Shown here one piece after another: positions 1 to 64,000 of a stretch of 64,000 nucleotides of DNA. The translations under genes and the position numbers were made by a program. Location: the sequence record OU343168.1; one strand, 5' to 3'. The first letter of the stretch is position 1; each line of letters opens with the position of its first letter. Below the pieces are notes generated by a model. The model did no database searches. It worked only from the letters and a program-made list of their open reading frames with translations, and was not told where the DNA came from.

Positions 1-1
1 C

Positions 2-133
2 ACTGTCCTCTACCGCTTTATTGGTTGGGTTTTCTCAGGCAGCGATTTCCGTAAGCAAGAAATCGAACACTTTACTCAATCCCTTAATAACCATGAACTG
101 GCAGTCTTGTCCAGTCAACTGAAAACGCTCTAA
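2..133 (+). CDS. 5'-truncated CDS, hypothetical protein C-terminus (TVLYRFIGWVF...SQLKTL*)
   Basis: Hand translation: open frame from position 2 to TAA at 131-133, followed directly by the AGGAG RBS of the next gene. Confidence 0.6.
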   Translation, partial: TVLYRFIGWVFSGSDFRKQEIEHFTQSLNNHELAVLSSQLKTL

Positions 134-143
134 GGAGTTTATA

Positions 144-590
144 ATGTCTCACCTCGCCCATGTAAACGATTACCGGGGTTACCTGACCAGTCAAGGGGTT
201 ACGTGCCCGTATGCGTTGACCACGGCCTGCCAGGAAGCCTACATCCGCGCCATTCTCAAACGTCATGCTCGTTCTCAGGACAGTTTCACCCTGGCAGAAG
301 ACGAAGAGAATAGCATCTGGGTGCAGCTCGATAAGTGGAATTCGGTGTATCCGATCAATGCTTCCTTCATCGTGGAATCGGTTAAACTCCGTCTGACCCG
401 TATTCGCGGCTGTCTGATGAAAGAAGGTAAAACACCCGGTAATGCGGAATTCGATGTGTATCTGGATGTGAAGCGAACCTGTCCCGAGTCGGGTGACACC
501 ACGGTGGATAAACTCGATGCCACGGACAATGATCTGTTCTGCGAGCTGGTTCATTTCCTCTACAATGAATTGGTGAAAGGCAATGAGTAA
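144..590 (+). CDS. hypothetical protein, 148 aa
   Basis: ATG with AAGGAG RBS; overlaps the start of the next gene. Confidence 0.75.
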   Translation: MSHLAHVNDYRGYLTSQGVTCPYALTTACQEAYIRAILKRHARSQDSFTLAEDEENSIWVQLDKWNSVYPINASFIVESVKLRLTRIRGCLMKEGKTPGNAEFDVYLDVKRTCPESGDTTVDKLDATDNDLFCELVHFLYNELVKGNE

Positions 591-2100
591 TCCGGTGAGT
601 TCGTATTTCCAATTGAGTGATCCGGTTGACGGTGTTCTCCCAGGTGATGATAAACAACTCATTGACCTGGACGAGTACTACGAAGAAACCGGTCAACCCG
701 TGGTGGATGCCATGATCCAAGGGAGTGAGAGCCTCGCGCTCAATCGCTTCTCTCGGGACATTGCTATCCAACTCAAACTGAAGAATGCGTATGAAATGGA
801 TCCTTTCCCAACGGAACGTAATGCCGTGATGGGAGCGGAAGGGTTTATCTCTACCATTACGGAAGGGTTCAAGAAGTTCATTGAAGGGATCATCAAGTAC
901 ATCAAGATGGCCTTTAAATGGGTCATGGAACACATTAAAGGTCTCCTGGGCTTCCGTAAGAGCGCGCGTATTAACCAGGCGATTAATGACTCCTTTGAGA
1001 ACCTCCGGGAGGAGTTCCGTCAGACCTTGAACGGTCTGGGCTTCCCAGGCGCGAATTACAACCTGGAGAAGTTCATTGGGGAGTTCCCTAATGCCACCGA
1101 CCGCATTGGTCAACTGACGATCCTCCGTACAAAGTTCGAAACCGATGAAGAGAGTATCGAGGCTCTTCGTAAAGTCTTCCCACTCTTCGAACAAATCATT
1201 GGTAAACTAACGGAGGCTTCCGACAAGGCAATACGTGCGTCTGAAAACCTTAAAAGGACCATCCGTAACGAATACAACGCTACCCGGGGTCGAGCTCACC
1301 TCCGAGAGTACGTAGACGGTGCGAACTCCCCTGAGGTTAACCGAGTCCAGAAAGCGGTGTTGGAAACCCTGACCTTCGTTAAACCGGATGGTTTAGTAGA
1401 ACAAATCGGTCAGCTCCTGGAAACCCTTTACAAGGTGAAGTTCAATAACGAAGCGTTGAATGAAGGGTTCCATACCGTCCGAGAGACCCTTAAAGAGAAC
1501 ATTCAGGCTCAACGGGTGAAGTTGACTCGGGTGAACACTCCGGTGATCATGGATCTCGTTCAGCAGCTCAACGCAGAGTATATGACGATCTCGGATAAGG
1601 CGATCGACATGTCTCGGATTCGTCTGAGTGAGTTGGGTAATCTGGTGGATGTAACCGATGCCGAGAAGGTCAAGAGCATTGCGGGATACTACCAAGTCCC
1701 TGGACTCCTCAGTGATTACCAGGGGGTGGCGGTTGCCATGCGTAACTTCAGTCAATATTGCCAATCTGTAACCAGTCAGCTGTTGGCGGTTGAAAACCAA
1801 GTAGCAGCGTTGGTGGGTTGGTATCACCGTTCTCACATGTGGTATTACCATGGTCTGCTGGATGACATTGAAAAGCTTCGTGAAATCAACATCCAAGCTC
1901 GCGAGGCGGGGCACTCTCCTGTGGCGAATGCGGAGGGTTATCCGACATTGGCGTTGGATTTTATTCCGGAAGCGGATGCAAAGACCTTCCTGGAGAAGAT
2001 GAGTGGGACGATGAAAATCGTGATTGAAAACGACATTGGTGAGCTTCGTTCCAAGTACAACGCCTTGGCACGACAAACTGGATGGGGGAGACCCGTATGA
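583..2100 (+). CDS. virion head/ejection protein, phiKZ-like internal head paralog family, 505 aa
   Basis: GSES and GAEG-F sites (S/A/G-x-E protease motif) followed by an amphipathic helix FISTITEGFKKFIEGIIKYIKMAFKWV; position in the structural block. Confidence 0.65.
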   Translation: MSNPVSSYFQLSDPVDGVLPGDDKQLIDLDEYYEETGQPVVDAMIQGSESLALNRFSRDIAIQLKLKNAYEMDPFPTERNAVMGAEGFISTITEGFKKFIEGIIKYIKMAFKWVMEHIKGLLGFRKSARINQAINDSFENLREEFRQTLNGLGFPGANYNLEKFIGEFPNATDRIGQLTILRTKFETDEESIEALRKVFPLFEQIIGKLTEASDKAIRASENLKRTIRNEYNATRGRAHLREYVDGANSPEVNRVQKAVLETLTFVKPDGLVEQIGQLLETLYKVKFNNEALNEGFHTVRETLKENIQAQRVKLTRVNTPVIMDLVQQLNAEYMTISDKAIDMSRIRLSELGNLVDVTDAEKVKSIAGYYQVPGLLSDYQGVAVAMRNFSQYCQSVTSQLLAVENQVAALVGWYHRSHMWYYHGLLDDIEKLREINIQAREAGHSPVANAEGYPTLALDFIPEADAKTFLEKMSGTMKIVIENDIGELRSKYNALARQTGWGRPV

Positions 2101-2828
2101 ATCGTGAAGTGTGTGAACTGGGTATTAAAGCCCTGCACGAACTGGAATTGATCCGTAAGACCAGTGAGGACGACCTCGCTCTGCTGAAAGAAGGGATAGG
2201 ACCTGAAGCCGCTTACGCCATCATTGACCGGTACTGGTCCGGTGAACAAGCGGAAAAAATGAAAGTTCGTGTTACGTCTCAGTTCCCTAAGGACAACGGA
2301 GGTATTATCCTCTGCACGTCGTTGGGTGAGCAGGCTGGTTATATCCTGGCTCTGGGGGCTACCAAGGCCTTCTTTGCGGCGGTGTTCCCCAGGATCGGGT
2401 CTCGACTGGAACAGGTGTTCTCGTCCATTAACCAAGCAGACCTGAATGACCCCGTCGCCCTGGAGAAGTACAACGAACTCCGTAAGGAACCAGCCCGGTT
2501 CTTTGAGTACTTTGCTAACGGGTTTTTCGAAGGGAAAGAGAAGGTTGCAGACGGTGAGATTACCTGTTGGACTCAACTGCGTGATCAAGCCCGCTGTGTG
2601 GATGACGGGGATTACCTCTTCCTGGATGACTACGCTTTTGAATTGAAGCAGGTCAAGGAGAACTTCTACCAGTATTACCTCTCACCCTCTTCGATCAAAG
2701 AGCAATCTCTGGCCGGTATCGATTACTACACCCAACAACTTGGTGTTCGGGTGCGGTTGGCTAAGTTGTTCTCGTGTTTCTTGGACGAGTTGATTGAGGG
2801 TAATCTTCCCTCTAAAGACACCGAGTAA
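2097..2828 (+). CDS. hypothetical (probable virion) protein
   Basis: ATG at 2097 overlaps the upstream TGA (ATGA) with a GGGGAG RBS; ends before a hairpin. Confidence 0.7.
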   Translation: MNREVCELGIKALHELELIRKTSEDDLALLKEGIGPEAAYAIIDRYWSGEQAEKMKVRVTSQFPKDNGGIILCTSLGEQAGYILALGATKAFFAAVFPRIGSRLEQVFSSINQADLNDPVALEKYNELRKEPARFFEYFANGFFEGKEKVADGEITCWTQLRDQARCVDDGDYLFLDDYAFELKQVKENFYQYYLSPSSIKEQSLAGIDYYTQQLGVRVRLAKLFSCFLDELIEGNLPSKDTE

Positions 2829-2840
2829 CGTAAAGGTGCT

Positions 2841-2872
2841 CCTACCCACTCCCTTAACGGGGAGTGGGTAGG
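2841..2872. terminator. 13-bp hairpin between convergent genes
   Basis: cctacccactccc-ttaacg-gggagtgggtagg. Confidence 0.75.
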
Positions 2873-2882
2873 GGTATACGTC

Positions 2883-5813
2883 TTAAATGGTGGTCGTCAT
2901 TCTGACGTCATGGGGTTGGAAGATGATATCAATGGCTTCCTGTATCGATACCAATCCATCGCTGGTTAAGGCGAGTCGTTTACGGATGCTGAAACCAGTG
3001 AGGTCATCCAAGTTACTGATGACATCCACGGTACTGTCGCCCGCAAACGCACTCAACTTAACACTCACCACCTCTTCACTCACATTCTCCTTTAAGGCTT
3101 CTGCAAGGTCTAAGGTACTGACTGTTGTCTTATCAAACAACGCCATATTGAGTTGGCGAGGAGTGCTCTCCTCCAAGGCGGCGCGGAGGTTGGGGTTACG
3201 GTAGCCATTTTCCGTGAGGTAGTAGGTGACCGAGAATGCCAGATCCTGCCGAAGGGTGGATTCATAGTTACTGTTGATCACCACCCGCTGATACCCCAGC
3301 TTACTCCGAGGTTGATAGAACAGGTCAGTTTGGTCAATCGCTTCCGAGCTAAAGGCCAGCATGTCTTGGTTAATACCGTTGACAAAGAAGTCCTTCGTGT
3401 ATTTAGCAAATTGGATATCATATTCGTCTTTGCTGAACTGATAGTTCGCATCGAAGGCAATGAAGTCCCAATAGTACTTCAGTTTACGGGGTTCCAACTC
3501 AACCGGAACACCATTCTCGTAAACGATATCAATCCCCCTCCGGTACAACAACCGCATTGTACCATCCGGGTTATAGACGATGTCACCCGCCTTATGTTCG
3601 ATCACTGGTTTCCCTTCACTGTCGAACACAATCTGACCATTCTCCCGTTTCACCTGGGTAGTCTCATACCGTTCCGGGACATCCGCTTCGTAGTGCTTGT
3701 ACTGGGCTTCACCCACCAGGGGACGAATCCGACTGTACAGGTTACCCAACCGGCGACCGAACTCAACTTTGTAATGGGTTTCAATCACCCCCACCATTGG
3801 GATATCAAAGATGGTCTCATCGATCTTGTCATCGATTTGAGACTGAGTCACCTCTTTATCCCCCGCCCGGGTAAAGATAAAGGTGACATCTGTGGTCAGT
3901 TCACTACCGGTCTTACTCTGCTGACTTCCAAACTGCCAGAAGTTAGTAAAGTACAAGACGTCTGCCACATCCACATCAAACTGGGTGTTTAAGGTGAACT
4001 CCCAGACCCGTTCCTTATTGGGCAACACTCCCACCAGTTTACCTGCTACACTGGCCAGGCTGTTACTGTCCAGTGGGTTAATGGACAGTTGGACCCCTAC
4101 ACTGGTATTCGGCAATTCCTTATACGAATCCCCCGATTGAGTCACCAAGGTGATGAGATACCCGGTTTCTCGGTGTTCAATGGTGATTTGTCCTACGCCC
4201 AGTTCCAGACCCAACGCCGCGTTATCGTCCACAAAGGTTTGATACCGAATGATCGGAGAGTCCAAATGATAGGTCCTGAGGACGGCTTGCTTGTTCGTGG
4301 TATCCAGTACGTAGTAGAAAGGGGTATAGACCAGGGTATTCTCCGCCATCATGTCCACCTGCTGTTCAGGGGTCATGTTGAAGTAGGCATCCCGAGTCAA
4401 CTTGTTCACCAGAACACTGGTGGGTTTATTGATGTTGAACAACACATTGTGAGGAATAGTCACCCGTTCCCCGTTGTCCAATACCACCCCGCTAGCCACC
4501 AGGTCTTCGACTGACGCTAAATAGCTCCCGACGTAACACGCCATCGGTGCGTAGAAGCCTTTGTTATCCTGAATAGGCAATTCCTTCGTTAATGCAAAGG
4601 AACGCTTCGTCATGTAGTCAATGACCTTAACCGAACTGTACCCGCGGTTCTCCGCCGCCCCTTTCAGGTTGTTTTCGGTAATCGGGAGGGTGCGTTGTTG
4701 GCGACCGTCGATCACCCGTTGTTTAATTTCCGTAAAGGGAATGGGATCTGTACCGCCCGAGACAATCGCATCCATCTTCCAGGCAACACCCCCCGCATTC
4801 ACCAGAGGGACTGAATAGGGATCCAACTTATCAGACCCATACCGATAGTCCCGGTAGGCGGGTTTAATGTCCATCGGAGACACCGTGGTAAGGTCTTTGG
4901 TCAACGCCCCTTTGGTGGTATACGTGTAGATGTTGATAATCCCCCGGCCAATGTCATTCCCTGACGTGATGTACACATCTGGGATCTCATACGAGAACCG
5001 TTTATTCACGGTATCGATACTGAGGGCTAGGGTTACATTCAACGGATCAAAGACATCCTGGTCGTAGGACACCCGGATCTCTTTCAGTTCCCCATTCCGT
5101 TGCAACATCGCACGAACCCCATACAGGTTGTCCGTGTACTCAATAATCCCCCGACAGCCAGAGGCTTCGTTAGACGTGAGGTTCTCCGTGGCCTTACAGC
5201 TCAATTGAGCTACGGGAATCGATACCATCACATACCGACGGTCATCCACTTGCTTGAAGGTACGGTCCAAGAGGTTCGTGGAAATAGGAATAAAGGGGTT
5301 AGGCGAGCTGTCGTCGTAAACGATCTTCCACCCATTCCGTTCGTTGTACTGGATCCGTATCCCATTGACGACCCAGAAGTCGTATCCGTTGACATTCAAA
5401 ATGGTATCCTTGGGTACGAGGATCTCTTTATACACCACGGTGTTCTTACCGACGGTTTGACGACGGTCCACAGCAATCTTCAGGAAGTTCTCAATATCCA
5501 TGGTGAGAATCATCACTGAAGTCGAGGGGTTCGCAAACAACCCAAACCGCTCTTCATCCGACATGTTCATGCTCAGCTCACTGACATTCCGAGCGTGCAG
5601 CAGGAACTTACGGCTGTTGACATCCAAGAGGCGGTTAATGAAGCCATGCGACGTACCCAGGATTAAATCCATGGCCAAGACAAAGGGGTGACTCTTACTG
5701 TTGAGTTTAACGGTCCCGTTGAACCAGTTATTCTCGATCTCATTCACAATGAGGTTAATACCCCGAATGGGGTTGTTTGCAATACGTTCCAATTCATCTT
5801 GACTAATAGCCAT
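2883..5813 (-). CDS. large virion structural protein, probable baseplate wedge (phiKZ gp87-like), 976 aa
   Basis: Size, reversed strand and neighbours match recalled phiKZ-family synteny; the GGTDP/F..IK..VI segment resembles baseplate wedge proteins. Confidence 0.55.
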   Translation of the reverse strand: MAISQDELERIANNPIRGINLIVNEIENNWFNGTVKLNSKSHPFVLAMDLILGTSHGFINRLLDVNSRKFLLHARNVSELSMNMSDEERFGLFANPSTSVMILTMDIENFLKIAVDRRQTVGKNTVVYKEILVPKDTILNVNGYDFWVVNGIRIQYNERNGWKIVYDDSSPNPFIPISTNLLDRTFKQVDDRRYVMVSIPVAQLSCKATENLTSNEASGCRGIIEYTDNLYGVRAMLQRNGELKEIRVSYDQDVFDPLNVTLALSIDTVNKRFSYEIPDVYITSGNDIGRGIINIYTYTTKGALTKDLTTVSPMDIKPAYRDYRYGSDKLDPYSVPLVNAGGVAWKMDAIVSGGTDPIPFTEIKQRVIDGRQQRTLPITENNLKGAAENRGYSSVKVIDYMTKRSFALTKELPIQDNKGFYAPMACYVGSYLASVEDLVASGVVLDNGERVTIPHNVLFNINKPTSVLVNKLTRDAYFNMTPEQQVDMMAENTLVYTPFYYVLDTTNKQAVLRTYHLDSPIIRYQTFVDDNAALGLELGVGQITIEHRETGYLITLVTQSGDSYKELPNTSVGVQLSINPLDSNSLASVAGKLVGVLPNKERVWEFTLNTQFDVDVADVLYFTNFWQFGSQQSKTGSELTTDVTFIFTRAGDKEVTQSQIDDKIDETIFDIPMVGVIETHYKVEFGRRLGNLYSRIRPLVGEAQYKHYEADVPERYETTQVKRENGQIVFDSEGKPVIEHKAGDIVYNPDGTMRLLYRRGIDIVYENGVPVELEPRKLKYYWDFIAFDANYQFSKDEYDIQFAKYTKDFFVNGINQDMLAFSSEAIDQTDLFYQPRSKLGYQRVVINSNYESTLRQDLAFSVTYYLTENGYRNPNLRAALEESTPRQLNMALFDKTTVSTLDLAEALKENVSEEVVSVKLSAFAGDSTVDVISNLDDLTGFSIRKRLALTSDGLVSIQEAIDIIFQPHDVRMTTTI

Positions 5814-6886
5814 TAGCGTTTACCCCACAATTCCAGTTCCATAGTCGCCAGATTAATCCAGGGATACGAGCCGTAACCCGACAAGTACCGTTCCCTGAAC
5901 GGAAGTTTGTAGTAATACTGATTCCTGACCCGAGGGTGCAGGTTAGGGTTGACCCTCAACGTGGTACGGTTAAAGGCATCTGCAATTTGGATATTGTTAA
6001 ACCGGAATCCCTGACAATCAAAGGAGATATCCAGTTCATCAAGCCCTTGACCCCTCAGACTGTTCTGAGTACGGTCAATGGTACTGTACGCCCCCGACGG
6101 GAAGGTCGTAGGCCACCCACCCCCACAGCAGAAGATCCATTCGATATTCCGCATGTTCTTGTTCATGATGAGGTGGTAAATACGGGTGGTGTAGTCCTTA
6201 TAGTTCTGGAACAACGCATTGGGGTACGGTTCCATCCCTTCATCCCCGAGGGTCACCGCTTCAATGTAGTGAACCCACACTTCGTACATATACGCCAATA
6301 CGTTGTGTTTAATGCCGTGATAGGTTTGTCTTAGGGTATAGTCGTAGTTGACTTTCAAGACCCCATCGACCCACGCATACACTTCTTTACGGAACCCAGG
6401 CTCACTTTTGCCCGACGGTAACGAGAGATCAGGAAACCCTGAACTGACTTTAAGAAAGTTCGTTGCGGGTGGGATCCAAGGGTTCAAGGGATCCAGGGGA
6501 GTAATATCGTTCGCATTCGCCGCTCCCCAAACCGGATCCAGTAACCCTTTTACGTACGCGTTCAAACTGTTCCGTTGAGGACGGTACAATGAGACCAATT
6601 GAGGATGAAGGATTACATTCTCATCCGACAGATTCAGCATGGGACGCGACATAAACGCTAATCCTATGGTGTCGTCTGGGATGGGCGCTAACTGATTGCC
6701 AGGCCCTAGAATACGAAATCCACGTAACAGGTTTGTCAAGGCGTTATCAAAACCAGGACCGCCATTCTCACGGAACGCGTAATTCCACCATTCCAGGATG
6801 GTTTCTTTCGTGACTTCTCTGCTGGGTGGCGTATTCCCAGGTGTTCTGTCCAACCAAGCGTCGTAATTATTCGGGTCTTCAGCCAT
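5813..6886 (-). CDS. virion structural protein (phiKZ gp88-like, baseplate/tube-related), 357 aa
   Basis: Abuts the 976-aa gene; RPMLNLS motif; synteny. Confidence 0.5.
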   Translation of the reverse strand: MAEDPNNYDAWLDRTPGNTPPSREVTKETILEWWNYAFRENGGPGFDNALTNLLRGFRILGPGNQLAPIPDDTIGLAFMSRPMLNLSDENVILHPQLVSLYRPQRNSLNAYVKGLLDPVWGAANANDITPLDPLNPWIPPATNFLKVSSGFPDLSLPSGKSEPGFRKEVYAWVDGVLKVNYDYTLRQTYHGIKHNVLAYMYEVWVHYIEAVTLGDEGMEPYPNALFQNYKDYTTRIYHLIMNKNMRNIEWIFCCGGGWPTTFPSGAYSTIDRTQNSLRGQGLDELDISFDCQGFRFNNIQIADAFNRTTLRVNPNLHPRVRNQYYYKLPFRERYLSGYGSYPWINLATMELELWGKR

Positions 6887-6919
6887 TGTTTATTACCTTA
6901 AAGTGATCAGGGGTTTATC

Positions 6920-8014
6920 ATGATAGGACAAGTATTGTCTCTAGGTTCCTTCTTCTTGGACATCGCCAAGCAGCTGTATCCTGAGAGCAAGGATATCGCC
7001 TCGGCGGCCCAAGTAACGGACCGGGCCAAACATTCATACAATGTGATTTCCACGAGCTCGGTACAACGTAGTGCAGCCCGCACTATTTTGAATCCGATGG
7101 TCGCCATTGAGGGGTCCCTTATCCACCAGGAATACACCCCGGATCTCATGACGGTGGTGACCCTACGGGATATTACCGCAACATTGACTCACCTCGCGTT
7201 GCAGAATTCCGTGGAAGTGGGGGTTAAGGTGGAGAACCTCATCGGGAGCATCAGTCCCAACCGCGGTGGGATGATGAGTCTCTTCTCGGGACTGGAAGCG
7301 ATGGATAACAACATCAAACCCAAAGACCCGGCTACCCCGAACCAAGTTCAGGTCAATAGCAAGACCTACAGTGAACTGATGGAGTTCACCCCCCTGGCGG
7401 TGGGTAAAGTGGTGAATGCTACGCTCTACGGAGCGAATGGTAACAAGATCGAAGTTCCCCTCACCATTCGTCAGATCCCGATCCCGGTGACCCATGAGAA
7501 CCTGGTGACCCTCTTCTCTGCTGCTAAACCCGATGAAGGGTTGAAAATGCGGTGGATCATGAAGAAGAGTGGTGAGATCACCACGCCTCAGTGGTTTGAT
7601 GGTAGTGACATCGTTAAAGCCCGTTTTAAAGCGAAGATGGGTGATACCTCTGGGTATTACAAGGAAGCCATGAAACGGGATACCCAGAATAAACTGGAAG
7701 CGATTCGCACGGGGATCATTAGCATGAACTCCATGGCGAATACGGTTATCATCACTCAAGATACGGCGACCCAGCTCGAACTGGAAATCGGTCGTAAGTT
7801 TGCCGATCCGGTTAGCCGTGAAAAAATCTTCGAGAGTATTTCGGCGAATACCCTCGTTATCGTGAATGATGACCGGGGTATTTTCACGTTCTACACCGAT
7901 GGTCAAACCATGCCGGAAGTTTACACACGTCGAGACTTGTCCGTTAAGTCCAAGAAAGAAGGCTCTGCGAACACGCTACAAGATCTCGTTAAATTGCTCA
8001 ACGGGGGTCTCTAA
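6920..8014 (+). CDS. virion head/inner-body protein (phiKZ gp89-like), 364 aa
   Basis: Divergent from the gp88-like gene; internal SGLEA protease-type motif; synteny. Confidence 0.55.
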   Translation: MIGQVLSLGSFFLDIAKQLYPESKDIASAAQVTDRAKHSYNVISTSSVQRSAARTILNPMVAIEGSLIHQEYTPDLMTVVTLRDITATLTHLALQNSVEVGVKVENLIGSISPNRGGMMSLFSGLEAMDNNIKPKDPATPNQVQVNSKTYSELMEFTPLAVGKVVNATLYGANGNKIEVPLTIRQIPIPVTHENLVTLFSAAKPDEGLKMRWIMKKSGEITTPQWFDGSDIVKARFKAKMGDTSGYYKEAMKRDTQNKLEAIRTGIISMNSMANTVIITQDTATQLELEIGRKFADPVSREKIFESISANTLVIVNDDRGIFTFYTDGQTMPEVYTRRDLSVKSKKEGSANTLQDLVKLLNGGL

Positions 8015-8898
8015 TGAATATCTTTGAATACGTGAAGGGTGTTAAGACGTTCAAGAAGAACGAACTGATAACCAAGCTCACTACCCTCACGGTGGCCAGT
8101 AACGACCTGATTTCGAACCTCGAACGAATGGTAGCGAATAAGGTGGATTTGAGCCATGAAATCAATCAGTGGGTGATTACCAAGAGTATTGTTCGTGAAC
8201 TGGACAATAACGGGTACCGGGGTGTAGGCTTTGTGGGTGCTACCCGGGGATCGTGTGAAACGATTATCAGTTTGGTCCCCGGGTTAACGAAACGGGTGAA
8301 TGGGTATAAAGACGAAGTCTGGGACGGTAAGCTCCTGACCTTGCGTCAAGTCAATATCCTGAACCTGATGGAACACGTGGAGTATTGGTTGAAATACACC
8401 AATATGGTCTACAGTGTTCTGCTGGACTTGAACAACCAGTCAGTCACCACCCCTGAGAAGGCCTTGGATAAGGCTGACTTGAAACTGGTGAATGGAACCC
8501 TGGAGTTCTACAAGTCGGTTACCTTGGACCTCCTGAAAGGGTCTCGCCGTCTCCTGGAGGGTCTGGATGATCTTCCGGATGTGGAAGTCAATGAAACCTC
8601 GTTGGCTGTTCTGGAAGCCACTGATCCTAAAGCCGCTCCGGATTACCTGAAGCGAGGCTTTGGGGTCCATTTGCTGAATCCGAAGTATTGGATCAGTTTG
8701 GCGAACATGAACCTGAACATTGCACGTATCGAGAAGATGCGTCGGGACAACGAACTCTTCGCCATGAAGATCTCGAAAGCCGTGAACATGAAGAACGGTG
8801 TCAACGATGCCGAAATCGATCGTCAGATCGAGGTGCTTCAGGACGAGATCATCAAGAACGTTAACACCATTGAAACCATCGAGAGACGCTATGAATAG
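8014..8898 (+). CDS. virion head/inner-body protein (phiKZ gp90-like), 294 aa
   Basis: TAATG coupling; helical with a C-terminal coiled coil; synteny. Confidence 0.55.
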   Translation: MNIFEYVKGVKTFKKNELITKLTTLTVASNDLISNLERMVANKVDLSHEINQWVITKSIVRELDNNGYRGVGFVGATRGSCETIISLVPGLTKRVNGYKDEVWDGKLLTLRQVNILNLMEHVEYWLKYTNMVYSVLLDLNNQSVTTPEKALDKADLKLVNGTLEFYKSVTLDLLKGSRRLLEGLDDLPDVEVNETSLAVLEATDPKAAPDYLKRGFGVHLLNPKYWISLANMNLNIARIEKMRRDNELFAMKISKAVNMKNGVNDAEIDRQIEVLQDEIIKNVNTIETIERRYE

Positions 8899-9403
8899 TT
8901 TTCGTCGCTCCCCCAATGGGTTTGTGAACGCAAAGCTGACGGATGCGGAGATGACAGAGGCCTTTACCAACCTCAATCTCCTCCGGAAAGACGTGTACAG
9001 TGATTTCGAATTGGTCATCAAAGGTCATGTGGCCATTGAAACCATTCGGGATGTCACTCGGTTGGTGGGTCCCAGTTTCCGTCAGTTCATGGAAGCCAAC
9101 TACGACAGTGGCCGTGGACCTATTGCAGGATTGATCAAAGACATTGTTCATTACCTCAATGGGCGTATAGGTCACCACTCGCTGATTACGTCGCTTCGTA
9201 TTGAGGAGCGTAAACTCCTGAGTGCGTCGAAAGTACGTAAAGCGACCTACCGCCAAACCCAAACCACGGGCAGTCCGCTTCCGCTCCTGGAAGACGGTTA
9301 CATCGTCCACGACTACGATCTCTATCGCCTAATGTCCGGTATCAGTCCTTCCAATGTAGGGCGGACTTTGTTGCTACTGGGCGGTGAGAATTACTACAGC
9401 TGA
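8891..9403 (+). CDS. hypothetical protein (phiKZ gp91-like position), about 170 aa
   Basis: ATG at 8891 overlapping the upstream stop region is preferred over the 8798 ORF start. Confidence 0.6.
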   Translation: MNSFRRSPNGFVNAKLTDAEMTEAFTNLNLLRKDVYSDFELVIKGHVAIETIRDVTRLVGPSFRQFMEANYDSGRGPIAGLIKDIVHYLNGRIGHHSLITSLRIEERKLLSASKVRKATYRQTQTTGSPLPLLEDGYIVHDYDLYRLMSGISPSNVGRTLLLLGGENYYS

Positions 9404-9425
9404 CCCTTAGGTGGAGAAGAGTGCA

Positions 9426-10721
9426 ATGAATGATGATGAAAAGACGTTGGCTGCTGAAATGGCTGCGGTCAGCGCAGTTAAATCCCAGGAGATCGTGGAA
9501 GCCGCCCGTTCCACGGCGGAACTGTCGGAGTACCAGAACAGCCTCGATGATCTGTTCGATCGCGTGATTGAAGTCCAACGCACGTTGAACACCCTGGAAG
9601 CCCACGAGGTGACACCGGAGTTGGCTGAACAGCTCGATAAAGAACTGATTGCGGCAGAAGCCCTCCCAGAGGCCGTAGAAGGGGCGGAAGCCTTGGGGCT
9701 TACCCTTCTCCCTAAGGCGTACCTTGCGACGCGTCTAGCGGGCTGTGAGAGCTTCCTGAGCGACTTCTTTAAGAGCTCCCGGGAAGTAGTCAGTTTGATT
9801 GGAACCTTCTTCCGGGATTCGTACGTTCTCTTTATGGAATCCCAGGAGAGTCTGAGTAAGCAGATTGACCTGCTGGAAACCCGGTTGTCCTCTGTCGAGA
9901 AGTTTGGCAGTCAAGGTACCTTTATCCTGGGTCACCGTCTCTTTAACCGGTTTAAGATCAACGGTAAAGTGGATGAGAACTGGTCCGGTAACCTGACCAA
10001 GCTCAACCAAACCCTGTCGGGTCTGAGTAATAACTATTACCTCAACAGCAAGAATGCGTTGGCGGCATCATTCAGTTACTTCGGTGGGTTTGCAGGTCTG
10101 ACCCAAGTGGAAGTGGATGAACGCCTCTGCATGATGCCGGTGAGTCTGCCATCCACGCCGTTTAAGGAATGTACTTATCCGGATAAACGTCGTGCGGGAC
10201 CTAACGTGGTGGCTAAACGGTCGGTCGAGCTGATGGGTGGTGCGTACTTCTACGATGTTCGCAGTACCGTTAAACCGGTGATCCTGAAGAACCCTGACGA
10301 CATTCAAGACTTTGTGATCCGTTACACTGAAATTGATCACACCGGTTTCGATAACAACGAAGAGTATACCCTTCGGGATGTTGGGGCTGAAGTGAAGGCG
10401 TTGTCGAGTGAAGACATTAAGACCGTCATCAAACTCCTGCGTCAGCTTTTGAAAGACTGGGGTAAGGTCTTTGAAATGGCGGAGACCTACCGCGTAACGG
10501 ATTCGGATTACAACGACATCATTAAAGGTTTCCTGGAAGCCGATATCAGTGATGAAGCGAAGACAGTGCTGTCGAAGACGTTCGCTAAAGTCGTTCGTAA
10601 GAACCAAACCGAGCTCTTGGGTATTCGCGCTGAGGTCTCGAACTACCTCACCCTGATTGTCAACGGGATGGTGTCTATCTGTAACGATTCCATTGGGCTT
10701 TACGAAGAAAGCCTGGACTAA
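9426..10721 (+). CDS. virion head protein (phiKZ gp92-like)
   Basis: ATG 9426 after GGAGAAGAG; acidic N-terminal propeptide, then GAEA and GCES-F motifs. Confidence 0.6.
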   Translation: MNDDEKTLAAEMAAVSAVKSQEIVEAARSTAELSEYQNSLDDLFDRVIEVQRTLNTLEAHEVTPELAEQLDKELIAAEALPEAVEGAEALGLTLLPKAYLATRLAGCESFLSDFFKSSREVVSLIGTFFRDSYVLFMESQESLSKQIDLLETRLSSVEKFGSQGTFILGHRLFNRFKINGKVDENWSGNLTKLNQTLSGLSNNYYLNSKNALAASFSYFGGFAGLTQVEVDERLCMMPVSLPSTPFKECTYPDKRRAGPNVVAKRSVELMGGAYFYDVRSTVKPVILKNPDDIQDFVIRYTEIDHTGFDNNEEYTLRDVGAEVKALSSEDIKTVIKLLRQLLKDWGKVFEMAETYRVTDSDYNDIIKGFLEADISDEAKTVLSKTFAKVVRKNQTELLGIRAEVSNYLTLIVNGMVSICNDSIGLYEESLD

Positions 10722-10734
10722 GCGGGGTGAGGGT

Positions 10735-11748
10735 ATGAGCGCGGGTTATAAAAGCCAATACGTTGATGCCCTCGAACAACACCAGGACCTGATGCAGGCT
10801 CACTCAGAACTCCTTGAGTTGGGCAGTATCATGGGAATGGATGATGTCGAGGGCAGTGAGGCGTTGAAAGAAGCCGCCATGGACAGTTTGTCTTCGGTAG
10901 GTCGGGGTTTGTTCAGTGTGAGTAAATGGGTCGGGGGTAAAGCGATTGATGGCTTTATTCGTGGTATGACGACCGCAGGTAATCAACTGAACAAGAGTTT
11001 CAATGACAACCAAGGACTTATTAAAAATGTCCTTAAAGACGCTGGTAAGGTGGCTGACAAAGATATTCAGGTTACTGGCAAGAAGATTGGACTGATTACC
11101 GCGACCGGTAATCCTGACCGTATTCTCCACGACATGGAACTCCTGGTTAAGGACCTCGAAGTCGTTGAACAGCACGCCAAAGACCTGATGGGGTTCTTGG
11201 ACCGTGAATTGGTGACCTTGAAGCAGTTGAAATCGGCTAAGAAGTCCGAAGACATTCACAAGGTCATTGACGCGTTCAACGGGTTGGAATACCCGGTTAT
11301 GAAGTTCGCTGACCGGTTGGATAAGGCGTATAAGTCTGAGGTGCTACCGGGCGGTCGTTTCTTCCTCTTCAAACAGGAAGAAGACGATAAACCTGCGGTG
11401 TATTCCATTGGGGGTGAACCGCACGAAGGGGAAGGGGTGACCCTGAACCTGTCTAAAACCGAGGTCACTGACATCCTGAATAAACTCGGGAAGGTCAATG
11501 CGTTGCACTTGCGGGTTAAGGCATCGTATGAGAGTTATCTCGGATTCATCAAATCTTGGGCTGAAATGGTCAAAGGTGTTGATGGTAACTTGAGTCAACT
11601 CGATCAAGTGAGTAAGACGGTAATAGGCGAAGCTGAGAAGCTAATGGCCGGGAACATGGGAGCGCTCGCATTTTATAGCGGATTCACTCCTCGTGTGGTC
11701 GGTTATACCGATAAGTACATTCATGGTGTACTTGGGGTATTCGCTTGA
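10735..11748 (+). CDS. internal head protein, gp93-97-like paralog
   Basis: ATG 10735 after GAGGGT; EGSEA motif followed by an amphipathic helix. Confidence 0.6.
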   Translation: MSAGYKSQYVDALEQHQDLMQAHSELLELGSIMGMDDVEGSEALKEAAMDSLSSVGRGLFSVSKWVGGKAIDGFIRGMTTAGNQLNKSFNDNQGLIKNVLKDAGKVADKDIQVTGKKIGLITATGNPDRILHDMELLVKDLEVVEQHAKDLMGFLDRELVTLKQLKSAKKSEDIHKVIDAFNGLEYPVMKFADRLDKAYKSEVLPGGRFFLFKQEEDDKPAVYSIGGEPHEGEGVTLNLSKTEVTDILNKLGKVNALHLRVKASYESYLGFIKSWAEMVKGVDGNLSQLDQVSKTVIGEAEKLMAGNMGALAFYSGFTPRVVGYTDKYIHGVLGVFA

Positions 11749-11800
11749 TTTGTTTATAAACAATCATTTCATTTCGTTAACGAAACAAAGGAAACAACTC

Positions 11801-13057
11801 ATGAGTATTCTCGATCGCTACACTGGCATGGAAGAGCTTCTGGAGAACGGCGCGGACAACCTCGAAGATGGTGTGACCGAAGCCGCTGTCGAAGAAGTTC
11901 GTGCTGACATCGCCGAGGTTGTGGCAGAGGTAGAACAGGTCGCGGCTGAAGTCGAAGAACTGCGTGATGACCTGGAAGAGCACGAAGAAGTCGTCGAAGA
12001 ACTGGCTGAAGAAGTCGAAGGCCTGGAAAGCATGCTGAGCTCGGGTCAGTTCAGCTCCGTTGGTTTCGCTCACAGCTACAACAAGGCCCTGCGCCTGAAC
12101 GCCAAGCTGGGCGGCCAATCCTTCGAACGCCTGGGTGCGGAATCCATCTCCGACGCTGCCACCGCCAAGATCGCTTCGGTGACCGGCGTTGAAGCCTTCA
12201 TGGACACCGTGAAGAACGCCGGTAAGAAAGCCGCCGAGTTCATCAAGGCGATCTTCAACACCGTCATCAACTTCTTCGTGGGTCTGTTCAGCACCGCTGC
12301 CGGTATCGACCGTCGTCGCGCTCAACTCGCCGACAAACTCGGTAAAGCCGACAAGCTGAAAGAGAAAGTCAAGCTGGGCAAATGGAACATCGGTGTCGAC
12401 TACGCCAAGAACGGCGCGGACATCCTGGACAAAGGTCCGTTTACCAAAGTCCTGAGCGAATCCCTGCCGGCTTTCATCGACATCGGCAAGAACCTCGACG
12501 GCGTCAACGCCTCCCAGTTCAAGACCGCCTACAACAGCCTGGTCGCTGACGTCAAAGCCGTTGTGAAAGAAACCGGTGGCAATGCCACTGAGAAAGGTTC
12601 CGGTGACAAGCGTCAAGTCCTGGCTGCACGCGCCGGCTTCGGTATCTACCTGACCTACGAAGAGAAGGTCGATACCGATGAAGAAGTCCTGGCTGCCGCG
12701 CGTTCCGTCAAGCTGTCCTTCGGCAAGAACAAGGACGCTGCCGAGTTCGCCAAAGGTGAAGTGGCTGTCAAGGCAACCAAAGCACAACTGGAAAGCCTGC
12801 TGAAAACTGTGAGCGCTACTGTATTCGTTCTGAAAGACAGCAAGATCAGCCAGAAGTTCTCCAAGGCTGAACGTGACCGTGTCGTCGGCACCCTGAACGC
12901 CAAAGGTGGTGACAAGGACGCCAAGGCCGGCACCGACAAGGCGATCAAACTGGTGCGTGCGCTGTACAGCACCGGTGCAAGCCTGACCCAGTCGGTCAAC
13001 CGTCTGCTGGCTTACCAAGCCAAGCAATCGCTGGATCTGGTTGCGGCTCACCTGTAA
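11801..13057 (+). CDS. abundant internal head (ejection) protein, gp93-97-like paralog
   Basis: ATG 11801 after AAGGA; very acidic coiled propeptide; TGVEAF followed by an amphipathic helix; strong C-ending codon bias as in the capsid gene. Confidence 0.7.
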   Translation: MSILDRYTGMEELLENGADNLEDGVTEAAVEEVRADIAEVVAEVEQVAAEVEELRDDLEEHEEVVEELAEEVEGLESMLSSGQFSSVGFAHSYNKALRLNAKLGGQSFERLGAESISDAATAKIASVTGVEAFMDTVKNAGKKAAEFIKAIFNTVINFFVGLFSTAAGIDRRRAQLADKLGKADKLKEKVKLGKWNIGVDYAKNGADILDKGPFTKVLSESLPAFIDIGKNLDGVNASQFKTAYNSLVADVKAVVKETGGNATEKGSGDKRQVLAARAGFGIYLTYEEKVDTDEEVLAAARSVKLSFGKNKDAAEFAKGEVAVKATKAQLESLLKTVSATVFVLKDSKISQKFSKAERDRVVGTLNAKGGDKDAKAGTDKAIKLVRALYSTGASLTQSVNRLLAYQAKQSLDLVAAHL

Positions 13058-13088
13058 GGTCGAGCGTTAGGATCTATTCCTAGAGGTA

Positions 13089-13120
13089 CTACAGGTAGGG
13101 GGATCTCCCCCTACCTGTAG
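13089..13120. terminator. 14-bp hairpin
   Basis: ctacaggtaggggg-atct-ccccctacctgtag, followed by cctttatgtcg. Confidence 0.75.
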
Positions 13121-13184
13121 CCTTTATGTCGCAATACTGTAATTTCGATGCTATGTACTCAACTTGACTATTAGGTTGTTAACG

Positions 13185-14231
13185 ATGAATACGCATCCTG
13201 TAGCACCCCTCCGATACGTGAATTCACCGACGGTGTATGAAGAGTATGAGGAGGATAGGGAGGGCTATGATCTAGTCAGCGACGAAACGACTATGGTTGC
13301 ACTCTCCAGAGAGAACGACAAGATCAGTGGATTAGAAAGTGTCTACAACTACGTTCTCCACCGACATCAGAATCGGTTGACTGCTTCGACCGGTACTGAG
13401 GGGTTTATTGATTCCGTTAAACACGGTATCAGTAAACTCATTCAAGTGGTTAAGGATTTCTTCAAGTGGATTTGGAGTTTCTTTGGGACCAAAGGGAAAG
13501 CCCTGAAAGACAAAGGAGATGAACTGGAGGTCGCTCTTAAAGCCAATGGTGTACGGGAGGATGACATTCCGTATCCCAAAGCCGCCTTTTATATCTTCCC
13601 TAAAACGGGCAGGTTACCGTCGAATGTGGGGTGGGTAGGTACCGTCATCGGGGATATTGAGGGTGGGATTAAGACGATTGAACGGTACAGTTCAAGTGTG
13701 GGGAACTTCTGTAAGGAATTGGGTCGTCTGATTGACCATTCGAAATACGCAGAATTCACCACCAAACAGAGTGCCTTCTACCAAGAGGTTAAAGGCCTGT
13801 TAGGGGTGAATGCGAACCAGGAAGCCACCCTGGTGGTTAAAGATGACCTGGTCGTGGGTAAGAACACCGTGGACGTGACGATTAACCTGACGCGGGAACT
13901 GGGTGTCTTGTCGAATGATCGAGTGAAGAACGCGACCTTTAAGACCAATGTCTCGCAGGTGCGTGAACTCCTGGTCAAGCACAATCACCTAACAGAATCC
14001 CTCAAGGACATGAACACCAAGGTCCATTCATTGGAGAATGACTTTGTAACGGCGTTAATGGCAAGTTTGGACGTTAAAGAGGTGTCTCCTGAAGCTCAGA
14101 CTGTCATTAAGGAGATGAAAGCCGTGATTCGTAATGCCATGGCGAGTCTTAAAGTCATGGAGACGGAAGTGTACCGGAGTGCTAACGCTGTTTACGCGGT
14201 GTTGGAAGCCGCTGTGAAGAGAAGGAGCTAA
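13185..14231 (+). CDS. internal head protein paralog
   Basis: TGTEGF followed by IDSVKHGISKLIQVVKDFFKWIWSFF, same pattern as the 583 and 11801 genes. Confidence 0.65.
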   Translation: MNTHPVAPLRYVNSPTVYEEYEEDREGYDLVSDETTMVALSRENDKISGLESVYNYVLHRHQNRLTASTGTEGFIDSVKHGISKLIQVVKDFFKWIWSFFGTKGKALKDKGDELEVALKANGVREDDIPYPKAAFYIFPKTGRLPSNVGWVGTVIGDIEGGIKTIERYSSSVGNFCKELGRLIDHSKYAEFTTKQSAFYQEVKGLLGVNANQEATLVVKDDLVVGKNTVDVTINLTRELGVLSNDRVKNATFKTNVSQVRELLVKHNHLTESLKDMNTKVHSLENDFVTALMASLDVKEVSPEAQTVIKEMKAVIRNAMASLKVMETEVYRSANAVYAVLEAAVKRRS

Positions 14232-14236
14232 AGGCT

Positions 14237-14722
14237 ATGCAGCTTAGCTTATTGAATCAATCTGTTGTGGTGAAAGCCGCATTGGGTGATTGCACTGACA
14301 TTAACCCTCGGTTTGGGATTACTACGAGAGTTAATGATGCAGTGTTCAAATACATCCCTCATGGAGAACTGCGTCAGAGTGTTCTGATTGAGCGCTTGGA
14401 TCTTGGAGAATTCCTGAAGGGGATTCCCCAGGACATTAGCCAGGTGACGTATAAGGAGACCCCTGAGATCGTTGTGAGTCTTCTCCAGGAAAAGCTGGGG
14501 GTGTTCCCAGAGGAACAGGAACCAATTGTTCAACCCAGCACCCCCCTCGTCCTCAAGGAGGATGATCCTCATACCACGTACTTTGAACTCTGGCGGAGTT
14601 TTGTAGGGTTACCCGGTCTCTACCGTCACGAAGTCGACTTGGGCCTGGTTAACGACACTCTCATAATTGACGCACGTTACTCGACGATTTACAAGGGTAA
14701 TGTCACCGTTAAGGTTAAGTAA
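14237..14722 (+). CDS. hypothetical protein, 161 aa
   Basis: ATG after a GGAG RBS; operon continuity. Confidence 0.7.
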   Translation: MQLSLLNQSVVVKAALGDCTDINPRFGITTRVNDAVFKYIPHGELRQSVLIERLDLGEFLKGIPQDISQVTYKETPEIVVSLLQEKLGVFPEEQEPIVQPSTPLVLKEDDPHTTYFELWRSFVGLPGLYRHEVDLGLVNDTLIIDARYSTIYKGNVTVKVK

Positions 14723-14729
14723 GGGGACG

Positions 14730-16139
14730 ATGATGAACGCAGCCTATCGTTTAGGTTTGCTGGGGATGATCCTGGGGGAAGTGGGTAAGGACGTTCTCTC
14801 CGAGGAGAAGACCCCCGAATTGGTTAACTACCTGGAAAAACATGGGGTTAGTCAATTAACTGAAGAACACATCATGGGTCAGATTGTCAACACACTGAAT
14901 ATTATCAGTCGTGAGTTTGACTATTACGACGCCAGTGAGTTGAAAGTGAATGCTGTCCTGGACCGTTACCTGAAGGAAACCCTGAGCAGTATTGAGAATG
15001 GAATCTATCAATTCCCTCGGGATATTTCCATGCTGATTTGTTCGTTGGGGAATAAGGGTGGTGCATTTATGGAGGCGGAAGGAGTAGGTGCACTGATCAG
15101 CAAGGGTAAAGGGTTGGTCAATTACCTGCTGGAACAGGATGAGGGTAGTTTGAGGAATACCCCAGCTGAGGTGTATTCTGCTACCGCTCGTAAACTGGAA
15201 TACATTGACAAGATTCTGAGTTTGGTGGACATCTTTGTAACCTCTCGCCAGGGGCTGTTGGCGGGCTTGGAAGAATATGCGCCGATGGACTACACCTACC
15301 TCCATCCGATTGAGGTCAATCATTGGGGGGTTCCTGGGTTGGAGTGTGCGGGGGGTGAGACCTGTGAATGCGGGTGTGTGCTCGACCATCCGTTGCACGT
15401 TCTCCAGGGTCTGGAAGATTACCTGGATGGTATTCAAAGCACCGACCGTGATTATTTCCTGACCGTTGCTGAAATGAACGGGGTTAAACTCCGTTCCATT
15501 GAAGGGAGTGAGGGTCAAGTTTTCGACTCCATTAAAGCGGTTGCTCGGAATGCGTACCAAGCGGCTTTGAGTGGGTGGGAACAACTGAAAGCCTGGTACG
15601 AGTCGTCTGAGAAAGAGAAAGCTGACAACGACGCGGTAGCAAAGACTGGGGAGGACAATAAGAAAGCAGTCCAAACCATGCCCACCAAGAATGTCACTAT
15701 CAATGACAAGGCGCGTGAGGGGATTAAGACCCTGGCGGAGAAGGTGGATGTCTCTGGGGCAATGTCTCAGGTTGTGAATCGGCTTCGGACACCCACGGAC
15801 GTAGGGGGCGTGATCGATGGGCTGTTGGGTCTTCTTAGGAAAGAAGAAGTCAACGGTGAGAAACTCCGGGCTGATAAGAAAGCGGTTGATGCCACCCTGG
15901 CTGAATTGAGGAAAGCTTCTCAGCAGACCAGTGGGAACGATGAAGACAAAGAAGCGGTTAGTGCGGCTAAGGCGGCAGTACAGGAAACGGTTAAAGCTGC
16001 TAAAGAAGCCGTTGCGGAGGCCAAGAAGAAGATTGGTGAGCACGATAAGTTGGTTAAAGGTCTTCGTAAAGCCATTAAAGGTATTACACCCCACATCTTT
16101 ATTAAAGAGGGTGGGAACACTGGGGGTACGAACACATGA
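14730..16139 (+). CDS. probable virion head protein with coiled-coil C-terminus
   Basis: ATG 14730/14733 after AAGGGG; repeated GLEE/GLEC/GLED/GSEG motifs; Ala/Lys-rich C-terminal coil. Confidence 0.55.
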   Translation: MMNAAYRLGLLGMILGEVGKDVLSEEKTPELVNYLEKHGVSQLTEEHIMGQIVNTLNIISREFDYYDASELKVNAVLDRYLKETLSSIENGIYQFPRDISMLICSLGNKGGAFMEAEGVGALISKGKGLVNYLLEQDEGSLRNTPAEVYSATARKLEYIDKILSLVDIFVTSRQGLLAGLEEYAPMDYTYLHPIEVNHWGVPGLECAGGETCECGCVLDHPLHVLQGLEDYLDGIQSTDRDYFLTVAEMNGVKLRSIEGSEGQVFDSIKAVARNAYQAALSGWEQLKAWYESSEKEKADNDAVAKTGEDNKKAVQTMPTKNVTINDKAREGIKTLAEKVDVSGAMSQVVNRLRTPTDVGGVIDGLLGLLRKEEVNGEKLRADKKAVDATLAELRKASQQTSGNDEDKEAVSAAKAAVQETVKAAKEAVAEAKKKIGEHDKLVKGLRKAIKGITPHIFIKEGGNTGGTNT

Positions 16140-16891
16140 AGACACTCCATCCACGTGTCTTGGAACAGATCCAAACACAGCTGCCCAAAGACAGCGTTAT
16201 CCTGGGTACTCAACCTGGAGATGAAGACGTCGGGTATGTGGTGGTTCAGTTGAATAACGACGAAACCATACTCCCTATTCCAAAGAAGGATATTGGGGAT
16301 TACATGGGGGTCAGTATTCCTGAACTCCCGGTGGCTGACCAAGAACCGTTGGCTCAGGTGTTTAAACGGCTCAGTAACACGTTTAAACTCTTCCTCGTGG
16401 AAGGGGTGGACTATACGGTTCCAGAAGGGAAAGTAGACCTGCCCAAGAACGCACCCTCTCCTTTCCAGATAGTCACCCTGGAGATCGCTCCGACCAGTAT
16501 CCTGTGGAAAGGACGCCTGGTCCTTAAACTGCTCAATAAAGCCCGCTTAGGACCTTCAGGGGTTCTTAAAGCCACCGACTTGGATACCCCTCGTCTCCAG
16601 ATGGCGTTAAGTTCTAAAATCTTCCAGGGGAATGGGAACCTCTTTACGGAGAACCGGTCTCGGTTGTCTGACACCTTCTGTCAGCAGGTGGTTGATTACC
16701 TGAACATCGTTAAGATCCAGTCGGTTACGGTGGATCGGCTGAAAGGGGGAGAACTGATCGATAACGTATCGGATTGTTTCTCAGGCTTGGTGATCATTAA
16801 GCTTGAGGAGGGTCCTCATCTGTTTATTCGGTACCGTTCCGAAGGGGAAGAAGATCCCCAACCATCGCCCGGTGACGTAGACCCGGAATAA
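16136..16891 (+). CDS. hypothetical protein, 251 aa
   Basis: ATGA overlap with the upstream stop. Confidence 0.7.
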   Translation: MKTLHPRVLEQIQTQLPKDSVILGTQPGDEDVGYVVVQLNNDETILPIPKKDIGDYMGVSIPELPVADQEPLAQVFKRLSNTFKLFLVEGVDYTVPEGKVDLPKNAPSPFQIVTLEIAPTSILWKGRLVLKLLNKARLGPSGVLKATDLDTPRLQMALSSKIFQGNGNLFTENRSRLSDTFCQQVVDYLNIVKIQSVTVDRLKGGELIDNVSDCFSGLVIIKLEEGPHLFIRYRSEGEEDPQPSPGDVDPE

Positions 16892-16908
16892 CCAACGTCT
16901 GGTACTGG

Positions 16909-16939
16909 GGAGGGAGAAGGGGGGAACCCCTCTCCCTCC
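16909..16939. terminator. purine/pyrimidine-segregated hairpin
   Basis: ggagggagaagggggg-aa-cccctctccctcc. Confidence 0.6.
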
Positions 16940-16950
16940 TAGACCACATC

Positions 16951-18459
16951 GTGCAGGCAGTGAATATGCTTAAAACATTTGTTGAATGCGAAGAAAATTA
17001 CGACGCTTATTTGCGTCCTGCGATTTATGATTCCATTAAGGCTGTATTGAACTTCTACGGGTTAGACTCCGCCACCGCCATTTACTACAACGGTGAGAAT
17101 GAGATTGCGAAGACCGTAGGGAGCAATATGAGTGACGGTCCTCACGCGGATCGGTACACGGATGGAATTTTCAGGAACAAGATCTTTATTGTTCCTGAGG
17201 TGAACCGTAGTGAAGCTTGGACGAACCGTCGTCAGATGGTGGAGCGTCCCGTACTGTACAACAAGGAACTGGGTATCCTGTTGTGCCCTACGTTTGAGAA
17301 CAAACGGATTGATGTCAAAGTCGTCTCGATGTTCAACTCAGAGAACACTGCTCGGCAGATGAAAGACCGTATGAACCGGCTCAAGGAGAACCAAGTCGTT
17401 GACTTCACCTTCTCCCCAACGACTCATATGGTCATTAATCCTCCTATTCTGGAATTCCTGGAGGTGATTTACGACCTCTTGAAGAAGAACAACCCGTCAG
17501 TACCTGACCCGTCTGAATGGTTGGGTAAGATGTGGCAATTTCCGGTGCGTGTGATCAGTAACGTAGCGGGTAACCACAAACGGGTAGTTATCCCGCTTAA
17601 ACAGAACCGGGTCGGTATTCAGTTCTCTGAACCCTTTGTAGCGAAGACGAATAAGAGTGCGACCTATGGTCGGTGGGAAGTGGAGTTTACGTACAGCTTC
17701 TTCTTCAATGATTTCATTGGGTGGGAGTTTGAGTATCCCCTGAACATTTATCAGGATGAAATACCCAGTCAGTATATTCCGAGGGTCCAACCTCAACATG
17801 AATTACCGGAGTTCATTAAAGCCGCTCCTGAAGTAGAAGCCGGACGGGAGATTATGTTCCCGGAAGGGTTCAGACACACCCCCTTCTATTTGAAGCTGCC
17901 TAAGCATGACCCTTGGGCGTGGCCTAACTTCGATTGGATGCAACCGGTGATCCAAGCACGACTCAAAGTCGAGGATGAACCCACTCAGGTACTTTGTAAC
18001 CTATTTGATATTCCTGACTTTGTTTGGTACGACAATGCTAAGGCGTATTTACTTCGTCGTCATGCGATTGCCTTCCAGCATTTTGAAACCCCTTTTCTGA
18101 TTCAAGTCTTTGAAAATGACCAGTTAATTGCCCCTGAACACCTGACCCTGGATGAGAAGGGGTCTATAACGCTCCACAGCAGGCCTGCTTTAAACAAAAC
18201 GTATCGAGTAGTGGTAACCCTCGACTATGCGATAAGAGACTATTCTGACGCATTCTGGAGCGATTTAATCGATCATCCTGAAGACTGGGGTATTTTGCCT
18301 CAAATCTTCGATTGGTTCGATTTCAGTGAAGTACCTGAACCGTGGTACTTACACATCAACTACCTCCGGAAACACATCCATAAGGGATGGGGTCGTTGGA
18401 CTGAGCGTTTTAACCGATATGAAATGGGCTTTGGCTTGTGGGCCTACCGGAACGATTAA
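16951..18459 (+). CDS. virion structural protein (phiKZ gp98-like), about 500 aa
   Basis: Long ORF (GTG 16951 or ATG 16966); synteny. Confidence 0.5.
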   Translation: MQAVNMLKTFVECEENYDAYLRPAIYDSIKAVLNFYGLDSATAIYYNGENEIAKTVGSNMSDGPHADRYTDGIFRNKIFIVPEVNRSEAWTNRRQMVERPVLYNKELGILLCPTFENKRIDVKVVSMFNSENTARQMKDRMNRLKENQVVDFTFSPTTHMVINPPILEFLEVIYDLLKKNNPSVPDPSEWLGKMWQFPVRVISNVAGNHKRVVIPLKQNRVGIQFSEPFVAKTNKSATYGRWEVEFTYSFFFNDFIGWEFEYPLNIYQDEIPSQYIPRVQPQHELPEFIKAAPEVEAGREIMFPEGFRHTPFYLKLPKHDPWAWPNFDWMQPVIQARLKVEDEPTQVLCNLFDIPDFVWYDNAKAYLLRRHAIAFQHFETPFLIQVFENDQLIAPEHLTLDEKGSITLHSRPALNKTYRVVVTLDYAIRDYSDAFWSDLIDHPEDWGILPQIFDWFDFSEVPEPWYLHINYLRKHIHKGWGRWTERFNRYEMGFGLWAYRND

Positions 18460-18474
18460 GAAGGAAATGAAACC

Positions 18475-19770
18475 ATGTCTCTGGATATTAACCCTATCGG
18501 AAGGGATATTCCGATTGAACCTGAAACGCCCCGGATCTACAGTGAGACGTATCGACATTCCATTGTGGATTCCGTTTGGCAACCCGAACAGAGCCTGCTC
18601 TCTGAAGTTGAAGGCCGTCCTCGTCTCTGTCAGTACTTCCGTCAATTCCTGAATCCAGGTGAAGAACCTAAACCCTTCTACCCTGGAAACACCGATACGT
18701 ATCAGAGTTACGTGCGTATTGACCGGTTACCCCTCAAGATCGATGGGGATGAGACGTTTAACTTTGATCCTCAGACCGGTGAATCCACCAAGATCTTTAA
18801 CTTCTGGTTTACCACCGATGCCAACCCTATTCGTCATGATGTGTTTATTGTGGATATTGGGGATGGTCGAGCAGGGCTCTTTGCGTGTACGGAACAACCG
18901 GAAATTCGTAATTTCACCGCAAATAAGGTGTACATCGTTACCGCGGTATTGAGGGGTATCCTCGACCAGGAGACGGATGCCATTCTCCAAGGACGGGTGG
19001 TCCAACACCGGGTGTATTCCAAAGATTCTGTACTCCATGGAGGGGCTTCCCTGATTACTAAAGGGGAAGAGGAGGTTGGACAGAAACTCTTCCAGTGGAA
19101 TCAAACCATCGCCAGTCATATCCTGAAACGGTTCTACTGGAACCCTGAACGGACCATTGTGTTCGATAAAAAGGGGACCAATGAGAAGGATAAGGTGTAT
19201 GACCCTTATCTGGTGAACTTCCTGACTGCGTTTATTACCCCGGACATGCGGCAGAACTACCCGCCCATTAACCAGTTCTCGGTTCAGTACGGGGGATTGG
19301 AGTACAGTCGGTGGGGAACGAACAACATTTGGGAAGTGTTGTTGAGGGGGGATTTGAATCTCTTGAAGGTGTGCGACAACAAAGCCGCCTTGGTGGAAGT
19401 GACCCGGTTAATGAACAGCCGGTTGTACGGTAACCTGTCGTCGAGTAAGATCCGGTGGTTCGTGACCACCAACCCTAAGGACTTCATTGCGTATCGGGTT
19501 CATTTCAATATGGATGGGTATCCCATTGTTATTCCCGGGAAACAAGAGGACATTACGTACCTCTTTAGTCAAGGCTTTTACCAAGGGAAACCCGAAGGCG
19601 CCTTTGAGAACCTCCTGTACCGAACCCTTACCACGAAAGTCACGGATCATAAAGAACTCTTAGCCTATTGCGAAGGGTACTTTGATAAGGAACCGGTAGA
19701 ACAACTGTACGAAGGGGCTATTCTGCTGATGCTGCTGAAGTACGCGCGTAAATTTGGAGGTCCGCTATGA
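18475..19770 (+). CDS. virion structural protein (phiKZ gp99-like), 431 aa
   Basis: ATG after AAGGAAGG; DIGDGRAGLF motif; synteny. Confidence 0.5.
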   Translation: MSLDINPIGRDIPIEPETPRIYSETYRHSIVDSVWQPEQSLLSEVEGRPRLCQYFRQFLNPGEEPKPFYPGNTDTYQSYVRIDRLPLKIDGDETFNFDPQTGESTKIFNFWFTTDANPIRHDVFIVDIGDGRAGLFACTEQPEIRNFTANKVYIVTAVLRGILDQETDAILQGRVVQHRVYSKDSVLHGGASLITKGEEEVGQKLFQWNQTIASHILKRFYWNPERTIVFDKKGTNEKDKVYDPYLVNFLTAFITPDMRQNYPPINQFSVQYGGLEYSRWGTNNIWEVLLRGDLNLLKVCDNKAALVEVTRLMNSRLYGNLSSSKIRWFVTTNPKDFIAYRVHFNMDGYPIVIPGKQEDITYLFSQGFYQGKPEGAFENLLYRTLTTKVTDHKELLAYCEGYFDKEPVEQLYEGAILLMLLKYARKFGGPL

Positions 19771-20501
19771 GCATGCCCTTAAGTCGGTATAACACCATAC
19801 GCACCCGACTAATCGAACTCTACAACATTCTGAATAACCGGTCCTTCGATGTGTGGGTAACGCCCGCAATGCTCATGAGTTTGGAAGAACTCCGGGATCG
19901 GGAAGAATACTCCCAGGAGGGGTTCGTTGGGGATCCGAATTACTACAACGAATACCAAGTTCGACGGATGAGTGTTCCCAAGATCATTGATATCCTACCT
20001 AACTTGTCCAGTGAGAAGGATTTGGGATTCAGGGAACCTCAGATTGTGATTCCGTTGATCTACGAATCCATCCAGGAGTACATTTGCCTCTGGTGTGAAC
20101 TTTTTAAGAAAGCTCCGGAGTTTCCGACACCCTCCATTGATGAACTCCGTAAACTAGAACTCCTGGCGTATACCCTCTTTAACTTTTACAAACGGATTAA
20201 ACCGTACCTGGATAAGAAGAAGCTACGGGAACTGGGGGGTGATGTTCAGGAGATTGATAAACGGAACCTAATGCAGTTGTCAGCGCTGTTTAGCATCAAC
20301 GCCATGGGAACCCCTAAAGCAGAGATCAGTTTCGTCAGTCATTTGGATGAACTCTTCGGGGATGAGACGTTGAACCCGGGTCTCTCACTCAGCGAACAGC
20401 CGTATATCACGAACAAAGCTGTAGCGGACAGTTTAGCCGCACAGGATACACCTGAGGATCTTGGGCCTTGGCTGTTCAATAAACCAACAGGAATACTGTG
20501 A
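19767..20501 (+). CDS. hypothetical protein (phiKZ gp100-like position), 244 aa
   Basis: ATGA coupling. Confidence 0.6.
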   Translation: MSMPLSRYNTIRTRLIELYNILNNRSFDVWVTPAMLMSLEELRDREEYSQEGFVGDPNYYNEYQVRRMSVPKIIDILPNLSSEKDLGFREPQIVIPLIYESIQEYICLWCELFKKAPEFPTPSIDELRKLELLAYTLFNFYKRIKPYLDKKKLRELGGDVQEIDKRNLMQLSALFSINAMGTPKAEISFVSHLDELFGDETLNPGLSLSEQPYITNKAVADSLAAQDTPEDLGPWLFNKPTGIL

Positions 20502-21841
20502 GTATGGAATTACCACGTCCATTAGCTAACTTAATCGCCTTAGCAAACTCGGTGAATACGCAACGGTCGGATAAGAAGATCCGACTGTTTGCAACGATCA
20601 TTACCCCGGTGGAACAGATTGAACTGATTATCCCCACGGGGATGGCTCGGTTGTCGATGTATTCAGCGAACTGTTCCGATGACTGGCGTATTCAGGGCAA
20701 CTTGCAACCCGGGGTTTACCTGAACCGAATCCTGCCCTATAAGGACAATCTCTTTATTGAAGTGGTTGAACGTCAAGGTCTTCATCAAACCATGAGTCGG
20801 TTCCGGTGTATCCCCTTGAGTGACTCGAACCCTGAGATGGCCGGTAACAGTGTCCATTTGGCTCACCTTGAAGGTAAGGACAGTATTAACCTGATAACGG
20901 TTAAGTTCCAGATGATTGAACTGGGGTACGCTTTGCTGAAGAATGAGATGGTGTCTGACAAGCACTTAATGACCACCTTGGACGATGCACTCCACTACCA
21001 ACTCACCAAATACGGTAAGCAACTTCAGTTGACGGGTAAGGATGCCTTTAGAGGGGTGGACATTGAGCGTCCTATCGATAACCCTCGGGTCTTTAAGTTG
21101 ATTGATATACCGTCTGCGGTGCCTTTACCCCAGTTAGGGATGTGGATGCAGACCCATGAGGAGTTTGGGATCTATACCAAAGGCTTTGGGATGTATTACC
21201 AGAAAGGCCTTTGGATGATTTACCCGCTCTTCAAGATCGGTCGGTATGAGAACGGTAAACGGGTACTGAGTATTTATCGACTACCCCCTGATGCAGTCCC
21301 TACCCTCCACGCCACGTACTTCACCCAAGACCGGGTCACAACGATCCTGGCAACCGGTACAGGACGCCATGTGGATGGGGCTGACATTGATCGTCAGAAT
21401 GAGGGTACGGGTAAACGGTTGATCAGTTCGGATGCGGTCATGGGTGAAGTGGGTAACTACTACGCTAAGGGTCAGTCAGCATCAACCCGTCCTGATTCCC
21501 TCTCCGAATACCAAACCGCTAAGCGGAGCAGTGGGGAGGAGATTATACCCTTTGAACCGACTCCTACCAATAACCTCTGTAAGCACTTATCCGTGAATGC
21601 TTACAATGATGGGACATTGGAAACGATTCAGTGGAATAACTCGAACAGGGACTTACTAGAACCGGGTATGCCTGTACGGTTCTTCTTTATGAGTGGGGAT
21701 GATCGCTTGAAGTACAAGGAGGGTACTCTGATTGGTGCTCGTACTGAACTCATGAAGGATACTGAAAGTCCAGATATTATCTTTAGGGAACATTCTGCTT
21801 TAACCCTCTTCTTGAATGATAAGGTGTTTGATGCTCCTTAG
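20498..21841 (+). CDS. virion structural protein (phiKZ gp101-like, possible baseplate hub), 447 aa
   Basis: GTGA coupling; beta-rich; last gene of the structural run. Confidence 0.5.
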   Translation: MSMELPRPLANLIALANSVNTQRSDKKIRLFATIITPVEQIELIIPTGMARLSMYSANCSDDWRIQGNLQPGVYLNRILPYKDNLFIEVVERQGLHQTMSRFRCIPLSDSNPEMAGNSVHLAHLEGKDSINLITVKFQMIELGYALLKNEMVSDKHLMTTLDDALHYQLTKYGKQLQLTGKDAFRGVDIERPIDNPRVFKLIDIPSAVPLPQLGMWMQTHEEFGIYTKGFGMYYQKGLWMIYPLFKIGRYENGKRVLSIYRLPPDAVPTLHATYFTQDRVTTILATGTGRHVDGADIDRQNEGTGKRLISSDAVMGEVGNYYAKGQSASTRPDSLSEYQTAKRSSGEEIIPFEPTPTNNLCKHLSVNAYNDGTLETIQWNNSNRDLLEPGMPVRFFFMSGDDRLKYKEGTLIGARTELMKDTESPDIIFREHSALTLFLNDKVFDAP

Positions 21842-22190
21842 GTAATTTATCACTTAATGTATTTATTGTATTGTAAACTGGCTGACAAGCGGGTGGGGAA
21901 AGGGGTTTATTTCCTAATAAAGAGTGGAGTAGTTACGGAGTAACTACGACTTCCTTGTTCTATCTTTTGATCTTTCTCTATTCTCTTTAGATCTTTCTTT
22001 TGATTTATACGGAATACAGAGAGGGAAGAGAGGGAATACCCCTTATACCCCCGAAAAAAAGGGGGGATGAGGAATAAGGAGAGAGAACCGTAGGTTAATC
22101 AGTATTCCAACACGTTCTGATTAATACATTCAGCAAGCAGAGCTGAGAAGATTGCTCTGCCATTACCGATTCACTACCGGAGTAACTACC

Positions 22191-22436
22191 ATGACTGGGG
22201 ATTTCGACCATCTCAGTAACCGTCAACTGGCAGACTTACTGGCGGGTTACCATTTGTACGGCACTAAGCGGACGAGCGAGATACCCGGGCCTGTAATGCT
22301 CAAACTCATCCGAAAACGCCTCCGGGCAACTGAACCTCTACCTGATATCATTCCCTGTCTCGACGACGGCAAAGACGAACGTGTGCTCGGTCTGCTTGGT
22401 GAACGCATCACGGTTAAAGGAAAAGAAAAACAATGA
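22191..22436 (+). CDS. hypothetical protein, about 81 aa
   Basis: ATG 22191 after a GGAG RBS. Confidence 0.6.
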   Translation: MTGDFDHLSNRQLADLLAGYHLYGTKRTSEIPGPVMLKLIRKRLRATEPLPDIIPCLDDGKDERVLGLLGERITVKGKEKQ

Positions 22437-22873
22437 CACATCGTGGGGTTAATGAAATTAAGAATACATTTGATCTCTTACACGTGAGTGTAGAGGATCA
22501 AACGAATGCGGGGATATTAATACGGTTATTGGAAAGGGAGGCGAAGATTACCTTTGCTAAGGCGGATACGTTGTTTGTGATGCTGGTAAGGCGTCTAGCA
22601 GCGCTTAGGCGAGGCGATCAGGTAGAAAGGAGTACGGTAGAGGCGGGTAAGGGCAATCGGCTCTATTGGAAGCTTACAGAAGCGTACAGAGTACTTCAAG
22701 ATAAACCCCCTACTGATCCTCCGTTGTGTAAAGTCCCTGACGGGTTGGAAGATGTCTTCTTAGCCTTTACGAAGACAGAACCGTTGTATCAAGAAGGCCC
22801 CGGGTATTACGGGGCGGTGTATGCAGGTGACCGCTTACTGACCGCACCCCCGCCTGTAGACTTTGAGTCATGA
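22433..22873 (+). CDS. hypothetical protein, 146 aa
   Basis: ATGA coupling after AAAGGA. Confidence 0.65.
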   Translation: MTHRGVNEIKNTFDLLHVSVEDQTNAGILIRLLEREAKITFAKADTLFVMLVRRLAALRRGDQVERSTVEAGKGNRLYWKLTEAYRVLQDKPPTDPPLCKVPDGLEDVFLAFTKTEPLYQEGPGYYGAVYAGDRLLTAPPPVDFES

Positions 22874-22923
22874 AAACAGTAAATGTTTACGGGTATACCC
22901 ACTCACTACCCCCTTACTGACCT

Positions 22924-22950
22924 CCCTACCTAAGCCGAGCTTAGGTAGGG
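22924..22950. terminator. 12-bp hairpin
   Basis: ccctacctaagc-cga-gcttaggtaggg. Confidence 0.7.
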
Positions 22951-22984
22951 GGTGTTATACCGCATTTAAGCTAAAGGGGAAATC

Positions 22985-22997
22985 AAACCTATATTAC
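22985..22997 (+). promoter_or_regulatory. putative early (virion RNAP) promoter AAACCTATATTAC
   Basis: Contains TATATTAC, the reported phiKZ early-promoter core; variants at 28733 and 41424. Confidence 0.6.
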
Positions 22998-23001
22998 CGG
23001 C

Positions 23002-23748
23002 GTGATTATACCCAATGGATCATTTAGGAGATTCGGTTTATGCATTACCAAGTGGTGTTTGAACAAGACCTATTGGGTAAAACCCATACACATGACACCG
23101 GTCTGTTCATTAACGGTGAATCCAAACGGTTTTTTTACCACGTTGTTGGATCATAACGAATCGGTGTTGTATGACGTGTACGACGGACACCTGGTGATTA
23201 TCCGTGAAACCAGCGAGGGGGAAGTGGAGGAATACCTAAGCGATCGGTCGTATGATTACCAGACGTTACCGTTGTTGGTGGTGATTGCGTGCTATAAGCA
23301 CGGTAAGCGGGTGGTGAAGATGGGACGGAGTACCCATACCCTGATGTTCCACGACAACAAGGACGGGCGGTTTGAAGCCGTATTAGAAGCCGGTAAAGTT
23401 ACCCTCCACGAGAAAGAGGGGTTGGTCTTTACCCAAGACGGGGATTATTACCTGTCTCTACCGGAAGAACACGTGGCGAATATCATGCTGGAACGGTTGA
23501 ATCACAGCTTGAAGTTCTTTGACGAGAAATACAAGGTTCGGTTTAAAATAGGACGGAACTATGCGTATTTCCCGTTAACGGAAGTCTTTGCAGACCCTGA
23601 GGTTCGGAATATACGACTGCGGTTGGATAACCTAACGATTACTCAACAGAGCTGGGATAGTCTCCGGGAGCAGCTCATGGGACTGTTGGAAGACTACACA
23701 CAACCTACTCGAACTGTTCGCATGGATCTACCTATTAAGGGGGACTAA
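23002..23748 (+). CDS. hypothetical protein (start uncertain, possibly ATG 23092)
   Basis: ORF track; coupled to the next gene by TAATG. Confidence 0.65.
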   Translation: MIIPNGSFRRFGLCITKWCLNKTYWVKPIHMTPVCSLTVNPNGFFTTLLDHNESVLYDVYDGHLVIIRETSEGEVEEYLSDRSYDYQTLPLLVVIACYKHGKRVVKMGRSTHTLMFHDNKDGRFEAVLEAGKVTLHEKEGLVFTQDGDYYLSLPEEHVANIMLERLNHSLKFFDEKYKVRFKIGRNYAYFPLTEVFADPEVRNIRLRLDNLTITQQSWDSLREQLMGLLEDYTQPTRTVRMDLPIKGD

Positions 23749-24107
23749 TGGCGTATCAGGAATATGGATCTACGTTCGTTCATGACGGTAAAGTCTACCA
23801 CCTCAACGACTTCCTCCGTCGAAGTGAAACACTCCCCATTCAAACGGTTCCCTTAACGGACTTTGAATGGCTCCTGGCGTATGCCGTTGAAGAGGATAAG
23901 GACAGGATTAAGCGAGCGGACTATTCCTTTCCGTTGTTGATTACGGAATGGGAAGGGGAGCGGGTGATCATTGATGGCTGGCACCGGTTCCTTAAAGCCC
24001 ATTGGGAAGAACAACCCACCTTGAACGTTAAGGTCATTCCAACCGACTGGTTTAAAGGTAAAGGAAGGCTCTTTAAAGTAAAGGGTTACCGTAATCGCGT
24101 TATGTAA
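23748..24107 (+). CDS. stand-alone ParB/Sulfiredoxin N-terminal-domain protein, 119 aa
   Basis: FPLLI...IIDGWHRFLKA matches the ParB/Srx P-hydrophobic...DGxHR signature. Confidence 0.65.
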   Translation: MAYQEYGSTFVHDGKVYHLNDFLRRSETLPIQTVPLTDFEWLLAYAVEEDKDRIKRADYSFPLLITEWEGERVIIDGWHRFLKAHWEEQPTLNVKVIPTDWFKGKGRLFKVKGYRNRVM

Positions 24108-24116
24108 CGTGACATA

Positions 24117-24152
24117 CCCCTACCCCCTAGCTCTCAGGCTAGGGGGTAGGGG
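24117..24152. terminator. 15-bp hairpin between convergent genes
   Basis: cccctaccccctagc-tctcag-gctagggggtagggg. Confidence 0.75.
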
Positions 24153-24173
24153 GGTCTATTATTCATTTTGTCT

Positions 24174-25706
24174 TTACATGGCGTCCCAATCTTTCACGAC
24201 ATCACCATTCTCATTAAAGCGTTGTTGCAAAGACCGTCTAAAGGCGGGTTTACCATTAATGTCATGTACAAGCCCTAACACGGGATCAAGATCATAGATA
24301 AAGAACCGCTTCTCAGGTGAACACCCTTCACCCCGTTGTTTACCAATGGAACAGGTAAAGTAATTCTTCATGGACGTCTTCGCCACATGAATGGTAATGA
24401 CACCATCCACTTCGTTGGTAATCTTCGTAGACGTTTCTGTCATTGACTTACCAGAGACTTCCCGAGCGAAGTAGACCTCAGACTCATCATCCAGTTCTTT
24501 TAGTAGTTTCTTAGCTTCAGGACTCAACTGGTGAGGTGTTAAGAAACAAATACCCCGAGCAATCATAAATGACCGGACGGTGCGGAACAGTAATTGAAGT
24601 TTATCGGACTTATTCTCACCAGGGAGTTTATCGAAATTCTGCAACGCCAAGTAATCATACCCGTACAGGATGATCTCATGACCTTTGAGTTCCAATTGCC
24701 GTACACGAGCGAACATCTTGTCCCGGTTGTCTTTATGGGCTTCAATCTGGTTGATCACCAGGTACCACCCATTCTTCCGGAAGCAATCCGCAATAGCGGT
24801 TACAATGTCTACGCTTTCAGTCACCTGAAAGTCCCGGTCTTCTTTGTACTTGGTGGTTACCGCCAGCTTGTAGATCCGACGAATCACCAGCTCCATGGCA
24901 TCCTCAGCCGATTCATACAGGATCGTTGGAATCTTAGCCTTATTCCGCAGCATGGGTTTGTTGTACATCCCTGCTGAGGCAATCAGGTGAGCCATACCGA
25001 AAGACTTACCTCGGTTCGTCATGGCTTCTAGGAGGTACATCTTACTTCGACGTAGTCCTCCATCAGGTTCCAATCCTTGATTGAGACCTTGAATACCGGT
25101 TTTAATGATCCCTTCTACACTGTTCTCCGTCTTCGCCATCTCGATGATATCGAGCATACTTTCCGGCGTGCCTGTATTGACGGAACTCACCACTTCAGAT
25201 TGACGTTCCCCATACGCGTTATTCACACGCTCTTGGATCAAATCAATCAGTTTAGCAAAGTCTTCGGGTTTGGTATCAACGAGGTCCTTGTACAGAACTT
25301 CTTTCATAGCCTTCTTGAACTGCTTCTCGAAGACCTCATCTTCCATACTGGAACGAATCTCCGTAATCTGTTTATACACCAGACGACGAGACAGTTCCTC
25401 TGTTTCCAGGTCTTCCAACCCGACATTCACCGCATCCCTGAGACTGTCATCATTCTTACAGAAGATCGCTACCCGCTGCATCAGCAACGATTTTATAAGT
25501 GGATCGTCATTGGACTGGTCCAGCAGCCAGCTGATTGAAGACCGGATGCTGTCCCTGACACGTCGGTCTTGTGACATCACATCGGGATTTGGGGCTGGGA
25601 GTTCTTCCAGTAAGTCTGTCAGTTCTTCGATCAGGTTCGTGTCTTTTAGTTTTTTGGCCTGATATATTGCTGATAACAGTTTTACTAACACCAGCAAATC
25701 GTTCAT
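24174..25706 (-). CDS. dnaB: DnaB-like replicative helicase (phiKZ gp118-like)
   Basis: Walker A EAMTNRGKS, ESAED, Walker B YDYL, TPHQLS and KQRG (DnaB K-x-R); directly upstream of and divergent from the capsid module. ATG 25706 preferred. Confidence 0.85.
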   Translation of the reverse strand: MNDLLVLVKLLSAIYQAKKLKDTNLIEELTDLLEELPAPNPDVMSQDRRVRDSIRSSISWLLDQSNDDPLIKSLLMQRVAIFCKNDDSLRDAVNVGLEDLETEELSRRLVYKQITEIRSSMEDEVFEKQFKKAMKEVLYKDLVDTKPEDFAKLIDLIQERVNNAYGERQSEVVSSVNTGTPESMLDIIEMAKTENSVEGIIKTGIQGLNQGLEPDGGLRRSKMYLLEAMTNRGKSFGMAHLIASAGMYNKPMLRNKAKIPTILYESAEDAMELVIRRIYKLAVTTKYKEDRDFQVTESVDIVTAIADCFRKNGWYLVINQIEAHKDNRDKMFARVRQLELKGHEIILYGYDYLALQNFDKLPGENKSDKLQLLFRTVRSFMIARGICFLTPHQLSPEAKKLLKELDDESEVYFAREVSGKSMTETSTKITNEVDGVITIHVAKTSMKNYFTCSIGKQRGEGCSPEKRFFIYDLDPVLGLVHDINGKPAFRRSLQQRFNENGDVVKDWDAM

Positions 25707-25731
25707 GCTAACCCCTGAGAGTGTAAAGTAG

Positions 25732-26277
25732 ATGATTTTTAAATACCCTAACGGTTTACCGTTCGAGTTGTATGTGGTAACCGGGGAGTTGGTTGACACC
25801 CTGGTGGCTCAATCCATCCCGCTCAGTGGATTGAAAGAAATTTCTGCATACCATGACAAGATCACCTTTGGTGAAATGGCTAACTTTGTAGCTTTGCAGT
25901 ATGCGGCGGCCAAAGTCTTTGGTGTAGAAATGCCTGACCCTACGGCGTACTTTGGTCATGGGTATAACGCGGGGATGGTAGCCGAAGCATTTAATGGGGT
26001 GGACAGTGATGCAATAGCCACCCTCCTTCGTACCGCCAATCATTTCCGATCGACGGTTAATGGTCAAGTGATTCTCATTGGAGTCGAGGTAGGGGACCAT
26101 AAAGCCACCGCTAGCTGGGAGAAACTTCAAGCCAAAACAATCTCAACCGCCGTATTGGAAACACTTTATGCAAGGGTCGGTTATTTGGAAAGTCATTTCG
26201 GTCCCGTACCGAAAGCAGGTTTAGGGGAATTGACTCTGGCTGAAGTGTTCAAGCTGATCCACCTTCAAAACCCCTGA
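25732..26277 (+). CDS. conserved protein preceding the major capsid gene (phiKZ gp119-like), 181 aa
   Basis: Synteny DnaB(-)/this gene(+)/capsid(+). Confidence 0.6.
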   Translation: MIFKYPNGLPFELYVVTGELVDTLVAQSIPLSGLKEISAYHDKITFGEMANFVALQYAAAKVFGVEMPDPTAYFGHGYNAGMVAEAFNGVDSDAIATLLRTANHFRSTVNGQVILIGVEVGDHKATASWEKLQAKTISTAVLETLYARVGYLESHFGPVPKAGLGELTLAEVFKLIHLQNP

Positions 26278-26291
26278 TTAAAAGGCTGCAT

Positions 26292-26301
26292 GCATTTTAT
26301 G
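26292..26301 (+). promoter_or_regulatory. putative late promoter (GCATTTTATG, TATG core)
   Basis: TATG is the phiKZ late-promoter core; an identical 10-mer lies on the minus strand at 55802-55811. Confidence 0.45.
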
Positions 26302-26359
26302 TGCAGTTCTATTGCGCAACAAACATGTTTGTTACTCATCTCGAACAGGATTTATATCC

Positions 26360-28585
26360 ATGGCAAAGCAACTACGAACCTCCATTAATGGAGACAACAA
26401 TCTTTTCAGCGATGTCTGCAAGTCCCTGGTAGCCGGTAGTCTTTCCAACATCACCGGTAACGAGAGCTTCGCAGACTTCCGTAGCACTCTTCAGAGCGCG
26501 GGCGGTCAGGAAGGTTTTCTGGTCAACCGTCTGATTGGTCGTTCGCTCCCGAACGTCAGTGGTAACGAGAGCGCTGACCTGCACACGGGCTTCAACTCGG
26601 CTACTTACGACATCGTCCAAGGTATCCTGGAACGCAAGAGCCGTGACCTGATCCCCATGGACTGCGTTCGTATCTTCCAAGAAGCCGGTGATAACTTCGC
26701 CAAGGTGGAAGGTGCTGAAGGCTTCTCGATGCAGAACTTCGAGGGTCGTGAGCAAGAGATCCGTGCCGCCAACCTGACCCTGAACGCCCAGAGCCACCTT
26801 CAAACCGAAGGCGCTGAAGCCCTGTTCGCCACCGTCGGTGTGCGTTATCAAGACGAAGGCGCTGAGCTGATCGTTCGTGCAGCAGGTCTGGGTACCTACG
26901 CGTACGGCAACACCCCGTGGCAATCGGCTTCTGAACTGCGTCCGATCTTCGGCCTGCTCCGCAGTGGCGATATGTTCAAAGACGAAGCCCTGGCCGTCTA
27001 TCCGGTGTACCCGGACGATAACGCGAGCGAAGACCGTGCCTTCTTCGTGGCTGAGAGCGTCATCGCCCCGCGTCCTGTGAAATACGCGCAAGGTGATGCC
27101 TACGGTCGTGGCGAGCACGAAACCCAAATGCTGGCGGTTCCGGTATCGATTCCGAACCTGCTCGCCCTGACCCAAGCTCCGGGCCAACGTCCGTGGAATT
27201 CCACCGACGAACTCGAATCCAACTCCATCTCCGTGTCTCTCATCGCCGCAAGCGGTAAGCTGGACGGTACTGATATTTCGTTCTTCATCAAAACCGGTGC
27301 GATGTCGAACAACACCTTCGCACCAGCCAACAACGCCCAGACGAGCGATGAGCGCCAACTGAACCTGCAAGTCAAGCAACTGCCGGGCTTCTCGGTGAGC
27401 GACAAAGACGGCAAAGTGGTGGGTGAAACCATTTTCGCCAGCTTCAAGTCCGCAGGTTACGAACCGCTGCTGGCCTTCCGCCTGACTGGTAGCTACCAAC
27501 GCCAGACCAACGAGTTCAACCTGCAACCGGGTACTGTGACCATCACCGCTGTTCGCAACATCACTACCGGTGTGGTCACCAAGATCGGCTTCGCTGACAG
27601 CACGGTTAAAGCCCTGATGCGCTCCTTCACCGAAGGTAAACTGATCGGTGCTATTACCACCCAGAACGTATCGAACACCAACCGCGGTAACTTCGGTTAT
27701 CGGATTGAAGTGTACGATGCCAAGAAACACCTGTCGGTGAAACGTCGTTCCCCGATCTCGGTGAAATACCCGATCTCGGCTGATGACGTCAACCAGGCCA
27801 GCCTGGACTTCGCACTGAGCCAGATGTCGGTGGTGATTAACAACCAATGCTCCGCTCACGCTTTCCAAGCGGCTGAGCAGCACCTCGAGTACGTCACCTC
27901 GATTACCGGTCAACCGGTGGTGGCCAACGACCAAGGTTCGGAAGTGCTCGCGGGTCAGCACTTTGTAAGTCCGATCGCCATCAACCGTAGCTTCAAGCTG
28001 GTTGATGTGATCTCGGCTAACAGTTCTTCGGATGTGTTCGTGTCGGTGGCATCCGCCATTACCAACGAGATCGCTGATATCGTTGCGGCCCTGAACACCA
28101 AGTCCGGCTTGGCATCCATTGCGGAATACAGCACTGGTAATACCAAGAACGCCTGGACGGTGGTCGTCCATCAGAACTTGAGCCGTTTCATCTTCCGTTC
28201 TGGTGATGCACGGACCATTGGTCCGATCAACAACCTGAAAGTGGTTGAAACCAACTTCGACAGCATGATCGGTAAGATGTACATCGTTCCGACCAACGAT
28301 TCCAACAACGAAACCATTAACCCGCTGGCGGGTATTGGTGTTCTGGTATCGAAGGAGAACGTCGTCGTACAGGGTAACATCACGCGTGACAACAGCGACT
28401 TCGGTGTCGTGATGACCCTGCCGAGCTACAAACACTGGCCGCTCAACGTGGTCATTGGTTCTCTGGTCATCGAAGATGCTGAAGACCTGCTGAGCGACAA
28501 AGGTCTCATCAACCAACTGGCCGTCAAACGTGTCAAGGTTGAGAACATCAAGGATGCGAAACCCGACCCAAACGCCGGTCCGTGA
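26360..28585 (+). CDS. major capsid protein (phiKZ gp120-like), about 741 aa
   Basis: ATG 26360 after CAGGA; several S/A/G-x-E sites (GNES, GQEG, GAEGFSM) in the N-terminal propeptide; strongest codon bias in the window; synteny; downstream hairpin. Confidence 0.85.
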   Translation: MAKQLRTSINGDNNLFSDVCKSLVAGSLSNITGNESFADFRSTLQSAGGQEGFLVNRLIGRSLPNVSGNESADLHTGFNSATYDIVQGILERKSRDLIPMDCVRIFQEAGDNFAKVEGAEGFSMQNFEGREQEIRAANLTLNAQSHLQTEGAEALFATVGVRYQDEGAELIVRAAGLGTYAYGNTPWQSASELRPIFGLLRSGDMFKDEALAVYPVYPDDNASEDRAFFVAESVIAPRPVKYAQGDAYGRGEHETQMLAVPVSIPNLLALTQAPGQRPWNSTDELESNSISVSLIAASGKLDGTDISFFIKTGAMSNNTFAPANNAQTSDERQLNLQVKQLPGFSVSDKDGKVVGETIFASFKSAGYEPLLAFRLTGSYQRQTNEFNLQPGTVTITAVRNITTGVVTKIGFADSTVKALMRSFTEGKLIGAITTQNVSNTNRGNFGYRIEVYDAKKHLSVKRRSPISVKYPISADDVNQASLDFALSQMSVVINNQCSAHAFQAAEQHLEYVTSITGQPVVANDQGSEVLAGQHFVSPIAINRSFKLVDVISANSSSDVFVSVASAITNEIADIVAALNTKSGLASIAEYSTGNTKNAWTVVVHQNLSRFIFRSGDARTIGPINNLKVVETNFDSMIGKMYIVPTNDSNNETINPLAGIGVLVSKENVVVQGNITRDNSDFGVVMTLPSYKHWPLNVVIGSLVIEDAEDLLSDKGLINQLAVKRVKVENIKDAKPDPNAGP

Positions 28586-28660
28586 GTCCTGCGAATTACG
28601 GGCGGCTTGAGTATCCCGAGTTGCCCTAGTAGGTACCTCACGGAAATTGCGTGTACCATT

Positions 28661-28698
28661 AGCCCTACCCACTCCCCTAACCGGGAGTGGGTAGGGCT
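28661..28698. terminator. 16-bp hairpin after the capsid gene
   Basis: agccctacccactccc-ctaacc-gggagtgggtagggct. Confidence 0.75.
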
Positions 28699-28732
28699 AT
28701 ATTTGCAGTTATACCGTTTATTGGAATATTTT

Positions 28733-28745
28733 AAACCTACATTAT
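28733..28745 (+). promoter_or_regulatory. putative early promoter AAACCTACATTAT
   Basis: Variant of the 22985 motif, lying upstream of the nvRNAP subunit operon. Confidence 0.55.
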
Positions 28746-28817
28746 CCTTGGGTACAAGACAATAGGTTATCTGACCGCGCACCAGATGATCTTGACACTA
28801 ACTTGAGGATCCTCACC

Positions 28818-29954
28818 ATGAATGATGTTTCACCCTACCGGCATTTCCGGCTGACTTATGATATCACTAATATGAGCAGCAAACAGATTATCGTCAAGGC
28901 GAAAGGAGGGCTGAGTTACCTTATTCGCAAACCGCTAGAGGCTTCGTGGTATCCCGGGGCTGTAATCGATATCAAATTCGATCGTCTGTATGTCGGTGAT
29001 TTCAGTTTTGATAAGTCAGCGGCGCGGAGTAAATTCGACCGTCTGCTGATTGATAAGATCCAAGCTCACCTGAGCTTTGTGTCGAGTAAAGAGTCGCACG
29101 TGGACATTCGGCAGTATCATGACTTCGGCGTCACGATCAAACTGAACAGGGATGTGGTTGAAGACCTGGAAGGTGAACCGATCCACAGTGATATCCTCGG
29201 TATCACGTTGTATAACCGGGAAGAGAATACCAGCGATCTTTATCCCCTGAATACGCCAGACTACACCCTCAATGACCTGATGAAGTGGGGAATCGGTGAG
29301 AGTGATGAGCCGGGAGGTCTTCATTACTACGTGTATCTGAACGATCCCCTGAGTGTTCAAAACCCGTTGTACACCAATGTCATGGGTAAAGCGGTAATGG
29401 TCCCTACGGTCAGGGAGATGAATAAGGATCATGGGTTGTATGTGGGATTGGCCTACGGTAATTCACCACCGAAGAAACTATTCTACACCTTTGACCATCT
29501 CTGCGATGAAACCCTGGGTTTCCTGGGTATCTTTAAGACCAAAGCGGAATGCGAAATGGGGGGTAATACAGAACGGGCAATGACTGCCGAGAAGAAAGTG
29601 GTTGAACTGAATAAACAACTGAGTTCAGCCAATAACGAGATTTCCAAACTGAAGGACTTGGTAGACGAGAATGTCCGTAAGAGTGTTGAGTTGGGCATCG
29701 AGCTGACCCACCTCAAAAGTGCTCATCGGTTGGAACTCATGCAAGCGAGAAATGAACGTCAACTGGAGGTGAATCGGCTGCAAATCAACAATGATGCGAC
29801 CAAAGTACGGAGTGAAATGGACAAGACCTTGAGTAAGGCGAATCTGGAGTTCACCCGCCAGCGGGCCAGCGCTAACAACTGGGGAGAAGTGGCTAAGGCG
29901 GTTGGGGCGATTGCAACCGTGTTTGCTGCGGGGTATAAACTATGTACTTCCTGA
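28818..29954 (+). CDS. conserved hypothetical protein (phiKZ gp122-like position) with C-terminal coiled coil and hydrophobic tail
   Basis: ATG 28818 after GAGGA; heptad-rich C-terminal third; ends WGEVAKAVGAIATVFAAGYKLCTS. Confidence 0.6.
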   Translation: MNDVSPYRHFRLTYDITNMSSKQIIVKAKGGLSYLIRKPLEASWYPGAVIDIKFDRLYVGDFSFDKSAARSKFDRLLIDKIQAHLSFVSSKESHVDIRQYHDFGVTIKLNRDVVEDLEGEPIHSDILGITLYNREENTSDLYPLNTPDYTLNDLMKWGIGESDEPGGLHYYVYLNDPLSVQNPLYTNVMGKAVMVPTVREMNKDHGLYVGLAYGNSPPKKLFYTFDHLCDETLGFLGIFKTKAECEMGGNTERAMTAEKKVVELNKQLSSANNEISKLKDLVDENVRKSVELGIELTHLKSAHRLELMQARNERQLEVNRLQINNDATKVRSEMDKTLSKANLEFTRQRASANNWGEVAKAVGAIATVFAAGYKLCTS

Positions 29955-29971
29955 TATGGTAGGTAGGTAGG

Positions 29972-31684
29972 ATGGACCGGCAACTCATTAAACACATTGA
30001 AAATTCCATGCCGAAGTTCAATAAGTTACTGGTGGATGGATTTCATCAGAAGGAGTTTAGTAATGCGTTAGGAGTGTTCGATCATTCCATGAGGGCCATT
30101 CTGAAAAGTGTTGAGAAACGGGGTGTTTTTTACAAGAAAACCGTACGAGCTTCACCCCGGGAGTTCATTGACTACTTGATCAACAGCAGTCGTAAGGTTT
30201 TCGATGTCCATAAGGAAAGCCTGTATCCGGTTAAGATCTGGATCCAGTATAAGGACCGAGGGGGTAAGTTAACGGACTTTTACACCTACACGATGCTGCC
30301 GTATACGGATAAGTACGGGGATCTGTGGTTGAGGGGATCGTTGTATAACCCTCAGATCGTACTCGCTGAACAGGGTCTGCCCGTAACGAAAGAGAACGCC
30401 TTGTTTGTGAAAGTGTTAGGTTTCAAGTTTAAGATTGGAATCGAGCATTTCAATTTCTGTCAAGTCTTTACCGACACAGGGATTGAGACCCATCGTCACA
30501 CGGATATCAACCTGGCGGCTAACCGGTTCTACAGTCCAACCGAATCCCGGAAGATCAAGGACAGTAAGACCCCTGTTCCGTTGTTGGCGTGGTATATCTT
30601 TGCGGACATGGGCTTCAGTACGGCCATGGAGGAATATGCGGAGTGTGACTTCCGTATAGGCTCTCTGGATGCGCTGCTTAACGAATGCAAGGCAGAAGAC
30701 CGGTGGGAAGTCTTTACCGGTCCTAAGCGTGCTTCGGATAATAAACCTTCGTTAGGTGATTATGTCAGTTTGGACATCGGTATTGCGGTACGGAACAAGT
30801 CTAGCAGTCGTAAGGAACTGAGCGCAGTCGGGTTACAGTACAGCTGTGCTTTATTGTTCATTGCGAACTGTTGTTCGTCGTACTTTGATATTGAACGGTT
30901 GGATGATCCGGACTATTGGAAGCTGATCATAGGGCGGTGTTCCGTTAAGGCGGGTGACAGTGACGAGTACATCATGCGTTTGATGTATGAGCACTTCGAT
31001 TCCATTCGGGAGTACCTGGATGAAGATTCGATTAAGAAGTTCGCTGCTAAATCGATCGTAGTGACCAATATGTTTGATCTGTTCAACTACATCATTGCGA
31101 ACCGCAGTGAGATTGTCCAGACCACCGACCGTGCGTCAGCGTTCAATAAAGACTTGGCCAGTTTGGAATTCACGCTGGACAGTCTGCTGACGTCTGCCAA
31201 TAACTTCAAGCACGATATCAAGAACAACTCGGAAATCAACCAGAAAAAGGTGGCGAGGTTCTTGACTCACAATTTCCCTATTAAGGAGATCGACAATGCA
31301 CAATACGCCAACCTTATCCTGGAACCCACCCCTACGGATAATCCGTTCGTAGACTACGGGTTGGGCTGCATGCCCCAACACAAGGTCTATACCGGTGGTG
31401 GTAAGCGTAAACGGGGTGACTTCGACACGTCAGATAGCTCAACCTTTACCCACGCGTCGCTTCCCTTTGTTCATAGTTTTTTACGGGTTACGAATCCTAA
31501 TCCTGATGCACGGGGATTCCTTAATCCAAGCATTTATCTGATCAATAATCGTACAACGGGCTTAGACCCTCAATTTAAAGAACTCTACGAACGAACAGAT
31601 AAACGCCTCAAGAAAAGAGAACCATGGCCATGGCAAACATCCTCCGTCCATCCGGACAAGTCAACCGAGGAACCGTCTCAATAG
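29972..31684 (+). CDS. non-virion RNA polymerase beta subunit, N-terminal part (phiKZ gp123-like), 570 aa
   Basis: MLPYTDKYGDLWLRGSLYNPQIVLAE resembles the beta N-terminal LP/DG.F.I.G region; size and position two genes after the capsid gene. Confidence 0.7.
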   Translation: MDRQLIKHIENSMPKFNKLLVDGFHQKEFSNALGVFDHSMRAILKSVEKRGVFYKKTVRASPREFIDYLINSSRKVFDVHKESLYPVKIWIQYKDRGGKLTDFYTYTMLPYTDKYGDLWLRGSLYNPQIVLAEQGLPVTKENALFVKVLGFKFKIGIEHFNFCQVFTDTGIETHRHTDINLAANRFYSPTESRKIKDSKTPVPLLAWYIFADMGFSTAMEEYAECDFRIGSLDALLNECKAEDRWEVFTGPKRASDNKPSLGDYVSLDIGIAVRNKSSSRKELSAVGLQYSCALLFIANCCSSYFDIERLDDPDYWKLIIGRCSVKAGDSDEYIMRLMYEHFDSIREYLDEDSIKKFAAKSIVVTNMFDLFNYIIANRSEIVQTTDRASAFNKDLASLEFTLDSLLTSANNFKHDIKNNSEINQKKVARFLTHNFPIKEIDNAQYANLILEPTPTDNPFVDYGLGCMPQHKVYTGGGKRKRGDFDTSDSSTFTHASLPFVHSFLRVTNPNPDARGFLNPSIYLINNRTTGLDPQFKELYERTDKRLKKREPWPWQTSSVHPDKSTEEPSQ

Positions 31685-33969
31685 ATCCTAATGCACCCAT
31701 CCCCGGGGCTTCTGGTACGGCGATGGGCCTTGGCGCCCGTCAAGGTATGTACAACCAGATGTCACCCTCCATGCAACTCCGTGGTGTTCTCGAACACGGC
31801 CTGCAAGGGAATAGTCAGGGTGGGGGTGGAGGTTCCATTCATTGGGAACGCTACGGTAACTCCCTCTATGAAGACGCTGCACTCCGGGAGATCCGGGAGA
31901 ATGCGAATTCTGAAATAGACAGTAACCAACTCTTCTTGGAGAAGTTTTCCCGTGCTGGGGTGGAATTGATTCAGCAGCTAGGAAGACGACAAGGGGCGTT
32001 CTATAACGAATACCGGGAGACCTTAGAAAACTTTCGTTTTGTTCCCAAAACCCCGGTTAAATGTCCCATTCGGGATGAATTCGTTAACAACCTGAACAAG
32101 TACCCTGAAACCCTCCGCTTTATCTCAACGGCCTCTGTGCCGATGTTTGTCCAGCGACTGATTGTCCTGGGTAAACAAGGGTCTTCGGAGTTGACGACGT
32201 CGGACTATATGGGATCCGCAGTCTTTGCCTATCGGTCTGTTTTAACCATGGAGATGATCTCCTGGTTGTGCAAGAGTCCGGCAGGTCGACAGTTCACGTA
32301 TAGGTTGACCCCTGAAATCCAGAAAATGATCGCTAACCTGGAGCATTTCAAGGATACGTTTAGCCTCGCCTGTAACACGTTAGGTTGTACGAATCCTTAT
32401 GCGTCCCTGGTGTATGAGGTGAAGACGCCAACCACGACGGAGAGCCATCTCATCCACGAAGCACAAACCGCCTTCCTTCATTCTAACTTTGGAGCGAACA
32501 ACGGCGTGGAATCCCAGAACGATCCAACCACTGAAGACATCTTTGAAATGGTGAGGAAACGGGCTGAGCTGGCCAGACGGGACAACCAGGTGTATACTCG
32601 CCCTGAAGATCCTCGGTTCCAACCCCCAGAAGTCCAACGCTGGAATAAGGTCCGGAATGATCTTGAAAACCTGACCGTTAAGAACAAGGATGAGTTTGAT
32701 CTCACCAGTTATTTCCATTACATCGGTAAACCCAAGCATTATCTGATTCCGGAAACGGATTGGAAGCGGATAAAGAAGGTTTATAAACGCCACCCTGAAC
32801 AGTCTCCTCAAGAAGAGAGTATCCTCCCGGGTTGTTTCCGTATTGTGATTATTGACCTGGAAAAGGATAACGGCTGGTTCAGCACTGTTGTAAGGAGTCG
32901 TACACTCGATATGGTCACTGCTCTGTCTAGCCCTGAAAAGCTGTTGCCGTTGCTGGAAGCTACGGAAGACGGTAATGACGTGGTGGTCCTGCCGGTGGAG
33001 AAGGTGGTAGAAGATACCAAGTCCCTGGAGATCACGCTGGAGACCTGTGAAGAATTGGAAGGGATCCCAGTGGTTACGGTGTCTGAAGGCATCGTCAGCG
33101 CGACGTCTAAGAAGCTGATGGCGGCTGTGGTGACGACCAACACCGCCCTGAGTAAGAACATGCCAGGGACCAACGCCACGTCGTTCTCCGCTACGATCTG
33201 GGATACCTTCACCTGTTCCGATGCTCGGGACAAAGTCCGACTCAAGAACGATCTCCCGTTCCTGTTTAAAGACTTTAAGGAGGACGATCACCCCCTGTCG
33301 TATTACCACCGGATGAAAGCGGTTAAGGAGTACTTGGATGAAGGGATTCTGGATGAGGAGTTGGGTGAGTTCATTCGGACTCGTCTGACCGCAACGGTGA
33401 ATGCGTGGTTCGTCAGTTCCCTGGGGTACGAGCGCTTGCCCAGCTCACGGAACCATTTGTCGGTAACCGACATCGTCGAGGACTTCGACGAGCTGGATAA
33501 GATCCTGGAAGAAGATCATCCTGAAGGGTACCGACGGTTCAACGAACCGGGAGGGCCGGGTAACTACCTGACGGAACAAATGAAATTGTTCGTTCCCGAT
33601 GGGAAATACGATGGCGTAGAAAGTGAAGAGGGTGGGCTAATCCAGGAAGCTCAGAAGAAGTTGGAGCTCCCGTTGGAACGCCGCTTCCACATCACAGTGA
33701 TCAATAAGCGGAACGGCCCGTTGCCGGATGCATCGGGAGAACCCTTGATCATTAAGCGCAGTCGATTCCCGGAGTACTTCGATCTCATAGAGAAAGGATT
33801 CAAGGGAACGATGAAAGAGACGGATAACCTGGACGTTATTGATAAACTGATTCAATTCTCCGGAGGTGATCAACTCTGGTTATTCAGTTACTCAGCCGTC
33901 GATAAGAATGTCGCCACTCTTCGGGTGGTCAGTCGAAGAAGTCCCTTGGTCCTGTTGGATCTCTTCTGA
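31624..33969 (+). CDS. large hypothetical protein, 781 aa
   Basis: Long ORF overlapping the end of the RNAP subunit; Gly-rich disordered N-terminus. Confidence 0.75.
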   Translation: MAMANILRPSGQVNRGTVSIDPNAPIPGASGTAMGLGARQGMYNQMSPSMQLRGVLEHGLQGNSQGGGGGSIHWERYGNSLYEDAALREIRENANSEIDSNQLFLEKFSRAGVELIQQLGRRQGAFYNEYRETLENFRFVPKTPVKCPIRDEFVNNLNKYPETLRFISTASVPMFVQRLIVLGKQGSSELTTSDYMGSAVFAYRSVLTMEMISWLCKSPAGRQFTYRLTPEIQKMIANLEHFKDTFSLACNTLGCTNPYASLVYEVKTPTTTESHLIHEAQTAFLHSNFGANNGVESQNDPTTEDIFEMVRKRAELARRDNQVYTRPEDPRFQPPEVQRWNKVRNDLENLTVKNKDEFDLTSYFHYIGKPKHYLIPETDWKRIKKVYKRHPEQSPQEESILPGCFRIVIIDLEKDNGWFSTVVRSRTLDMVTALSSPEKLLPLLEATEDGNDVVVLPVEKVVEDTKSLEITLETCEELEGIPVVTVSEGIVSATSKKLMAAVVTTNTALSKNMPGTNATSFSATIWDTFTCSDARDKVRLKNDLPFLFKDFKEDDHPLSYYHRMKAVKEYLDEGILDEELGEFIRTRLTATVNAWFVSSLGYERLPSSRNHLSVTDIVEDFDELDKILEEDHPEGYRRFNEPGGPGNYLTEQMKLFVPDGKYDGVESEEGGLIQEAQKKLELPLERRFHITVINKRNGPLPDASGEPLIIKRSRFPEYFDLIEKGFKGTMKETDNLDVIDKLIQFSGGDQLWLFSYSAVDKNVATLRVVSRRSPLVLLDLF

Positions 33970-34005
33970 ATACTTGATTTAATCGCGATTGAATTAAAAC
34001 TATTA

Positions 34006-34037
34006 ACCTACCCTAGTGGAGATCCACTAGGGTAGGT
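34006..34037. terminator. 14-bp hairpin
   Basis: acctaccctagtgg-agat-ccactagggtaggt. Confidence 0.75.
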
Positions 34038-34167
34038 ATTCCTTATTGGTTTATTTATTTAACTTACAGTTATTTTCAGACCTAAATAATCAGGGTGAAT
34101 AGCAACAATCCTATTAATTGTTAACTGTTTTACTCCCCATTTCCTACACACGAACGAGGATTCACAC

Positions 34168-34524
34168 ATGACCACTTCCAATGACAAAGCCAAAACCACC
34201 AACAAGTCCTTCACCGGTGAGCGCAAGGAAGGTTTCGCAGCCACAACTGTCGCCGGGATCGTCGGAGGCGTCCTGGGTGCCGCCGCCCATTTCAATGGCA
34301 CCAAAAACATCGGTTCGTCCCTGATCGCCGGTGCTGCCGGTGTGACCGTCGGTTGGGCGGCGGGTCGGTTGGTGTCTCCTGTTCAACACCTCGGTACACC
34401 GGCTACTATTCTGGGCAGTGCCTGGTCGGGACTGCTCGGTGCGTCGATCGCTATCACCGCGGGTGAACTGGCTGGTTCGGTAATGGGTGCCGCCCAAGAA
34501 GCCCTGCCGAGCGCCGGCGAGTAA
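34168..34524 (+). CDS. glycine-zipper membrane protein, 118 aa
   Basis: GAGGA RBS; repeated GxxxG/AxxxG hydrophobic helices; strong C-ending codon bias. Confidence 0.7.
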   Translation: MTTSNDKAKTTNKSFTGERKEGFAATTVAGIVGGVLGAAAHFNGTKNIGSSLIAGAAGVTVGWAAGRLVSPVQHLGTPATILGSAWSGLLGASIAITAGELAGSVMGAAQEALPSAGE

Positions 34525-34535
34525 GTTCCGCCCCA

Positions 34536-34556
34536 AGGAGAAGGTTATCCCTTCTC
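34536..34556 (+). terminator. hairpin with U-rich tail
   Basis: ggagaagg-ttatc-ccttctcc, followed by tcttcttttc. Confidence 0.55.
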
Positions 34557-34598
34557 CTCTTCTTTTCAGTAACCCGCTCAGCCAGGAAGGTGTTTATT

Positions 34599-34763
34599 AT
34601 GAAATCCAGCGGCCTGCTTCTTCTGTGCGTTGGTGTTATGTTCGGCTTCTTGTTCGTGAACGCGAACTACGGCCAAGAGACTCAGGAAGATGAATCCCAA
34701 GAAGTGATCTTGGGACATCGTATTGCCCCTAACGGGCAAGAGATCCTGGTCTACCAACACTGA
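34599..34763 (+). CDS. small signal-peptide/membrane protein, 54 aa (not in ORF track)
   Basis: Hand translation MKSSGLLLLCVGVMFGFLFVNANYGQETQEDESQEVILGHRIAPNGQEILVYQH; AGGAAGG RBS; hairpin downstream. Confidence 0.6.
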   Translation: MKSSGLLLLCVGVMFGFLFVNANYGQETQEDESQEVILGHRIAPNGQEILVYQH

Positions 34764-34853
34764 AGAACCCACCCCCCGCTTCCTTGTCCTGTTTAAGAGG
34801 GATGAGGAAGCGGGTTCTTTACGTCTCTTTCATTTTTCACATAGGGAAATACC

Positions 34854-35285
34854 ATGCTAACGCCAGATGAAGCGAAGAAACGTCGAATAAGAGTGGCTGA
34901 AATCTTTAGTCTGATTTCGGAAGCTAATCAGCTTCTGGTTAAGGTCTCAGCCACCGCGAATGCTAACAGGAGTGAGGAGATGTTTGCGTTATCCATGTCT
35001 CTCCTGGAAGAGGCGGACACCAAGCTGAATGCGTACAAAAAGGAATTCCCCAATTGTCTCTCCTTGAAGTACAACCGTTGGATGCAAGTCGGGGTGAATT
35101 CTGAGGGTGGGGTGAGTAATAAACAAGGGCTTCCTCAACCCCCTCTCTTGACTGAAGACAATCAGCTCTCCCCTGAGTGGGTGACTTGGTACAGTCAGGT
35201 TATGGGGTATTCCCATTCCCATGCCTTGGAGGTGGGTGAACTTCTGTTGAATGCGTATCAGAACCTTCCTCCCTCCGAAGTGTAA
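34854..35285 (+). CDS. hypothetical protein, 143 aa
   Basis: AGGGA RBS; helical N-terminus. Confidence 0.65.
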   Translation: MLTPDEAKKRRIRVAEIFSLISEANQLLVKVSATANANRSEEMFALSMSLLEEADTKLNAYKKEFPNCLSLKYNRWMQVGVNSEGGVSNKQGLPQPPLLTEDNQLSPEWVTWYSQVMGYSHSHALEVGELLLNAYQNLPPSEV

Positions 35286-35341
35286 AGGATTAACGGCAAA
35301 CAGTCTCCCCTCCTTAGGGGAGACTTTCTTGAGGAAGACGT

Positions 35342-35593
35342 ATGTTTAGAATGAATAAGGGTTGTTACCCTACCGGAATAAATCCTAATGGAAAGTTTCT
35401 GAGTCAAGAGGAATTGCGGAAACTCCCCAATGGGACTTATGTAACCTCCCCTTCGCACCATCATCACGTCTATCAACATGCCCGTCGTGTTGAAGTTCGG
35501 GATGGTCAATGCTGGCTGGTCACTGATCCCAGGTATATCTATTCCCTTGAAGACTTCTTTAAATACAACTTGTTCTACAGGAGAACTGTATGA
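35342..35593 (+). CDS. hypothetical protein, 83 aa
   Basis: GAGGA RBS. Confidence 0.55.
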   Translation: MFRMNKGCYPTGINPNGKFLSQEELRKLPNGTYVTSPSHHHHVYQHARRVEVRDGQCWLVTDPRYIYSLEDFFKYNLFYRRTV

Positions 35594-35724
35594 AAAAGAC
35601 CTGGATGTTGGCGCCTCATAGGAGACATTCCCCAAGCAGTACAGGATTGACCTAGGGAGTAAACTGGGTCCATCCATCGTTGATTAAAAACCTTTTGTCA
35701 TTAATCCACTTATAGGACACCGTT

Positions 35725-36192
35725 ATGTCGAAGAAAATGCCGCCGGACTTCCGTAAACTGCACCTGGAAGCCTTGTACACCTACCTGAATGAAACCACGG
35801 GCGCGTGTGTCATCCTGGTTAACACCGACGCCGGCCCTGAAGTGAAAGAAATCGGTCAAGGGAACCCCAGCGTCTTCTTCAACATCGGAGGGTTCGCGGT
35901 GAAGTACCTTCATTTCCATGAGGAGTACGTTCATTTCGAATGCCGTTGCCAGGGGAAGGTATACGAGCTCTTCATCAAGTATGAAGATATCTTGGGTGTA
36001 CGGTATAACAGAGACTTGATTTACCTGGGTGGGGTGTGCCGAATAGTAGGTCAGGATGAAGACGGTCGGTTGATGCTCGCCCCTGGTGAAATCGCTCCTC
36101 CAGAACAGGATGATAAGAAAGAATCCTCCGTCCCCAAACCTCAGAACGGACACACCTCTCCGTTCAAGGTCATTGAAGGCGGTAAAGACTAA
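35725..36192 (+). CDS. sspB: stringent starvation protein B (ClpXP adaptor) homolog, 155 aa
   Basis: ALYTYL..., ILVN, VFFNIG..AV..L, V.FECRCQG..YELFI.YEDILG follow the SspB core; C-terminal SPFKVIEGGK resembles the ClpX-binding XB tail. Confidence 0.8.
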   Translation: MSKKMPPDFRKLHLEALYTYLNETTGACVILVNTDAGPEVKEIGQGNPSVFFNIGGFAVKYLHFHEEYVHFECRCQGKVYELFIKYEDILGVRYNRDLIYLGGVCRIVGQDEDGRLMLAPGEIAPPEQDDKKESSVPKPQNGHTSPFKVIEGGKD

Positions 36193-36211
36193 CCCCTCAC
36201 TATCAATACCC

Positions 36212-36232
36212 CCGGTAGGGATAACCTACCGG
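36212..36232. terminator. 8-bp hairpin
   Basis: ccggtagg-gataa-cctaccgg. Confidence 0.55.
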
Positions 36233-36317
36233 TGGTTAAATTATTCTGTTGAGTGTATCTAATACGTACATTGACCAGAATCATTTAGAGTTTCATAAAC
36301 ACCTGAGGTAATCCAAA

Positions 36318-36800
36318 ATGCTACCGATTAAATCACGGCTACAAGAAATGATCATCAACGCCCAACCCCTCCCCGGCGTTGTGGATGACATTTACAAAGG
36401 CTACGAGGAAGTTAGGGTGTTCTTCTCCAACTTCGATCGGGTAATCACTCAACTCCCTTTCGATAAGGATATTCTCAATCACCTACCCCGGGGTGAAGCC
36501 AAGACGGAGGACTTCTTCTTTCTCCACACCATCTACCAGGAGCAGAACAAAGGCGGCATCCATGGCTTCGGAGAAGGGTATTCAGGGAACATTCGTTTCC
36601 GGATTAAGATCGTACGGAACACTAAAGGGGTCATTGCAGGGTTGACCGTAGGGACTCTGGGCTGGGGAATGAAAGATCTGGAACGGGATTTCAAGAACAA
36701 ACACCTGTTGCATGGGGGTGTGGATTACAAAGACGAACTCCTGGGTAAAGTGGTTCGTCACATTGAACTGGTCAAACTCTTCTACATCGAAGACATTTAA
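36318..36800 (+). CDS. hypothetical protein, 160 aa
   Basis: GAGGT RBS. Confidence 0.7.
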   Translation: MLPIKSRLQEMIINAQPLPGVVDDIYKGYEEVRVFFSNFDRVITQLPFDKDILNHLPRGEAKTEDFFFLHTIYQEQNKGGIHGFGEGYSGNIRFRIKIVRNTKGVIAGLTVGTLGWGMKDLERDFKNKHLLHGGVDYKDELLGKVVRHIELVKLFYIEDI

Positions 36801-36825
36801 CATCTTTCAGAAGGAGTAACCCCCC

Positions 36826-37149
36826 ATGGCAACAGTTCGTAAGGAAGGTAAAGAACGGTCTCCTCTGTCGAGTCCCATTGTAGGTGAACGGGATTCCGTT
36901 GATTTCCATAACACCAAAGAAAACCTGGAGAATGGGACGTATCGAGTCATCGAGTACGACGGGGAAATCAATTATTGTGTGCTAGATTATCTCGTTGAAT
37001 CCTGGTACAGTGAGGAAGAACACACGGAATTCCTCGATAATCTACACATGGATCATCTGGCCGAGAGAATAGGTGACCCATGCTGTGAAGACTTGGGAGA
37101 ACCGTTCACCCAAGTCCTACATGACAATTTCAGTGACCTTTTGACTTAA
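36826..37149 (+). CDS. hypothetical acidic protein, 107 aa
   Basis: AAGGAG RBS. Confidence 0.65.
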   Translation: MATVRKEGKERSPLSSPIVGERDSVDFHNTKENLENGTYRVIEYDGEINYCVLDYLVESWYSEEEHTEFLDNLHMDHLAERIGDPCCEDLGEPFTQVLHDNFSDLLT

Positions 37150-37166
37150 CAAAACGAGGGGGTGGT

Positions 37167-37952
37167 ATGAACACATTTTACATCATTCAAGTCGACCAAC
37201 GTTCCACTTCCCACCCGGGAACCATCACTCAGTATTACGCCGAGGATCCCTCTTCTCGTGGTTATCCCGATTTCAGCAAGTCCTGGATGGACTGTAGCAC
37301 TTTCCACAGTCTCGAAAGCGCTACTGAAGTCATTAACCGGATGCTCACTGATAAGAACACTCGCTTCGGTGATGGTTCGGTCGATCTTCCCCTCACATTC
37401 CGGATACTGCGTCGTGATTACAACGCACCTGTTCCCGGTACGAAATACGAGTTCGATCTCTCCATTGTCGAGTTCTCCTACACCGATCCCTCCGACTTGA
37501 AAGTCAAAACAGTTGATCGCTGGGGAGTCGACTTCATATGGGGTGGAGGAGATAAACTCGCCAGGACTTTCTACCGCGTCGAAACGAATCCCGATCAACC
37601 CAACATGCCCTACTTGCCGGGTAAGAATGAACCGAGTCTCTTCTACCCCAAGGCGTTGGAGGGCGCTCACCCGTGGGTGTACTGGTATATCCGCAGTCAT
37701 GAACTTGAGTTCACTTCCGTTTCAGTTAAAACTGCTTTGGAAGAGAAAGACAAGGTCGTCGGTAAGATCAGTAACCAAAGTTCCAATGTGGAGCTTTACG
37801 ACGAGATGTTTCCTAAAGCAGGCGACCGGGTTGCCGTGGGGGATCTAGTACTCCTGGGGGATGTTCTAGCTCTTCGTAATAAGAACCCCGATCTCACCCT
37901 GGAAGAAATCCACCAACAAAAATTGTCTCGTCGTGTTTCGGATAAACAATAA
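37167..37952 (+). CDS. hypothetical protein, paralog of 38981..39787, 261 aa
   Basis: GAGGGGG RBS; shared motifs VDRWxVxF and PGxNEPSxFY...GAHPWxxWYIxxHELEFT. Confidence 0.75.
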   Translation: MNTFYIIQVDQRSTSHPGTITQYYAEDPSSRGYPDFSKSWMDCSTFHSLESATEVINRMLTDKNTRFGDGSVDLPLTFRILRRDYNAPVPGTKYEFDLSIVEFSYTDPSDLKVKTVDRWGVDFIWGGGDKLARTFYRVETNPDQPNMPYLPGKNEPSLFYPKALEGAHPWVYWYIRSHELEFTSVSVKTALEEKDKVVGKISNQSSNVELYDEMFPKAGDRVAVGDLVLLGDVLALRNKNPDLTLEEIHQQKLSRRVSDKQ

Positions 37953-37963
37953 AGACAATCGGT

Positions 37964-37991
37964 CAACAGAGGCCCTGTGAGGCCTCTGTTG
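37964..37991 (+). terminator. 11-bp hairpin
   Basis: caacagaggcc-ctgtga-ggcctctgttg, followed by gtatttattt. Confidence 0.65.
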
Positions 37992-38021
37992 GTATTTATT
38001 TCAGTAGTCAAGGAATTTGTA

Positions 38022-38486
38022 ATGGCTAGAAAAACCCTGTGTATGTTGATTCGTCATCGCCAGTACGCGCTGGTAACCAATGACATCCAAAAGAGCGACT
38101 TCTTTTACACCTGCCCGTTTGAATCGACCATTGAAGGCCAACCGATTCTCTGTGCGGTGTTCTACAAGAAACCCAACCCCGAACGCATGAAAGCGGCGTA
38201 TTCGCTGACGACCCTCCCCTGCCATTTGACCCTTGAAGGATGGCAGAGCCTGATTGAGGATGCGGAACAACGCGCTATCCTCGTTACTCCCAGGCGGATC
38301 TATGATTTCCGTGGGGAGGAAATCAACGTGTGTAATGGAGAGAATAAGGGGTTTACCTTTGGAGCGGATGAATTCATTCACCTTTTTGGTAAATACCTCG
38401 ACGTTAACGTTCCGTTGGGAGCCCTCTACGCCGACAAGCGTATTGGTGAAGTATTTGAAGTTATCGCTGTAAAACCCCGTAACTAG
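38022..38486 (+). CDS. hypothetical protein, about 154 aa
   Basis: ATG 38022 after AAGGA. Confidence 0.65.
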   Translation: MARKTLCMLIRHRQYALVTNDIQKSDFFYTCPFESTIEGQPILCAVFYKKPNPERMKAAYSLTTLPCHLTLEGWQSLIEDAEQRAILVTPRRIYDFRGEEINVCNGENKGFTFGADEFIHLFGKYLDVNVPLGALYADKRIGEVFEVIAVKPRN

Positions 38487-38560
38487 GAGGAGTTTATGGG
38501 TACCCAAACGATCAGTTCGGCGATTAACCTACAACCTTCCATTTCGTATTTGGGTGACTT

Positions 38561-38926
38561 ATGGAAAGAACGATTAAAGAAGTATTTGAATCGATGGCGA
38601 AGAATCTTCAAGATATCCAGCGCCTGAAGGGTCCTAACGCAAGGGTGTGCATTACCTTAGAGATTGACGGGGAAATAGTCGATTTCATCCTGCATCAGGG
38701 ATATAAACATCAACCCACCCTCTTAACTGCGATTATTATCTCAATCCGTATTCAAAATGTTGAAGGTATCCATCCCCAGGGAGTCATCATGATGTACAGT
38801 GATGGCGAATTGTCGATGGGAATCTACAAAGATGCTAAGTACGGCGGCGAAACGTTGGAAGGTGTGCTTCGTGTCGCTGAAGAATGCATGAGTGAAGTCG
38901 AAGAAATCCCCCACACCCTCCATTGA
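38561..38926 (+). CDS. hypothetical protein, 121 aa
   Basis: ORF track; weak RBS (see finding on the 38496 ORF). Confidence 0.6.
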   Translation: MERTIKEVFESMAKNLQDIQRLKGPNARVCITLEIDGEIVDFILHQGYKHQPTLLTAIIISIRIQNVEGIHPQGVIMMYSDGELSMGIYKDAKYGGETLEGVLRVAEECMSEVEEIPHTLH

Positions 38927-38980
38927 TGGAATACTCTTCCCCACGTCCTACAACCCTACCCCCCTTAAAAGGAAATCATC

Positions 38981-39787
38981 ATGTCCATTTCCTACATCAT
39001 CCGGATTGATTCCCGTCTCAATAACCAAGGAGATGCCGTTACACGCTTCTATAACGCTTATGGTGAGGCGTTTGACCATCCCCGCTATATGACCCACTGG
39101 TACGACGCAAAAGCCTTCACAACGTTCCCTGAAGCCGTTAAAGTGGTTAAACGGATCATTGATGAGGAACAGGGGTTGTATTCCAAGGATCCTTATCGGG
39201 CGTTGTACGACCTCTGCTCCGCAGGGTTGGATCGCCCTATAGACCCGGATGGGTCCTACACCTTCGTGATTTACATTATCCGTTGCAATTCGGAGGATCC
39301 TTCGGACCCTCGAATGGAAGTGGTGGATCGTTGGGATGTGGAGTTCTATCGGAATAAAACCCTACCCGACGGTCAGTTCAGTTCTATCGTATACCACGCA
39401 GAGGATAACCCCGAGGAGAGTGACCCCGGACGCTTCTACGTCCCAGGGGACAACGAACCCAGTGTCTTCTACTGTGACCGATTGGGTGGCGCGCATCCTT
39501 GGATCCATTGGTACATCATTACCCATGAGCTCGAATTCACCCACGAGAACATCGAATTCGCTAAGGATGAGAAAACCCGGGTAATCGAACAGCTGCTGAA
39601 ACAACAGAGCTGGGTGCCGTACTACAGTGAGAAATTCCCTCTCACTTCCCGGGAAATCGTTATCCACCAACCCCTGCTGTTGGGGTATGTGTTGAGTAAG
39701 CGTAATGACAATCCTTCCCTGTCGTTGGAAGAGGTCCATTACCAAGAAATCACCCGGCGTAACACCAAACCGTCTGCTCATCACTGA
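38981..39787 (+). CDS. hypothetical protein, paralog of 37167..37952, 268 aa
   Basis: AAGGA RBS; motifs shared with the 37167 protein. Confidence 0.75.
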   Translation: MSISYIIRIDSRLNNQGDAVTRFYNAYGEAFDHPRYMTHWYDAKAFTTFPEAVKVVKRIIDEEQGLYSKDPYRALYDLCSAGLDRPIDPDGSYTFVIYIIRCNSEDPSDPRMEVVDRWDVEFYRNKTLPDGQFSSIVYHAEDNPEESDPGRFYVPGDNEPSVFYCDRLGGAHPWIHWYIITHELEFTHENIEFAKDEKTRVIEQLLKQQSWVPYYSEKFPLTSREIVIHQPLLLGYVLSKRNDNPSLSLEEVHYQEITRRNTKPSAHH

Positions 39788-39820
39788 GCGTTCCGTTAAT
39801 CCTTATTCCACCGAGGGAGA

Positions 39821-40168
39821 ATGAACATGAGAATGGTCCATTGGGCTCGATTGGTTAAAGAGTACCTCCAACTTCAAGCCGTCAGCGATGACCGCTACCT
39901 GGGGGTCTGCTCAGGGTTGAGTTTGTTGTACCACAAGTACTTCCTGGTCAACGATCTCCCCCTCGAAGCCAACTACCCGGTGCTTACAGCCGCCTTTAAG
40001 GAACGGGTAGACCTGGGCCCACCGGCTAAGGAATCGGTTATGAGCGCTGAACACGCCCAAGAACTGGTTGAAACAGTGGAGGAGACCCTTCGTTACTACG
40101 TCAAGTTCTATGCGTGGGGTTGTAACCTGAAGGCTTCCTTCTGGGCGGAGGTAAAGGGTCAACATTAA
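39821..40168 (+). CDS. hypothetical protein, 115 aa
   Basis: GAGGGAG RBS. Confidence 0.65.
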   Translation: MNMRMVHWARLVKEYLQLQAVSDDRYLGVCSGLSLLYHKYFLVNDLPLEANYPVLTAAFKERVDLGPPAKESVMSAEHAQELVETVEETLRYYVKFYAWGCNLKASFWAEVKGQH

Positions 40169-40225
40169 TCTTCCACATCCATTCCAATCTATGTCGGGCG
40201 CTCTTTTTCTAGAAGAGGTAACCCT

Positions 40226-40417
40226 ATGCCAAGTGTATCACGTAAACAAGCCAACCTTATGCGAGACGCCGCCCACAGCGCTGAGTTCGCTAAGAAGGTA
40301 GGTATCGATCACGAGGTGGCTAAGCATTGGTACGAGGAAGACAAGAAGGCGGGGTGGTTCGACCCCAGTTCCAATAAAGCGGAATCTTCGAAAAAGACCC
40401 CTTCCAAGTCCAGTTAG
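40226..40417 (+). CDS. small conserved phage protein (MPSxSxKQ...AAHxxEFAKKVGI type), 63 aa
   Basis: GAGGT RBS; N-terminal motif recalled from a widespread small phage protein family of unknown function. Confidence 0.65.
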   Translation: MPSVSRKQANLMRDAAHSAEFAKKVGIDHEVAKHWYEEDKKAGWFDPSSNKAESSKKTPSKSS

Positions 40418-40757
40418 TCGTTTCCGTAATCTTTCCCTTGTAAGGGGTGCTCTCGTAACGGTAACCCTTAGCGGTTACTCGCAGTCGTCCGTGGCCGAGA
40501 GCATAAAACAGTACAGGTCTATCTATTCCTTGTGATGGGGTGAATAGGTATGACAATGGCGAACGGACCCCTTTCGATTCAAGTGTAACACTGGAAGAAA
40601 AACACAATGAACGAATACGGTTTGTTGGACTGGTTCGCCCGGTAGAATTTCGTCGGTTATTTTCTCCTACTGTGGACTCAAGCGTAAAGACTTCAACCAA
40701 TGGGTGGCTGACACCTTTGGAACTGAAATCGTGGTGATCCATTTAGGTTAAATTTAC
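40418..40757 (+). ncRNA. putative structured RNA upstream of the tRNA
   Basis: Stems 40448-55/40496-503, 40461-66/40473-78, 40520-28/40542-50 and 40558-64/40633-39; no convincing ORF. Confidence 0.35.
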
Positions 40758-40833
40758 TCCGTGATAGCTCAGTAGGTAGAGCAACTGTTTCGTAAACAGT
40801 AGGTCCCGGGTTCGAACCCTGGTCACGGAACCA
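40758..40833 (+). tRNA. tRNA-Thr (anticodon CGT)
   Basis: Full 76-nt cloverleaf: acceptor TCCGTGA/TCACGGA, D arm GCTC/GAGC, anticodon arm ACTGT-TTCGTAA-ACAGT, T loop TTCGAAC, encoded CCA. Confidence 0.93.
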
Positions 40834-41020
40834 AACATCGTTACCCCAAAGACTGGGACACACAGGCTCGGCACTACCCTCCCCCAGATGCCCTGCACTG
40901 TCCCGTTCCGCCAGCCATCCTGTTCTCTTTTCTCTTCCAGGGTGGACCGCGGCTTCTTGACAGGGGTGACGGTGTACCTGTTCCCTACCTTTCTCAGAGG
41001 GGTAGGGAACAGGACCTTTT
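40834..41020 (+). ncRNA. putative tRNA-trailer small RNA with two pyrimidine-loop hairpins and a terminator
   Basis: gggaca/tgtccc and ggca/tgcc stems with loop ctaccctcccccaga; catcctg/cagggtg stem with loop ttctcttttctcttc; hairpin 40977-41013 plus U-tract. Confidence 0.4.
40977..41013 (+). terminator. 13-bp hairpin with U-rich tail
   Basis: cctgttccctacc...ggtagggaacagg, followed by accttttcttt. Confidence 0.75.
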
Positions 41021-41050
41021 CTTTATCCGCTATGTGCAGAGGATACCGTC

Positions 41051-41353
41051 ATGTCGTTCATTATAAAGGTCATGCGAGAGGACTGTGGGAATGGCACCTC
41101 CCGTGACTATGAAGGTATTATTGTGGGCCAGGGGGATCGGTTTGCTATCTCTTGGGATCCGCATAAAGAACAGCGGGAGCTCACGGTCGAGTTTGCTGAT
41201 GGGAGAACCTTGCTCCGGGTGATTGATGGGGATCTTTACGTGGTGAATGCGGACGGTAAGACCATTTCCGGCACCCTCAAGAATAAACACCCGCTTCCAG
41301 CCACTTCCCACTCGAACCCCAAAACAAACTCTCTTCTAAGCTCTAACCCGTAA
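41051..41353 (+). CDS. hypothetical protein, 100 aa
   Basis: GAGGA RBS. Confidence 0.65.
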   Translation: MSFIIKVMREDCGNGTSRDYEGIIVGQGDRFAISWDPHKEQRELTVEFADGRTLLRVIDGDLYVVNADGKTISGTLKNKHPLPATSHSNPKTNSLLSSNP

Positions 41354-41367
41354 ACACCGTGTAAACG

Positions 41368-41400
41368 CCCTCCTACCTCCTTTACAGGGAGGTAGGAGGG
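41368..41400. terminator. 13-bp hairpin
   Basis: ccctcctacctcc-tttacag-ggaggtaggaggg. Confidence 0.75.
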
Positions 41401-41423
41401 TTTATTACGGTATAGCGTATTTT

Positions 41424-41436
41424 AAACCTAGATTAT
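41424..41436 (+). promoter_or_regulatory. putative early promoter AAACCTAGATTAT
   Basis: Third copy of the AAACCTAnATTAy motif, about 30 nt before the 41466 start. Confidence 0.55.
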
Positions 41437-41465
41437 TGATGCGTTAAGCCACGAGGAATAAATCA

Positions 41466-42002
41466 ATGTTTACTGAAAAACAAATGGAAGAACTTACCAG
41501 TGCTCGTAGAGAGGATGTGTGGAGTTATGACATATTTGAAATGACACTATTCCTGATGGAAACAGAGTGTGATGGTGGCGTCCCCTTCTTGAAACATATC
41601 ATCATGTACAGTTTCAAGAAGATGCTCTCTGGAGAATCACTAGATCGTTATGCGATTGGACTGATGAATAAAATGATCTACGATACTGAAGGCCGTGATG
41701 CCAAGGGAATCGTAGAAAGGAGTGTATTACAACGATTGACTGAGAGTGATATCCTGGAAGCCCACGCCTACCTTAAGGTTTACATCACCAAAGCTAAGGA
41801 ATTCCTGGAAGACCTCAGTCGACGTTTCCCCGATCACTTCCAGAGTGTCAGCCGAGAAGAAACACCCAAAAAGTTCTGCTTTGCGAATAAACCGGCTCCG
41901 GAAGGGACGGTCAGGGAACTCGCCGCTAAATACGGTAAGTCGATCAGTGAAATCCGTAAACTCAAAGCGGCCGGTCGTCTTCATGAACTAGCACAGGGGT
42001 AA
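41466..42002 (+). CDS. hypothetical protein with C-terminal basic HTH-like tail, 178 aa
   Basis: GAGGA RBS; C-terminus TVRELAAKYGKSISEIRKLKAAGRL. Confidence 0.65.
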   Translation: MFTEKQMEELTSARREDVWSYDIFEMTLFLMETECDGGVPFLKHIIMYSFKKMLSGESLDRYAIGLMNKMIYDTEGRDAKGIVERSVLQRLTESDILEAHAYLKVYITKAKEFLEDLSRRFPDHFQSVSREETPKKFCFANKPAPEGTVRELAAKYGKSISEIRKLKAAGRLHELAQG

Positions 42003-42008
42003 TTGGTC

Positions 42009-42149
42009 ATGTTTTGGAAATTCACGTGTTACAACAAGGACACTTGGGAAGCCCCCCACCAAATGACCTTGATAGAAGCGGTTGAACTCTTTTTGCGAGA
42101 AACCCAATACACCCAGTGGGATATTCACTTCGTTGAGAATCTCCACTAA
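42009..42149 (+). CDS. small hypothetical protein, 46 aa (not in ORF track)
   Basis: Hand translation MFWKFTCYNKDTWEAPHQMTLIEAVELFLRETQYTQWDIHFVENLH; fills the gap between two genes. Confidence 0.45.
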   Translation: MFWKFTCYNKDTWEAPHQMTLIEAVELFLRETQYTQWDIHFVENLH

Positions 42150-42188
42150 ACCGTTGTTAAACAATCTGTTAAACGGAAGGATAGCATT

Positions 42189-42947
42189 ATGAAACCTTTT
42201 CGTGTACCTGCTGGACGTCTCAGTAAAGATCGACTGGAATGGGTCATCCGGAATCGTAAAGAAAAGAAACGCGAATGTCCCTTTGGCCCCGCTCACTTCC
42301 CCAAAGGAACGATCGCGGTGTTCGAGTCCCCAACCCAGCGTTTTTTGAAAGAGGACGAACGTGAGTTTCCTGGTCAGCGGTACGCAACGTTCGAAGCGGA
42401 AGTGGAGGGTGTAGTCCCCAATGGGCCGGACAGTTGGGTGGCTGTTCTAAAGGACCGTACGGCGATTAACATCGACTGGGCGCGCAAGATCATTAAACGG
42501 GGTGAAGGTCCTCTCCGCACTGAGGTGAATGACGTGGAGGACAACCTGTGGAAAACCAGAGCCACCCACCCCCTGGATCCTGACACCCACCTTCCCATCA
42601 ACAAACACCCCAACCACTACTACATCGACTCGATCTATCATGTTATCTACGGAAAATTGGAAGAGGTTAATAAAAATAACTTCGCCACTCATCTGATCGA
42701 TGTGGATAAGTTGATTTCGCTGATGTGCGGCGATATCATTCGTCAGGCAACCTCCTGTGGTGATGGTGTTTACTGCCATTATCTCATCAGTAAGAAGAAG
42801 TTCCGCAAGATCTTCAACCGTTGTCTGCCGCACGCGCGCACCAGTCGACGTAAGGAAGCTGAACGTCAGGCCAGGATCGAAGCATTCGAATACAACAGGT
42901 CGTTTGATGACCGTTATGAAGACGATTATGATGACCCGGGAGTGTGA
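42189..42947 (+). CDS. hypothetical protein, 252 aa
   Basis: GGAAGGA RBS; basic segment followed by an acidic tail. Confidence 0.7.
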   Translation: MKPFRVPAGRLSKDRLEWVIRNRKEKKRECPFGPAHFPKGTIAVFESPTQRFLKEDEREFPGQRYATFEAEVEGVVPNGPDSWVAVLKDRTAINIDWARKIIKRGEGPLRTEVNDVEDNLWKTRATHPLDPDTHLPINKHPNHYYIDSIYHVIYGKLEEVNKNNFATHLIDVDKLISLMCGDIIRQATSCGDGVYCHYLISKKKFRKIFNRCLPHARTSRRKEAERQARIEAFEYNRSFDDRYEDDYDDPGV

Positions 42948-42974
42948 AGAAGTGTTAGAAGCCCCTTAACCTGA

Positions 42975-43104
42975 AAACCGCCCCACTCCGTCTTTAAAGG
43001 AATAACTCCTACGTGAAGGAAGGGATTCACGTAAATACCGTTAAATCACACGTGTAGTCCCCAACCCTTCTTTAAACGGGTCTTCGGTAGAACCGGGGTG
43101 GTTT
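42975..43104 (+). ncRNA. putative structured RNA or leader element
   Basis: Closing stem aaaccgcccc/ggggtggttt, inner tttaaag/ctttaaa, hairpin tacgtgaa-ggaaggga-ttcacgta. Confidence 0.35.
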
Positions 43105-43181
43105 ACTTAATAGGTCGTTTAGCCTTTAAGCTACCGAGAGTGACAGATTAGATACCCCATCACTGTATTTTGGAGAAGGTT

Positions 43182-44165
43182 GTGAAACATAAAGAAACAC
43201 CCTTTCAACGAGCCAGCTGTGGTCATGTCCTTCAGGTCGGTGACAACGGGTCTTGCCATGTGGGGGATCACGGGACCGCCATCGCTGGAAAAAATAGCCT
43301 CGCCACCGCTGCGAACAATGGACACGCTGTTTCTGGAGACTATGGGACAGCCATCGTTGAACGCTTTGGTATCGCCTCTGCCGGAAATAAAGGCATGGCT
43401 ATCGCCGGAGATTGCGGCAGTGCCACCGCTGGAGATCATGGTATCGCCACCGCGGGAAATTACAGCACGACTACCGTCGGATACTTAGGGACTGCCACCG
43501 CTGGAAAGAAAGGGATAGCTACCGCTGGAGATTGGGGAACCGCTATCGTTGGACTCGATGGCGTCGCGTCTGCCGGAAAGAATGGTAAGATCCACATCCA
43601 GTACTTCGACAGTGAAGCCATTCGTTACCGCACAGCAGTTGGGTATATCGGTGAGGGCGGTCTCGAACCTGGCGTTCCTTACCAATTGGATGAAAACCAC
43701 GAGTTCGTAAAGGGAGACATTGCCATGACAAAATTCTCTACAGAGGGTCGCGTGAATATACTCTTCCGAGGATTGGGTGTAGGTCTTATCAACGTCCAGG
43801 TCGTAAGGGTCACTAAGGGTATAGGACATCCCAAACCCTTTTTCCATATTGAGGGATCTGAAGACAAGGGTTACCGTTTGCTTCATAACGGGAGTGAATG
43901 GATTGATCAGGTCTTTGAGGCTAAGAAAGCTGTACTCTTCATTGAGTCCCTCTACCCCCCTGTGACACCCGATAAGGAGACCGTGAAACTTACGGTGTCT
44001 GAGGATCAGCAAATCCTGGTTAAAGTACGGCGAGTGAATAAGCTGGCCTTGGATGCTGTTGTGTTCCACATTGATACCCTGGGTGGTGCGTATCAGGTAT
44101 CCTATACCGAGCAACTGACCCCAGATTTCAATCAGTTGACTCATGTTGAGTTAGTGGTCATTTAA
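43182..44165 (+). CDS. octapeptide-repeat (AGxxGxAT) beta-solenoid protein fused in frame to a second domain
   Basis: GTG 43182 after GGAG; about 14 Gly/Ala/Thr octapeptide-like units; internal RBS plus in-frame ATG at 43725. Confidence 0.7.
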   Translation: MKHKETPFQRASCGHVLQVGDNGSCHVGDHGTAIAGKNSLATAANNGHAVSGDYGTAIVERFGIASAGNKGMAIAGDCGSATAGDHGIATAGNYSTTTVGYLGTATAGKKGIATAGDWGTAIVGLDGVASAGKNGKIHIQYFDSEAIRYRTAVGYIGEGGLEPGVPYQLDENHEFVKGDIAMTKFSTEGRVNILFRGLGVGLINVQVVRVTKGIGHPKPFFHIEGSEDKGYRLLHNGSEWIDQVFEAKKAVLFIESLYPPVTPDKETVKLTVSEDQQILVKVRRVNKLALDAVVFHIDTLGGAYQVSYTEQLTPDFNQLTHVELVVI

Positions 44166-44176
44166 GGACGTCAATC

Positions 44177-44422
44177 ATGGCTAAAAAGAACCTTAAGGTG
44201 TTCAAGACCCACGGGGAATTCGATACGGAGGTGATTCGTCGTGCTCGACTTATCCTCGACGCCAGGGGTTACCGGGGGAAGATATGTGTGAACGCACTCG
44301 GTGAAAGTTCTGCGTGGAATAAAGCAGATCGCAATGAGGACGGTCATCGTCTGATCGACGACGACACTATCGCCGAAGTGGCTCGCTCGATGGTTTACGA
44401 CACTCTCGATTACGGAGAGTAA
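44177..44422 (+). CDS. hypothetical protein, 81 aa
   Basis: AAGGA RBS. Confidence 0.65.
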   Translation: MAKKNLKVFKTHGEFDTEVIRRARLILDARGYRGKICVNALGESSAWNKADRNEDGHRLIDDDTIAEVARSMVYDTLDYGE

Positions 44423-44428
44423 GTTTTA

Positions 44429-44775
44429 ACACGTTGACGGTATTATATACGGACAACGTGTCATATTAATCCGCGTCTGCGGGTCCCGCCTGAACTTAAG
44501 GGTGATAAGGTGTGGTACTCGTCGAGTATGAGCTTGGCAAAGCTCATACTCCGAACCCTATGGACGGTATAGCCGCTATCGTCAAGTCACACTGTTCAGC
44601 TATTGACCTGGACTTCAGTCTCCTTTTCGGTGCTGTCGACGGGAAGGTTCTCGGACGGTGGGGCGGCTTGTGAATGTGCTAAACTAGCGCTGGTTTGAGC
44701 ACCTAGCAAGTTAAGGGGAGGAGGGACAACCATCGGCTCTAAGCGGGTGGGTTCCTCCTCCCCTCCGTCCTTTTA
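44429..44775 (+). ncRNA. putative multi-helix structured ncRNA, about 300-340 nt
   Basis: At least 8 helices, including a perfect 12-bp stem with a GNRA loop, long-range pairing 44483-90/44657-64, and a 3' hairpin followed by a poly-T tract; no ORF. Confidence 0.5.
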
Positions 44776-44878
44776 TTTTTTTTTTTGTCTTAATACCGTG
44801 TTACTCGACCGGTTTCTAACGGATACAGACTGTACGAATATTATGTCTTATCCCCCGACTTACCAAGAGGTTAAAGCG

Positions 44879-45355
44879 ATGTCGAAAAACAACGATCAGA
44901 AGAACCCCTCCACTCCTGAGGACGAGAAGGCTAAAGCGGTAACCACCCCTCCGGTGACTCCTCCCGCTCAGCCAGCTCCCGCTACCCCTCAAACGTCTCC
45001 CAAAGCCTCGAAAGACGAGAGTGAAGAGGATAACCAGGACTTCGACAACATTCTGATCAATGTACTGTCGCTCTATGACAATGGGGAATTCAATAAAGAA
45101 CTCCTTATTGAGATGGTAGAAGAAGTCCGTAAGGTTACCCGTCCGGGTCTTATCCCCGAAGAATACTACATCGACGTCGCCGTACAGCGTTATGTGGAAT
45201 TCGCTAAACGCAAGAAGATCGACCTGAAAAACCTGTCGATCCTGGTGGGTAATCCTGAAACCTCGGTAGAACTGCGCTCGCTGAACTTCTACCGTGCAAT
45301 GGAAGGCCTGGGTCCGACCTTCTTCATGCCGTACATCATTGAGAGTAAAGAGTAA
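44879..45355 (+). CDS. hypothetical protein with Pro/Thr-rich disordered N-terminus
   Basis: ATG 44879 after GAGG preferred over upstream starts. Confidence 0.65.
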   Translation: MSKNNDQKNPSTPEDEKAKAVTTPPVTPPAQPAPATPQTSPKASKDESEEDNQDFDNILINVLSLYDNGEFNKELLIEMVEEVRKVTRPGLIPEEYYIDVAVQRYVEFAKRKKIDLKNLSILVGNPETSVELRSLNFYRAMEGLGPTFFMPYIIESKE

Positions 45356-45366
45356 CACCGAATAAA

Positions 45367-45408
45367 CCCCTAACCCCTAGCCCTGTTAAAGGGGCTAGGG
45401 GTTAGGGG
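45367..45408. terminator. 17-bp hairpin between convergent genes
   Basis: cccctaacccctagccc-tgttaaag-gggctaggggttagggg. Confidence 0.75.
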
Positions 45409-45427
45409 GTATAACGTTTATTTTTGA

Positions 45428-48400
45428 TTAAGCAAAGGGATTGGTATCGGGACTGTTCTCTTCAGGATTGGTCCCATCCTCATTGCCTTCTTCACCCTCA
45501 GGAGAGGTTTCTTCTTCCTCCTCTCCTTCAGTACCTGCTTCAGAACCTTCCTCTTCCTCTATACCTTCCGGTTCTTCCTCTTCCCCGGGAGGGGTATTCT
45601 CTAAGGCGTTCTGATCCCCTTCAGGGAGATTCGCCTTATCCCTGGCTTCTTGAAGGTCTTTATCGGCCTTATCGATCTTCTTGGCGTGTGCCTTAATGAC
45701 CTTAGCGTCCGCATCACGAGTCCCCGCAATCAGGGCTGCCAGGAACTCCCCGACATTCTGACGCTGACTCACAACGGCGTTCACCAAGGAAGCAAGACCA
45801 CCACCCTTACCATCGTTGAGGATGTCATCGAATGGCATCGGGAGGTTATAGCGCCTGAAGGCTTCAACCGTGAGCACTGACTTCACTTGCTCGTTAATCG
45901 CTGTCAGGTTCTTGTTATTCCCTTCTCCATCATCGGATTCGGGAATACCCAAGAGCTCAGCAATTTGTTTCAGGTTACCCGAATGACCCGCCATAGCGAC
46001 CCACGACTCCACCAGCTGACTCACCGTATCCAAACTGTCCTTGAGTTTAGCGGTCGTTTCAACAGAACTGGGGATGGGGAAGTGGGCTTTAAGGTTAGTC
46101 AAGAAGTCGACGAGAATGACCTTAATGATCTCTTCGTCAGACCCTTCCAGTTTCTCCTTACTGTCCGGTGACCAGAGTTTCTTATTCTCCGAGATCTTGG
46201 TCACCAACTTCTTCATTAAAGGCCCGTTCACGTGAGCATGCTTACGTTCGAAGTCAATAATGAAGTCTGCCAGGCGTTCTTGCCAGTTAACGATTTGGTT
46301 CAGGAGCATCTGGTGTTCAGCCAGGGCCTCAATCTGGAAGTTGTTCTGATCGTCACTGACATCCAACCAACTCCGAGACAGGTGGAAGTAGTTGGCGATC
46401 TTGTTCAACAGCTCCGTACGACTATTCTGATCGACCGGGCGGAAGATGTTCTTTTCCAATTGATCGAGCTGAATATCCGAGGCGGGGAAGTAAGGGTTCT
46501 CGCCCGCATTGACTTTAACCGTTAAGGAGTTCTCCCTCAAGGTATCCACAATCATGGGGACTGACAGTTGAGATGTTGAGAGAATACTGTGCAACCGTGG
46601 GTTCGCTTCAAAGAACGCCGCCCTGGTCGCCGCAATCCCCGCAAAAGGCTCTGCGTCGTTCTCCTGGAGGTTAATCGTCATTTGGGTGTGGGGTGTAGCC
46701 GCCTCCAGGTTCGCCAACGCGTCAGCGAGGTCTAAGGCCGCTAAACGGGCAATGTGCATTTTAGCCATTTGAGTCAACGACTGACCAATCCCTAAACGGT
46801 TATAGTTCAAGGCCATATAGGTCATTGCTTCCCCCGGGACATACAAACACCGAATCCCCTGTCTCCGGAAAATGCGTTGCAGGAAGATCTTGTTGGCTTC
46901 CTCATCGATCTCAATGCTGATGTTCTCCCCACGACCACTGAGGACTGACTGCATGTACCGTCGAATGATATTCGATTTCGAGATCTCAATGAACTCGGTC
47001 ATATCGAAATCACATTCTTTCCCTTCTTGGATTTGACGAAGCTGTTGAACCAGGTTGTTCGTACTACCGTTTTTAGGGCGGTTAGCAATCATACTGGCAT
47101 TGCTTCGGTTACTCTGGTAGTACTCGAAGTCATTCGTATTCTTCAGGAAACTCCCATCCCGAGGATCCGTGAGTAGGATAAAATCCGTTTGAGTTCCATT
47201 ACTCCCGTTAATGTGAATCGGAATCACCGCTTCACTGGGAACCTTGTAGGTAATCCCCCGTCCATAGGGTGCGATCTTCAAGGCATCGACGGGTTTACTG
47301 AATTGAATGATCTGACTCACCGGATTCCGTTGAGGGAACAAACGGTTACTCAACTCGTTCAATTCACCTTCCGTTAAGTTAACGGTAGTGGCTTGAGGAT
47401 CAGCAGGTTTCTTACGTTTGCGTTTCTTACCATCCGCATCTGTATAGTGTTGTTGATCATCTCCAGGGTTCGTACGAGCCACCAGAGCGGTTTGGATAAT
47501 AAGGTCCAACCCTTCCGCTCCCGTTACCGCGGCAACATTCGACCGACGTTTACTTTCCTCGAACTTCTGGAGGTACAAGACCGCTGGGTTATCGGTCAGG
47601 GTAATATCAATCAGCTGAGCCAATTCCTTCGAGACAGAGTCTTTATCGTCTTCAAAGATATTGAATTCCACTCCAGCATTCTGAGAAGAAGGGTTCAGGA
47701 AAAGGGATTCTAGACCACTGACGGTGTTATTTGTATTATGACTGGTTCTATTACCGACAAAGACACCTTTGTTCTTCACCCGGACTTTACCGTTGACGAC
47801 TACGAACTCATGACTTAGCATCTCTTTAGCCTGGGTCATGAACTGTTCGTTACCGGCAACATCCCCGGATTGCTCCGCACCATTGATCAAATAATCGAGA
47901 CCTGGGCGACTCAAGTTAAACAGCACATAACTCCCGGTATTGAAGAGAATATCCGCGATCATTTCCCTCAAATCTTTCTCGATCTTATAGTCATTGGTAT
48001 AGTAGCCATCCCAGATGGTGAGGAGTTCATCATGCAATTTTGCATTTTTAATAGGGGATGGCTGGGTGTCGTAGGTGAGGATCTTGTCTTGCTTCCCATT
48101 GGGATAGAGTAGACACGTCTGCCAGATCAAGGTGGCTTTGTCGATATACGGCGTGATTAACCGCAAATCAGTAGCCGCGTTAATGTTGTTGCTGATGATA
48201 TTACTCAGCTTTTCCAGTTTGTAAGGGTTAACCGTCCGATAACCGTTGATCTCATCCTTTTCAGGGGATGAACCGTTACGAGGCGTAGCATTACGCAGGG
48301 TCGCTGCAACCACTGGGTTTTGAGTCGTCAACGATTTACGCAAAGCAGCAAAATCCACCTGCGTGTTACCCTTGGACTGTCTACGAGATGTATCGACCAT
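45428..48400 (-). CDS. portal protein (phiKZ gp129-like), about 990 aa
   Basis: ATG 48400 after GAGG; size, reverse orientation and divergence from a ~780-aa virion gene match phiKZ-family portal synteny; AGNE, SGLE and GAEG sites; acidic C-terminal tail. Confidence 0.7.
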   Translation of the reverse strand: MVDTSRRQSKGNTQVDFAALRKSLTTQNPVVAATLRNATPRNGSSPEKDEINGYRTVNPYKLEKLSNIISNNINAATDLRLITPYIDKATLIWQTCLLYPNGKQDKILTYDTQPSPIKNAKLHDELLTIWDGYYTNDYKIEKDLREMIADILFNTGSYVLFNLSRPGLDYLINGAEQSGDVAGNEQFMTQAKEMLSHEFVVVNGKVRVKNKGVFVGNRTSHNTNNTVSGLESLFLNPSSQNAGVEFNIFEDDKDSVSKELAQLIDITLTDNPAVLYLQKFEESKRRSNVAAVTGAEGLDLIIQTALVARTNPGDDQQHYTDADGKKRKRKKPADPQATTVNLTEGELNELSNRLFPQRNPVSQIIQFSKPVDALKIAPYGRGITYKVPSEAVIPIHINGSNGTQTDFILLTDPRDGSFLKNTNDFEYYQSNRSNASMIANRPKNGSTNNLVQQLRQIQEGKECDFDMTEFIEISKSNIIRRYMQSVLSGRGENISIEIDEEANKIFLQRIFRRQGIRCLYVPGEAMTYMALNYNRLGIGQSLTQMAKMHIARLAALDLADALANLEAATPHTQMTINLQENDAEPFAGIAATRAAFFEANPRLHSILSTSQLSVPMIVDTLRENSLTVKVNAGENPYFPASDIQLDQLEKNIFRPVDQNSRTELLNKIANYFHLSRSWLDVSDDQNNFQIEALAEHQMLLNQIVNWQERLADFIIDFERKHAHVNGPLMKKLVTKISENKKLWSPDSKEKLEGSDEEIIKVILVDFLTNLKAHFPIPSSVETTAKLKDSLDTVSQLVESWVAMAGHSGNLKQIAELLGIPESDDGEGNNKNLTAINEQVKSVLTVEAFRRYNLPMPFDDILNDGKGGGLASLVNAVVSQRQNVGEFLAALIAGTRDADAKVIKAHAKKIDKADKDLQEARDKANLPEGDQNALENTPPGEEEEPEGIEEEEGSEAGTEGEEEEETSPEGEEGNEDGTNPEENSPDTNPFA

Positions 48401-48422
48401 TCTTAACCTCTTCGAGCGAACT

Positions 48423-50744
48423 ATGGACAATATTGAATTTAATGCTTATCTGACTGACGTGTTTCGTCTAGTCAGAACCATGGTCATCAAAATAGAAGCC
48501 ATTGCCCTACGGGATAACAAAGTCCTGGAGGAAGCGGGTTATCCTGTCGGGTTGGATAAAAGGACCTGGCGGTACTACATGAACCTGAATGGGGATTACC
48601 ACCCCAATGATCAGATCATGACTATTACGTCGATTGATACCGGTGACGAAATTGTCTTCAATAAAGACAACTTGGTGACCCATTTAGCGACGGCCAGGGA
48701 GTATGCTACCGGGGGCTATTGGTTCAATCGCTTGGTTGAACGATACCCGGGACAAGCTGAATTGATTCGCGGCATTATCGCGCCGATCCCCTACGAGGAG
48801 ACCATAGAGGCCGAGGACTATAAGATCCTCAAATACAATAAGGCTTTGGTACAGTGGAATGAGGACCAATTGATCCCTCAACTCCAAGCTTGGATCTACA
48901 GTGAAGTGGAACAAGTCTTCCGCCACGAATATCGGTTAACAGATGACTTGATGCTCCCTTTCGGGATTATGTTGCTGTATGCTGATCTGTTCAAAGCCAT
49001 TTGTACCATTCGACATGAAGCCATTGGGACGCGGTACGCCCATGATTTCTATATTTGGAGTCACATTGATTCCTACGGGGCGTTCTCCAAGTACAAGGAA
49101 AGTTTAGACCGGTATCAAACCATGTGGTTGTACCGCAACATTGCGTGGATTGTTAACAACCCCGGCCAGCAGTATACCTTTGGGAAGTTGATGGACAACC
49201 TCCTGACCCACGCTCGTATTCCCCTGGCCAAGTTTGATATGGTGGAGAATACAGCGAATCAGTTGGAAGAATTGGTTCCCAATCCCCTGTACCGTAGGCT
49301 CCAGCTTAACTTGCAGGAAGACTACGGTCGAGAAGCCACGTTTATCGATACCCGACACATGATCGATAAACAACAACCCTTGGCAAAAGAGAACCCTAAT
49401 CAAGCGTCCATGTACTATCACGACGCGTTGCAGAAAGGGAAACACAGTAACCATTCTGAACTGCCCACGAAGACGTTGGAATCCAAAATGATGGATTACA
49501 CCAACCGTCACATCGATACCAAGATGTCGGTGGTCTTTAATGAATGGATTTACTTAACCGCTAAGGGGTACTTTAAAGGACGAATTCTGGTTACCGATCC
49601 TAAATCCGGTAAACAGGTCAGACTCCCGGTTGGGGATGCCTACTACGTGTGGCGGTACTTGGTGGACTTCGCCAGGGATCAAAAACCGGTCAACATCTGT
49701 CCGGCGTATTACCACAACGTATTAAAAGCGGTTCCTCCCACCCTGGAAGCCTTGATTGATATTGGGGGTCCTTCGTTCATTACGCCGATTATGGCGTATG
49801 ACATCCGTAACGTGTGGATTCCGGTGAACACCTTTATTGCGCCGGAATACCTCATGGCGTATTCTGAAGAAGTCTACGCACTCATGTGGAAACACAAGAA
49901 GATGTCGAGTCAGTTCTACGACTTGAACATGCGTACGCGGATGGAGAACACCACGAAGTTCATGTACGAGTCTGGAAACGCCACGATCACGGACCTGACT
50001 ACCTACCAACAACTCTTGAATCGGTATGAGTTCGACTTTACGGAATACACCCCGGAAGAAGCCCGTAACTTTGCCTGGGAGATCTTCAAACGCATCACAG
50101 GTTGGGACAGCAACAATAACCCGTCCTTGAGGATTAAACAGTCAAACCTCATTGATATCATGATGCAGCTGTCGTCTTACACCATCCAGGTCATTAAGGA
50201 AATCGATGACGGTACGGACTTAACGGAGCTCCCCAGTGAGATCTTTATTGGGGATCCCCGGTGGATTGGGAAGGGAAATGGCGCCTTCGGGGATTACACC
50301 CATGTTCAGATGGATGTTCCCACCCATTTCGATGGTGTTCGTACCGTTGAAGAGGTTCATCCCTTGGTTGAACCTATGATCCCTGAGGTGGCGGCGATTG
50401 CAGAAGGGTATGGGGTGGCGCGTAGCGATGATATCTTTGAACGGGTGGATCTCAGCACCAACCTGTTGGACTATGCAGTTCGGATAATCGATGACTCCTA
50501 TTTCAGGTTGTTACCAGCAGATCGTATGGGCCTCCCTGAAACTAATTATGGGCGTCTGGTATTTAAAGAGCTGCATAAGGAAACACTCGTAGGTCCAGCG
50601 GACTATGGTCGCCTGGTGTTTAAGGAGCTGAGTCACCCGACGGTGATTGACCCAGCCAACTACGGTAGGCTGGTCTTAAGAGGGCCGGTTAAGGCGGTCA
50701 CTCCTAGTGGAAGACTTCAATTTAAAGACGTTAATAAGGACTAA
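48423..50744 (+). CDS. virion structural protein (tail/baseplate-associated), about 773 aa
   Basis: ATG 48423; TWRYYMNLNGDYH and HDFYIWSHIDS motifs; divergent from the portal gene; C-terminal YGRLV repeats. Confidence 0.6.
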   Translation: MDNIEFNAYLTDVFRLVRTMVIKIEAIALRDNKVLEEAGYPVGLDKRTWRYYMNLNGDYHPNDQIMTITSIDTGDEIVFNKDNLVTHLATAREYATGGYWFNRLVERYPGQAELIRGIIAPIPYEETIEAEDYKILKYNKALVQWNEDQLIPQLQAWIYSEVEQVFRHEYRLTDDLMLPFGIMLLYADLFKAICTIRHEAIGTRYAHDFYIWSHIDSYGAFSKYKESLDRYQTMWLYRNIAWIVNNPGQQYTFGKLMDNLLTHARIPLAKFDMVENTANQLEELVPNPLYRRLQLNLQEDYGREATFIDTRHMIDKQQPLAKENPNQASMYYHDALQKGKHSNHSELPTKTLESKMMDYTNRHIDTKMSVVFNEWIYLTAKGYFKGRILVTDPKSGKQVRLPVGDAYYVWRYLVDFARDQKPVNICPAYYHNVLKAVPPTLEALIDIGGPSFITPIMAYDIRNVWIPVNTFIAPEYLMAYSEEVYALMWKHKKMSSQFYDLNMRTRMENTTKFMYESGNATITDLTTYQQLLNRYEFDFTEYTPEEARNFAWEIFKRITGWDSNNNPSLRIKQSNLIDIMMQLSSYTIQVIKEIDDGTDLTELPSEIFIGDPRWIGKGNGAFGDYTHVQMDVPTHFDGVRTVEEVHPLVEPMIPEVAAIAEGYGVARSDDIFERVDLSTNLLDYAVRIIDDSYFRLLPADRMGLPETNYGRLVFKELHKETLVGPADYGRLVFKELSHPTVIDPANYGRLVLRGPVKAVTPSGRLQFKDVNKD
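50535..50735 (+). repeat. in-frame tandem repeats, about 19 aa, [ND]YGRLV[FL][KR]
   Basis: NYGRLVFKELHKETLVGPA / DYGRLVFKELSHPTVIDPA / NYGRLVLRGPVKAVTPS / GRLQFKD. Confidence 0.75.
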
Positions 50745-50758
50745 AGGAGAAGAGTCTA

Positions 50759-51157
50759 ATGACCAAAGAGTTGAGACTCATTAAGGAGTCTTTTTGTCGT
50801 CTTCACGGGTTAGATAAGGCAACGGCCTTGAACATTGAATATCAAGGCCGTAATCCCGTCACCCTCAATGCGATGTTCATCCTTCACGGGGACGGCATCC
50901 CTTGCACACGGTATGAACACGAACGCATCAGTTTGACGCCCCACACCCTGAATCGTTCCCTGGACCTTGACAGCAGTCTTAAACTCCACCGTTCTGATAT
51001 TAACGCTGAGATGATCAGCGCTTGGTTTAATACCCATACGAACGAATCCCTGCTGCCCCAGGACGTGGGTAAACTCATTATTGGAGACCGTGTAACAGTG
51101 ATCTGTTCCACGGATTCTATGCGCTTTAAGCACTCCTTTTCGATGGCTTTTAAATAG
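50759..51157 (+). CDS. hypothetical protein, 132 aa
   Basis: AAGGAAG RBS; operon continuity. Confidence 0.65.
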   Translation: MTKELRLIKESFCRLHGLDKATALNIEYQGRNPVTLNAMFILHGDGIPCTRYEHERISLTPHTLNRSLDLDSSLKLHRSDINAEMISAWFNTHTNESLLPQDVGKLIIGDRVTVICSTDSMRFKHSFSMAFK

Positions 51158-51165
51158 GAATCACC

Positions 51166-52113
51166 ATGGCACTTTCTGCTAACGAACTCCAGGATCAGAA
51201 TCGATCTGAGGTTCCCGCTCAGACGACCACGAATACCTCCATGGGTAATCTGATCGCGAAATGTATCGTCACCGGTCAACCGATTACCATTCCCAAGTAC
51301 ACCACGCTCAATGAGCATTATGGTATTCTGGCTGAAGAATCCCTGGGAAGTAAGAATTCCCGAGATTTCTACTTGAAGTATTTCGGGATTGGTGTAAGGG
51401 GATCCAACTGTGATGGTAAAGACAGTCGGGGGGTCAGTCGATTGAAGGTGAACCAACACCAACCGATTGACATGAACCTGTTTACACCCGTTCCCTTTAT
51501 TGCACGTCCTTTGGACGCCCCTTTGGACAACCTTAACCGCGAGAAGTTTCGTATGAGGACCGTGGAGGCTAGAAACGGTATTCCTTACGAGTTCTATTGG
51601 TTGAAGTTGGTTAATTTCGATAACTATAATCCAACCGAAAACAAGATCACTCGTGATCCTGTAACCGGTCTGGAGGATGTTAAACCTTACATTCACCGTA
51701 AAGACGACCTGGATAACCCACAACCGGTTGACTTTACCAGTGAGGGTAACATTCCTGTCAGCAATGAGTACATTAACAGTTCGGCTATTTTGGACTGTTC
51801 GTTGACTCAATCTGATTTGCGTGAGATTTCGCAAGCCTGCAAAATCTACTACGGGGATGCGGGATACGCATCCATCAATGAAGTGGGTGTTGCTTATGGG
51901 ATTGATACTCAATTCCGTGGGGAGATTGCTGGAGGCGCGACTATCCAGTATACCGAGGTTATGAGTGCGGTCTTTGCCCACTACATGACCGAACGTGATG
52001 GTCGCAATGCGCTCTCTAACATCAAGATCCAGCTTGCGTTTGACCACGGTGCAAGCGCGCCTATGCTCTTGCATACCAACTCAACTCAACCCCCAACTGG
52101 ACAAGGAAACTGA
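51166..52113 (+). CDS. virion structural protein (phiKZ gp139-like), 315 aa
   Basis: TTLNEHYGI, LKYFGIG and PVPFIAR motifs recalled from phiKZ-family tail/baseplate proteins; AGGA RBS. Confidence 0.55.
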   Translation: MALSANELQDQNRSEVPAQTTTNTSMGNLIAKCIVTGQPITIPKYTTLNEHYGILAEESLGSKNSRDFYLKYFGIGVRGSNCDGKDSRGVSRLKVNQHQPIDMNLFTPVPFIARPLDAPLDNLNREKFRMRTVEARNGIPYEFYWLKLVNFDNYNPTENKITRDPVTGLEDVKPYIHRKDDLDNPQPVDFTSEGNIPVSNEYINSSAILDCSLTQSDLREISQACKIYYGDAGYASINEVGVAYGIDTQFRGEIAGGATIQYTEVMSAVFAHYMTERDGRNALSNIKIQLAFDHGASAPMLLHTNSTQPPTGQGN

Positions 52114-52116
52114 CCC

Positions 52117-52749
52117 ATGGAAATCCCGGCTATACTGAAAGGAGAAGTTCACCTCCCACTGGTTGAGAATATGACAGCAGGACAGGCAATTGAGATAGCC
52201 AATGCCTTCTATCAGACCACCCTGAAACCGGAAGACTTCAAGGAAGCCCAAGCCATCGTTGATGGTGATAAAGTCATTCTGGACCTGCTCGACCCTGCAA
52301 CGGGTGAGGTTTTGGTGCATTTCGTCAACAAAGCGGGTGTTACACGTAAGCCGCTGGACGATACCACCCTGGTCAATCCCATGGCGGCGGTCGTGAATGC
52401 CGATGAGAACATCATCTGGGCGGGTCCACCGGAGTTTGTGGGGAGCGTCACAGAGCTGGATTGGCTGCGGTATATTACCGACGCGCCGCCGCCCATGACC
52501 CCTGATCCGATGGATTATGCCAAACGGATGGCCACTCTGTTGAATCAGTACAACATTGCGGGTGGTCGGTGGACCAATAACTGGAGTGCGGACCTTCCAC
52601 GCTCTGTGACGGCATTCCACGTGGCATATCGTGGTGACGCCCAATGGGCTCCGTCCAAGTTCATGTTGAATGATCTTGTGTCTGAGTTCATCGTGGTGAT
52701 TTACCTACCCTACGCCCACCCCGCCTGTTACGTGTGCTTTGCGTCCTAA
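52117..52749 (+). CDS. hypothetical protein, 210 aa
   Basis: AAGGA RBS. Confidence 0.65.
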   Translation: MEIPAILKGEVHLPLVENMTAGQAIEIANAFYQTTLKPEDFKEAQAIVDGDKVILDLLDPATGEVLVHFVNKAGVTRKPLDDTTLVNPMAAVVNADENIIWAGPPEFVGSVTELDWLRYITDAPPPMTPDPMDYAKRMATLLNQYNIAGGRWTNNWSADLPRSVTAFHVAYRGDAQWAPSKFMLNDLVSEFIVVIYLPYAHPACYVCFAS

Positions 52750-53324
52750 AGCCCTCTGATAGTGTACGGGTCTTAGCCATAGATCCGTCCACTACCTGTA
52801 TGGGGGTGAGTGTCTTCGACATCAATATTGCTAAAGCTGAACCGTTTAAGTTGATTTACGCGAACACGATCTTTGGTAATAAGTTGTTGTTTGACATTCC
52901 AGCACAATTTGATGATCGCGCGGACACTGGTATTGCGGCAAGAAGTTACGGTATGGCGCGCAGTTTAAGTCAACTGTTAGCTATCTTCGAACCCGACAGT
53001 GGGATCTGTGAGGATAACTTCCTCGGTATGTCTCCGCTTACATTTAAGCAGTTGATTCAAGTGGTCTCCTTGTTACGTGAAACCTTCGTTACCCACGGTA
53101 TTCATTTGTCGTATCTCCTCCCTCGTTTAGCTAAAGCCGTGGTGGGTGCAGATTTCAGTGGGAGTAAGAAGGAGGATGTTCATAAAGGGGTGATGGACTA
53201 TCCGTGGTTAGACGCCGGCGAGATTGATTTGACGGTTCTGGATGAACACTCCGCTGACAGTGTGGCCATTGGCCTCTATCGGTGTGAGCAGATCGCCCGG
53301 CATTACGGTGTCTCAGAGAGGTGA
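52734..53324 (+). CDS. ruvC: RuvC-like Holliday junction resolvase, 196 aa
   Basis: RNase H-fold catalytic pattern VLAIDP...ICED...AKAVVG..SKKEDV...DEHSADSVAIG. Confidence 0.8.
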   Translation: MLCVLKPSDSVRVLAIDPSTTCMGVSVFDINIAKAEPFKLIYANTIFGNKLLFDIPAQFDDRADTGIAARSYGMARSLSQLLAIFEPDSGICEDNFLGMSPLTFKQLIQVVSLLRETFVTHGIHLSYLLPRLAKAVVGADFSGSKKEDVHKGVMDYPWLDAGEIDLTVLDEHSADSVAIGLYRCEQIARHYGVSER

Positions 53325-53328
53325 ACGT

Positions 53329-53700
53329 ATGTCTGAAACAACTCAAGACGATGACCCAGAGCTACCCGCCAATTCTCCTCCTGTTGAAGGAGGAGTGGAA
53401 CGGGAGATCTTTGGTAAATGGAAAGTATTGTTGATTAACCTCGGTGGTATCCTTTCCGTGTTGGTGGTGTGTTTAACGGCACTGATTAACTCGTTTACTA
53501 TTTACCTGTCAGTAACCACCAATGGTAAATGGCCCAGTGAGATGAGTATGTTCATCATGATGGTGGGGCCGGTGATCTGTGCATGGGGGTGGATGAACGT
53601 TAACGGTACCTTAAAGACTATTATGTCTCAATCGGGGTTTAGTAACAAAATGAGAACCAAGGTGGCTGAGATCATTGCGCCTAAACCCAAGACAGAATAA
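53329..53700 (+). CDS. two-TM membrane protein, candidate holin, 123 aa
   Basis: ATG 53329 after GAGAGGTG; acidic N-terminus, two hydrophobic segments, basic C-terminus; adjacent to the spanin pair. Confidence 0.45.
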   Translation: MSETTQDDDPELPANSPPVEGGVEREIFGKWKVLLINLGGILSVLVVCLTALINSFTIYLSVTTNGKWPSEMSMFIMMVGPVICAWGWMNVNGTLKTIMSQSGFSNKMRTKVAEIIAPKPKTE

Positions 53701-53713
53701 ACTCAATAGGAAT

Positions 53714-53745
53714 CCTACCTGTAGCCTTTGCGGGCTACAGGTAGG
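53714..53745. terminator. 13-bp hairpin between convergent genes
   Basis: cctacctgtagcc-tttgcg-ggctacaggtagg. Confidence 0.75.
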
Positions 53746-53761
53746 GTTTATCACGCGTCTG

Positions 53762-54190
53762 TCATTCAGGTAGAGCTAAACTCTCAATTAACACATTGAT
53801 GTTATCAATCAACTGTGAAATGGTACGCTGGCTGGCGTATAACTTCATATTGCTGTCATCCAAGGCCCGGGTCGTATTGATCAGCAGCACTCGGGTAACT
53901 CGATAACAGAGCTCTCGTGCCTCCCGAGAGGGTTTCTCCAAGCAGTCATACTCCAGCAGAAAGGTCGTTAAGCTACTTAACTGACTGGGTGGCATCTCCG
54001 CGGGGGGATTTTTGAGTTGAGGGAGCACTTGGGTCAGCCTTTCCTGAGCTGCCAGGACTTGCTTCCGGTACGTGTTGATCCTTACTTGCTCCGCTTGAAC
54101 CTGGAGGATTGAGTTGGTCTCGGACAGTTTGGGGTTGTTGCTGCATCCCACTAGGATCAGGGATACTAGACAGATTAACATCCACCCCAT
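53762..54190 (-). CDS. outer-membrane spanin (o-spanin, Rz1-like lipoprotein)
   Basis: Hydrophobic signal with lipobox LVG-C; overlaps the 3' half of the i-spanin in another frame; start ATG 54190 or 54181. Confidence 0.65.
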   Translation of the reverse strand: MGWMLICLVSLILVGCSNNPKLSETNSILQVQAEQVRINTYRKQVLAAQERLTQVLPQLKNPPAEMPPSQLSSLTTFLLEYDCLEKPSREARELCYRVTRVLLINTTRALDDSNMKLYASQRTISQLIDNINVLIESLALPE

Positions 54191-54446
54191 ACTTTTCAAG
54201 TAGTTTTGCATAGCCTGAGTTGTCCTCTTCAGTTCGCTGTTCCAACTGACGGGCGAGGGTTTGAGTCAAGGCGGCTGTGGCATTGGAATTGTTTTCCATG
54301 TTGTCAGCCACCCGTTGCAACTGGTTGGTAACGCGCTGAATCCCATTAACCGCTTCTACACTGATAGTGGGGTTACGTGGCACAATAGCCTGCCACGCGA
54401 CAACCGCCAGAATCAATATTAGAACCACGTCTCTAATCCATGTCAT
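53973..54446 (-). CDS. inner-membrane spanin (i-spanin, Rz-like), 157 aa
   Basis: ATG 54446 after GGAGGA; single N-terminal TM (VVLILILAVVAWQAIV) followed by a coiled coil and a Pro-rich tail. Confidence 0.65.
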   Translation of the reverse strand: MTWIRDVVLILILAVVAWQAIVPRNPTISVEAVNGIQRVTNQLQRVADNMENNSNATAALTQTLARQLEQRTEEDNSGYAKLLEKYGVDVNLSSIPDPSGMQQQPQTVRDQLNPPGSSGASKDQHVPEASPGSSGKADPSAPSTQKSPRGDATQSVK

Positions 54447-54482
54447 AATGGATCCTCCTAACGGTATTGGGGTCATAACAGG

Positions 54483-55724
54483 TCAATCCTTTTGAATAAC
54501 ACTTCGAATGTAAAGGTGGTAACCGTTGTACAACGAACTGGGTTCGAAGCGATTGGTATACCCGTGATAAAGGTTTCCACCGTTGGTAATACCGGTGGTC
54601 TTGTTGAGGAATTTACGTTGAATGCCTAGGTCGATGTCTAAAAGTCTCCTGTTGATGATTTTGCGAGTGAAGTACTTGGGAATAAGGCCATTACTGACCA
54701 TTAAGGGAATAGGACGGGTTTCATGGGTGTGGTAAGTGAAAGGGTACTGGTACGTGGTGATAGGTTCTACAGACACATACAGGTTGGGATTATCCAGTAC
54801 GATCAGGAAAGTACTGGGATCGGTTAACAGAGTCTTCCAGAAGCTCTCTGTACTGAAGAACCGTTTATCCACGACTTCACGTTCTGGATCAATGATCCGA
54901 CTGAGGTCGATCATCGATTTCGAAATAAAGAGGGCGGAAAACCAATCCACCTTCTCCGTACGCAGCGTTAAGGTACGGTCACTCATTACCTGTACCACGT
55001 CATTCAGGTACAGTCGCCCCCCAATGCTCATCCAGACCGTCTTATTCCTTAGACTGACCGGAGACCGTACGTGCAGGAAGTTGTAACTGTCGTGATCCTC
55101 AAAGTCGATATCCGCCTCTTGGAAGGTATAGGTCTTGAGTTTAGAGAGGGTATTGAAGTTGAGGTAGTTCACATGAATGTTGTCATTCACATTGAAGTGC
55201 TTCCCACCGTTCAACAGGTACACCGCCTGGTCATCCGCCACTGCTCGTACCAAATGCCCTCCATTGATCGTCCACAACCCCCGTTCAACCAAGGCGTTAT
55301 AATCCACCGCCGTTCGATCGGTCTTGATGACCCGAATATCCGGCGCGCTTGCGACGTCCAGGTGCTCCTGGCGATCATTGGCGATCTTAGCGTCACCAGG
55401 ATACAGGGTAAACCATTTGTATTGGATGTCTTGAGCCGTTACGTATCGGTACTCACTGCCGGGGAGGGTATTGCTGGTCTTAAGGGGGACATTGATCTGG
55501 GTGTCTAACCACTGTTGGATCACCCCATCGAACAACAGGAACTGGTTATGATAGTCCGCCAGGTCAATGGTCACATCCCGGCCATACAACCCATCTTTCA
55601 CCACAATCTTTAATTCACAAAACGTAGCCACCAGTTCCTTGGTGGTCATCTCACCGATATCCACCAATTCCTCTCCTCGGGGGAAGATTTGGTTGATCCC
55701 AACCGCCCTTTTATAGATGTACAT
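54483..55724 (-). CDS. virion structural protein, 413 aa
   Basis: Long ORF divergent from the tail-fibre cluster; upstream GCATTTTATG motif on the minus strand. Confidence 0.55.
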   Translation of the reverse strand: MYIYKRAVGINQIFPRGEELVDIGEMTTKELVATFCELKIVVKDGLYGRDVTIDLADYHNQFLLFDGVIQQWLDTQINVPLKTSNTLPGSEYRYVTAQDIQYKWFTLYPGDAKIANDRQEHLDVASAPDIRVIKTDRTAVDYNALVERGLWTINGGHLVRAVADDQAVYLLNGGKHFNVNDNIHVNYLNFNTLSKLKTYTFQEADIDFEDHDSYNFLHVRSPVSLRNKTVWMSIGGRLYLNDVVQVMSDRTLTLRTEKVDWFSALFISKSMIDLSRIIDPEREVVDKRFFSTESFWKTLLTDPSTFLIVLDNPNLYVSVEPITTYQYPFTYHTHETRPIPLMVSNGLIPKYFTRKIINRRLLDIDLGIQRKFLNKTTGITNGGNLYHGYTNRFEPSSLYNGYHLYIRSVIQKD

Positions 55725-55839
55725 AGGGGTTCAACTCCTTAACGATTCTATGAAATCTACCCTACAGGCCCTATGGGTACTATACTCTCTAGGGGATTAA
55801 TCATAAAATGCCTTATTCATTGACTTTGGAGAAATTCTA

Positions 55840-56583
55840 ATGGCAAACATCGTCTATGGTTGGAACCCCTTCCAGGAACGCGTCGATTGCAGAGTGACGA
55901 ACGAAATCATTAAAACCTCCGGTAATCTCAACCGCGTCGAGTTCGTTCCCCGTGCGGCTCCTTTCTTTGCTCACAACTTCAAACTGTACCGTCAAGGGAG
56001 TAACCAACCACTCCTTCCGGGACAAGACTTCATCTTTGGTCATCCTTTCCAACGGTTTATTAAGACCTATCAGAAGAACGTGTACAGTTCCGTGATTCTG
56101 CTGAAACCTGTTGAAGTGGTCCTGATGGGGGAATATGACACCATTGGTGGACCGTTCGTGTTGGATGATGTGGCATACGCCACCCTGGTAGCCAACATCA
56201 TTAACAGCCCCCGGGAAGCCCTCTGGGAGAACCTGGTCAATGTCCCGACCGAGTTCCCTTCGGATCCTCATGAACAACCGGCTGCCCAGGTCTATGATTT
56301 TGCTCAGATGATGGATTACCTGCGTGACCTGATCTTGGCGGTTACCCAAACCACCTCCGATTCCCCAACGACCTTGAAGACCCTGTTGGAACAACACCTG
56401 GCTGCTGACTTGGCACAGGCCCACAGGGCGGATAAGGGAATGTTGGGTCTCGACAACGTAGAGAACTTGGGCAAAGCCACGGTCAATGATATCACGGGCA
56501 ATTCGGACAACCTCGTCGTCACCGTAGCCGTTATGAAGGAAGCCCTCCGTCGACTGGCTGCGGGTACGCTGAACCTTAATTAA
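55840..56583 (+). CDS. tail/baseplate-associated protein sharing the N-terminal module of the large fibre proteins, 247 aa
   Basis: VPRAAPFF...REALWENLVNVPTEFPSDPHEQ parallels PIHSPFF...WWENIKNKPVVFPPKWHTH and PNGSPFF...EWEKVFGVPPTLPPEYHLH. Confidence 0.6.
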   Translation: MANIVYGWNPFQERVDCRVTNEIIKTSGNLNRVEFVPRAAPFFAHNFKLYRQGSNQPLLPGQDFIFGHPFQRFIKTYQKNVYSSVILLKPVEVVLMGEYDTIGGPFVLDDVAYATLVANIINSPREALWENLVNVPTEFPSDPHEQPAAQVYDFAQMMDYLRDLILAVTQTTSDSPTTLKTLLEQHLAADLAQAHRADKGMLGLDNVENLGKATVNDITGNSDNLVVTVAVMKEALRRLAAGTLNLN

Positions 56584-56593
56584 GGAGCCGGTT

Positions 56594-59500
56594 ATGCATT
56601 TTCCAATCGTCCGGGAATACAAAACCGATATTGTTCACAATAACCTGGAGAACCAAATTCGGGGTGAACCGTTTAAAGTCGATCCAGGAATCTGGTCCCG
56701 GATTATTGTGCCTATCCACAGTCCGTTCTTTGTCGACAGCCTGAAGGTGACGTTCCCGAACGGTCAACCCATGGACGAGTCCCAGTACCGCATTTATCGG
56801 TTGATGCCTCGGTTGACGGAACTCACCGCTCAGAAAGTTGCGTGTATGATCGAACTGCTGGACCCTACGATTACCGAAGGGAAGTTGGATTACGATGTGG
56901 TAGGGGAATTCAGCCTGTTTGATACCACCCTGCTCCACATGGTGATTGCTGCCTCTGAAGACGACCGTCCGGTCTGGTGGGAGAACATCAAGAATAAACC
57001 CGTCGTCTTCCCACCGAAGTGGCATACTCATAGCCTACTTTACGACATCATGGCTTTTGGTGACTTTGTCGAAGTCTTGGGGATGATCTCTGACGCGGTT
57101 GAAACGCATGGGAAACCGTACCTTCAGATTAAGATTGACCACGCGTTTGAACTGTTCAATCATTACCTGGAGATTTACAAGAAGACACTGGCTGATTTCT
57201 TGGCTCGCCATAAAGCGAGTTATAACAGCCACGGACTGACGGCCTTGCAAGTGGGGTTGGAGAAAGTAGACAACTTCCCCACCGCTACCGCGTCCGGTGC
57301 CTTGGAAGGTAGACGTGACCGTCACCTCACGGTATCGGGACTCCAAGCCATTATTGACCACTATGGCTTTAATCCCAAGGACTTCATTGAGAACGGTAAA
57401 CTTCCCATTGCTCAATTCGGTAACACGAACTTCATTCCCCCGTCTATTGATGGATCTTTTGAAGGCTTGGGGGGTAAGAGCGAGTGTGCAGCCATCACCA
57501 TGGAAGCAGACGGTAGCATCGTCTTTCTGGCTAACCGAATGGATGGCCGTGTTGACGGACTGTATTACTCGGTTCTGGAAGACCCCTATACCAACCCCCG
57601 GTTAGTCTATACCAGTTACCGCTATTCCCACCCTCTGCTCTTAGCGGAGAACGCGGAATGTGATCGGATTGTCCAAGGGAGTGGACGTGAAGTCATTATG
57701 CTGGGGGATATTCGAAAGAACTTGTTTTACATTGGATTGACCAATGGTACCCTGGACCCCACTAAACACATTCTCACACCCATTAACCTGGATGCGCTAA
57801 AGGCTCCCTGGAATGGCAATCCGAACTTCTCCTGGAATACTTGGTTCAGAAGTTTGAGCGTGGCGTATCTGGGGAACTGGATCTACATCTTCCACGCCCA
57901 CAACGTGGAGAATGGAGAACAAGCTGATGGTGTGACAGATTACCGGTATCGGTACCTGTACCGAGTTAGAACCAGTGATGTCAACGCTCAGATCCCGGTA
58001 ACCGCTACGTTGGTACGCCCCACCTTTAAAGACGGTGACGGTGTTCAATGGAATAACGCACCGTTCTTCCGGTGGTGTACCCCTCAGGGGTATCGGCGGG
58101 TGAATAACAATGATAGCTGGGAGCGGTATTACTTTACCTTTAAACAAAGCAGTAACCTCGCCTTTACGGGGATTTACCGTTCTCAGCCAACGGTGGCGTG
58201 CCCTATTCCGAACAAGCCGGGTAAATACTTGGTACGCTTTATGGCGGCCTGGTGGGCGCGGTACGTGGTCCCTGGGGTAATAGGTACCTGGGACCTCCCG
58301 CTAGAGATGGTGTATGAGATGGACCCTGAAACCGGTGTGATGACTCTCCTCCATCAAACACCTCGACGGGAAATCGATTTCCTGAACATTCCGTCCTCTG
58401 GCGATCCAAAAAACCGCCGCATTAACCAATTGGTGTTCAACGATTCGGAACAAGGCATGGAAGTGCTGGATGATGGTACGATTGTGGCGTCCTATGGTGC
58501 CTATCAGTCGTTCCCTCGGTCAGCCTTCTACGTAATACCCAGGTCGTTCAAGTCCCGGTATGATGTCATGAACCGGACGTGGATGACCGACTTAGGGGAT
58601 ATTGAAAGCCAGCAACTCATTGCGGAGAAAATTACCAGCCCGATTGCTTCCTCGATCAAACCACGTTCCTTCTTGTTGGGTAATGGGGGGGATGTGTATA
58701 CCGCGGGGACCAATACCCTACCGAGTGTTATCACCAACCAACTGTGGTACCGCCAGTCCCCTGGGAAGTTAGCGGAGCGTCCTGAGGTCTCTAACCTCTT
58801 CTTCAACAAGGTTGTTTCTCGTCCTCTGAGTAACGCGGTCTTCCGGGTGGAAGGTCCTCCTCAGGTGGGTGGGGCGTATGTGACTGTCCCTTCTAACCTG
58901 TTGGATCAGTACAACACGGACTTGGGGGAATTCACCTTCTGTATGGGAACGCAGAAAGTGAACCTAGACCTGTCGAAAGCAGAAGGGGAATGGCCCGCTG
59001 GTAATCTTCCTCAAGACATCAAGGTTATGTCAGGACATACCCAGCAGATCAATCCGGATGGTTCGATGACCATGGTACCTACGGGAACTATTCTCTACCC
59101 ATCGTCCATTACGGCTCGGTTTGTAAACCATGTCGCCAATCCGACTGCCTGTAGAAACTCCCCCGCGATGTTTATCGGGCTGTGTGATCCCACTGGTTTC
59201 CTGACCGATAAGTTCGGTTGGTTACCGGTGATAATGATCATCAACTACGGAGAACCTGGCACCACGTCTCGTCACTGGACAATCTTGGTCATCGACCCGG
59301 TTTATACCGGACCCGTCAATGCCCGAGTGGTCAGTGATTATACCGTGCTGGATGTGGTACACAATGTCCATCTACAGGGTGCTACTGGGTTGACACCTGC
59401 CAGCTGGGATGCCTTCCTGGGCGGGGGAGCTAACACATCGGGTGGGGGTGCGATGAGGGTAGGGTATTACCTCAAGAGCGCGACCGAGTTGGAAGGCTTT

Positions 59501-60148
59501 ATTGACAGTGGGGTCATTGCAGCAGGTCCAGGAGACTCACTCACCTCGTTTGGGACATTCCGGTATACGAACCGTAGTACGAAACGGTGGACTGAATGTA
59601 TACCTAGTATTACCGGTCAAAGTGGGGGTGCTAACCACAAGACTGTTACACCGGATAACGGGGTGGCTAACCAAGTGGCGTACAACGTTTCCACTGGGGG
59701 AGCCGCTACGATCTTTGAAGGGTCGGTGAATAACCCCTTGCTGGGATCGGTTTACCCCGCTACCGGTTGGTACTTGTTCTTCCAATCGGAACTCAGGGTG
59801 GTCTTCAACGGACAGAACTACACGTTGAAGTCCATCTCCGTGGATTTGTCGGCAATAGTCCCTAATCCCGCTAATAAGACGTTCTATTTGTACGCAGTTC
59901 TTAAGAACGGGAATGCGAGCTACGAAGTGACTTTGGAGAAACGAGCTGAGACACCGTTTATCGTGTGGGTCGGACGAGCGGTTACGAATGACCGTCAGAT
60001 CCTCACCATTGAACGGTTTAACGTCTTTACGATTAACGGGAACCGGATCTCCGAGACGAAACGGGGGAACTGCATCCCGGCGTCGTCAGGCTTGGTGAAT
60101 GCCGAAGGCCAACTCCCGTGGTTACGTTCTTCTGAAATGCTTCCGTAA
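56594..60148 (+). CDS. large tail fibre/tail-tip-like virion protein (phiKZ gp131 family-like), 1184 aa
   Basis: AAGGAG RBS; fibre-type GLEKVDNF repeat; IPPSIDGSFEGLGG; beta-rich body; conserved C-terminus. Confidence 0.6.
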   Translation: MHFPIVREYKTDIVHNNLENQIRGEPFKVDPGIWSRIIVPIHSPFFVDSLKVTFPNGQPMDESQYRIYRLMPRLTELTAQKVACMIELLDPTITEGKLDYDVVGEFSLFDTTLLHMVIAASEDDRPVWWENIKNKPVVFPPKWHTHSLLYDIMAFGDFVEVLGMISDAVETHGKPYLQIKIDHAFELFNHYLEIYKKTLADFLARHKASYNSHGLTALQVGLEKVDNFPTATASGALEGRRDRHLTVSGLQAIIDHYGFNPKDFIENGKLPIAQFGNTNFIPPSIDGSFEGLGGKSECAAITMEADGSIVFLANRMDGRVDGLYYSVLEDPYTNPRLVYTSYRYSHPLLLAENAECDRIVQGSGREVIMLGDIRKNLFYIGLTNGTLDPTKHILTPINLDALKAPWNGNPNFSWNTWFRSLSVAYLGNWIYIFHAHNVENGEQADGVTDYRYRYLYRVRTSDVNAQIPVTATLVRPTFKDGDGVQWNNAPFFRWCTPQGYRRVNNNDSWERYYFTFKQSSNLAFTGIYRSQPTVACPIPNKPGKYLVRFMAAWWARYVVPGVIGTWDLPLEMVYEMDPETGVMTLLHQTPRREIDFLNIPSSGDPKNRRINQLVFNDSEQGMEVLDDGTIVASYGAYQSFPRSAFYVIPRSFKSRYDVMNRTWMTDLGDIESQQLIAEKITSPIASSIKPRSFLLGNGGDVYTAGTNTLPSVITNQLWYRQSPGKLAERPEVSNLFFNKVVSRPLSNAVFRVEGPPQVGGAYVTVPSNLLDQYNTDLGEFTFCMGTQKVNLDLSKAEGEWPAGNLPQDIKVMSGHTQQINPDGSMTMVPTGTILYPSSITARFVNHVANPTACRNSPAMFIGLCDPTGFLTDKFGWLPVIMIINYGEPGTTSRHWTILVIDPVYTGPVNARVVSDYTVLDVVHNVHLQGATGLTPASWDAFLGGGANTSGGGAMRVGYYLKSATELEGFIDSGVIAAGPGDSLTSFGTFRYTNRSTKRWTECIPSITGQSGGANHKTVTPDNGVANQVAYNVSTGGAATIFEGSVNNPLLGSVYPATGWYLFFQSELRVVFNGQNYTLKSISVDLSAIVPNPANKTFYLYAVLKNGNASYEVTLEKRAETPFIVWVGRAVTNDRQILTIERFNVFTINGNRISETKRGNCIPASSGLVNAEGQLPWLRSSEMLP

Positions 60149-60154
60149 ACCCAA

Positions 60155-60183
60155 GGAGGGAGAGGGTTAACCCCCCTCCCTCC
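60155..60183. terminator. purine/pyrimidine hairpin between the fibre genes
   Basis: ggagggagaggg-ttaa-cccccctccctcc, followed by ttcttttc. Confidence 0.6.
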
Positions 60184-60203
60184 TTCTTTTCAAGGTTTAG
60201 TCC

Positions 60204-63200
60204 ATGGATCCGTTTAAAATCGTTCAATTTGATATTCGTGGAACGCGCCCGGAGAATAAGATCACCGGGGAGAAAATGCTGATCAAGGATAAGACCTGTC
60301 CTTGGTTGATCCCGAATGGGTCCCCGTTCTTTGCTGAACCTGGCCTGTTCACGCTGTATGACGAACGGGGCGCTGAGATGACCCTCAACCGGGATTACTG
60401 GTTGGAGGAAGCCTTTATCCCGTTCTGTGAGATCAGCGGTCGGAATGTTTGTTGTTTCATTCGGTTAAGTGAGAGTATTCGTCAGAACAACGCATTCGTT
60501 ACCGGAGACTACCAAACCATTGGGGCGTGGTTCGTACCGCGTAATAACCTGGATGAATGGCTGGAAAAAATGCGGGAAGGGAAGATTCCCATTGAGTGGG
60601 AGAAGGTCTTCGGTGTTCCACCCACTCTGCCTCCCGAATACCATTTGCATAAAGCCGATACCGAAATTGGGGATTGGTATGAGCTGACGTTCTTCCTGGA
60701 TACCATGGCGAACATTTACCGGAGCCGAGATCCAGAGCTAGAGGATCAATCGGAAGTTGTGATCAATGAGGCGTTTACGAAGCTCAGGAACTTCCGTGAC
60801 GCCCAGATGCGTCGTCTTGTCGAACACGACAAGAATTACAACGCCCCTCACCTCCAAACGAAGACCAACCTTAACCTGGGCAATCTGGATAACTTTGCTA
60901 CAGCTACTCCCGAACAGGATAAGGCGGGTACGGCTGATAACCTCTTCAGTACCACGCTGGGTGTTAAGGAACTGGTCAGGGGGTATACACCGGATACGTC
61001 GGCTTCCATGCGTTCAGGGATTATTGCCATTAGTCGGTTTGGAGGAACGGATTATATCCCTCCGGGTATTAGTGGTTCGTTTGAAGGGTTAGGGGGTGTT
61101 ACTCCGGACTGCGCAGCGGTATTGGAACTGAATGACAACCTGGTCTTTATTCGGGCTCATTACGACGGGCGGACGGAAGGGTTGTATTACACCGTGGTTC
61201 GGAATCATTTGAGTCTGAATCCCGACGTTTCCTTTACTGGGTATAAATACCAACCCCCGTCGTTAACGGCCATTAGCTTCGTACCCAACCGGGTCTTTAC
61301 AGGGAGTGGTCGGACTATCATCATGGTAACCCGTGATGGGACGAACCAGGTGTACGCTGCGCTGACCAATGGTACGTTGGATCCTTCCGCACATGTGTTT
61401 GTCAAATGTAACATTGATTTGGCTATCCAAGATCTGGGGACGTCAGTTCGCCTAACAGAGTGGAGTCAAATACACACGTTGGGTAATTGGGTCTACTTGT
61501 TTGTGACAGCTATAACTGAAGGTCAATGGGGTGGTTGGGGACATAGCCGTACACGGGCCTACAGGGCCCCTCTCAGCGCGATTAAGAATGGGCAGCCTCT
61601 TACCTTCAGTCGGGTTAAAGTCTCACTGACGAACGTCCCAGGGGCCTTACAGAGCAATGTTGACTACATTGAGTTCACCCCTGCTCCTCCAGACGGTGAA
61701 TTCAGTACTTACGGCCCCATTACCTTTGCACCTTATAAGGCCAAGAAAGGGGTTAAGGGATCCCAACGACGTCCCCTGATGTTCTTCTCTGAATCCAGTG
61801 ACATAGGACCTCAATATTGTTCCATGCATTACTTCGGGATGATGTTCTTTACTGGGAACATCAACGGGGTGGACCGTGTAACCGGGGTGTACATCGATTG
61901 CAGTTACGATTTTAACCCTGAAACAGCGACCTTCGTGGTGGTTAAACAACCCCCCGCACAAACCGTTGACCTGAGCAAGATCATTAGTGTAAACTCAACG
62001 GCCTCTGTGCATTATGCAGGTATTAGTGACGTCTTCTTCAACATCTCTGACCACTCCAGTCATCTCCTGTTGGAGAATAAGGTGATTGTTGGTATGTCAC
62101 GTCTAGGGTTGAGGGTCTCCTTCCCGGGGTTGTTTAGTCGCTTGCAGTTCAACAAAGACCCGAGTGTAACCGACAGTGGGATGTTGAGGGATTACATGCA
62201 CGCGGACAATGCGAACTTCTCGGGGGTGGGAAAATGGGAAACTCCCAGTTACCCTATTAAGAACGGGGGGCGAATCAGTGCGGTGGGGTATGAACTTACC
62301 GGGGAGTATTTCTGGGCGGACAGCGCTGTGGACCATAACCGGTCGTTCTTCTACCGGAAGGTCAGCGGTGAATACGCTGCGCGTCCTGGGATTACCAACA
62401 GTAACTACCCCACCTTATTGACTCGACCGATCAGTGCGGAGGTGTACGAGAACCGGTTAGACCGTAATACTTCCCTGATCAGTGTAACCGGGAGTGCGGC
62501 GTTCCTGACCGCTGAAGGGATTGAAATGGGGAACAGTTGTTTCTCTGTAATGGGAATGAACCATTTCGACGACCTGGCCTCAGGGGTTGAATCCGATACC
62601 ACATGCCCCCGTGAGTTTACCTTTAAAGCCCCTAAAGGAAATGGGATCGTGTTATCCTGCCCTAGGACCTTCAGTCGGGTAATGGACGCTGGGGATCAAA
62701 CCTTTACCCTGAAGGGTGAAAGCCATTGGGGTGTTAAGCGTAACGTCATGGATAAACTGATCCAGTTGATCCCCGCTACCCTCAGGGAGAAATGGGCGGT
62801 TGAGTTGATGGTGATCAATCCCGTCAGTGGTAAAGGGTTCAGTCGGATGAACTACGTGCTGGCGTTGGTTCATACCCGGGACATCGAAGTGGGTCGGTAT
62901 GTGGTCAAGAGTAAACTGTTGGCCTGTGCACCGGTGATTGGTAATCCAGTCTCGGGGGTCTACCCGATTGATGACCTTACGATTCTTGATCAAACCGCAT
63001 TTATCACTACGGTGAACAACAGTGGGGCTGGGGATGAGTGGAGTGATACGGAAGCGGATGTTGTGGCGTGTCCTCAGGTGTCGCTTTATGTGGATGAAAC
63101 AACGAATACCCTCTCCGGGCGTATTTCGTCGTTATACAACGTCCGAGGCGACGCCTTGGGGTTCAACAAAGCCGTCCTGACCTTCAGTCTCAATAAGTCC

Positions 63201-63785
63201 ACCCACAAATTCTCCAGTTTTACACCCTTTAACAACGGGGAAGGGATGTCCACGGCGTGGTGTGTGCAGAACCACACCATTCCTAACGCCGGGTTAATTA
63301 CCCAACAGCAAGGCTATGTCTTTGAGGACACCGGCGGCGCGGGGTATGTAGGGAAGATCGGAACGAACACGTATTTGATTGGTTCCTGTTACCCGGAAGT
63401 GGGTTGGACGATTTTCTTCCAAGAAGAAGTCGAGATGATGATCAACGGTACCGTGTACAAAATGCCAGGTGGGTCTATCGACTTGAGGAATGTGTCCTCG
63501 AATCCTCGTAACAAAACGTTCTACATCTATGCGACGGTTGAAGAGTCGGAAGGACGGTATATTGTCTCCGATGTTAAACTGCGGCGTTCCAGTGAGTTGC
63601 TGCATGTCGCAACCGCCGTGACGAACACCAACCAGATTGCCAGTATTACCCGGCAGAAAGTCTTTACCATCGGTGAGTTCCTATTAAGTTACACACGGAC
63701 GGGAGGGATTATTCCGGTGAGTTCTGGTTTACCGCAGGATGAAGGTACGTTTAGCTTCTTGAAAGCCTCGGAACTTTTACCTTAA
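60204..63785 (+). CDS. large tail fibre/tail-tip-like virion protein, paralog of 56594..60148, 1193 aa
   Basis: Shared LGNLDNF, IPPGISGSFEGLGG, LTNGTLDP, YPxxGWxxFFQ and IPxSSGL..EG motifs. Confidence 0.6.
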   Translation: MDPFKIVQFDIRGTRPENKITGEKMLIKDKTCPWLIPNGSPFFAEPGLFTLYDERGAEMTLNRDYWLEEAFIPFCEISGRNVCCFIRLSESIRQNNAFVTGDYQTIGAWFVPRNNLDEWLEKMREGKIPIEWEKVFGVPPTLPPEYHLHKADTEIGDWYELTFFLDTMANIYRSRDPELEDQSEVVINEAFTKLRNFRDAQMRRLVEHDKNYNAPHLQTKTNLNLGNLDNFATATPEQDKAGTADNLFSTTLGVKELVRGYTPDTSASMRSGIIAISRFGGTDYIPPGISGSFEGLGGVTPDCAAVLELNDNLVFIRAHYDGRTEGLYYTVVRNHLSLNPDVSFTGYKYQPPSLTAISFVPNRVFTGSGRTIIMVTRDGTNQVYAALTNGTLDPSAHVFVKCNIDLAIQDLGTSVRLTEWSQIHTLGNWVYLFVTAITEGQWGGWGHSRTRAYRAPLSAIKNGQPLTFSRVKVSLTNVPGALQSNVDYIEFTPAPPDGEFSTYGPITFAPYKAKKGVKGSQRRPLMFFSESSDIGPQYCSMHYFGMMFFTGNINGVDRVTGVYIDCSYDFNPETATFVVVKQPPAQTVDLSKIISVNSTASVHYAGISDVFFNISDHSSHLLLENKVIVGMSRLGLRVSFPGLFSRLQFNKDPSVTDSGMLRDYMHADNANFSGVGKWETPSYPIKNGGRISAVGYELTGEYFWADSAVDHNRSFFYRKVSGEYAARPGITNSNYPTLLTRPISAEVYENRLDRNTSLISVTGSAAFLTAEGIEMGNSCFSVMGMNHFDDLASGVESDTTCPREFTFKAPKGNGIVLSCPRTFSRVMDAGDQTFTLKGESHWGVKRNVMDKLIQLIPATLREKWAVELMVINPVSGKGFSRMNYVLALVHTRDIEVGRYVVKSKLLACAPVIGNPVSGVYPIDDLTILDQTAFITTVNNSGAGDEWSDTEADVVACPQVSLYVDETTNTLSGRISSLYNVRGDALGFNKAVLTFSLNKSTHKFSSFTPFNNGEGMSTAWCVQNHTIPNAGLITQQQGYVFEDTGGAGYVGKIGTNTYLIGSCYPEVGWTIFFQEEVEMMINGTVYKMPGGSIDLRNVSSNPRNKTFYIYATVEESEGRYIVSDVKLRRSSELLHVATAVTNTNQIASITRQKVFTIGEFLLSYTRTGGIIPVSSGLPQDEGTFSFLKASELLP

Positions 63786-63790
63786 GGTAA

Positions 63791-63811
63791 AGGGGGAGTT
63801 AACCTCCCCCT
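63791..63811. terminator. 8-bp hairpin
   Basis: agggggag-ttaac-ctccccct. Confidence 0.5.
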
Positions 63812-63834
63812 GATCTTTTAAATGGAGTAGCTTT

Positions 63835-64000
63835 ATGATTATCCTTGGCGGGGAACCCCCTTTCATCGAAAACCCTGAACCCAGGTTCGGTGGAGTGATC
63901 TCCAAGCTCAATGAGATGACCTACAAACTGGAAGCGTGTGTTCACAGCTACAATGAGGGGACTAAAGAAAAGATCCGGTTGTTCAACGCAAACCTGAATG
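63835..64000 (+). CDS. 3'-truncated CDS (MIILGGEPPFIENPEPRFGGVISKLNE...), probable tail protein
   Basis: ATG after GGAG; open to the end of the window. Confidence 0.6.
   Translation, partial: MIILGGEPPFIENPEPRFGGVISKLNEMTYKLEACVHSYNEGTKEKIRLFNANLN

Follow-up and report, generated by a model that had tools for sequence, protein, structure and literature searches.

The largest non-coding gap found within a 64,000-nucleotide stretch of record OU343168.1 (the window) lies at positions 44423-44878, and contains a conserved core that is under clear purifying selection, is non-coding, ends in an intrinsic terminator and is confined to one phage genus, Elvirus. We read this element as a functional untranslated 3' segment (approximately 290 nt plus the terminator) of what would be the early gp098-gp101 operon of EL-like phages, and put the probability of this reading at roughly 45%, i.e. 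somewhat below even. About 250 nt are being kept, though neither an open reading frame (ORF) nor an unusually stable fold accounts for the conservation.

Source phage and gene context

The window corresponds to Pseudomonas phage vB_PaeM_phiRU of the genus Elvirus, an EL-like nucleus-forming jumbo phage, to which the 901 bases around the element are 100% identical; identity to nine other Elvirus records is 92-98% over the same bases. The named relatives (EL, PaBa1, GXNNE2/GXNNA8, MIZ-Pa99, vB_PQ1, HHBS8_1 and HHBS47_1) are jumbo phages of P. aeruginosa belonging to the genus Elvirus of the Chimalliviridae. Gene order in the window follows that of EL gp098-gp103, with the gap placed between the homologues of gp101 and gp102, both on the + strand, and the convergent virion structural gene gp103 beyond. 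The gp101 homologue (44177-44422, + strand, 81 aa, function unknown) is the last gene before the element, with its stop at 44422. Since full-length homologues of 79-96 aa are present in other phage contigs, as found by an exhaustive HMMER search, gp101 is not a split gene.

The start of gp102 (44865-44881, + strand) consists of a Shine-Dalgarno (SD) sequence AAGAGG and an ATG at 44879; the start is conserved and opens a protein of 158 aa. The EL annotation of gp102 uses an upstream GTG, from which the reading frame would cross the terminator. In most strains, a 1-nt indel at 44852 removes the in-frame upstream starts (ATG 44843 and GTG 44747), and at the eight metagenome loci described below gene callers place the 158-aa gp102 start at the position equivalent to ATG 44879. 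Pfam, PHROGs and protein searches gave no functional assignment for gp102. Other apparent gaps of about 500 nt in the window were rejected, as real genes cover them, and a structured gap at 34.5 kb contains a small secreted-type ORF.

Coding potential of the gap

A preliminary description of the locus, made from the sequence, had called the gap ORF-free, and this is borne out: no conserved ORF lies between the gp101 stop and the gp102 start. It is very improbable that a small protein encoded in the gap has been missed, although several features could be taken to suggest one. ORF53 (44512-44673, + strand) begins with GTG 44512, which a possible SD sequence, AAGGG, precedes by 9 nt; this ORF was called by one gene caller at one locus (L025), and tiny ORFs are annotated here in some GenBank records. 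However, interruptions affect ORF53 in five of the 14 distinct versions of the gap and two others carry a shortened form; its substitutions among eight strains (2/2/1 at codon positions 1/2/3) are without third-position bias, and it has no family match in Pfam or PHROGs. On the - strand, ORF45 (44596-44733) is frameshifted in every other strain by a 1-nt indel at 44694. The sole frame that is open in all strains, also on the - strand and 28-34 aa long, changes only non-synonymously and has an SD sequence that abuts its ATG.

Searches for known RNA classes and relatives

Searching of the whole window with Rfam 15 (4227 models) at the gathering threshold found nothing in the gap; the tRNA-Thr at 40758-40833 is the sole match in the window, both for Rfam at this threshold and for ARAGORN, which identified no tRNA, tmRNA or tRNA-like gene in the gap. 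When the threshold was relaxed to E <= 10 for 44300-45000 and 44462-44714, only low-scoring miRNA and snoRNA chance matches on hairpins were returned; no RNase P family was matched in the element at this threshold, and Rfam matched no known aptamer. That the sequence could not earlier be matched to the consensus of tmRNA, RNase P, SRP, 6S, group I/II introns or ribozymes agrees with the Rfam scans and ARAGORN.

Several more specific identities were considered and rejected. The bases UAAGGGUGAUAAGGUGUGGUA at 44496-44516 are reminiscent of the CR-II/III region of RNase P, and the resemblance of this stretch to RNase P or a T-box was set aside as being without model support. A group I or II intron has no Rfam match here, and gp101 has a stop codon and complete homologues, while gp102 has its own SD sequence and ATG. 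A mobile element is suggested by a 9-bp inverted repeat (44437-45/44791-99), which is expected about 0.5 times per 500 nt by chance and is accompanied by no convincing target duplication. A CsrA/RsmA sponge is unlikely, GGA motifs being unenriched and not displayed in loops; for a CRISPR-repeat mimic, the likeness to Pseudomonas repeats is unconvincing; and a 17-nt complementarity to 7344-7360, deep within an ORF, was taken as chance rather than as an sRNA target (blast E 0.29).

The element is confined to one genus. A blastn search against 50,697 phage records (E <= 10) found no copy outside Elvirus, and nor did protein searches with gp101 and gp102. Searching ten diverged chimallivirus loci (gp103 at 51-66% amino acid identity) with an nhmmer profile of the alignment found nothing, and according to tblastn the genes gp099-gp102 are absent from these loci, where the corresponding position is filled with closely spaced genes. 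EL itself was all that IMG/VR scans with gp101 and gp102 recovered, exact 22-mers of the invariant core had 0 matches in each of the bacterial/archaeal genome and JGI metagenome collections, and there is no second copy (paralogue) in the window. Contigs carrying distant gp101 homologues hold no related sequence: in three of the four the next called gene is at most 30 nt away, and in the fourth an uncalled gap of 364 nt contains a 109-aa ORF and has no match to the element. The conserved homologs by which the preliminary description had proposed to judge the candidate RNA thus exist within Elvirus, and none were found by blastn or nhmmer outside the genus.

Sequence conservation of the core

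The Elvirus set was drawn from ten GenBank records and eight metagenome loci, and comprises 16 copies of the gap with 14 distinct sequences. Metagenome Elvirus contigs were found via gp101, with protein identity down to 81%. For the 14 distinct versions, identity over the gap is nowhere below 94.5% and the length of the gap is kept; at the most divergent level of gp101, the metagenome locus L021 has a gp101 protein only 81% identical but gap DNA that is 95% identical. The conserved non-coding core (44462-44714, + strand) is the 253 nt between hairpin H1 and the terminator, and holds the long-range and multi-branch helices that had been proposed. Its nucleotide diversity is 1.76%, with 6.7% variable sites (15 sequences), whereas third codon positions in gp100-gp103, the genes on either side, reach 7.05% and 20.0% (Fisher p about 1e-6 vs the core). 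Diversity is above that of the core even at codon positions 1 and 2 of gp101 (3.6-4.6%) and in two neighbouring spacers (3.2% and 4.3%). Conservation of sequence alone is compatible with function at the level of either RNA or DNA.

Only one compensatory pair is seen across the 14 versions (L021, 44531/44544), which at 94.5% identity or more are too similar for a test of covariation. We considered how variable columns are distributed over the structures predicted by RNAalifold. On the + strand, 9 of 216 paired columns are variable, as against 19 of 137 unpaired columns, with seven changes being wobble-compatible and two breaking; on the - strand, the figures are 13 of 214 paired and 15 of 139 unpaired, with eight changes compatible and five broken. 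One-sided changes thus fit G.U wobble better on the + than on the - strand of the RNAalifold structures. RNAalifold itself drives variable columns out of stems, however, with a mean ratio of 0.54 in column-shuffled alignments, and 6 of 120 shuffles give a depletion ratio as low as the observed 0.30 (a tail of about 5%). In single-sequence structures, which are free of this bias, there is no significant depletion of variable sites in stems (odds ratio 0.48-0.99).

Folding energy and local hairpins

The whole region (373 nt) folds at -150.6 kcal/mol on the + strand of phiRU (z = -6.0), and in phage EL it has z = -3.5. With z = -5.5 for the reverse strand, the fold is not strand-specific, and other terminator-bearing stretches of the genome reach z = -7 to -8.5. 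Local hairpins account for the value of about -6, namely H1, one with a 12-bp stem, and the terminator. The core has z = -2.25 (+) and -1.6 (-) in phiRU, -1.98 in HHBS8_1 and -0.93 in EL, where the genome background (319 windows of 300 nt) has a mean z of -1.13 with a standard deviation of 1.43. Folding energy, which had been put forward as a check on the candidate RNA, is accordingly well below shuffled sequence for the whole region on the + strand and not clearly below the genome background for the core.

All of the helices that had been listed by eye are indeed complementary by Watson-Crick and G-U pairing at the coordinates given for them, and the strongest were recovered as inverted repeats (I1, I2 and I4). 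H1 (44429-44461, + strand; I1) is a palindrome of 15 bp, imperfect and with UAU as its AT-rich loop, located 7 nt past the gp101 stop, and could mark a site of weak termination or of processing; it occurs as two haplotypes with one mismatch each, at different places. A small hairpin, AUCCGC-GUCU-GCGGGU (44469-44484, + strand), has its sole change in the loop (T>C, L027), and the hairpin GACGGUA-UAGCCGC-UAUCGUC (44563-44583, + strand) is invariant in 14/14 versions. The perfect 12-bp hairpin (44524-44551, + strand; I4) has no T tract after it. Its loop, GGCA, had been described as a GNRA tetraloop, which it is not, the third base being C, a pyrimidine; no GNRA or UNCG loops are found among the predicted hairpin loops of the element. 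L021 carries the compensatory change, A-U to G-C (44531/44544), within this hairpin, plus G-C to G.U (44549), while G>A at 44542 breaks a near-loop pair in EL, PaBa1, GXNNE2 and L022, and RNAalifold favours pairing of 44509-16 with 44542-50 over the 12-bp hairpin. A further hairpin domain (44667-44710, + strand), CUUGU...GCAAG around GUGCU-AAACUA/UGGUUU-AGCAC, has three phiRU-specific changes (44675 G>T, +T at 44694 and 44699 A>G), which together cost one outer pair and add two inner ones.

The proposed long-range helix gtcccgcc/ggtggggc is complementary in phiRU, but is not maintained throughout, as G>A at 44661 makes a C.A mismatch in 7 of the 14 versions. A register shifted by three bases, CCGCCU/GGGCGG, tolerates this change as U.G to U-A. 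With pair-breaking changes at several places, no GNRA loop and a core no more stable than the background, the multi-branch RNA of about 300 nt originally envisaged does not hold, and the evidence for an elaborate multi-helix fold extends no further than a few local hairpins. These and the terminator are maintained across the Elvirus versions. What stands of the preliminary reading as a phage-encoded structured RNA of unknown class is that the element is non-coding, matches no described family, ends in a terminator and is under selection.

Promoter and terminator

Where jumbo phages encode RNA polymerases of their own, the early promoters, which the virion enzyme reads, carry a conserved AT-rich motif. 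Such a motif, ATTTTAAACCTAGATTATT (41419-41437, + strand), is annotated as 'putative phage promoter' in the EL RefSeq record and lies upstream of gp098; in EL the same motif also precedes gp079-gp081, including a gene annotated 'polymerase'. Within the window it is found at 41419 and 28728 only, compared with 0.01 occurrences expected, and the copy at 28728 precedes the EL 'polymerase' gene. We presume from this that the 41419 motif is the early (virion RNA polymerase) promoter of a gp098-gp101 operon. The gap has no early-promoter motif, the nearest being that at 41419, 3 kb upstream, and it has no sigma-70-like promoter on the + strand. Searches for other repeated signals were equally negative: the H1 loop motif is unrepeated in the window, ACACGT-type palindromes and, in the promoter search, GTGKTACTCGWC are not enriched, and neither is the repeated motif GTGKTACTCG in the genome. 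The putative promoter is an annotated motif only, and since sequence does not predict the middle and late promoters of these phages (PMC7598289), a start site inside the gap is possible.

From 41400 to 44524 the sequence is free of perfect hairpins with 10 bp or more. At 44714-44786 (+ strand) there is an intrinsic terminator with a 14-bp G+C-rich stem (44714-27/44751-64), a small inner hairpin as its cap, and a tail of UUUUA plus U11. The final hairpin and long T tract noted earlier are thus confirmed, T4-A-T11 satisfying the usual definition of an intrinsic terminator. The stem is 93% complementary (I2) and invariant in 14/14 versions, with the variable sites of the terminator falling in loops, bulges or the tail, or being wobble-compatible. 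T11 is the longest homopolymer in the window; its length varies from 6 to 11 T among strains, on the + strand only, and 44714-44786 is the sole hairpin in the window that is trailed by a T run of at least 6. A simple terminator scanner passed over it because the loop is longer than 8 nt. Perfect hairpins with arms of at least 10 bp number 15 in the 64 kb, compared with 0.3 in shuffles, and most belong to a CCTACC...GGTAGG family at gene ends; the hairpins of the core are without this signature.

A proposed untranslated 3' segment and its alternatives

Absence of coding, absence of a known family, a terminator and selection together make a function at the RNA level plausible. As the gap is without an early-promoter motif and the nearest is 3 kb upstream, an untranslated 3' end is the simpler reading of this RNA. 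Transcription would begin at the 41419 motif, presumably via the injected virion RNA polymerase, pass four to five small genes, cross the gap and stop at 44714-44786. The stop would insulate gp102 and the convergent late structural gene gp103, and the stem and U-tail would provide a nuclease-resistant, sRNA-like 3' end. The core may accumulate within a long 3' UTR, or else cleavage near H1 may free it as a 3'-derived ncRNA of about 300-330 nt. It would probably act by sequence-specific contacts on its few local hairpins, either with a protein partner or by base-pairing to another RNA. Such contacts are likelier than a ribozyme- or riboswitch-like architecture because sequence is conserved far more than fold stability. 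We infer the promoter assignment, the early timing, the processing and the mode of action from the arrangement of motifs and hairpins along the locus; a search of the literature found no Elvirus transcriptome. A point of caution is length: most 3' UTRs mapped in Pseudomonas phages are below 100 nt (10.1101/2023.10.13.562163), and an RNA of approximately 290 nt plus the terminator would therefore be unusually long for a 3' UTR.

Two alternatives keep the function in RNA, and we regard each of them as unlikely. The element may be an independent ncRNA gene whose promoter, of the middle or late type, lies unrecognised at or close to H1, and whose product, discrete, structured and about 300-330 nt long, runs to the terminator. 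A conserved non-coding core capped by a strong terminator is in keeping with such a gene, and small intergenic transcripts of phiKZ have start sites of their own (10.1101/2023.10.13.562163). The gap has neither an early-promoter motif nor a + strand sigma-70-like promoter and GTGKTACTCG is unenriched, which speaks against the idea only weakly, since in phiKZ-like phages hardly any consensus can be recognised for the middle and late promoters, which are not predictable from sequence (PMC7598289); that the core folds no better than background also counts against a discrete structured RNA. Alternatively, the core could be the sensing part of a conditional terminator or leader for gp102, attenuator- or riboswitch-like, with a factor deciding between termination at 44786 and read-through. 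The order of parts fits this, with the conserved core and terminator followed after 92 nt by the gp102 SD sequence and ATG, and premature termination in 5' UTRs giving short RNAs is frequent in phiKZ and 201phi2-1 (PMC11512511; 10.1101/2023.10.13.562163). Moreover, if the terminator is folded without its 3' arm, prediction pairs GGGAC of the 5' arm (44723-27) with GUCCC (44483-87), and as the 44483-87 strand otherwise forms the long-range helix, this is a possible anti-terminator. G-rich and C-rich tracts are easily paired by chance, however, and all bases of this pairing are invariant, so that a conserved pairing would look no different from a conserved sequence; the other alternative pairing, I5, is lost in most strains (CCGUCC to CGCUCC). 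There is also no known aptamer match, the terminator is very strong (14 bp, U11), and gp102 has no assigned function.

Two further explanations, both of which we consider improbable and below those just discussed, dispense with a functional RNA. The palindromes might make up a DNA-level element, such as a protein-binding platform or a packaging or replication signal. It is sequence rather than fold stability that is conserved, both strands fold equally well, and an inverted repeat in DNA would account just as well for the perfect palindromes and for the compensatory change seen in the 12-bp hairpin. However, G+C content, at approximately 50%, matches that of coding sequence, and no AT-rich stretch suited to unwinding is present; iterons are absent, the sole direct repeat being of 16 nt at 75%; the site ends a co-directional gene block beside a convergent junction and is not a divergence point; and the wobble-type changes favour a + strand RNA. 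Otherwise the gap might be an ordinary spacer of stacked terminator-type hairpins, with its low diversity caused by sampling or a local recombination sweep. The genome is rich in perfect hairpins, the z of the whole region is like that of other terminator-bearing stretches, and the known copies are all from one narrow genus. Against this, diversity of the core is four-fold under that of flanking synonymous-type sites and under that of the adjacent spacers too, a sweep limited to 250 nt is unlikely, and the hairpins of the core do not carry the CCTACC/GGTAGG signature of the phage's generic terminators.

Beyond the untranslated 3' segment that we favour, there is a slim but real prospect that the core represents a new class of phage regulatory RNA, which would explain why about 250 nt are near-fixed across the known EL-like phages without belonging to a described family. 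Such an RNA would be a product of the virion RNA polymerase in the first minutes of infection, before the phage nucleus is formed. It might sequester a host ribonuclease or RNA-binding protein, acting as a decoy or sponge, or it might set the timing of gp102 expression as a conditional terminator that senses a factor.

Significance and comparison with known systems

Phage therapy counts nucleus-forming jumbo phages among its candidates, and they also serve as models of viral compartmentalisation. To our knowledge, their non-coding RNAs are almost unexplored, and we know of no transcript map for the EL lineage. The core, being more conserved than the non-synonymous positions of the adjoining gene, is a well-defined target for transcript mapping in Elvirus. 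Should the core turn out to be an early RNA that is stable and has a partner, there would be a functional example among the unnamed UTR-derived candidates of Pseudomonas phages. If it is only a long 3' UTR, the start annotation of EL gp102 is still corrected, and a type of terminator that is distinct from the generic one is marked.

As a terminator, 44714-44786 is like bacterial intrinsic terminators and the 3' ends of Hfq-type sRNAs in its G+C-rich stem and long U tract, and unlike canonical terminators in having an extra inner hairpin and an apical region of 23 nt. It also differs from the generic terminators of the phage, which are perfect CCTACC...GGTAGG hairpins without a long T run. With attenuation riboswitches and leaders the element shares the order of conserved region, terminator, and SD sequence plus ORF, and a competing pairing of the 5' arm can be drawn; unlike them, it has no aptamer match or ligand clue, its covariation amounts to one compensatory pair, and the gene downstream has no assigned function.

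The closest comparison is with RNAs derived from the UTRs of other Pseudomonas phages. PAK_P3 has two 3' UTR-derived RNAs, ncRNA1 of about 210 nt and ncRNA2 of about 120 nt, which are conserved in the genus and have unknown functions (Putzeys et al., 10.1101/2023.10.13.562163 / PMC10914365). Many UTR-derived ncRNA candidates, also conserved within the genus, are reported for phiKZ and 201phi2-1 (10.1101/2023.10.13.562163; PMC11512511), and those of phiKZ include candidates from the Grad-seq of Gerovac et al., as far as these are cited in 10.1101/2023.10.13.562163. A proposed sRNA of EL, upstream of the homologue of phiKZ gp182, is a different locus (PMC11512511; 10.1101/2023.10.13.562163). Like the PAK_P3 and phiKZ RNAs, the element is downstream of a gene, has an intrinsic terminator, has no apparent start of its own and is conserved only within its genus. 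It would be longer (about 300-370 nt) than the PAK_P3 ncRNAs and is described here from sequence, whereas long-read RNA-seq and Northern blotting have shown the PAK_P3 and phiKZ RNAs to be discrete and abundant. UTR-derived ncRNAs have been defined by position in a UTR, a 3' terminator, conservation in the genus, a short transcript that is discrete and abundant, and the absence of an ORF of at least 10 aa with a canonical SD sequence (10.1101/2023.10.13.562163). The element has the position, the terminator and the conservation, and as to the ORF, ORF53 has a possible SD sequence but is broken or shortened in 7/14 versions. The 5' UTR sRNAs of phiKZ and 201phi2-1 are similar in that the terminator is upstream of the next ORF (here gp102), in being structured and conserved in the genus and in coming from nucleus-forming jumbo phages, but they are under 250 nt and start from a mapped nearby promoter, while the gap has no recognisable one. 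By analogy with these systems, the element, which belongs to no described RNA family, appears to be of a kind already reported in related phages.

Start of gp102 and the T tract

In the phage EL reference record, gp102 (NC_007623, 106935-107540) is annotated from a GTG start, which adds window 44747-44878 to the gene, so that its frame crosses the terminator at 44714-44786 and the T tract. Most strains have an indel of 1 nt at 44852 that breaks this frame. The conserved start of gp102 is the ATG at 44879, which is preceded by AAGAGG and gives a product of 158 aa. The T tract itself, T11 at 44776-44786, is the longest homopolymer of the 64-kb window, and its length ranges from 6 to 11 across strains, as expected from slippage.

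Hairpins at gene ends and a promoter-like site

In the window there are 15 hairpins with a perfect stem of 10 bp or longer; shuffled sequences give 0.3. A family of perfect 12-17-bp hairpins placed at gene ends shares CCTACC...GGTAGG arms (2841-2872, 13089-13120, 22924-22950, 24117-24152, 28660-28699, 34006-34037, 41368-41400, 45367-45408 and 53714-53745). These are without long T runs, and appear to be the generic terminators that serve the phage's own RNA polymerases. On the minus strand, a sigma-70-like promoter at 44442-44469 (TTAATA-16-TATAAT, 10 of 12 matches) overlaps H1, the hairpin just 3' of the gp101 stop, and points leftward, in antisense orientation to gp101. That it plays a role is doubtful, since this phage brings RNA polymerases of its own.

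Neighbouring genes and annotation

A tRNA-Thr (anticodon CGU) was detected at 40758-40833 by both Rfam and ARAGORN; for the NC_007623 stretch matching this site, between gp095 and gp096, no RNA feature was returned. The apparent gap at 34.5-34.9 kb is highly structured in the sliding scan (z about -7), which is explained by a small ORF at 34599-34763, beginning MKSSGLLLLCVGVMFGFLFVNA with a signal-peptide-like start, that lies between two strong terminator hairpins. Between gp098 and gp099 there is a 46-aa ORF (42010-42150, beginning MFWKFTCYNKDTWEAP), which is a gene call in several metagenome Elvirus contigs and is absent from the EL RefSeq annotation. The gp100 homologue (43170-44165) has an N-terminal half of short glycine/alanine-rich repeats, which match the Pfam family DUF4774 (E 2e-12). 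Four other GenBank records that carry the locus (PV472050, PQ516283, PQ287644 and PQ287649) have wrong-strand ORFs annotated over the gp100/gp101 region and tiny ORFs within the non-coding gap; the taxonomy line is odd or empty in two of them.

Complementarity and resemblances of the core

Within the core of the non-coding element (44462-44714), positions 44599-44615 show 17-nt complementarity, with one G.U pair, to 7344-7360 in the mRNA of ORF 6920-8014, about 420 nt into its coding region. With a BLAST E value of 0.29, this pairing is probably due to chance. Positions 44496-44516 (UAAGGGUGAUAAGGUGUGGUA) appear to resemble the T-box sequence and the conserved CR-II/III part of bacterial RNase P RNA; neither likeness is supported by a covariance model.
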